Assembly (NCBI GenBank): GCA_963924565.1
Contig: OZ004610.1
Location: 11,780,001 to 11,844,000, forward strand
From: Ascidiella aspersa
Lineage: Eukaryota
Length of the DNA stretch: 64,000 nt
Reading direction: 5' to 3'
Part shown: one piece after another, positions 1 through 64,000 of the stretch
Layout of the letters: each line of letters begins with the position of its first letter
Position numbering within the stretch: position 1 is the stretch's first letter
Notes under the pieces: model-generated
Database searches by the model: none
What the model was told of the DNA's origin: nothing
Seen by the model: only the letters and a program-made list of their open reading frames with translations
Made by a program: the position numbers and the translations under genes

Positions 1-1871
1 AAGGTAAAAACTGTGAAATCGGTAGTATTTGTGTGTGCGGTGCGCAGTGTTCTCCAAAATACACGACTTAGTGCGGGTATCACGAAATAGGTTTCGAGTT
101 CCCGAAAAAAAGTTACCATGGTTAAATAGACCAAATACGTTAGTGAGGCAAGCGTGAAAACGTTTCGCTCAGGTCGTGCAGCGCGCCTGAGTTGACGCAA
201 ATCTTTTCAAGCACTTGAACTGGGGCAGGCGCTCCAGCCTGAAAAGAATGCTGACAATTGTTTTTAGGAGCAGAAATAAATACAACGCTGTGCACCTGAA
301 TCATAGTTAACTCTCGGGCGTGCAGTAAATAGTGTACCTTGGGCTAAAGCATAACGAAAATTAGGTTATTTGCTTATATTAACAGTTGTATAGGTTAAAA
401 AATCATATAAAAAGGTAGTTTAATTTCAAATGAAATTTGCAAGATATAAATTTGGGTGTGCACATTTTTATATAAGTGCCCATTCGTTCATGCACAAGTA
501 GAATACACGCCCAGTCAACCTTCACTCAATGCAGTCTAACACCAAGCAGTTGATTGATACACCGCGATGTGTTTTTGATGTAGGGGTCACATTTATAATG
601 ATAGTAATCAATAAATTGAGCCAGGCTGCCTAGTACTTAGAATCAATTCAATTAACTTATTTGTTGAAACAATACTCCTCCTAACTTTGGATAACTAATG
701 GTTCAAACTTGAACTCTAAGGTTGCGGTCAAACTGTTTTAAAAATATTAATTATTATTTCCTTGCTCTGAAATGCTTGCCGAGTGCTGCTTTTTTGTAAA
801 ACTTCTTGTAATACATTTTGGCCTCATATGAGCTTGCTTTTCGCTCGCAACCGGACTTTTGAAAGTAATATTAAAATTCTACGTATAATCATTCAAGCAT
901 TGCACATAATAACCGCGACCAGGGCCAATGTAAACATTGATACAATCAGCAAAAAGATCTGTCCAGTTTAAGGCATTCTGTTTTAAAGGTTTGATCGAAA
1001 ATAGATAAAACTGCTTTTGGCACCAGAAATAGTGTGAAAATACGCTCAACTCTGATCCACGAAAATAAATCATCGAGGTTACAACCAATCCAGCAAAGTT
1101 GATATTGTAACAATATAAAAACTACAGTAAAGTCATAAAATTAAAACATAATCGGTAATTATTTCTGTCATTTTATTTTTCAGATATTAAAAGAGCATCA
1201 TACTTACGTTTTAGCTCTTATTGTAAAGGGCTCCTTTTAAATTCGGATTCCACTTGGGACAGCGGACATCTCGTTAACACCACTAACTACTTATTAAAAG
1301 ACAGTCTGCAGTGATTTTACTGGATGAGCCTGCATATAAAGTCAGTGGGCAGAAATACGATCGTTCTACCGGGGAATTTTTTAGCATTCCTTTCTTTCTT
1401 AACTTGCCTACACTACCGTGTCGCGCTAGAATCTTCTTTAAAAATGCCAAACAAAAATTAAATTGGTTACAAGATATAGGAAAATCGTAAAGCCTAGGTT
1501 GCCGGCAAATCTTTGATAGGCTGACCAATTGCAGTTAGCCACGTAAACAAACACTAATCGCTCCCCGTAAGAAGCGCCACACGAACCTAGTGTTTGTGGA
1601 AGACAGATAAATCTCGGGAAATGCAGTTTACTCACGTAGTTGAAGAAGACTTTGATTTCCTAGCTTCGTAATCAATGGCTGCAAACAGTTGAACATAACT
1701 AAAGCACGCGGATAACAGTAAAAGTAGTAGAATCTTATAATAGTGTTGTACTAATATATTTTGGTTCTTGACAAATTGTTAAACAATGCTTTTATAATCA
1801 CTGACTTCGTACGGCTGTATTTAACCAATATTACCTTTGCATTAAAAGAAGAAGCTGAGTAAAATTTAAAA

Positions 1872-1877
1872 TTTATT
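1872..1877 (-). terminator. Candidate polyadenylation signal (AATAAA) of the GH31 gene
   Basis: TTTATT on the + strand about 300 nt downstream of the stop codon at 2177. Confidence 0.45.
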
Positions 1878-2176
1878 TGCTATTTTTCTAAAACGAGCTG
1901 GAGAAAGGAGTTCGACGAACACACAGAAAATATTAATTACAAGTTTGTGATGAAATAAAATGCGCGTTTCAGAGGCCCATGTTGAAATACACGACGTTTA
2001 GACGAATCAACTGGATGTCAAGGTTTTAAAATTAACACGTTAATTTACAAAAGGGGAGTTTTGCAGCAATCTAGTCGTTTAGGCGAAATTCGTATAATGC
2101 AAAATCGAACAACCTTGCGTCAGCTTTGACCTTCAATTACGAACTATTACTTAAGTCACAAGCCTTGGCAAGTCGA

Positions 2177-33735
<31,559 letters not shown>

Positions 33736-36007
33736 GCTTGGGAGATCCGTGATTTCTGCTCACGTCGTAATCACATGTAAGGTAACCTCTATCTCTGCAA
33801 GCTAGAAGCGATCACTGCTGTGGGAAATAAAGAGTTATATTTCGTTGTACATTTTTCCGAGAGAATTGTCCCGGAGGACTTACAAATTAAAACACTGGTT
33901 TGCCAAGTAAACTTCTAACGCACAAAGACGACTACGACTTTCAGTGTGATATGAGTAGAACTCTAGCAATACGCAGGCAAATTTTCCTAAAGCTGTACGA
34001 TGAAACGTGCAGCTTCGGCAGAAACTGTTTGAACGTTAATCAAACCCCGTACCCTATTTTTATCGCCGCTTGGAAGGTTGCAGACGAGCAATGATTAACC
34101 CAATGTTATATAAAAAAGGCCGTACGCTACTTGAAAACAGGATAACTGCAAGCAAAGCGTTGTTTACCTAGAGCAATCGGTGTCAGGGACCGCAAAAAGC
34201 GTTTCTTAAGCAACTTACTTTGTCAGACCCTGATTTCATTCCCGACTGCAACGCAGACGGCGTTTTCGTACGTTGCTGACCACCGTAATCAGTAACACCA
34301 AGTCACGCGTAGCAGCTCTTTTGGTGACCTGTAGGGAAAATTGCATGCAGACGGAACCGAGGGTCGTAACGCTAGGTCGCTTCATTAGTATCTTACCGGT
34401 ACGTAACATGTTCTTCAGAGTGTCAAAAAAATTTTTTTAATTTCATTTAAGTCAATTGCAAAAAAACAAAACCAGCGAAGACATAAAGTCCATACCAATG
34501 TCGTCGCAAGTCATTGACTTGAAAAACTGTTATTCTCTAGTCTAGATTTTAGACCAGGGGAAAACCGTGGTAGGCATACATTGAGAGGGAAACAAATGTA
34601 GGAAATATATAACAAGCAAATCAACATGTAGCAACTAAACTGCTTTACATACAAAGAAATAATTATTAACCTAATTTTATCTGACAATCATTAAGGAAAA
34701 TACAAAGTCTGGTTTTATTTAATTTAACATAAAGATAAATTATTAGGATTATATTTGTATTATCTTATTATTTGAAAGTGTGCCCAAGTTATGTAACAGT
34801 TCAACTTATTATGTAATATTGTTTCACTCGTCAAACTTAACTGCAAGTGACTTAATAAGTAACACTTAAAAGCACTCCAAACATGTTTCAGGAGAGTTTA
34901 TTCTCCGGCGCGACCCAACGCTACCGGAACAAGGCAACGGAAAAAAACGCCCATACGCGTTTTGTCGGCGTTAAGTTTATCCAACTTTACAGAGCAAACA
35001 GGCTGCGGTACCCGCGCCCCAAGCTCGACCAACAAACCGTAAATAAATCAACAAAATCATTTTAAGTGCGCCAAGTTACGACCGAGCATGACAAAGAAGG
35101 TCGAAATATAGCTTTCTGCAACTGTGGACCGCACGAAAGCAGAATAATCCCCAAAGAGGCTAACGTTCGACAGTTTAAATACGTAGTATGTATCCCACTG
35201 AACAATCAAATCAGTTCATACACAAATTTGAATGAAACCCAAAGTTATACGATCAATATAAAGCGTGCATAACGTTGGGAATGTTGGTTGTGGTTACATT
35301 GCTAGCTGATAGCTGTCGTCTTTTCGAAGCTAGAAGAACCGACGTAACAACAGTTAACGAAGAAAGCGCGTTTAATAGGTTTGTAGCTTTACGAGCGATT
35401 GTAAACGAAGTTTACTATTGAGGTTACGCAACGAAACCCGCAATGCAATACCAACGACAAACAGGCCAATAACCCGAACGACATGGCGGGAAACAAACCT
35501 AAAAGTGGCATTTTTAAAAAGCCATTTTTCTAGAGAAAAAAACAAACAAACAAAATAACGCCGATTGTACGAAAGACTAGGGAATACAACATACGAAACT
35601 TGACTAATGGGTGGTAAAGGAACGGGGTTCGATCAAAAAACATGCGTACGATTTTAATACGTGTATGAAAACGTGCCTAAGGTGACACATCACGTCAATA
35701 AATAAGGAAAAAATCAGCACGAAAGAGATAAGTCACATAGTTAGCATTTAAGGACAGAAATGGCACACGTTTTTTTTTTCATTAAGTGTCTCGATTAATT
35801 GTTACCAATTAGTTGAAACGACTAACCTTGCAAAATAACTCGAATTTGATTACCTACAGTCGATATCTTGAGAGTGGAATGACATCGTGAAAATATTTTC
35901 TCTTTAAGGAAACGACATATTCGCTTTTACGTTTACCCATGTCAGAACAAACGTCGAAAAAACTCAACATTTTGCCATGAATCGGCTTTTAAGTCTTTTC
36001 TTGCCGC

Positions 36008-39000
36008 TTATCTTCTTCCTCCCTTTTTCGTCTTCGTCTTGCCCTGGTCCGGATTAAGTTCTTCCTGGTACTTTTCGGCCATCTCCTCCTGCAAATCTTC
36101 GGGACAGGCTTCGTAGAAGGCAAATTCCATCGAGTATTCGCCCTTGCCCTGCGTTTAAACGGCCGAGGTGTAAAACAGTTTTGTAACATTTTTATCAGAA
36201 TGGGTTTGCCAAACTCATTGTGGCCTACGCGCCTCGCTCGATCAGAGAGATAAAGTGTTCTCAAATTTGGCTTAGGTGGAACTTGAACAAGGGACGGCAA
36301 ACCTCCCTTGAAACCGACATTTATTGAGTCTTGCAAAAAGTATAAAGCAACATTGTCATATAAGAGTTAACTCCTTAAAAGCAGCGGATTCAGGCAGATT
36401 CTATTATTCGAAAGAAATTTTTTATTATCCCCTGAAAGCTGTAATCATAAAAAACACATCAGTATATGTACAGAGCATTGACTGTAAAAAGGATTTGACT
36501 AAACTTACCAAGACAAGCGTTAACAGAATATAACTAGGTAGGAGAAAATATAATGGGAATAAATTCCCTGTTTGGAATTATTTACTTGAACCACATATAT
36601 ATATAAACATTGGCTTATGTGTTTTGATCTTGTACCAGAGACCTTTAGATGTTACACTGATGCAAGAAAGTAACAGCACTCGTTTCGGTGTTACCAAGGG
36701 AACCATCAGCAATCCTTGTCGGAAGTAGTCTGCCTTAAAAATCATTTTTTTACAACTGCGCTGCGATATTTTAACCTTTAGTCAGGTTTTCTGAACAATA
36801 AACCGAGTGTTTCGCGTTTGGCGTTAAGCACTAAATATACGCAATAAGGCATTGGCAAAAGTACATACCACCATACTTCGTAGCTTCAAATCGCGATCGC
36901 CAGCTTTTGAAACAAATGAGGGAAAAGGATATGTTTAATATCGTTAATAGCGGACAAACGGACAAAAGATCATCACCGTTGCTTTTAACTAGGCAGTCCT
37001 CGCATCATTTCCCCCGTTTTCAGGGACACCTATACCAGCCATATGGCTTGAAAAGTAACGCCAGGTGACAACTGAACGCAGTCACGCACACACAAACACA
37101 CGGCCAGGGTTTGCGTTTGCACTATTAATAGTAATCTAAATACAGTGCGATAAATCATTGAGCAAATCGGGCACGTGCTTGCCAACACGAATGTGAAGGT
37201 GGTCGCGCCGGCCGAGGTTTCGAAGAGAACAACAACTTCTGCGTGCTTGGCACAATCTGGTACAGCCATTTCGGGGTCAACCCCCGATACTTTAGAAATG
37301 CAGGTATGCTTGTAACCACAGCGATTGTGTTTGGGGGTAAATGACCGCGTTTGACTTTACTCTATCCTAAGAATGTTGATTGGCCAACTTTGTTCGTGGT
37401 CTCCTACACATTCCGCTATATAGTTTTATTGAATAGAAACAAAATATTTTTTAACCCTTAATATTGCTATACAGCTGTGTTTTTTAACCTGTTTTTAATA
37501 GGCCCCTTTAGTAATTGTAAAGAGCGTTGCACCGCTTCCCCAGATAATAAGCAAGTGGCATACCAAATGCGATTCCGTTTTATCGATTACAAACCTTCGA
37601 AAGAATTGACATTTTTGAGCAGGTGTAATTTCTTGGAGAGTACAACCAGGGGCGGATCTAGGATTTGTTTAGGGGGATAAAGTCACAAAGTTATAACATG
37701 GCATAACATGAAACCTGTTGCTATCGAGCGAACTCGTGCGCAAATATGCAACATTGAAGGTGGGACTGATAATTTGCGTTTGTTTCTATAAAATTGACGA
37801 AACTTTTAATTTAAAAAAATATGTGTCGGATAGACTACACAAAAATGTTGTGGGGCCATTCACTTCACAGCTATACGGCTTCATTCAAACCAAACAAATC
37901 GTATAAAGCAACTTGACCTGTATTGTAATTTTAGGGTGATATGTGTATTTTTAAAAGACAAAAAACAAGTCATGGCATGCACAGAGACTTTTTAACAAAT
38001 TATAATGAAACGCTGAAAAGTTACGTATCTCCATTGGTTTAGCTTAAAATAAAATATATAGCTGTATATCTATATATAAATATATATCAGTGGTAAAGGT
38101 GTGTAAATGACGTTTTTCTTCATCAACTGTACCAGAATTTTTTGACCAAATATAGCCTAAATCGGTCGTAAAATCGAGAGCATACCGAAACTCTAAAAAT
38201 TCATGAAAAAACATATCGTTACACAATACAAGTAATATGGAAAAGACGCTTGTGTAAACCTTACCTGCATGACAACCAAAAACCCGACACGGCCTAATTT
38301 AAAAATGCGCTTGTCTATCTAAACCGGTAAAAGTAGAAACTGGTACTGACCTCGGTCTGGGATCTGAGCTCTGACGCGTAGCCGAACATCTTTGCAAGGG
38401 GAACGTGACAGACCACCACAAAGTACTCTCCAGCGTCCATGTTTTGCTCCTGGACGATCGCCTTCTTTCTGTTGATACTGCCCATCACAATCGGAACAAA
38501 CTCCACTGGAGCTGTAATCTCAACCAGCATAATCGGCTGTAGGATCTGCTTCTCGGCCGCTTCGAGCGCTAGAGACAATCGGACGTTTGTTTGAGCCGAA
38601 TTTTAAACGACAACAAACCAATTTTTGCTTCGGCTGCTACTCGATATGTAGTGGTTCAATATTCAGGTTGTCATTTCATTAGGATCAACGTGTAGGATAA
38701 GTTGTAGATTTACTATTTTAAAACGCTAGTAGAAAATGCGTTCACTTATAGCAAAACTAAATCTTAACAAAAATGCGGGAGTTGCTATGAACCGCAAGTA
38801 CAAAAAAGACTTTACATATATACAGAGTGTTGTCGCTAGATACAGGGTGTTGTGTTTGAAGTTATCAAGTTACATATTACACAGTGTTGTGTTAAAGTTA
38901 CCAAGTTACAAGATTCCGAAAACAGGCTTGTACAAACTTGATTAGTTGCAAATCAAGAAGGTAACATACAAAACAAACAGAACAGAGTTCGTGCTTGAAG

Positions 39001-42000
39001 TTTAATGGTTAATTATACGAGTATAAGGCATAAAGGTTCGTGGCTAGGTAAATATTCTTTTAGGGTGTGTAGGGGTCTTGGAGTATTGGTCTAGTATGCA
39101 AACCCGTAAACACATCTTATCAGAAAACCCAACATCACGTATCCGTCGCTGCTATGTTACACAGTCACAACCTGCATGGCGCGTCAGATTACTTTAACGC
39201 TATAGTTTATCAAGCCCAGAAATGGTCAAATGTCTCGAAAAGCGACCAAACGCAGCTAATCTATCACGTGTTACACAAGCTGCGAAAAACGCACAGCTGC
39301 GGCATCGGCGACTTGCAGGCCTTATTAGGAACAACCCCCGCATTCCAGTAAAGCGCTGTGTTTGCAGTTAACCTCGAAACCTTATGAGGCAACTCGAAGG
39401 CAACTGTTTTCACCGCACAAGATTGACTATATCTTAAAAGCGGCAATCGTTCTTAGGAATTATTAGGTGTTCTCGAAATTTCACAAAAATAAGTAAGGTA
39501 AATACTGCTAACTTAGGGTGCAGGTGGGCAATCGGCAAAATGACCTAATTAAACTAAGAGCGAATTTTCAATAACGCGCGATCAGGGCAAATCGATTTGG
39601 GCCACAACCTTTTGCAAACCGATCCATACAAACCGCAGAGATCTGGCGACTAAGGAAAGACGTTGAGACGAAGTGAAGAAACCACGACTCGGAAACCAAA
39701 CTCGATTGAACAGGACAAAAGTTGCATTATAAAGTAAGCGGGCAAAGGTGAGTATCTACCTTGGAACGTGATTTAAATCTGTGATACAAGACCTTGTTGT
39801 CACGTTGGTCGAGTCAATAACAAGTGAAGGTATTGCGTCTACTCACGGAACGACCACGCCACTGAACCAAGCATAATTAATTTGATATGAAATTTAAGTA
39901 GAATACAATTTGAGGAAAATAGCGTATACATTATTTATATAAACAAACATATTAAAACAACAAACGTTGCTGTCAGTGTCTGCATTTGGTGGACAAACTT
40001 TGGTTGAGCCGAAAGCGTAAATTAATTTTGAATTGTTATGATTTATTTCATGTAATAATGATTTACAGTCAATTACAAATGTTAATTGTGCGCAAAAATT
40101 GGGTATTTTTTCTTACGCACATTCCTACAAATAAAAAAATTGACCCTTCCAAAACAAATTTGAACATTTTTGAAATTTTACAATTGTATGTATGCCCCAA
40201 AAAGACGTTTCTCGTTCAAAATGATTTTATTTTATGAAAAATAAAGAAAATACGTTTTATGGAAAATAAAGAAATATGTTTCAGTAACCTTATATTTTAG
40301 CAAGCTTAGGCAATACCGTAAAATCGTGAATAATTTTCGTGCTTAAGTGAAACTGAGGTTAAGTAAACAGTTTTGTTACTTTAGGCGTCTTTAAATTTAT
40401 TTGAAATTCAACAAGGTAGTCGATGTGCCCCAAAGATTCCCTTATATCCGAACAGGAATACCGTTGTACAAATTGACATAATCTGTTATCCTTGTCCAAA
40501 AGCCTAATCGGGCCAGGGTGGGCCGCAGTTTAACGTCTCGAACAAATTTGCGCTGTAAATTTACTGTGTACAGAAACTCCTCGGCGGGGAAATTCAGTTA
40601 ACGAAAATAACTCTATCAAATGTTAAAATACCCTTTTGTTTGCTGTTAAGAGGTAAAGCTAAACCATTTACATGTTCGTATATGTGAATTTTGCCTTCCG
40701 CACTGACAAAGCGGTTAAGGCACTCATAATACCTGTAATTATGTGCCTTTAAAGCTAACTAAAAATCAAGTTTATACTTTACAAAGTTATGATATCAATA
40801 CTGAATTTTAGATATGTAGTTTTGGCGTATGGGAGAAGTACTTGCCATCACATAACAAGGTAAATTTATAACATTTTATACATAACGTTCTGGTTCATTG
40901 GTGTATTACAAACACGACGCACAATCGCCGCAGTATGTGAGTTTCAGGGCAAACGGGCGAACGACTGACCTTTTTTGGCAGCGAATTGGGCACAGATCCT
41001 GAAAGCGATCTCGGACGAGTCGACGATGTGGTGGGCGCCGTCCTCCACCACAACACGCAAGCCTGCCATCGGCGCGCCGATCAGCAAGCCTTCGCTGAAC
41101 GAGTCTTCCAGAAAACCCTGAAAGCGCAAACTCGTTTGAACTACATAACAAACAGAAAATGCGTCAACACAAATTTGCGCATATTTTGAGTAAATTTATA
41201 GCCCCGTGTGAAGGTGGATATTCCATTTTATTACGTATGACGTATAGTTAATCTTTAACCTTAGCAGCTTAGCCAATGTACAGTATAAACTAAAACCCAA
41301 AAGGTTTTCGCAAGTATTTGAAGAATTATTTTGGAGAGTTTTTGTTAAGGTTGTTGGTTGAACGCAATACGCCGTGGGTTAAAATTAAACAGCTATCCAC
41401 TCTGCACCCTGCCTAGTGTCTATATATAGTTTCAAACCTTGAACGTAGGCTATGCCGTTTTCGTGTCTTGACAACATTTACAAACAAGGGTCCGACTTAT
41501 AAACATCAAATTAATAATTGAAAGAGTTTTTACTTCAAGGAATTTAAAGACAACGCCAATTAAATTTATCATCGTTAAAAACTTTCGGAAAATGTGTAGA
41601 AAAGTTTCGTAAAAAAAGGTCTTCTTTGAGACGCATTGTCCGGTGCAGTTTTAATGCCAGAAACTTAACACAGCATTATGGTTAATGAAAATGAAATTAA
41701 CTTTAGTATAAACTTAGTATACACCCGGTTAAACAAACCCAAACCTAAAAACCCTCTACAAACGCAGGCTGGCTTCTGTTTAAAACACAGAAACAGTATT
41801 TTTGTTTCACTGATTAGCGAGGGGATTTCTATCAAAAGTATACGCGCGGTCAAATGGCGAGAAACCCAGAAAGGGGGTGAGTCCTTACTTTCTTCGACGT
41901 CAATTGCAATCGTGTGTCAAACTGGCGGCAAGGGGTTCTTAAAACATCGAAACGCGTTGGTTTTAGAATGATGAATCACGCTAATTTGAAGCGAAGTTGA

Positions 42001-45000
42001 CACAGGCCACGAAAGCGTCAGATGATATGACGTTCAGTGCACCGAGCCCGGGGTAAAACAAGGTAAACAACCCGGCAAAAACACAAAGCCTTGACCTGTA
42101 TGTTTTATTCTTATAAGGCGGTAGAGGGAACTTGATTCATATACAATATACATGTTTATAATAGATCTTCAATTTGGTCTCTTTAAAAAATGTAACACCG
42201 TATCAATTATCTTAAACCGTAAGACTTTGTAGCCAATGCAAGGCTAGAATGAACACTATTAGGTACGGTAGGAACGTCGTTGCTTAAAATTAGCCCAAGT
42301 TTGGGTTGTTATCCCAGTTGTATCACACACTAGTATAGAATTTAATGGTTTATTTCATTGGTTCAATCTGCCTGAAATTACGATTGTCGTTACTTTTATA
42401 TGAACGATAGATTGATCTAGCCATACCCCTTACCGTGAACCCCTTTTATTACATAAATTTTAAACAGTTTTTACGGATTCCAGTCAAGGTTCTTTGACTG
42501 ATATGGCATACCCGTTAGCCCGGGTGCCTAAGACACCCAAGAATGTCCATCATAAAAGCTGGATAAACAATTAAAACTAATACAGTTTAAACAGTATATA
42601 GTTCACGGGATCCAGTCATGTCTAAGACACCCAATAAAGTTCAACTTAAAAACTGGATAAATATAAAACTAACTGCGCCTTTTTGGTCGCCAGAGGAATA
42701 AAATAGGGTTGGACTTAAGCACTCGCCCACTCGCCAATGCGAGACCAAATTGCTCTTGGCGAGTGGTGATTGGCACCCACTCGCCCGACTGGCGAGTGGC
42801 TTCGGCGAAAAATGTAATTAGTTGGTGCAGGACAACTTGTGTTAAGCGCCACTACTAAAAATATTTTCTTAAACACTAAGGTGCAAATACATTCAACACT
42901 TCACAAATAATAAGGTTATTCGAAGACACGTTCAAAGCTCGTAACAAAGACTCTTTGTCCCGTTTAAAAAAAATCGTTTACCGGCGAACATCCAAAGACG
43001 TAATTGCTGCAGTAGTAAACAGTTATGTGGTTTATTGTTTAACTTCAACGTCGTTGACGCCTTTGGAAAAGTTTATTGGACGTGCAGTTTTGGGTAACAA
43101 TAAGTTCAAAGCAAATCTTATAATAATATTTATAAGCAATGTTTTTTTAAATGAGGGACTAAAACGGACCACTGAACTCTACGATATTTGAAATATCGCC
43201 TACTTGTGTAACTACAGCTGAGCATTAGTAATTAGTCTACGTAAGTATGTTGAATAACTGTATGTAAATATTTTATACTGTATTTAAGATAGATACGAAT
43301 CGAAACCATTGCGGACGCCCTTGGAAAATAGAAACGACCCACAATAGGGCATCGCGCCGCACAGAACCTCTGGTGCATATGGTGGTTAACTCAGCGAATA
43401 AATGGTTTAGTTGTAAATTTACAATTATTTTGTCATAATTTTATCTGTTCAAACAGCAACTACAGTGTTGGGCGAAATGTGGCGTTTTGTTTGTGGCGCG
43501 AAACAACCTGGATAAAACAACGTCCTTGAAGCACAGAAAAAACAGAATACGAAAAAAAGAGAGCGCAAGGAATTGACAGTGTTATTTTTTCACTAAAGAA
43601 TACTTCGGCTGAAAAACATTGTTTTAAGCGTAAACTGCTTTATATGTCATTCATTTGTTCATCCATGCATAAAAATAAACGACCAAACTTTTATAAAAAC
43701 AAATGTTTACGATAGGTTAGAAAGTACCCGCTCAGCCGCGGTCATAGCCGCGCATTTCATGTAAAGTCAACGTAAAATTCAGAAAAATCGCTCAAACGCG
43801 ACAAAACTTTCGTCGCGTTAACAGTTTTCAGTATAGTATTCCATTTTCAGTCGTGCAAATTTTACAGATAACTTTATTACAGCCGCGCAATTTAAAGCTG
43901 CAAAATTGTCTCTCCCGCACAAAATCTAAAGTTTACAATCAGGTGTTTACGTATAGAAAAATACAGGTTAACGATAACCCAAGAAATGACCGCGCTAGGA
44001 CGGAAATTTGCAGACAGCTGCCAAAAATTTGGCGAGTGTTATTTCGTCCTGGCGAGTGCTGATTGATAGCCGCTCGCCAAACTGACGAGTGTAATTTTTT
44101 GCTTAGGAACAACCCTGTAAAAATAGAAAAACTGCATAAATAAATCATATTGAACCCGCGGTTGAGATTCCCGCGGGCCCCCGACCTTCCGAATGCCGCG
44201 CGCCCACAACACAAATCACTGGCGATCGTAGTGGAGGACAACAAACCTTCTTAATCGATTTCATGTATTGTCTGGGCACGTTGGTTCCAGTCGTTTTGTC
44301 CACAAATTCCAGCCTGGTGTTCTGCTCGTCGGGCAGGGCCTGTGGATGACATTAAATGACGGGTCAAACACACGGGTTACTATCGAGTGCTCGTATAGAC
44401 CAAAGACAGGCCGAAAATCGCGCACTTTCTGGAACGTTCCCGCAAAGATTGTGGACACTGGAAGGCGGGGAGGTTTTTTGGTTTGTTTCTATTCTGCTGT
44501 TGAGAAATTTGCGCTCAAAAGCAGAACCCTAGGCTATCAGAAAAGGTGAATCGAAAGCGGTAAATAAATGCCTTCCGAATTATGGAATGTGTTTGGTGCA
44601 GTTTTGTTTTGTCGTTCTGCCCGGGACTACCTATCGTGTTTGACTACACTTCTTGATTAACTTTTCCGGTACAGGTTTTTTTGTTTTAGTCAAACAAATT
44701 CTAATAGTGCTTGGTCAAAGCATATAGGTTCGACCTCAGTACGAAATTAGAATAGGAAATTTTCCTTGGTTTTTATCGTTGTTAATTTTTTTGGCAGAAC
44801 TGATTAAAGGTTTGTATGTGGAGTTTGCGCGAACGCACACGTTGTTAAATTTTCTTAACGCCAGATTAATGGAAAGAACGGTCTCAAGGTTTTAGCTAAT
44901 GGTCGGTTGGTTTGGCTCAGTTTATGCCCCTCTAGACATAACAGCGAAAAAAGCATGAATCAACTGTTTTGACCTTTAAAGATAATTTGTACACACAGAA

Positions 45001-45219
45001 TCAAAGTGGGAGTGGAGCAATCAACAAACCTTTAAAAAAAGCTATCGAAAAGTCAACACGAGTGATAATAACGTTTATAATGCAAGCACTTATTTTTGCT
45101 CGGAATACGCGGAGAATGCGAAAATAATGTTTCAAATAAACTTGCACACCTCCATGTATCCAATGAGACGTCCGTACTGACCGGCACCTCCGCTCTGCCT
45201 CTTATGGATGTGATCGAAC
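36008..45219 (-). CDS. GFM1: Mitochondrial elongation factor G1, last five exons (domains IV-V); 5' part not in the window
   Basis: Exons 45150-45219 (FDHIHKRQSGGAGQYGRLIGYME), 44247-44339 (ALPDEQNTRLEFVDKTTGTNVPRQYMKSIKK), 40970-41117 (GFLEDSFSEG..DGAHHIVDSSEIAF), 38351-38568 (ILQPIMLVEITAP..VPLAKMFGYASELRSQTE) and 36008-36148 (GKGEYSMEF..KKGGRR*). Phases are consistent. Confidence 0.93.
42704..44117. mobile_element. ~1.4 kb non-autonomous DNA transposon (hAT-like) in a GFM1 intron
   Basis: Ends TAGGGTTGGACTTAAGCA / TGCTTAGGAACAACCCTG; clusters of CTCGCC/GGCGAG at 42720-42800 and 44030-44090; no transposase ORF; TSD not clear. Confidence 0.7.
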
Positions 45220-47593
45220 CTAAAGAAGAAAAAAATTAAAACCTTATTTATGAACCAACACAAGGCAGCCGCGATCAATCACCGAAACTGTTCGACAATA
45301 CTTTTTTGTGGTAAACGGTTTACCGTCATTGGAGTACTCTTACAGGTCCTTTATTCTATTAAAAAGCAGAATACGCAAGAATTACACTCTATGACTTTCC
45401 GGTAAAGGTTAAGTTCGATCATGCTTTGCATGCTGTTATACTTTCGCATCACGAGAACAAATTTCCCGCGACCTCTTCAAAGCGACGTAATTGGATTTTA
45501 CCCAAGCATAAAGTGATTTCGGAGGTCCGTCGGGAATTGCTTTAATAGGACATCTTGACCTATGTGTACTTAAACCGATAAATGCAAATTAAACTCTATA
45601 AAAGCAAGGTTCATTAAAATATGCGTTAAGAGCGTAAACAAGTAACTTAAAATAATTTTAGAAAGGGCATTGTTTTTTGGCGTAAGTATACCAAAATTAG
45701 TATAAAAACAGTACAAATTTTTTTTTAAAAGCAAACTAAAAAAATAATAGTATAAGCGAAGCGAGTACACCAATTTCATTAAATTTTTCTATTTAATTCA
45801 TATTTCCGGTGTTAATTTTTTCATAATACATATTGTCCTTTTTGTAGTAATGTTTTGAATCATGCTTAGTAAAATAGGGACTATACGAATCTTTAAAAAA
45901 AGTTTACAAATGATCACTAATAAACAAAATCCGATAAAAATTTGGCAATTAACACTCAAACTTAATGCAGGGCAAACGAAGATGAAATTCTGGTTTTGCC
46001 TAAAAGCAAAAAATATTTGAAACGCAACCATGGGTGGTGTGTATAGTTAGAAAATATATATTGGACATTGAATAAAATATAGCAGAGAAGTTTTACATTA
46101 ACCGTTAAAGTGATTAGAATATTGCAACATACAACCGTTGCCTCTTCCAAGGATAAAATTTCTCGATTTAAATTACAACGTTACATTTTATAGCTATTAA
46201 ATTTTGACATAATCTCTCAGGATCGACTGGCAAAGGTTCTTTTAATGAGCTGCTCATTTCTTTTTTGTATCTTTTAAAATGATCAGTGTTTTGTAACGAT
46301 AACACTAAGTGTGAAATTGACATAAGAAGCGCATTAAATTTTGCTCTGCGCTTAATAAGACACAATCTGGTGTTATTTTGCTGCAACCGCCGAATGAGGA
46401 TGTTAGCACAACAATCTGATGCTCGACTCTTTATCTATTGATGTTTGACACACGAATGACGTGCCCAAATGAACGCTAACGAGGTTTGACCCAAACCCGA
46501 CGTTCACATGTGCAACAAACTGTTAGATTACGCTGTCACCCTCGAGTTAATGTTCGAAAATTAAACCACGAAAAACTACTTAGTATGTGTTTCCACAACA
46601 GAATCCTGCCCTCCAACAGAACATTTTTATTATTTTAATATTTTTTACTATTTAGTTATTTGTGCAGATAAACTGATGATATGATTAATTTAAACAGCGA
46701 AGTGCATATTTATATTAAAAGTTTTACACTTTGCTGACTGATTATTATTCAAGTTCGAAACGATGCGCTTCTCAAGCTATTAAGAAAAAAGATTATTTTT
46801 TATTGAAAGTTTAAAAATTAGTGGGCAAAATTACGCGTCATAAAAAAGAGACAAACAGTGGTGTTATAGGGGATGGCCACAGTATGTGGGTGGTGGCATT
46901 CAGGCCGGCCAATAACCTTCCTATCGTAAGACAAAAATAAATATTTTTTTTTAATGTAATCGATATTAACACGACCTTTTACACGTCTAAAAAGAACCTT
47001 AGGCTGGGACGCGTTATCTGTCCCTAAACACCCTAAGCGGCATCTACTTTATACGGCGCCCAATTTCGGACAAGCTTAACAGGGCCAACGCGGCGAAAGG
47101 TCAAGCACGAATGTTACACAATGGTTGAATACATGAAACACATCAAAATCCAGCGCTTTGAATGTCCATAGTGTTTCATAACAGGAGAATAGCAAACGAT
47201 TTAATTGGATTAACACGGCCTATTCCGGCAACATCACCAGCGGTTGCACGGGATTCCACAGCTTCATCTGGCCGTTGTCAATAATGCATCGGCGCCGCGT
47301 CGTCCCACGCGGCTCGGCGGCTAGCCAACAAGCGACTGTGCATTTCTAATGTGAGAATTGCGATTAATCAGGTAGTCCCGATCGGGCGCCGTCCCACGGA
47401 GCCCTAATTGGGATTTTTTCCCCGATTTTTCGCGCGCATAAAAGTCGGACCGCGCGATCTACGACGGTACAAGCCTAGACAGGAATCGATATATAGAAGA
47501 GTTTTAAAACGCAGCAACCTCCTTAGCAGACGACACGCATTTCAGGTGATTTTTCTATATACTTTGTGGAGCGCAGTTCAAAGAAAGTTTGCA

Positions 47594-50482
47594 ATGGACG
47601 TTTTTTGCAAGGCAGCAATTTTTCTGTTTTTTGGCCTCGTTTTGACGGAAGGAAGATTCGTAATTCCGCCGCAGAACTCACTTCGCGACGACGGAGTGGC
47701 AGTGTCACCAATTTCAGGTAAAAATTGTCAGGCCGAATTCGATTATAAAAAGCGTATTCAAGGTTTCTAATTAAAAAAAATCGCACGAATAATTTAACTT
47801 GCGGAAACCGTTTTCACACAAACAAGTTTTTGAGTGCGTTTATAAAGGTGCGTTTTATGTGTATGACTGCGTAGTGCTTTGGTGGTGATTGATGTGGTTC
47901 ACAAGCCAAGATAAGGTTATCGGTACTCGAATATAAATGTCAAAATTAACAAAAAATGCCTTCTGTCTGAAATAATTATTTAATTGCTAGTTAAATTTAC
48001 AGCGTGCGACGAGGTTCTCTCCAAGACGTTAGTTCGCCTTTTGGTATCCGAATACAACAGGATCGGCGCTTCAAATCAGCTCTACGTGCCAGCCGGCGTG
48101 CCAGCCGTCGAATGCAAGGTGGTTATCACTGCTTCTTTTCCATTTGACTTAGCTGTAATGACTGTATTCCGGTAATTTCAAACGTTGTGAGCTGTTTTTC
48201 CCTCATAAATATATTGGGCACAGTGCGGAGGTAAACTACCAAATAAACTTTTGCGGAGGTAAACTACCAAGTAAACCACAATTCAAAATTGGGGACCAGA
48301 GTTTGAAATAATATACTTACCCTAAGGTAGAGCTAACGGTTACAGTGGGCCTAATAGCTTTTCGAAACTTGTCCGGTCGACAGCTTGAAACGCATCAAAA
48401 ATCCGTCCACATGTTGGTAACGTGTATATATATGGTTTGAGTGCAATAAAAAAAAAAAAAATGACAACCTAAATAAACAAAATAACAAGGGCATATTTTA
48501 AATGAGAAATACAAAATTATCTGGACAAAACCTAATGGAGGAAACTGTTGGGCACTGTTGTTTATGGTTGCACTAAATTGTTTTCACTAAACGTAATTTT
48601 AGATGAAATGCCCATAAGTTACACTGACATAAAATTCTCATGCAAGATGCTGTTTATTCTACACCCTGACTAGGATTGGCCCTGACTATAGGTTTAATCA
48701 CTAACAAACGACAAAAATAGTGTTAGCTTAATCGTGGTAAAATTGTTAACTTGTTGATTGGTGGATTTAATTTTCAAAATGGGCGAAAACTATTATAGGC
48801 AGAGGTAAGGCCCTTAAATAATTCAGAAATGACCGAACTCCAACAAATCAGATGAAAAAGAGCCCCTTAAAGCTATTACAAGCAACGCGCCGCGTTTTCC
48901 AAGTTCTTTAAAACAATTGTTGACATTTTATCAAACACGTATGAAAGACATAATGTATTTTAAGCTACACGGTTTCCATATTTATCGCGTTGGAGCGAAT
49001 CCAGGTCACTGCGTCCCAGAAGATATGATCACTTTTTCACGCGTCGATACGGACCTATATAGGCTCCAGCGCACCATTTAATCTATCGGCTATCCAATAA
49101 GCATTCGATTTAAAATCGAGGCGTTGTGTTGGTTTAACACTAAGTTAATAAACATATCTGTCCCGCCCACTATTCCCAAGACGTGGCAACGACAGACAAA
49201 AAATCGATGGAAACATATGTTGAGAACTTAAAAGAAGCAACCAAGTATAACTTAAAGGTCGACAAACCGCATATCGATTTTTCCTAATCATAATAAAGCT
49301 GCCGCAACTAACACCCAGGAGTGGAGTGTGATGGATAATCGTTCGGCATTTAACGCTTGTATTGTCCATTTAGAGCATCGACGGGCAGGAATGTGATCTT
49401 TACGTTGATTTGGCGCCGACATCTTGCAAGAGAAGCACTTCGACATTCTGGTTCGATTGTCAGCCCATCTCGTCACAGGTTAACCTTTTGTCCGTAGTCA
49501 TTTTTGCCCGAACCATTTTGGGGCAAATATGCCATTTCAAAAAGTTTACTTTTTAACCGCCTGTTACAATTTAACACTCGGGCAAAGTCAATGGTCCTTT
49601 TTTTAAATCGTTAAGGACACTCGGCTTAAAGATAAAGAAAGGGTTTAGCCATTATATTGAAGTTTTGTTATCGAGCAGGGCAGCTGAAGTCATTGCGCGT
49701 TTGGTTGATGATTTATCCCATATTTCGGAATTTATCAGTTTCAAATTTGCATAGTATGCGCCAGTCGTCTTGCGTTAAATTTTGTGTGTGATGTTGTCAC
49801 ATCCTGTAATCTTAGTGAATTTCGTGTTTATATTGACCAGGGTTTTGGACCAATCTTCCGTACGTACAGTCATCGTTTGTGTAACGTTTTAAAGTAACGG
49901 GATTCAGGCAACACTAAAATAAACATTATTTTAATATAGTTCTAGTCAAAAGACGAGAAGCCAAATATTGTAGAAACAGTTCAACAAGAAAAATCTCACT
50001 CTGTAAGCCATAAAACACTAGAAATGTTACCGCCAGATAAGCGAAAAGTCTCCTTTAAACGTTTGTTAAACATTGGAATCTTTCAGAATAATACAGAAGC
50101 TGGTCGGAAGACCGTACAACTTAACCCAAAAAACACCTAAAGCAAAACAAGAATTTAACACTTAACATGGCAATGCTCTGATCCCTGGTCAAATAGCATT
50201 ACATCAAAAAACTGTTTGTATAGTGGCATTTTTTACATTCCACAGGGTATAAAGCGCTGCCGGGGAACAGTCAACTTACAAAGTGGTACCGTCGAGGTAC
50301 CGTTGCGTTGTCAAGGCAACAACGGTCCGCTTGGCTTTCCCAATCAAGTGAACAACAACATGCAAATGGGAGGCGCGGATGGATACCCCAATTTCAACGG
50401 GGACGGCTTTTTGGCGGAGGACGGTAGCGAGGTTATGAAGAAGAAGTGGGAAAGCACTTCTGGCAACATCCAGCCGTTTTAA
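47594..50482 (+). CDS. Gene A: secreted cathelin (cathelicidin pro-domain / cystatin-fold) protein, 4 exons, 193 aa
   Basis: Exons 47594-47717, 48003-48118, 49374-49478, 50246-50482. Signal peptide MDVFCKAAIFLFFGLVLTEG; EYNRIGASNQLYV; LAPTSCKRSTSTFWFDCQPISSQ|GIKRCRGTVNLQSGTVEVPLRC. TATATAGA at ~47490 and AATAAA at 50624. Confidence 0.82.
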
Positions 50483-52862
50483 AAACGTTTGGGAACGGTA
50501 CAGGACGACCACTTTGCCACAAATTTTGTTGCTAGTTTTCCTTGCCATTTTGTCGTACTGAGGTATTTTTGTCGGTGTGATTTACGGACCTTTCCCTTTC
50601 GCAAACGATTTTTATTTATTTCCAATAAAGTGATTGAGTGGAAGTAGCAGAAACGACAAGACCCAATTATCAATATAGCCTAAGGCTATGGTAAACCTAA
50701 CAGAAATAAAGAATAGGTGAAAAATTAGGGTAAGGACACATCAGACAACTGGACTGTTCAAAGGCTGCCTATTTTTCAAACTATAAAACAGTTCCCAGAA
50801 AGAGGGTTTAAAAATACAAAAGGTCATAAAAACTCTCAACAGAGGTTGGAAGCATTGCACGTTTAAAACTTAAACAGCTACATTTTAAAAGTTTACGCAT
50901 AATTACCCTGTTTATATATCAGGTCACTATAGCTAAAAAAATTATGTTAACCAGCCAGGTGTCGGACAATCACGATCAAGGATAGTCTGGAATAGCTCAG
51001 TAAGTAGACAATGCGTCGTGTGTCAAATCGAATAAACTGGCCTTGTATACCGCCAGATCGTGCAATAAATGTATATCTTGGGCGTGTTGTACATCGCGAA
51101 GGCGGACTGCTTACATGTCGCGTACACAGAACATGTGTTTCGCGAAAACAAAGATGCATGATTGTCTAACAATAAACTTTGGAGCATAATGGTTGGAGGT
51201 TGTAGTAAGACGTAATAAGAATATCAAAGCCCATACAGAAGTAGGTATCATTTTGGACGTTTCGAATAACTCTTTATTCATTTTCAACATGAAAAAAGCG
51301 CCCTTTTGCCAAACTGTGGACCCAACACAGGCAAACGGCGTATACATAAATGTCAATTGGATAATTAAAAGCGTCTCTGCCAAGTTCCCAGGGTTTAAGA
51401 GGCCTTTTTCTTTCGATCCAAACTTTGCAATATTGTCGATCCGGACAAAGGTTCTATGGGCGATAGCACTCTTTTTAAGTTACTGATTCAGTTGCACATT
51501 TTACATCATTTTTGCAGACAGATAACGCGAAAAATTTAAATGCAAGTATATATTCAGCTACAAATCACGTATTTTAAATTTCAGAAGAGGTTTATTATCC
51601 AGCGGGTTTGGTATACACATTTTCTCGTTTCACTGCAAACCTGTCACAAACCACTTTTAACTAACACACAGTCATCCCTTTCAAGTAAAGATCATTAATA
51701 GTTTTCAACTCATGGAAAGGTCATACGCGCTGCGAACTATCGTCGATTTTATGAAGTGCAACGTTCGACTCCTAGCATCAAACCCACCACTGTAATGCTT
51801 TTTTGATGTGTTCATTTTTCTTATTATACCGGTATACTGCCATAAAGATATTTCATTTTTTTGTGTCTTTTTACTTTGCGTCTTGTTGGCCATGTGTGTC
51901 ATTCCCTGATAAAGGCTTTCTGAATAGTTAGCCGAAACGTTGGATAAACAAATATATACCAGAAGAACTTATTTTTAGTATATCCAAGCAAGACGCGATA
52001 CCAGCTAAAATAGCCAGGTATCCTCGCAAGGGCTTCTCAATCAGAAAAAACGGTTTACTCTGCCGAACGTGACAGGAAACATCAGCCGGCTTCGGTCTGG
52101 AAAAGGCCGACTTGGCTACAGCATCGGGAAGGTTGACCGCAGTACCTCGCCTCGTTATCTACCGACAGCTGAGCAAAATCGGGCTTCAGAATGCCGCACT
52201 AGTTATTCGTTGAGGCAGACTTTCGTCGGGAGTTTGTAGAGAGTGCCTTCCATGAACACTGAACAGTTATCGTTCGGCATCTCTCAGGAAATGTTGGTAA
52301 AAAGGACAGTGGCAAAATAACTTGTATGTGAAGCTTAATACACCGCTTAGATTAAAAGGTTTAAATTGATAATTGTATGTCTGGTAAGTTCAGAAATTAC
52401 AGTGCACAGGCTTGGAAAATCAATAGATATCGCCTTAACACAAATTAAGCAGGCGACTAAAGACAAAAATGAACCTAAAAATTAAATAAATCCTATATCT
52501 TGCGAAACTGTTACTTTTATCCGAAATTACAAATTAAACTCGATTATCGTGATTGTAAAATTGCAAACTTCATGATATTTTTGGTACGGACAAAAGGAAA
52601 CAAGTAGCGTTTTCAAACTGCGACTAGAGGTTTCGCTAATTTACGTTTCAAAGTAGTCGAGGCATTGCTCTTTTCCGAATAGGGCCCAATGACTGAAATA
52701 GGAATTGACTCCTTCCGCCAATCAAAGCAGCGAGCAAAACGGTGACGGCGCGACTCTTGCGCAAGGTGGCTGCCATTCGAAAGTGTCGCAAATCTCGCTA
52801 CCTTTTTGTCGCAGGTTCCTGTAGTTTGTGGACGCATTTAGACTGTGCAAAACACGTCAAGG

Positions 52863-55800
52863 ATGGCCTCGGCTGCGCTGTGTCTAAGTTCGATCGTCTT
52901 ACTGGCGATTGTCGCCACGGAAGGCAACCACCACGATGGAAGGTAAGGTGTAAGTCGGTCTATTGTTTGGCATGGGTAGAACGAATAAGGGTATTGTTGG
53001 CAATGTTTTTCAAACGTTAGTTGAAATGGGTTCAACCGGCTACAATCGGACTACATAAATCGTTCGTTATGTGTTGTAATTCGATAAATAAGATTTTAAA
53101 GGCATTCCATAAAAATATTTTTTTTTATTAGTGTCGAAAATTGACAAAACTATTTAGTAATACCGTTAACAGGTGGTCCATCGCGCTGAAACCACTTTGT
53201 TAAACACGATTGCAATGTTTTCTTTAAAATTACTTCTCCACGAAAAACAAAATCATGTAAATGGACGTAAACTTATATTTCTTTATTCCTACTCCGCGAT
53301 ATTTAAAATTGGGCAAATTTCAAACATCTCTCGAGTAGCTAATTTACTTGACTCTCAGGGATAATAACATTGTAGGCCCATGTAGGGGTATTTGGGCTCA
53401 AAAAAAAACAATGAAAGCTTTCTCCAGCCATGTTCGCAGAAATTGAATCTGCCGATTACTCGTGGTAAAACTTACAGGAGAAAATGATTGACGAGCCCCA
53501 GAAAGCTTTGCGGGCAAAAGACGATTAACGTCTGAAGCCATGGGCAAATTTTCACGGAAACCAAATCAACACGATCTTCTCCCAACGTTTTTAGTCGGAC
53601 TTTTCGTGTTTCGCTCAATACACGGCCGAGCTTTGTCGCTTGCACCGACGTAAATTTTCGAGTTTTGTCAGGCTTTTTTCGGGAGTATGGTATGCGATTG
53701 TAACAACAACTATGAACATCCAGTTGGGACCAGCAAAAAACAACAAAAAAGAAATTCAGATAATTAACTGCGAAATGCATTAATATTTATACACACAAGA
53801 AGCGTACTTTTCCCGCAGCTACCCGACGTACCTTCTGCCAGGAGTGAAAAGAAGCTACCGGCGCCAATACCAGCCTTCGTATCGCCTTCCTGTGAGATCG
53901 CCCTACGGCCGCGTTCAGCGTCATTACCGACCCAGTTCAAGGCCGAAGTACTACTACATTCCACGGCGAACCGTTCAATACAGAAGCAGGCGAATCCCGC
54001 AGCCCAGTAACTCGACGTGGAGCGATCCATACGTTCTGCCTCACGAACGCGTCTCCAGACCAAGGTGTATATCCTCACAAAAGTGTTTAATCTATGAAAT
54101 TTTAAGGGACCGTCAAGGTTTTGTAAAATATAGACAAGTCCGTGACAACAGCAGAGATTTAGAAGTTGGTACTCCTCAAGATTAAATGGTTGAGGTTACT
54201 CAAAATTTATTTTGCGGTCCTTTAAATTTTCTTAGAGGTCACCAAAGACAAACCTTCAAAACACTCTGCTCACAATTATAAGATGCAAATAATTTCAGTT
54301 GACATGGACGCGAAAACTAAGCTTATTACTCTCCTTTGGGAATTTATGTGAGAAGACAGTTAGCTTTTTTGGAATGCTTGTTTAATTCTCACGTATGACG
54401 AGGATAAAGTAAACAAATTTATTTTAGTAAAATTGTGCTCCATCTAACTAAATGCGAAAATATCTTGCGTTGCCATGTTAGCGACACGCAGCAAGAAATA
54501 AATACAGCCAAATCCCTGTGAACCTTACAACAGTTAACTCAAGTAATGTAAACGTTATTCACATATTCACGCGGAGTTTCCAAAAAAAACATCAGAGGCT
54601 AAAGTGTCCGCGGCAATATTTCCAAATCACATTTTGGCAGCAATATTTCGCAACACTAACCACGCCAAAACTAACGAGTGCGTGTCTTTAACAGCAGAGT
54701 AGCGGCAGTGGTGGCGACGAACCCTGACACTGCGGCGTACACACTTCCACGCGATACTCCAGCCTTGCTGCTTCCCAACGTGCAACCGGCGAAGAGCTTT
54801 TCTCCACTGTTAAATGGACACATGAGGATCCCGTATCGCCGACCAGTGGTGGACATGGGGTAATAAACTAGCGCAGTGGCGCCCTGGTGTGCCATTTCTA
54901 AAGCTCAATGGTGTCGATAGGTAGTTAGGAATGTGATATTTGCTCAGTTGGTAAGCTTTTTGGTGCAACAATTTGTGTGCGATTAGAGACAGTTATATAT
55001 AAACCTTTTTTTGATGCCCTAATATTATCCGACATTTTGATTTAGTGATGCAACTTGGGCGAAAGAAACAATCCTTAAAAATAGATTGTACTAATTTTTT
55101 AACTTGAATCTGAACAACGTTGCTTTCGTTTGATGTAGTTCGATGCCGGGTGCGGCTGGCATGCGTGTTGCGTCATCGCGCGCAAAGGTCTGCCCTTGGA
55201 ACATGATTCCTGCAAAATCGACTTCCAGCAAAGTACTGGAAGAAGCTTTGCAAATCTCGCAGACGAACGTCTCGTTCGTATTGAAGAACATCAAAGAATC
55301 GATGGTGAGACTGTTTGTCCAAGTCTATTTTTTTCTTAGAAAAATTGTCATATAGTTGTAAGCTTTCCTAGGACAATTCTATTAAAGCCTGTACTTCTAT
55401 TTGAAGCTGAGAAAGTGCCGCCGGTGCACCAGCTTGGGATGCACTCCAGCTTGGCAAGTGGCCATCATGCGCATCACCCTGGCGAGGGCGGACGGCTGTG
55501 ATTGGATGGACAAGTGCGAGTGTCAGCCAATCGAAAACGTGAGCTGGCGCAGTTGTTTGCATTTGAAATGTAACAGAACTAGGAAGGATTAGCAGGGGCG
55601 TCCACAGGTGCATTTCGTGTTCGGCGGTTATGTAAACCGGCGTTTGATGTACATTTTGAGCAGCGAAGGTAAATTTGCTGCGACCGAACGACATCGGTCC
55701 CACGACAAACATACGCTTCAGACAGTGGTCTAAAGTCCAATCGTCTAGTTATGATTTCAATGTGAAAAGTACTAAAGGAGGTAATTGTACTGGTTTGCCG

Positions 55801-57239
55801 CGTTGGGGAATCTTTGCTGCCGGATAAACCAACTATATAAAAATTTAGTATTTTCCAGGAATACTTTCAAATAGAGTTGTAAGTAGAATCGAAGTATAAA
55901 CCATCGGAAACTTTTAAACTTCGTCTAAGCATGGCAGTACCTTCTGTAATGTTTTCATTTTAACATACTATTGCTTCAGGGTTTAAAATACTTTTGCTTA
56001 AAGGTTTATGCTTTTGCTTCAAGAGTTATACCCCGCTTATGTCTTATTACGGTATACCTAATTTTGTTGTTGCACAGGACTGGGAAATTGAATGCAATGT
56101 GGAAGGAACGATCTTGCATAACACGATCTCCGTGACCAACTTCACGATAACGTGCGAGGAAACCAACAAGCCTGAGGTGAGACGCGAAGTGAAAAAGGAG
56201 TTGATCGACTAGCGTTCGCCATGAGTCATAAACCACCAAATGATTTAGCATACCTCGGCATTTGCAATGGAGGTGTCGAAGTGACGCGCCGCAAATATTT
56301 GATAACGAGCCGTCAGTCAATGAAGGGCTAAAGCAGTGGTTCTCAACCTTCGTGCCATTTCTAATGCCCAAGGGTGCCGATAAGTAATTGAGAACCTTCA
56401 AGAATCTGATTTTTGCTAAACTCGTTTATTGTGATATTCTTGTGATTTACCTACGGAAAAATCTTGTAGGGGTGCCGCAATCTATTTATTATTTCTGGGG
56501 GCTAAAGCAGTGCTTCTTAAAACATTTTTAGTTTTGTTCACCACTAGCATTTATCTCCAGATTTCATTCATCCTTGTCTCATGATATGATAAAACTATTT
56601 TGTCTATATATAACAGCACAAAATGAACACCCAGAATATCTGCCCTGCTGGCAAGCTATCACCCATTTTCTCACCCTTAGTCACCCCTGCAAAAATTGTA
56701 TTCATCCCAGGTTGAACCATTCACCTGATTAAGAAACACTGGGCTTAAGGACAAAGCGTTTTTCAGCAGTAGCAATGGTAAAATCAATTAGAGATAATTA
56801 ATTACACATTTTCTAATGCCTTATTTCACAGGGATTTGACCCGTGGGCCAAAGAGGGAGGTAAACATGTCCACCACCATCATCCGGATACAACAACGCCC
56901 GAGACCACCTTGGTTACCGATGAAGAGCAAACTGAGATGGAGGAAGAAGAAGAAGAAGAGGCTCCGGAACAAGGAGCATCCACCGAAGTCGTTACGACAG
57001 AGGCGCCGGAAGTGCCAGCGGAGCCACAGGATCCCGAAAAACCGAAGGATCGGATAAACGGCGATGAGGAGGAAGTGGGAAGCGGATCGGACGTCGGGAT
57101 TATCCTGATTCCTCCCATCATAGAGATCGCACCTCCAGGTCGCGGGGACTTTAACGGCAAGGAGCCGGAGCCGGATGATGCTCCACCACCGGCTCCTCTT
57201 CTCAACGACCTGAAGCAGGATGACCTCATTCGCTTTTAG
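52863..57239 (+). CDS. Gene B copy 1: secreted 431-aa protein with an Arg/Tyr/Pro-rich segment, a divergent cathelin/cystatin-like Cys domain and an acidic RGD-containing tail; 7 exons
   Basis: Exons 52863-52942, 53819-54064, 54695-54859, 55139-55304, 55407-55538, 56078-56176, 56832-57239 (1296 nt, phases 2,2,2,0,0,0). Signal peptide MASAALCLSSIVLLAIVATEG; AATAAA at 57385. Confidence 0.8.
56334..56741. mobile_element. Two adjacent hAT-type MITEs (truncated 56334-56499; complete 56508-56741), duplicated in unit 2 from ~63645
   Basis: The first starts CAGTGGTTCTCAACC. The second has TIR CAGTGCTTCTTAA / TTAAGAAACACTG. The 8-mer GGCT(A/T)AAG occurs before, between and after them. Confidence 0.75.
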
Positions 57240-57872
57240 ATCAAGGAGTCCCCTATTGGAAATCATTATAATCGCCAAAACTTTTTGGTCCGCAGTTCCC
57301 GGGCGTTCCTATCACCGCCCATGTGTTTTTTTCGCTGCTGGATGTTGCTTTATTTGCTTTTAATCCACATCGCTGTTAAATTAAAATAAAATCGCTGCTT
57401 TTCGCGCTAAAAGTCACGCACGCCGTTGTACAAAACTTAATTTTTGTTTAACAACATAACATAATAACTTTGGAAAAGTTTTTAGTTTTTAAATGTATTT
57501 TATCTAAAATTTTGAATGGTATTACTTCAGATTTTAAGAGGATCCAAAACATTAAAGAAGGCAGAAAAAAAAACTTTCGTAATACTGCGCGTACTGAAAG
57601 AACCAACCAGAAAAACTTGCCAGACGAAGTCACGCCACCGTCTCAATCACTATATGGCGCATAGCAATTTTCAACGATCGTATGACAAGAAACGCGAGCG
57701 CGAAAGCACGTCACTCGGCACGCAAGCGATGGAAATACGCAAGAATTTTACGGGAATTAGCGGGGCTTAAACATTTTTCTAACCGTCCGCAGACCAGAGC
57801 TATGCCAGGTATGCGTCGCGGCCCCGTGCGACGCGAGCGAAATATTTCCCTCATTCGGGTCGGAGATTGGTC

Positions 57873-57973
57873 ATGGCGAGGTGCGGAGGATTTTTCGGGC
57901 TGTTTTCGACAGTTGCTCTCTTGCTGCACGCCGCCGCTTCTGTTCAAGTCGGCGGAAATGCGATCGAAATATG
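57873..57973 (+). CDS. Orphan first exon (signal peptide) of a third secreted gene, cut off by the duplication junction
   Basis: ATG, then MARCGGFFGLFSTVALLLHAAASVQVGGNAIEI, then TG|GTGAGG (phase-2 donor). It is preceded by a CpG-rich stretch (57660-57870), and unit 2 begins ~110 bp into the intron. Confidence 0.6.
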
Positions 57974-60144
57974 GTGAGGCTTAGTAGAATGACCCGGACG
58001 TTATTTAGGGCTGACAGCTTCGAAAGTGATTTTTTAGTTTTCTCTTTAGGAAACTCTCGGTGTACAGGGTGATTTCATGTGTTCGTGCAATACATGTATA
58101 TCTTGGGCGTGTTGTACATCGCGAAGGCGGACTGCTTACATGTCGCGTACACAGAACATGTGTTTCGCGAAAAAAAAGATGCATGATTGTCTAGCTTTAG
58201 CGTTTGCAGTTGGCCGCCTAGAACAGTTATATCCAACCGAAAAAACACGATTCAATAGCGATAAATTTACCATATATAACAACAAGCTAATAAACTATAC
58301 TACTCTGAAGTCATTTTAATGCTATATAAAAGGGTGTAACTTTGTGGAATCAGAAACCATAGCAGGTTTTTGCTTTTCAGTCAATGTTCCACTGACGCGA
58401 TATCACCCAAAGGAGGAATATATATATTCGCTTAAACCAGTGATTCTCAAATAAGTGTGCCGGGGGATGTTTTTTAATACACGATTGCAAATTTACTTGT
58501 AAAGGGTTAGGGGCATCGGTAAGGTGAAAGGGTTTGCCACATGCCTTCTCTCTGTGAGGAAACAAGATAAAGACAGCGCCCTTTTGCCAAACTGTGAACC
58601 CAACAAGGTAAACGGCGTATACATAAATGTCAATTGGATAATTAAAAGCGTCTCTGCCAAGTTCCCAGGGTTTAAGTGGCCTTTTTCTCTCGATCCAAAT
58701 TTTGCAATATTGTCGATCCGGACAAGGGTTCTATGGGCGATAGCACTCTTTTTAAGTTACTGATTCAGTTGAACATTTTACATCATTTTTGCAGACAGAT
58801 AACGCGAAAAATTTGAATGCAAGTATATATTCAGGTACAAATCACGTATTTTAAATTTCAGACGAGGTTTATTATCCAGCGGGTTTGGTATACACATTTT
58901 CTCGTTTCACTGCAAACCTGTCAACAATCCACTTTTAACTAACACACAGTCATCCCTTTCAAGTAAAGATCATTAATAGTTTTCAACTCATGGCAAGGTC
59001 ATACGCGCTGCGAACTATCGTCGATTTTATGAAGTGCAACGTTCGACTCCTAGCATCCAACTCACCACTGTAATGCTTTTTTGATGTGTTCATTTTTCTT
59101 ATTATACTGATATACTGCCATAAAGATATTTCATTTTTTTTGTGTCTTTTTACTTTGCGTCTTGTTGGCCATGTGTGTCATTCCCTGATAAAAGGCTTTC
59201 TGAATAGTTAGCCGAAACGTTAGATAAACAAATATATACCAGAAGAACTTATTTTTAGTATATCCCAGCAAGACGCGATACCAGCTAAAATAGCCAGGTA
59301 TCCTCGCAAGGGCTTCTCAATCAGAAAAAACGGTTTACTCTGCCGAACGTGACAGGAAACATCAGCCGGCTTCGGCCTGGAAAAGGCCGACTTGGCTACA
59401 GCATCGGGAAGGTTGACCGCAGTACCTCGCCTCGTTATCTACCGACAGCTGAGCAAAATCGGGCTTCAGAATGCCGCACTAGTTATTCGTTGAGGCAGAC
59501 TTTCGTCGGGAGTTTGTAGAGAGTGCCTTCCATGAACACTGAACAGTTATCGTTCGGCAGCTCTCAGGAAATGTTGGTAAAAAGGACAGTGGCAAAATAA
59601 CTTGTATGTGAAGCTTAATACACCGCTTAGATTACAAAGGTTTAAATTGATAATTGTATGTCTGGTAAGTTCAGAAATTACAGTGCACAGGCTTGGAAAA
59701 TCAATAGATATCGCCTTAACACAAATTAAGCAGGCGACTAAAGACAAAAATGAACCTAAAAATTAAATAAATCCTATATCTTGCGAAACTGTTACTTTTA
59801 TCCGAAATTACAAATTAAACTCGATTATTGTGATTGTAAAATTGCAAACTTCATGATATTTTTGGTACGGACAAAAGGAAACAAGTAGCGTTTTCAAACT
59901 GCGAGTAGAGGTTTCGCTAATTTACGTTCTCAAGTAGTCGAGGAATTGCTCTTTTCCGAATAGGGCCCAATCAGACTGAAATAGGAATTGACTCCTTCCG
60001 CCAATCAAAGCAGCGAGCAAAACGGTGACGGCGCGACTCTTGCGCAAGGTGGCTGCCGTTCGAAGGTGTCGCACATCTCGCTACCTTTTTGTCGCAGGTT
60101 CCTTTAGTTTGTGGACGCATTTAGACTGTGCAAAAACGTCAAGG

Positions 60145-63100
60145 ATGGCCTCGGCTGCGCTGTGTCTAAGTTCGATCGTCTTACTGGCGATTGTCGCCAC
60201 GGAAGGCAACCACCACGATCGAAGGTAAGGTGTAAGTCGGTCTATTGTTCGGCATGGGTAGAACGAATAAGGGTATTGTTGGCAATGTTTTTCAAACGTT
60301 AGTTGAAATAGGTTCAACCGGCTACAATCGGACTACATAAATCGTTCGTTATGTGTTGTAATTCGATAAATAAGATTTTAAAGGCATTCCATGAAAATAT
60401 TTTTTTTTATTAGTGTCGAAAATTGACAAAACTATTTAGTAATAACGTTAACAGGTGGTCCATCGCGCTGAAACCCCTTTGTTATCACGATTGCAAAGTT
60501 TTCTTTAAAATTACTTCTCCACGAAAAACGAAACCATGTGAATGGACGTAAACTTATATTTCTTTTCTTATTCCTACTCCGCGATATTTAAAATTGGGCA
60601 AATTTCAAACATCTCTCGAGTAGCTAATTTACCTGACTCTCAGGGATAATAACATTGTAGGCCCATGTAGCGGTATTTGGGCTCAAAAAGAAACAATGAA
60701 AGCTTTCTCCAGCCATGTTCGCAGAAATTAAATCTGCCAATTACTCGTGGTAAAACTTGCAGGAGAAAATGATTGACGAGCCCCAGAAAGCTTTGCGGGC
60801 AAAAGACGATTAACGTCTGAAGCCATGGGCAAATTTTCACGGAAACCAAATCAACACGATCATCTCCCAACGTTTTTAGTCGGACTTTTCGTGTTTCGCT
60901 CAATACACGGCCGAGCTTTGTCGCTTGCACCGACGTAAATTTTCGAGTTTTGTCAGGCTTTTTTCGGGAGTATGGTATGCGATTGTAACAACAACTATGA
61001 ACATCCAGTTGGGACCAGCAAAAAACAACAAAAAAGAAATTCAGATAATTAGCTGCGAAATGCATTAATATTTATACACACAAGGAGCGTACTTTTCCCG
61101 CAGCTACCCGGCGTACCTTCTGCCAGGAGTAGAAAGAAGCTACCGGCGCCAATACCAGCCTTCGTATCGCCTTCCTGTGAGATCGCCCTACGGCCGTCTT
61201 CAGGGTCATTACCGACCCAGTTCAAGGCCGAAGTACTACTACATTCCACGGCGAACCGTTCAATACAGAAGCAGGCGAATCCCGCAGCCCAGTAACTCGG
61301 TGTGGAGCGATGCATACGTTCTGCATCACGAACGCGTCTCCAGACCAAGGTGTATATCCTCACAAAAGTGTTTAATCTATGAAATTTTAAGGGACCGTCC
61401 AGGTTTTGTAAAATATAGCCTAAGTCCGTGACAACAGCAGAGATTTAGAAGTTGGTACTCCTCAAGATTAAATGGTTGAGATTACTCAAAATTTATTTTG
61501 CGGTCCTTTAAATTTTCTTAGAGGTCACCAAAGACAAACCTTCAAAACACTCTGCTCACAATTATAAGATGCAAAGAATTTCAGTTGACATGGACGCGAA
61601 AACTAAGCTTTTTATTACTCTCCTTTGGGAATTTATGTGAGAAGACAGTTAGCTTTTTTGGAATGCTTGTTTAATTCTCACGTATGACGAGGATAAAGTA
61701 AACAAATTTATTTTAGTAAAATTGTGCTCCATCTAACTAAATGCGAAAATATCTTGCGTTGCCATGTTAGCGACACGCAGCAAGAAATAAATACAGCCAA
61801 ATCCCTGTGAACCTTACAACAGTTACCTCAAGTAATGTAAACGTTATTCACATATTCACGCGGAGTTTTAAAAAAAAACATCAGAGGCTAAAGTGTCCGC
61901 GGCAATATTTCCAAGTCACATTTTGGCAGCAATATTTCGCAACACTAACCACGCCAAAACTAACGAGTGCGTGTCTTTAACAGCAGAGTAGCGGCAGTGG
62001 TGGCGACGAACTCTGACACTGCGGCGTACACACTTCCACGCGATACTCCAGCCTTGCTGCTTCCCAACGTGCAACCGGCGAAGAGCTTTTCTCCACTGTT
62101 GAATGGACACATGAGGATCCCGTATCGCCAACCAGTCGTGGACATGGGGTAATAAACTAGCGCAGTGGTTCTCAACCGGGTTGCCGCGGCGCCCTGGTGT
62201 GCCATTTCTAAAGCTCAAGGGTGTCGATAGGTAGTTAGGAATGTGATATTTGCTCAGTTGGTAAGCTTTTTGGTGCAACAATTTGTGTGCGATTAGAGAC
62301 AGTTATATATAAACCTTTTTTTGATGCCCTAATATTATCCGACATTTTGATTTAGTGATGCAACTTGGGCGAAAGAAACAATCCTTAAAAATAGATTGTA
62401 CTAATTTTTTAAGTTGAATCTGAACAACGTTGCTTTCGTTTGATGTAGTTCGATGCCGGGTGCGGCTGGCATGCGTGTTGCGTCATCGCGCGCAAAGGTC
62501 TGCCCGTGGAACATGATTCCTGCAAAATCGACTTCCAGCAAAGTACTGGAAGAAGCTTTGCAAATCTCGCAGACGAACGTCTCGTTCGTATTGAAGAACA
62601 TCAAAGAATCGATGGTGAGACTGTTTGTCCAAGTCTATTTTTTTCTTAGAAAAATTGTCATATAGTTGTAAGCTTGCCTAGGACAATTCTATTAAAGCCT
62701 GTACTTCTATTTGAAGCTGAGAAAGTGCCGCTGGTGCACCAGCTTGGGATGCACTCCAGCTTGGCAAGTGGCCATCATGCGCATCACCCTGGCGAGGGCG
62801 GACGGCTGTGATTGGATGGACAAGTGCGAGTGTCAGCCAATCGAAAACGTGAGCTGGCGCAGTTGTTTGCATTTGAAATGTAACAGAACTAGGAAGGATT
62901 AGCAGGGGCGTCCACAGGTGCATTTCGTGTTCGGCGGTTATGTAAACCGGCGATTAACATCAGATAACGAAAGTCAGGGGTAAATTTGCTGCGACCGAAC
63001 GACATCGGTCCCACGACAAACATACGCTTCAGACAGTGGTCTAAAGTCCAATCGTCTAGTTATGATTTCAATGTGAAAAGTACTAAAGGAGGTAATTGTA

Positions 63101-63487
63101 CTGGTTTGCCGCGTTGGGGAATCTTTGCTGCCGGATAAACCAACTATATAAAAATTTAGTATTTTCCAGGAATACTTTCAAATAGAGTTGTAAGTAGAAT
63201 CGAAGTATAAACCATCGGAAACTTTTAAACTTCGTCTAAGCATGGCAGTACCTTCTGTAATGTTTTCATTTTAACATACTATTGCTTCAGGGTTTAAAAT
63301 ACTTTTGCTTAAAGGTTTATGCTTTTGCTTCAAGAGTTATACGCCGCTTATGTCTTATTACGGTATTCCTAATTTTGTTGTTGCACAGGACTGGGAAATT
63401 GAATGCAATGTGGAAGGAACGATCTTGCATAACACGACCTCCGTGACCAACTTCATGATAACGTGCGAGGAAACCAACAAGCCTGAG
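60145..63487 (+). CDS. Gene B copy 2, exons 1-6 (last exon expected just beyond the window)
   Basis: Exons 60145-60224, 61104-61349, 61984-62148, 62449-62614, 62717-62848, 63389-63487. Same lengths and splice sites as copy 1, with the frame open. Confidence 0.8.
62163..62250 (+). mobile_element. hAT MITE left-end fragment (same family as 56334); counterpart at ~54874 has a 21-bp deletion
   Basis: CAGTGGTTCTCAACCGGGTTGCCGCGGCGCCCTGGTGTGCCATTTCTAAAGCTCAAGGGTGTCGATAGGTA; copy 1 reads CAGTGGCGCCCTGG. Confidence 0.65.
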
Positions 63488-64000
63488 GTGAGACGCGAAG
63501 TGAAAAAGGAGTTGATCGACTAGCGTTCGCCATGAGTCATAAACCACCAAATGATTTAGCATACCTCGGCATTTGCAATAGAGGTGTCGAAGTGACGCGC
63601 CGCAAATATTTGATAACGAGCCGTCAGTCAATGAAGGGCTAAAGCAGTGGTTCTCAACCTTCGTGCCATTTCTAATGCCCAAGGGTGCCGATAAGTAATT
63701 GAGAACCTTCAAGAATCTGATTTTTGCTAAACTCGTTTATTGTGATATTCTTGTGATTTACCTACGGAAAAATCTTGTAGGGGTGCCGCAATCTATTTAT
63801 TATTTCTGGGGGCTAAAGCAGTGCTTCTTAAAACATTTTTAGTTTTGTTCACCACTAGCATTTATCTCCAGATTTCATTCATCCTTGTCTCATGATATGA
63901 TAAAACTATTTTGTCTATATATAACAGCACAAAATGAACACCCGGAATATCTGCTCTGCTTGCAAGCTATCACCCATTTTCTCACCCTTAGTCACCCCTG

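What the first reader, a model, noticed from the sequence alone, without database searches (positions are those of the whole stretch)
47594..50482. Cathelicidin-like gene in an apparently invertebrate genome
Seen: signal peptide, then LVRLLVSEYNRIGASNQLYV, then C(KRSTSTFWFD)C(QPISSQGIKR)C(RGTVNLQSGTVEVPLR)C, which is C-x10-C-x10-C-x16-C, then a free C-terminal tail. Phase-0 introns fall 17 residues before the first of these Cys and 4 residues before the third. Established (recalled human CAMP): [20 protein letters not shown], the same 10-10-16 spacing, LVKRCMGTVTL, and phase-0 introns 18 residues before Cys1 and at DG|LVKRC. Cathelicidins are generally described as vertebrate-restricted. Inference: a pre-vertebrate member of the cathelicidin/SPP2/chemerin branch of the cystatin superfamily. 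No ORF in the track shows the domain because it is split over short exons.
Basis: partly seen in the sequence, partly recalled or inferred. Interest (0 to 1): 0.88.

Follow-up and report, generated by a model that had tools for sequence, protein, structure and literature searches.

The report
Possible cathelin-like cystatin gene in sea squirt
A small four-exon gene in this probable sea-squirt genome encodes a secreted protein whose cysteine spacing and intron positions copy the cathelin/cystatin domain of vertebrate defence peptides. No sequence search confirms the kinship, and its tail is acidic, so it is a promising but unproven lead and not a cathelicidin in the working sense.

Summary
A clean GT-AG four-exon model (47594-50482, +) gives a 193-codon reading frame with a signal-peptide-like start. 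It has C-x10-C-x10-C-x16-C across exons 3-4, with phase-0 introns 17 residues before Cys1 and 4 before Cys3. That is the published cathelin spacing (C85/C96/C107/C124) and, for the first intron, the published position.

Each exon searched alone hits nothing in Pfam, the PDB, 1.84 billion protein representatives, the ESM Atlas or JGI metagenomes. The 56-residue tail is acidic (pI 4.3, net -3), so it is not a cationic peptide. No RNA read was laid on the gene.

Three neighbouring genes (B, its 7.3-kb tandem copy B', and C just beyond the window) share the helix / strand / hairpin exon layout. They are not statistically related to gene A.

The host is very probably a tunicate (chromosomal GH6 exon).

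Best reading (about 0.5): a divergent, secreted, non-inhibitory protein with a cystatin fold of the cathelin type.

That step would decide the matter.

The scan has not noted this on other DNA; two earlier notes concern gene B in this same window.

The parts
47594..47717 (+). Gene A exon 1: start codon, signal-peptide-like hydrophobic segment, short N-terminal stretch; ends in phase 1
   Evidence: donor CAG|GTAAAA; GC 0.48
48003..48118 (+). Gene A exon 2: Cys, amphipathic helix (the ...SEYNRIGASNQLY stretch), then a strand-like Pro/Val segment ending ...VECK; ends in phase 0
   Evidence: helix-like then strand-like hydrophobic moment; GC 0.56
49374..49478 (+). Gene A exon 3 (35 codons, phase 0 at both ends): turn SIDGQEC, strand ...LYVDLAPTS, then Cys1-x10-Cys2 and CQPISSQ
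50246..50311 (+). Gene A exon 4, first part: GIKR, then Cys3-x16-Cys4 with two strand-like arms around a QSG turn
50312..50482 (+). Gene A exon 4, second part: 56-residue G/N/Q/P/S-rich acidic tail (pI 4.3, net -3, one KKK) and the stop codon
50624..50629 (+). AATAAA polyadenylation-like signal 142 nt after the stop
   Evidence: by consensus only
49883..50151 (.). 269-bp single-copy insertion/deletion polymorphism inside intron 3; some DNA contigs of two public runs lack it
55140..56176 (+). Gene B core, a possible distant paralogue: helix exon 55140-55304, strand exon 55407-55538 (44 codons), hairpin exon 56078-56176 (33 codons); C-x10-C across a phase-0 intron, then C-x19-C
   Evidence: relation to gene A not significant
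62450..63487 (+). Gene B' core: the same three exons in a 7.3-kb tandem copy that is 93-100% identical block by block (mostly 97-100%)

Best explanation
Gene A is a real, intact gene for a small secreted protein. Its core, encoded by exons 2-4, most likely adopts the cystatin fold in its cathelin-like form. The parts would be an N-terminal amphipathic helix, a beta hairpin at the exon 2/3 junction, a 10-residue disulfide loop, and a short final hairpin closed by a C-x16-C disulfide. In gene A the first hairpin may be stapled by an extra C-x7-C pair.

The papain-binding wedge of true cystatins is degenerate. K|SIDG stands where QxVxG would be, and there is no Pro-Trp in the last hairpin. I therefore infer that gene A is not a classical cathepsin inhibitor.

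It carries a 56-residue acidic, probably disordered tail in place of a cationic peptide. The architecture (signal, cathelin-type domain, free tail) thus resembles a cathelicidin or chemerin precursor, but the cargo does not.

Shown: the gene model, the Cys spacing, the intron positions and phases, the tail composition, and the lack of close paralogues. Inferred: the fold, the disulfide pairing, secretion, loss of inhibitor activity, and any role in defence.
For: - The gene model is clean and coding-like.
- The Cys spacing 10/10/16 equals the published cathelin disulfide positions C85-C96 and C107-C124, which that paper calls invariably conserved (PMC3932039).
- Published exon 1 of pig cathelicidins covers 29+37 residues (PMC3487008). 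That places the first intron 18 residues before C85; in gene A it is 17.
- The chance of the spacing alone is 7e-5.
- The hydrophobic-moment profile is helix-like over the first 21 residues of exon 2, strand-like in exon 3, and shows two strand-like arms around a turn in exon 4.
- Polymorphisms in DNA contigs of two runs leave the frame, the splice sites and all pattern cysteines intact: 3 synonymous and 2 conservative changes.
- Three adjacent genes show the same helix-exon | strand-exon | hairpin-exon layout with phase-0 introns, and C-x10-C across the second intron.
- For urochordates, Kordis & Turk list only a stefin and no secreted cystatin. My genome scan with PF00031 likewise found only a stefin exon. 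A very divergent secreted lineage would fill that gap.
Against: - No exon alone matches Pfam Cathelicidins, Cystatin or anything else, nor any PDB chain.
- Genome-wide scans with PF00666 and PF00031 do not pick this locus.
- Exon 4 finds only low-complexity junk among 1.84 billion representatives.
- The ESM Atlas and JGI metagenomes are blank.
- Profiles of genes B/B'/C do not rank gene A's exons above background. Shuffle tests give z = 2.1 against B and 0.1 against C.
- The mature protein has an odd number of cysteines (7).
- No RNA evidence exists: 0 reads from the one RNA run, which is no test.
- The resemblance was recognised after the fact from one recalled family.
Confidence: 0.5

Rival explanations
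1. Chance or convergent look-alike. Gene A would be a lineage-specific small secreted cysteine-rich protein of another or a new fold, and its Cys spacing and intron positions coincide with cathelin by accident.
For: All exon-wise sequence and profile searches are blank. There is no significant similarity even to the neighbouring genes with the same layout. There are seven cysteines rather than four. The pattern match is post hoc, drawn from a scan of very many windows.
Against: The exact 10/10/16 spacing (P about 7e-5) coincides with two phase-0 introns at the family's positions, a signal peptide, and a helix-strand-hairpin periodicity in the right order. That combination is hard to get by accident.
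Confidence: 0.3
2. True cathelicidin-type precursor. The cathelin-like domain would be a pro-piece, and the C-terminal tail or a fragment after the KKK site would be released by proteolysis as a bioactive or defence peptide.
For: The architecture is signal + cathelin-spaced domain + free tail. There is a tribasic KKK 11 residues from the C-terminus.
Against: The tail has pI 4.3 and net charge -3, and 54% of it is G/N/Q/P/S, so it is not amphipathic or cationic. No separate exon encodes the tail, unlike every cathelicidin gene (PMC3932039, PMC3487008). No elastase-type site is evident. No expression data exist.
Confidence: 0.05
3. Working protease inhibitor. Gene A would be the tunicate's secreted type-2 cystatin, much diverged, still inhibiting legumain through the Ser-Asn just after the helix, or some papain-like enzyme.
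For: The ...EYN....SN..Y stretch after the helix recalls, from my memory of cystatin C and E/M, the loop that carries Asn39. That residue is the legumain-reactive one (PMC8070812). The Gly of the first hairpin is kept in K|SIDG. From my memory, the intron positions equal those of type-2 cystatin genes.
Against: QxVxG is not kept and Pro-Trp is absent. The last loop is 16 residues, not about 19. PF00031 does not score any exon. The motif resemblance rests on recalled sequences and gave no PDB hit.
Confidence: 0.1
4. Not a functional gene: an unexpressed or decaying open reading frame assembled from fortuitous splice sites.
For: There is no RNA read, no homologue anywhere, and exon SNP density is only slightly below that of the introns.
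Against: Four exons stay in frame with consensus splice sites. Only this combination of sites keeps the frame open. There is a marked exon/intron GC contrast, a polyA signal, and no stop or frameshift in the other haplotypes.
Confidence: 0.05

Closest known systems
Cathelicidins (cathelin-like domain, Pfam PF00666; e.g. human CAMP/hCAP-18, pig protegrins)
   Same: Signal peptide. Four cysteines spaced exactly 10/10/16. Phase-0 introns about 17-18 residues before Cys1 and (from memory) 4 before Cys3. A short last hairpin without Pro-Trp. A local ...KRC.GTV.L resemblance (recalled). A C-terminal extension beyond the domain.
   Different: No HMM recognition exon by exon. The tail is acidic and low-complexity, not cationic. 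The tail is not on a separate fourth exon; instead an extra phase-1 intron follows the signal peptide. Three extra cysteines. The host is a tunicate, whereas the family is described as arising in the vertebrate ancestor (PMC2784779).
Type-2 cystatins (Pfam PF00031; cystatin C, E/M, chicken cystatin)
   Same: Secreted. Helix followed by strands. Two C-terminal disulfide loops. One domain split by two phase-0 introns at the same places (from memory: cystatin C, 17 residues before Cys1 and 3 before Cys3). A ...EYN...SN..Y-like stretch after the helix (recalled). The Gly of the first hairpin is kept.
   Different: QxVxG is replaced by K|SIDG. No Pro-Trp. The last loop is 16 residues, not about 19, and the inter-loop spacing is 10, not about 13. 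A 56-residue tail. No PF00031 score.
Chemerin (RARRES2) and Spp24 (SPP2): non-inhibitory cystatin-fold proteins with functional C-terminal tails
   Same: The general plan: signal peptide, one cystatin-like domain, then a tail that in those proteins is trimmed or binds ligands.
   Different: No comparison could be run. Their cysteine patterns and tails differ as far as I recall. Both are listed as vertebrate or gnathostome inventions (PMC2784779).
Genes B, B' and C of the same cluster (window 52863-57239, about 60140-64000+, and L010:3060-4898)
   Same: Same strand, adjacent. A helix exon, then a phase-0 symmetric strand exon ending C.(Q/R)(P/A)I.., then a hairpin exon. C-x10-C across the second intron. 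Extra tails.
   Different: The first hairpin is longer, with three more cysteines. The last loop is 19 residues, not 16. B has long N-terminal basic and C-terminal acidic extensions. There is no significant sequence similarity to gene A.

Membership tests
Cathelicidin (PF00666) | Four conserved cysteines forming C85-C96 and C107-C124, i.e. spacing 10/10/16 | tested here: met
   Spacing read from exons 3 and 4; reference positions from PMC3932039. The disulfide pairing itself is inferred.
Cathelicidin (PF00666) | Recognition by the Pfam Cathelicidins profile above its cut-off | tested here: inconclusive
No exon alone scores. The genome scan gives only an unrelated 16.5-bit hit on another chromosome.
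Cathelicidin (PF00666) | Four-exon gene: exons 1-3 encode signal plus cathelin, and a separate exon 4 encodes the variable peptide | tested here: not met
   The two introns inside the domain are at the family's positions. However, the tail shares its exon with the last hairpin, and the extra intron lies after the signal peptide.
Cathelicidin (PF00666) | Cationic C-terminal peptide released by proteolysis | tested here: not met
   The tail has pI 4.3, net charge -3, 3 K/R against 6 D/E, and 54% G/N/Q/P/S. Processing was not testable.
Cathelicidin (PF00666) | Cystatin-like fold (helix on a twisted antiparallel sheet) | not testable with these tools
   The spliced protein has no reference, so it could not be folded. 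Only a hydrophobic-moment profile consistent with helix / strand / hairpin is available.
Type-2 cystatin (PF00031) | QxVxG first hairpin loop | tested here: not met
   K|SIDG lies at the exon 2/3 junction. Motif definition from PMC8070812.
Type-2 cystatin (PF00031) | Pro-Trp in the second hairpin loop | tested here: not met
   The 16-residue loop between Cys3 and Cys4 has no PW.
Type-2 cystatin (PF00031) | Signal peptide and two disulfides in the C-terminal half | tested here: met
   The spacing differs from the usual about 9/13/19 (recalled).
Type-2 cystatin (PF00031) | Recognition by the Pfam Cystatin profile | tested here: inconclusive
   No exon scores. The genome scan finds only a stefin exon on contig C9. 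The joined protein was not searched.
Type-2 cystatin (PF00031) | Legumain-reactive Asn in the loop after the helix (only some members) | tested here: inconclusive
   A Ser-Asn lies two residues further from the helix than I recall for cystatin C (PMC8070812). No alignment could be made.
Chemerin / Spp24 | Family profile match and characteristic cysteine pattern | not tested
   No reference sequences could be brought in by a tool, and the joined protein could not be scanned.

The most novel reading that the evidence does not exclude
Gene A, and perhaps B, B' and C, would be the tunicate descendants of the ancestral chordate secreted cystatin, already remodelled into non-inhibitory cathelin-type carrier domains with attached tails. 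If so, the scaffold and gene structure from which vertebrates built cathelicidins predate the split between tunicates and vertebrates. Tunicates would then have not lost secreted cystatins but diverged them beyond recognition by sequence.
Probability: 0.2. Interest if true: 0.8.

Novelty: new member of a known kind. Interest (0 to 1): 0.5.

Why it matters
Cathelicidins are treated as a vertebrate invention. The standard survey of the cystatin superfamily lists only a stefin for urochordates. A tunicate gene with the exact cathelin disulfide spacing and intron positions would move the origin of that scaffold to the common ancestor of tunicates and vertebrates. It would also give an outgroup for asking how an inhibitor fold became a carrier for defence peptides. 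If the resemblance is accidental, gene A is just one more orphan secreted protein.

Tried and rejected
Homology searches, all blank or uninformative:
- Pfam on every exon and on the open frames around them, for genes A, B and C.
- PDB sequence search with exons 2, 3 and 4, with the 25-residue hairpin alone, and with profiles of the A/B/C exon alignments. Only chance hits appeared: avidin, Rab/LRR, Rieske, NEGR1.
- phmmer of exon 4 against 1.84 billion representatives gave eight long low-complexity proteins and no relative. In hindsight this exon was a poor choice, because only 22 of its residues belong to the domain.
- ESM Atlas with exons 2 and 3 gave no usable hit.
- Own-genome searches with gene A exons gave self hits only. 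PF00666 gave a chance hit on C7 with no cysteine exons behind it. PF00031 gave only a stefin gene.

Relation of gene A to its neighbours:
- I asked whether the shared repeat after genes A and B meant an old A/B duplication. It is merely the start of the recent B/B' 7.3-kb unit at about 51058.
- Profiles and shuffle tests linking A to B/C were not significant.

Expression and literature:
- The RNA run X3 gave 0 reads from about 6% of the run, which is no test.
- I could not retrieve the original PR-39 gene paper. A search for the exon sizes gave nothing.

Steps not taken:
- The search for homologous proteins was not used. Its length window (0.55-1.75 times the query) excludes a 193-residue protein for every stop-free reference containing exons 2-4.

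Full report
**What is there**

On the + strand a four-exon model runs from the ATG at 47594 to the stop at 50480-50482. The exons are 47594-47717, 48003-48118, 49374-49478 and 50246-50482. All introns are GT-AG, with donors CAG|GTAAAA, AAG|GTGGTT and CAG|GTTAAC and pyrimidine-rich acceptors.

The exons sum to 582 nt, which is 193 codons plus the stop. Exon GC is 0.48-0.56 against 0.33-0.38 in the introns. An AATAAA lies 142 nt after the stop.

- Exon 1 begins with a hydrophobic signal-like segment.
- Exon 3 ends ...C-x10-C-QPISSQ.
- Exon 4 begins GIKR-C-x16-C and continues with a 56-residue tail.

The pattern C-x10-C-x10-C-x16-C is therefore real. So are the two phase-0 introns, 17 residues before the first and 4 before the third cysteine.

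The first intron is phase 1. There are three more cysteines, one just before the helix and two flanking the exon 2/3 junction as C-x7-C, so the mature protein has seven. The tail is acidic: pI 4.3, net -3, and 54% G/N/Q/P/S.

**Is it more than chance?**

The published cathelin disulfides are C85-C96 and C107-C124, which is the spacing 10/10/16. That paper calls the spacing invariably conserved, within a four-exon gene (PMC3932039).

Exon 1 of pig cathelicidin genes carries 29 signal and 37 cathelin residues (PMC3487008). That puts the first intron 18 residues before C85. From memory only, exon 2 has 36 codons, which would put the second intron 4 residues before C107. I could not retrieve the source.

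Random placement of seven cysteines in 172 residues gives a 10/10/16 run with P = 7e-5. My rough estimate for two of three introns falling at those codon positions is of the same order. Together this is unlikely even for a large scan. The null is crude, though, and the match was recognised after the fact.

A hydrophobic-moment profile, run exon by exon, is helix-like over the first 21 residues of exon 2. It is strand-like over ...QECDLYVDLAPT in exon 3. It shows two strong strand-like arms around a QSG turn between Cys3 and Cys4. That is the order of elements in a cystatin fold, but this is weak evidence.

**What failed**

The joined protein was neither built, nor scanned, nor folded.

- No exon, nor the open frame around it, matches any Pfam family.
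- No exon matches any PDB chain. The 25-residue hairpin alone was also tried.
- Genome-wide scans of this assembly with PF00666 and PF00031 do not pick the locus. The first gives a chance hit on another chromosome. The second gives a stefin gene on contig C9.
- Exon 4 finds only long low-complexity proteins among 1.84 billion representatives.
- The ESM Atlas and JGI metagenomes are blank.
- The exons have no second copy in the 308.6-Mb genome.
- The one RNA run of this organism gave no read from about 6% of its data, which is no test.

DNA contigs of two other runs cover the gene at 95-99% identity. They carry five coding differences: three synonymous, one Glu to Gln and one Phe to Leu. None touches a cysteine, a splice site or the frame. 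They also show a single-copy 269-bp indel in intron 3.

**The neighbourhood**

Upstream, on the minus strand, lie a GH31 glycosidase gene and an EF-G (GFM1-like) gene.

Downstream of gene A, on the same strand, lies gene B (52863-57239). Its core is built in the same way. A helix exon (55140-55304) is followed by a 44-codon phase-0 exon ending ...C-E-C-QPIEN (55407-55538). Then comes a 33-codon exon DWEIE-C-x19-C (56078-56176), so C-x10-C spans the intron.

B is repeated as B' in a 7.3-kb tandem unit whose blocks are 93-100% identical, mostly 97-100%, starting near 51058. A third, diverged member, C, lies just beyond the window (L010:3060-3230, 3870-4001, 4260-4379). It has 37-39% identity to B in the strand exon. 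A second EF-G-like gene follows it.

Genome-wide, profiles of B/B'/C find only these three. The one other hit is a doubtful fragment 4.6 Mb away.

The layout is shared with gene A, but the sequence relation is not demonstrable. Profiles built from B/B'/C rank gene A's helix exon 1160th and its strand exon 143rd among about 3100 open frames, and give its hairpin exon no listed rank. Composition-preserving shuffles give z = 2.1 against B and 0.1 against C, whereas B against C gives z = 12. I therefore treat B, B' and C as possible distant paralogues, not as support.

**Host**

Earlier notes of this scan call the genome a sea squirt; they are unchecked leads.

As an independent check, a glycoside-hydrolase-6 exon above Pfam's cut-off sits inside a chromosome-scale contig, at more than 19.6 Mb. 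Among animals, a GH6 domain is known only from the tunicate cellulose synthase (established knowledge). With a 308.6-Mb genome, 38% GC and short introns, a vertebrate source is very unlikely.

**Comparison with what is known**

Kordis and Turk date cathelicidins to the vertebrate ancestor. Their supplementary table lists for Urochordata only a stefin, with a dash under cystatins (PMC2784779). I found no paper in the held library describing a tunicate secreted cystatin or cathelin-like protein.

Gene A meets the cathelicidin cysteine spacing and the two intra-domain intron positions. It fails two defining features:
- There is no cationic peptide.
- There is no separate peptide exon.

Against type-2 cystatins it fails QxVxG, where K|SIDG stands, and it fails Pro-Trp (motifs as in PMC8070812).

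From my memory of cystatin C, the same two intron positions (17 and 3 residues before Cys1 and Cys3) are shared by type-2 cystatin genes. The exon structure therefore argues for the superfamily and not for the cathelicidin branch. What is cathelin-like specifically is the 10/10/16 spacing and the short last hairpin. The recalled local resemblances (...KRC.GTV.L; ...EYN...SN..Y) gave no database hit, so I give them little weight.

**Verdict**

My best reading, at about 0.5, is a real gene for a secreted, divergent, probably non-inhibitory cystatin-fold protein of cathelin type with an acidic disordered tail.

The rivals are:
- a chance look-alike of another fold (0.3);
- a still-working inhibitor, perhaps of legumain (0.1);
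- a true peptide precursor (0.05);
- a non-functional frame (0.05).

It should not be filed as a cathelicidin. Profile scanning and folding of the joined protein, junction-spanning RNA reads, and exon-wise searches of other tunicate genomes would decide the matter quickly.

Noticed in passing
window 51058-58300 and 58083-64000 (continuing into L010:1-1500): A 7.3-kb tandem duplication whose blocks are 93-100% identical (mostly 97-100%) carries the whole of gene B and its copy B'. It is either very recent, homogenised by conversion, or an assembly duplication.
   Followed up: partly
L010:3060-4898 (G000:C4:11847060-11848898): Gene C is a third, diverged member of the gene B family. It has the same 44-codon phase-0 strand exon, C-x10-C across the intron, C-x19-C, and a Ser/Thr/Asp-rich tail.
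   Followed up: partly
L010:6558-6713 minus strand: A second EF-G-like gene (EFG_III domain exon) lies just after gene C. The cluster of cysteine-rich genes therefore sits between two EF-G genes on the minus strand.
   Followed up: no
window 49883-50151: A single-copy 269-bp segment in intron 3 of gene A is absent from some DNA contigs of two public runs. It is an ordinary indel polymorphism, not a repeat element.
   Followed up: yes
L022:1501-1599 minus strand (G000:C4:7167599-7167676): An isolated open frame resembles the gene B/C helix exon (CPW...KVL...IS; E = 0.06 genome-wide). No convincing downstream cysteine exons follow. It may be a decayed relative or chance.
   Followed up: partly
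L004:1414-1635 and 2230-2508 minus strand (G000:C9, about 4508416): An ordinary stefin (type-1 cystatin) gene with QLVAG. It is the only PF00031 candidate in the genome at exon level.
   Followed up: partly
L011:1501-1740 (G000:C5:19613851-19614090): A glycoside-hydrolase-6 exon inside a chromosome-scale contig, as expected of the tunicate cellulose synthase. I used it as independent support for a tunicate host.
   Followed up: partly
window about 19900-32200 minus strand: Several GH31 (alpha-glucosidase type) exons, probably one large or tandem-domain gene.
   Followed up: no
L010:4480-4560: A tRNA-like stretch lies in the intron after gene C's hairpin exon. ARAGORN calls no tRNA there, so it may be a SINE remnant.
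   Followed up: partly

What the first reader, a model, noticed from the sequence alone, without database searches (positions are those of the whole stretch)
52863..57239. Gene B: an 'inverted cathelicidin' with cationic N-terminal cargo, cathelin-like core and acidic tail
Seen: the core aligns with gene A by motif and exon structure (ITLARADGCDWMDKCECQPIEN| vs VDLAPTSC..FDCQPISSQ|, then a phase-0 exon with a C-x19-C pair), and both signal peptides end in TEG. Exon 2 has 16 Arg, 12 Tyr, 13 Pro and only 2 acidic residues in 82 aa, while exon 7 is strongly acidic. Established: Pro/Arg-rich peptides (PR-39, Bac5, Bac7) are cathelicidin cargoes, but they sit C-terminal to cathelin. Inference: a paralogue with the cationic peptide in front and an acidic tail that could neutralise it until cleavage. 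Alternatively it is a self-assembling matrix or adhesive protein whose Tyr residues become DOPA.
Basis: partly seen in the sequence, partly recalled or inferred. Interest (0 to 1): 0.78.

Follow-up and report, generated by a model that had tools for sequence, protein, structure and literature searches.

The report
Sea-squirt cystatin-fold protein with charged arms
A real, transcribed and recently duplicated sea-squirt gene makes a secreted protein whose folded middle probably has the cystatin shape (the scaffold of vertebrate cathelicidin and chemerin), flanked by a strongly basic arm and a strongly acidic tail; its job is still untested.

Summary
Gene B (52863-57239, + strand) is a seven-exon gene. 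Spliced RNA-seq reads confirm all six introns, including both sides of the Arg/Tyr/Pro-rich exon 2.

It sits in a head-to-tail 7-kb tandem duplication with an intact twin, B'. A core-only paralogue lies just past the window.

Its only database relative is the uncharacterised Ciona intestinalis protein LOC494354. That protein has the same layout: signal peptide, basic Tyr/Arg/Pro arm, nine-cysteine core and polyacidic tail.

Two independent predicted models of the Ciona core match cystatins and chemerin best, and cathelin domains less well. The models are low-confidence. The two introns inside B's core are phase 0, as in the vertebrate cystatin/cathelicidin/chemerin genes.

No sequence search links it to cathelicidin, cystatin or neighbouring gene A. 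The inhibitor motifs are absent.

So a cystatin-fold core is supported, membership of the cathelicidins is not, and "cationic cargo masked by an acidic tail" stays an untested inference. It is a new variant of a known kind.

The parts
52814..52862 (+). 5' untranslated leader; probable transcript start near 52814
   Evidence: 20 RNA molecules end at 52814, and read depth begins in the bin 52700-52856 (tables 2 and 6).
52863..52942 (+). Exon 1: start codon and signal peptide (MASAALCLSSIVLLAIVATEG), followed by NHHDG
   Evidence: Sequence read. The donor is confirmed by 133 spliced reads. That it is a signal peptide is judged by eye; no predictor was run.
53819..54064 (+). Exon 2: basic Tyr/Arg/Pro-rich arm (16 R, 12 Y, 13 P; net +16); contains one RSRR site
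   Evidence: Composition. Spliced on both sides, by 133 and 68 reads. It is the fastest-changing exon between B and B', with 7 non-synonymous and 2 synonymous differences.
54695..54859 (+). Exon 3: second part of the N-terminal arm (Pro-rich, net +3)
   Evidence: RNA joints 54064>54695 (68 reads) and 54859>55139 (41 reads). Composition.
55139..55304 (+). Exon 4: end of the arm, first core cysteine (VCPWN) and the predicted helix of the cystatin-like core
   Evidence: Gene C has an exon-4-like piece at 40% identity. The helix is placed by analogy with helix 95-109 of the Ciona model. That placement is by eye, because BLASTP of this exon against P0001 gave no significant alignment. The exon ends in phase 0.
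55407..55538 (+). Exon 5: six-cysteine centre of the core (Cys-rich loop, strand, CDWMDKCEC)
   Evidence: 46.5% identical to Ciona P0001 residues 126-168, with all six Cys kept. It was the basis of the only database hit. It has phase-0 introns on both sides.
56078..56176 (+). Exon 6: last two strands of the core, closed by C-x19-C; conserved NFT glycosylation sequon
   Evidence: C-x19-C and NFT are shared with Ciona. Gene C keeps DWE..C-x19-C.
56832..57239 (+). Exon 7: His run, polyacidic tail (net -28), conserved near-terminal motif (EE.GSG..DV, then a hydrophobic stretch), then a 35-residue species-specific extension with RGD; stop codon
   Evidence: The tail and end motif align with Ciona, which stops before the RGD part. 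The acceptor is confirmed by 51 spliced reads.
51058..58080 (.). Unit 1 of a head-to-tail tandem duplication that carries gene B
   Evidence: blastn of the two units gives 97-98% identity, and unit 2 begins at 58083. Nine repeat families lie 7277-7311 nt apart.
60145..64000 (+). Gene B', the twin copy in duplication unit 2. All seven exons are intact; exon 7 runs past the window end to 64560 in window-style numbering
   Evidence: Exons match at 95.9-99.4% without gaps. There are 16 non-synonymous and 8 synonymous codon differences. The RNA reads mostly carry B'-type letters.

Best explanation
Gene B is a genuine, transcribed ascidian gene. It is the orthologue, as one of two tandem co-orthologues, of Ciona intestinalis LOC494354, and it encodes a secreted 431-residue protein in three parts.

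1. **Basic arm.** About 140 residues rich in Tyr, Arg and Pro, probably disordered.
2. **Core.** About 110 residues with nine cysteines, adopting a cystatin-type fold but lacking the protease-binding motifs. It most likely descends from the cystatin superfamily.
3. **Acidic tail.** About 135 residues, probably disordered, with a conserved motif near its end.

Most likely mechanism (inferred, not shown): it works like the vertebrate cystatin-fold pro-proteins cathelicidin, chemerin and kininogen. The folded core would serve as a carrier for a charged segment, and the acidic tail would pair electrostatically with the basic arm. That pairing would keep the arm masked or condensed during storage in secretory cells, possibly blood cells. 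Release, a change of salt or pH, or proteolysis would then free the arm to bind microbes or matrix.

It is not a cathelicidin by any sequence criterion, and its charged segments lie the other way round.
For: **Shown**
- Gene model and transcription, with six of six introns spanned by spliced reads.
- An intact twin copy in a tandem duplication.
- Reciprocal best match with Ciona LOC494354. It was the single hit among 1.84 billion representative proteins (E 1.2e-4), and the Ciona protein finds only B and B' in this genome (E 6.9e-7 and 9.4e-6).
- The same three-part layout in Ciona, with all nine core cysteines, the C-x19-C pair, an NFT sequon and the end motif conserved. The arm keeps its composition (12 R, 8 Y and 7 P in 62 residues) but not its sequence.

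**Fold of the Ciona orthologue**
- The ESM Atlas's own model, residues 91-200, matches clusters of chemerin (TM 0.69 and 0.66), fetuin-B, cathelicidin PF11, kininogen and cystatin-like 1.
- My AlphaFold2 model has one helix and four strands at residues 95-195.
- Foldseek rank 1 is chemerin (E 0.013, probability 1.00), followed by CRES, cystatin C and fetuin-B.
- In the Foldseek-independent scan of 48,161 chains, the top 8 are all cystatin-family inhibitors, led by CRES (Z 9.3, rmsd 3.1 A over 93 residues).
- In the second look, cystatin C scores Z 10.0 (rmsd 2.4 A over 91), chemerin Z 9.4 and protegrin cathelin Z 7.5.

**Gene structure.** The core is cut by exactly two introns, both phase 0. 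Wittamer et al. 2003 state that intron number and location are strictly conserved among the chemerin, cathelicidin, cystatin and kininogen genes and that these introns lie between codons (passages read).

**Charge layout.** +16 and +3 in exons 2 and 3, against -28 in exon 7.

**Precedent.** Anionic propieces that neutralise cationic peptides are reviewed in PMC10608444 (passages read).

**Evolutionary pattern.** There is a recent duplication, an excess of amino-acid changes in the arm (7 to 2), length variation and a transcribed frame-broken allele. These are the kind of turnover seen in effector genes, but the numbers are small.

**Tissue.** The Ciona cDNA is named cihA10P13. I recall this clone prefix as that of a haemocyte cDNA library. 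That is recall only and was not verified.
Against: - No Foldseek match reaches E 0.001. Z values of 9-10 are only a little above the 7-8 that the tool says unmatched models typically reach.
- **The models are of the Ciona orthologue.** B itself was not folded, because that would need the exons joined.
- **No sequence-level link to any cystatin-superfamily family.** Pfam gave nothing for 7 of 7 B exons and nothing significant for P0001. The PDB sequence and profile searches were empty.
- **Competing automatic label.** UniProt calls one Ciona entry a CTCK (cystine-knot) domain protein.
- **Nothing shows cleavage, storage, masking or activity.**
- **Processing sites are not conserved.** The KR site is absent from B' and from 163 of 163 RNA reads. 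RSRR is absent from Ciona.
- **Composition.** By my recollection, a Tyr-rich arm is not typical of known Pro/Arg-rich antimicrobial peptides.
- **Tissue of expression in this species is unknown**, because the sample names are coded.
Confidence: 0.4

Rival explanations
1. Structural or adhesive condensate protein. The block of positive Tyr/Arg/Pro sequence and the block of negative Glu/Asp sequence would drive self-coacervation. The Tyr residues (possibly oxidised to DOPA) and the odd ninth cysteine would cross-link the material into tunic, clot or glue. The RGD would offer a cell-attachment site.
For: Charges are strongly segregated: +19 over exons 2-3 against -28 in exon 7. There are 12 Tyr in 81 residues. 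The arm's composition is conserved in Ciona while its sequence is not, as expected for a material-forming disordered region. The core has nine cysteines, an odd number, in both species. RGD is present in B and B'. About 156 reads per million were laid on the gene (1217 of 7,793,684 records), which suggests an abundant message.
Against: RGD is missing in Ciona. There is no repeat structure of the kind I recall as usual in adhesive or matrix proteins (none seen on reading). A folded cystatin-type core has no obvious role in a material. No tissue, DOPA or cross-link data exist.
Confidence: 0.22
2. Granule-matrix or ion-buffering protein of secretory cells, granin-like. The polyacidic tail would bind Ca2+ or metals (the His run helps in this species) and aggregate cargo in dense granules. 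The basic arm would be incidental or yield minor peptides.
For: The polyGlu tail is the most striking conserved feature: 57 Glu in 126 residues in Ciona, and 37 Asp plus Glu in 135 here. HVHHHH follows the core in B. An acidic motif around GSG is conserved, and I recall that it resembles a glycosaminoglycan attachment context.
Against: The His run is not in Ciona and varies in length within the species (25 of 57 reads lack 3 nt). This reading does not explain the conserved basic arm or the cystatin-type core. No localisation data exist.
Confidence: 0.13
3. Chemerin-like signalling protein. A cystatin-fold ligand would be activated by trimming of a terminal segment and read by a receptor on blood cells.
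For: Chemerin is the first structural match in two independent searches: Atlas rows 1 and 5 with TM 0.69 and 0.66, and Foldseek rank 1. It scores Z 9.4 with rmsd 2.7 A over 94 residues. Chemerin is made as a precursor activated by C-terminal cleavage (abstract and passages).
Against: There is no sequence similarity to chemerin in any search. The ranking among cystatin-fold proteins on a low-confidence model is not reliable, and cystatin C and D score higher. 135-140-residue charged arms are unlike chemerin. No paper links chemerin to tunicates in the listing (two incidental co-mentions only).
Confidence: 0.08
4. Working cysteine-protease inhibitor: an ordinary type-2 cystatin with decorated ends.
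For: The best structural matches are inhibitory cystatins: cystatins C, D, F and E/M, and the Ascaris and tick cystatins. The C-x19-C spacing of the last disulfide is, by my recollection, that of cystatin C.
Against: The hairpin loop where cystatins carry QxVxG is replaced by a Cys-rich loop: KCRRCTSLGC here and YCRRCGPRGC in Ciona. No Pro-Trp lies between the last two strands. There is no Pfam PF00031 match.
Confidence: 0.05
5. Cystine-knot (CTCK-type) signalling or dimerising domain, as the automatic UniProt name of one Ciona entry suggests. The cystatin-like prediction would then be an artefact of shallow alignments.
For: UniRef names Q69HT3 a 'CTCK domain-containing protein'. The core has a C-x-C motif and nine cysteines, an odd number that could form an intermolecular bond. 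The model confidence is low.
Against: Two different predictors give a helix plus a four-stranded sheet. No cystine-knot protein appears among the 50 rows shown in any of three structure searches. There is no Pfam cystine-knot hit even at E up to 10.
Confidence: 0.04

Closest known systems
Ciona intestinalis uncharacterized protein LOC494354 (NP_001137141.1; AAP91698.1 'hypothetical protein cihA10P13')
   Same: Reciprocal best match. It has the same order of parts: signal peptide, basic Tyr/Arg/Pro arm starting YP[ST]Y..P, nine-Cys core, polyacidic tail and the end motif EE.GSG..DV plus a hydrophobic stretch. Exon 5 is 46.5% identical.
   Different: 325 residues against 431. The arm is shorter (62 residues) and not alignable beyond its first residues. 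The tail is almost pure Glu. It has no His run, no RSRR, and no RGD-bearing extension. It has no described function, and I found no paper naming it.
Type-2 cystatins (cystatin C, D, E/M, F, CRES)
   Same: The predicted fold of the orthologue's core: cystatin C scores Z 10.0 with rmsd 2.4 A over 91 residues, and CRES scores Z 9.3. Both are secreted. The last two strands are tied by a C-x19-C pair. The domain is split by two phase-0 introns.
   Different: There is no sequence match. The QxVxG and PW inhibitor loops are missing. It has nine cysteines instead of four, and long charged arms on both sides.
Chemerin (RARRES2)
   Same: It is the top structural neighbour in the Atlas and Foldseek searches. 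It is a non-inhibitory cystatin-fold protein made as a precursor and has more than four cysteines.
   Different: No sequence similarity was detected. Chemerin is about 140 residues with a short C-terminal activation segment, not 135-140-residue charged arms.
Cathelicidins (cathelin-like domain plus C-terminal cationic peptide)
   Same: A cystatin-type scaffold joined to a strongly cationic segment in a secreted precursor. Phase-0 introns lie within the scaffold. Cathelin domains are among the structural matches: 1pfp Z 7.5, 1n5h Z 7.1 and 4eyc Z 6.4.
   Different: There is no PF00666 match. The cationic segment is N-terminal and about 140 residues long, and the C-terminus is acidic. The gene has seven exons, where I recall four for cathelicidins. 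The cysteine spacing differs, at C-x5-C-x-C-x10-C-x19-C. Cathelin domains match less well than cystatins do.
Anionic propieces of cationic host-defence peptides (for example sea-urchin centrocins and strongylocins)
   Same: The principle that an acidic segment in the same precursor neutralises a cationic one until processing (PMC10608444, passage read).
   Different: Those propieces are 15-30 residues long and adjoin a short peptide. Here both charged blocks are about 135-140 residues long and are separated by a folded domain. No processing is shown.

Membership tests
Cathelicidins (Pfam PF00666) | Sequence match to the cathelin-like domain profile | tested here: not met
   Pfam gave 0 families for 7 of 7 exon translations at E up to 10. 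There was no PF00666 hit for Ciona P0001 or P0002. The PDB profile search gave 0 hits.
Cathelicidins (Pfam PF00666) | Cystatin-type fold of the pro-domain | tested here: inconclusive
   The orthologue's models are cystatin-like, but their confidence is low (pLDDT 52-75). Cathelin domains match at Z 7.5, 7.1 and 6.4, below cystatins at Z 10.0. B itself was not folded, because the joined step was left out.
Cathelicidins (Pfam PF00666) | Cationic antimicrobial peptide at the C-terminus, encoded by the last exon and released by proteolysis | tested here: not met
   The last exon is acidic (net -28), and the cationic part is N-terminal, in exons 2-3. Release and activity cannot be tested with these tools.
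Cathelicidins (Pfam PF00666) | Four cysteines in two local disulfides with the family's spacing (spacing recalled, not taken from a call) | tested here: not met
   B reads C-x5-C-x-C-x10-C-x19-C in exons 5-6, plus four more cysteines upstream.
Cystatin superfamily (fold and gene structure) | Helix packed on an antiparallel sheet | tested here: met
   This holds for the Ciona orthologue only and at low confidence. The AF2 model has helix 95-109 and four strands at 115-195. The Atlas model independently matches cystatin-fold clusters. The top 8 of 48,161 chains are cystatin-family inhibitors.
Cystatin superfamily (fold and gene structure) | Domain interrupted by two introns lying between codons at conserved places | tested here: met
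   The exon 4/5 and 5/6 junctions are both phase 0. The rule for the vertebrate genes comes from Wittamer 2003. The places agree only approximately: the first lies at the first hairpin, and the second about 5 residues before the C-x19-C pair. I judged this from alignment ranges and from my recollection of the cystatin C gene.
Inhibitory type-2 cystatins (Pfam PF00031) | QxVxG hairpin loop, PW loop and conserved N-terminal Gly | tested here: not met
   The first hairpin carries KCRRCTSLGC, or YCRRCGPRGC in Ciona. No PW lies between the last strands. There is no PF00031 hit.
Chemerin (RARRES2) | Sequence similarity and a short C-terminal activation segment | tested here: not met
   The resemblance is structural only. 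No sequence hit was found. The C-terminus is a 135-residue acidic tail.
CTCK / cystine-knot domain (automatic UniProt name of Q69HT3) | Knotted three-disulfide ring, all-beta fingers, profile match | tested here: not met
   There is no Pfam knot family at E up to 10. The models contain a long helix. No knot protein appears in the rows shown. The PROSITE profile itself could not be run here.
LOC494354 family (ascidian) | Reciprocal best match and shared domain order | tested here: met
   reciprocal match; layout, nine Cys, NFT, end motif.

The most novel reading that the evidence does not exclude
Tunicates have their own derived, non-inhibitory branch of the cystatin superfamily that works as a host-defence pro-protein. 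A cystatin/chemerin-type scaffold would carry a long cationic Tyr/Arg/Pro effector arm at its N-terminus and a built-in polyacidic neutraliser at its C-terminus. The 'cystatin scaffold plus charged effector' design behind cathelicidins, chemerin and kininogen would then predate, or have arisen in parallel to, the vertebrate radiation, and in a mirror-image arrangement. Gene A next door would be a second, more cathelin-like branch of the same local cluster.
Probability: 0.15. Interest if true: 0.8.

Novelty: new variant of a known kind. Interest (0 to 1): 0.55.

Why it matters
[quoted passage not shown] They place the first diversification into non-inhibitory families, such as cathelicidin and the kininogen progenitor, in the vertebrate ancestor.

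A conserved ascidian protein with a cystatin-type but non-inhibitory core and two oppositely charged arms would be an independent or earlier diversification in the sister group of the vertebrates.

It also gives the uncharacterised Ciona gene LOC494354 a testable structural and functional hypothesis. The charge-segregated design is a compact natural case for studying self-masking or condensation of secreted proteins.

If the basic arm proves active, it would be a new class of tunicate defence or adhesive peptide.

Tried and rejected
**Sequence searches**
- Pfam, exon by exon, on B, on gene A and on the Ciona proteins: nothing significant.
- PDB sequence search with P0001 and with profile A6: nothing.
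- ESM Atlas search by features with the Ciona core and with exon 2: no usable hit.

**Paralogues and relatives**
- Own-genome searches with exons 2, 4, 5, 6 and 7 found only B, B' and, for exons 4 and 5, gene C. They never found gene A.
- tblastn of each B exon against about 25 kb downstream found no arm, tail or signal exon for gene C. A crude signal-peptide and acidic-ORF scan also found none.
- A against B by BLASTP and hhalign: too weak to call paralogy.
- The search for homologous proteins with P0001 residues 24-200 found 2 proteins among 74 candidates, both Ciona LOC494354.

**Structure**
- A second AlphaFold2 run on residues 24-200 gave the same topology at lower confidence (mean pLDDT 40). 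I did not use it for fold searches.
- Two alignments with exon rows (A3 and A4) misplaced the exon-4 and exon-6 rows. I did not use them for folding.

**Identity with a known Ciona protein**
- Identity with the tunicate-specific tunic protein Epi-1 is rejected: Epi-1 is a trefoil-domain protein (passages read).
- The haemocyte peptide CiEMa comes from a different gene (passages read).

**Literature**
- No paper holds LOC494354, cihA10P13, NP_001137141, Q69HT3, AAP91698 or XP_009858902.
- No listed paper treats an ascidian cathelicidin (listing only).
- No listed paper treats a tunicate chemerin (listing only).
- A search for the clone prefix 'cihA' returned only unrelated author names.
Tables of Ciona haemocyte or metamorphosis omics papers could mention this gene and I could not see them.

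**Not done**
- The exons were never joined.

Full report
**Observation**

The stretch 52863-57239 holds an open gene on the + strand. By reading the sequence and checking splice sites and phases, I obtained seven exons. A public RNA-seq run of the same species (X4, raw reads) then tested the model directly.

- Six of six introns are spanned by spliced reads: 133, 68, 41, 61, 34 and 51 reads, all GT..AG and all in one orientation.
- Coverage falls to about zero in the introns, and 20 molecules end at 52814, about 49 nt before the ATG.
- The reads moved one boundary. Exon 3 begins at 54695, one codon earlier than my first choice.
- Final exons: 52863-52942, 53819-54064, 54695-54859, 55139-55304, 55407-55538, 56078-56176 and 56832-57239. 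The total is 1296 nt, or 431 residues.
The quoted peptide strings and the C-x19-C pair are also exact.
- Reads were accepted from 95% identity, so they include those of the twin copy described next.

**Surroundings**

Gene B lies in unit 1 (51058-58080) of a head-to-tail tandem duplication. Unit 2 starts at 58083 and carries an intact twin, B'.

- B' runs from 60145 to 64560 in window-style numbering, so its last exon lies just beyond the window.
- The twins differ at 25 exonic bases, giving 16 non-synonymous and 8 synonymous codon changes. Seven of the non-synonymous and two of the synonymous changes are in exon 2. Introns are 97-99% identical.
- Of the 15 exonic sites that one search lists, 14 differ from the window's B in run X4, and at all 14 the reads carry the B' letter. 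Ten are fixed and four are mixed.
- Either B' is the main expressed copy, or the RNA animal's copies differ from the assembled ones. Two transcript types are present in either case.
- 19 of 80 reads lack 2 nt in a CG run of exon 4, which breaks the frame. 25 of 57 reads lack one His codon.
- A third, divergent paralogue, gene C, lies about 3 kb beyond the window. It has only exon-4-, 5- and 6-like pieces: 40% and 38% identity for the first two, and DWE..C-x19-C for the third.
- Own-genome searches with five B exons never found gene A.

**Relatives elsewhere**

A profile of exon 5 (B, B', C) was scanned against 1.84 billion representative proteins. It gave a single hit, P0001 (E 1.2e-4).

- P0001 is Ciona intestinalis 'uncharacterized protein LOC494354 precursor'. 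Cluster mates include 'hypothetical protein cihA10P13' and an automatic UniProt name, 'CTCK domain-containing protein'.
- The Ciona protein's only matches in this genome are B and B', so they are reciprocal best matches.
- The layout is the same in Ciona: signal peptide, basic Tyr/Arg/Pro arm (12 R, 8 Y and 7 P in 62 residues), nine-cysteine core, polyGlu tail (57 Glu in 126 residues) and a shared motif near the end.
- Exon 5 is 46.5% identical with all cysteines kept. Exon 6 shares C-x19-C and an NFT sequon.
- The arms share only composition and their first residues, YPTYLLP here against YPSYVVP in Ciona.
- The RGD, the His run and the RSRR site of B are not in Ciona.

**Fold**

The evidence comes from the Ciona orthologue.

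- The ESM Atlas holds its own model of P0001. Residues 91-200 of that model match clusters of chemerin (TM 0.69 and 0.66), fetuin-B, cathelicidin PF11, kininogen, cystatin-like 1 and the cathepsin F cystatin domain.
- My AlphaFold2 model used alignment A5, in which exon rows are kept separate. It gives helix 95-109 and strands 115-127, 140-152, 172-181 and 187-195, at pLDDT 52-75. Both arms fall below 50.
- Foldseek ranks chemerin first (E 0.013, probability 1.00), then CRES, cystatin C and fetuin-B. Nothing reaches E 0.001.
- In the Foldseek-independent scan of 48,161 chains, the top 8 are all cystatin-family inhibitors: CRES (Z 9.3, rmsd 3.1 A over 93), Ascaris cystatin (8.7), chicken cystatin (8.6), cystatin F (8.5), cystatin E/M (8.1), a tick cystatin (7.7), SQAPI (7.1) and a second tick cystatin (7.0).
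- The second look gives cystatin C Z 10.0 (rmsd 2.4 A over 91), cystatin D 9.9, chemerin 9.4, protegrin cathelin 7.5 and 7.1, and human cathelin 6.4.
- A second AF2 run on residues 24-200 kept the topology at lower confidence.
- No cystine-knot protein appears in any list, so the automatic CTCK name is not supported.

I rate a cystatin-type fold as likely, at about 0.75. A specifically cathelin-like fold is not shown.

**Gene structure**

The core is encoded by three exons separated by two phase-0 introns.

- Wittamer et al. 2003 (passages read) state that intron number and location are strictly conserved among the prochemerin, cathelicidin, cystatin and kininogen genes, and that these introns lie between codons.
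- Mapped through the structural alignment ranges (Ciona 95-197 onto cystatin C 20-120), B's introns fall at the first hairpin and a few residues before the C-x19-C pair.
- As I recall the cystatin C gene, that is where its two introns lie. The recalled positions were not checked here.
- This agreement favours common descent from a cystatin over convergence.

**What it is not**

- There is no Pfam, PDB-sequence or profile match to cystatin, cathelicidin or Spp24.
- The loop that carries QxVxG in inhibitors is a Cys-rich loop here, and there is no PW loop. A working papain-type inhibitor is therefore unlikely.
- The cationic part is N-terminal and the last exon is acidic, the reverse of a cathelicidin.
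- Kinship with gene A is not demonstrable: 7 of 18 residues in one exon, hhalign probability 3%, and nothing in the other exon pairs.
- Adjacency, strand and the two phase-0 introns keep A-B kinship possible.

**Mechanism**

The shown facts are these: the protein has a signal peptide and so is probably secreted, the block charges are +19 in exons 2-3 and -28 in exon 7, a folded core lies between them, the design is conserved across two ascidians, and turnover is recent and rapid. Everything else is inferred.

- The acidic tail pairs with the basic arm, within one molecule or between molecules, during storage.
- Release or proteolysis then frees the arm.
- The family's vertebrate relatives habitually work as processed precursors, and anionic neutralising propieces are a known device.
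- Against a defined cargo: the Lys-Arg that would bracket a 47-residue peptide is Glu-Arg in B' and in 163 of 163 RNA reads, and RSRR is not conserved in Ciona.
- The material or coacervate reading and a granin-like reading explain the same features nearly as well.
- My odds are: pro-protein or host defence 0.40, material 0.22, granule matrix 0.13, chemerin-like signal 0.08, inhibitor 0.05 and cystine knot 0.04, with the rest unknown.

**Novelty**

- Kordis and Turk 2009 (passages read) list only cystatins and stefins in urochordates and treat the non-inhibitory families as vertebrate inventions.
- I found no paper naming the Ciona gene or its accessions. I found none on ascidian cathelicidins (listing) or on tunicate chemerin (listing).
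- Supplements were closed and may hold mentions.
- The scan had already noted gene A on this same window (s1-801613) and exon 2 (s1-802452). It had not noted the Ciona orthologue or the fold.

**Limits**

- The models are low-confidence and are of the orthologue.
- The tissue of expression in this species is unknown, because the sample names are coded.
- The haemocyte origin of the Ciona clone is recalled and not verified (paper not held).
- Whether both copies exist in all animals is open.

Noticed in passing
window 51058-58080 and 58083-64000 (continuing to about 65475 in window-style numbering; L006): A perfect head-to-tail tandem duplication of about 7.0-7.4 kb, at 97-98% identity, that carries the whole gene. 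B' has 80 extra nt just after the stop region, at the place of 57250. RNA reads and contigs of other animals carry that B'-type insert.
   Followed up: partly
window 55177 (exon 4) and 56870 (exon 7): 19 of 80 RNA reads lack 2 nt in a CG run, which would break the reading frame before the core. 25 of 57 reads lack 3 nt in the His run. A broken allele or copy is therefore transcribed in the RNA animal, and the His run varies in length.
   Followed up: partly
L006 7086-7230, 7870-8001 and 8260-8373 (G000:C4:11847086-11848373, about 3 kb past the window end): Gene C is a divergent paralogue with only the three core exons: CPWN plus helix, the Cys-rich exon with CDW..KC.C, and DWE..C-x19-C. It has the same exon length (132 nt) and phases for the middle exon. 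No signal peptide, basic arm or acidic tail was found nearby, and its expression was not checked.
   Followed up: partly
window 54860-55050 (intron 3) and 56310-56780 (intron 6): Pieces of a very high-copy repeat that share a GTGCCATTTCTAA-type core. Summed contig depth reaches about 1e5 in runs X1 and X2, against about 100-200 for the flanks.
   Followed up: no
window 50246-50479 (gene A, last exon) and 48005-48118: By my recollection, gene A's last exon starts with a Lys-Arg-Cys..Gly-Thr-Val stretch and a C-x16-C pair that look much like the end of the vertebrate cathelin domain. Its second exon looks like the cathelin helix. Pfam finds nothing in any of its 4 exons. On motifs, A looks more cathelin-like than B does.
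   Followed up: partly
window 53847 (exon 2, codon 10): The Lys of the Val-Lys-Arg-Ser dibasic site exists only in the assembled B copy. B' and 163 of 163 RNA reads encode Glu, so this candidate convertase site is not fixed in the species.
   Followed up: yes
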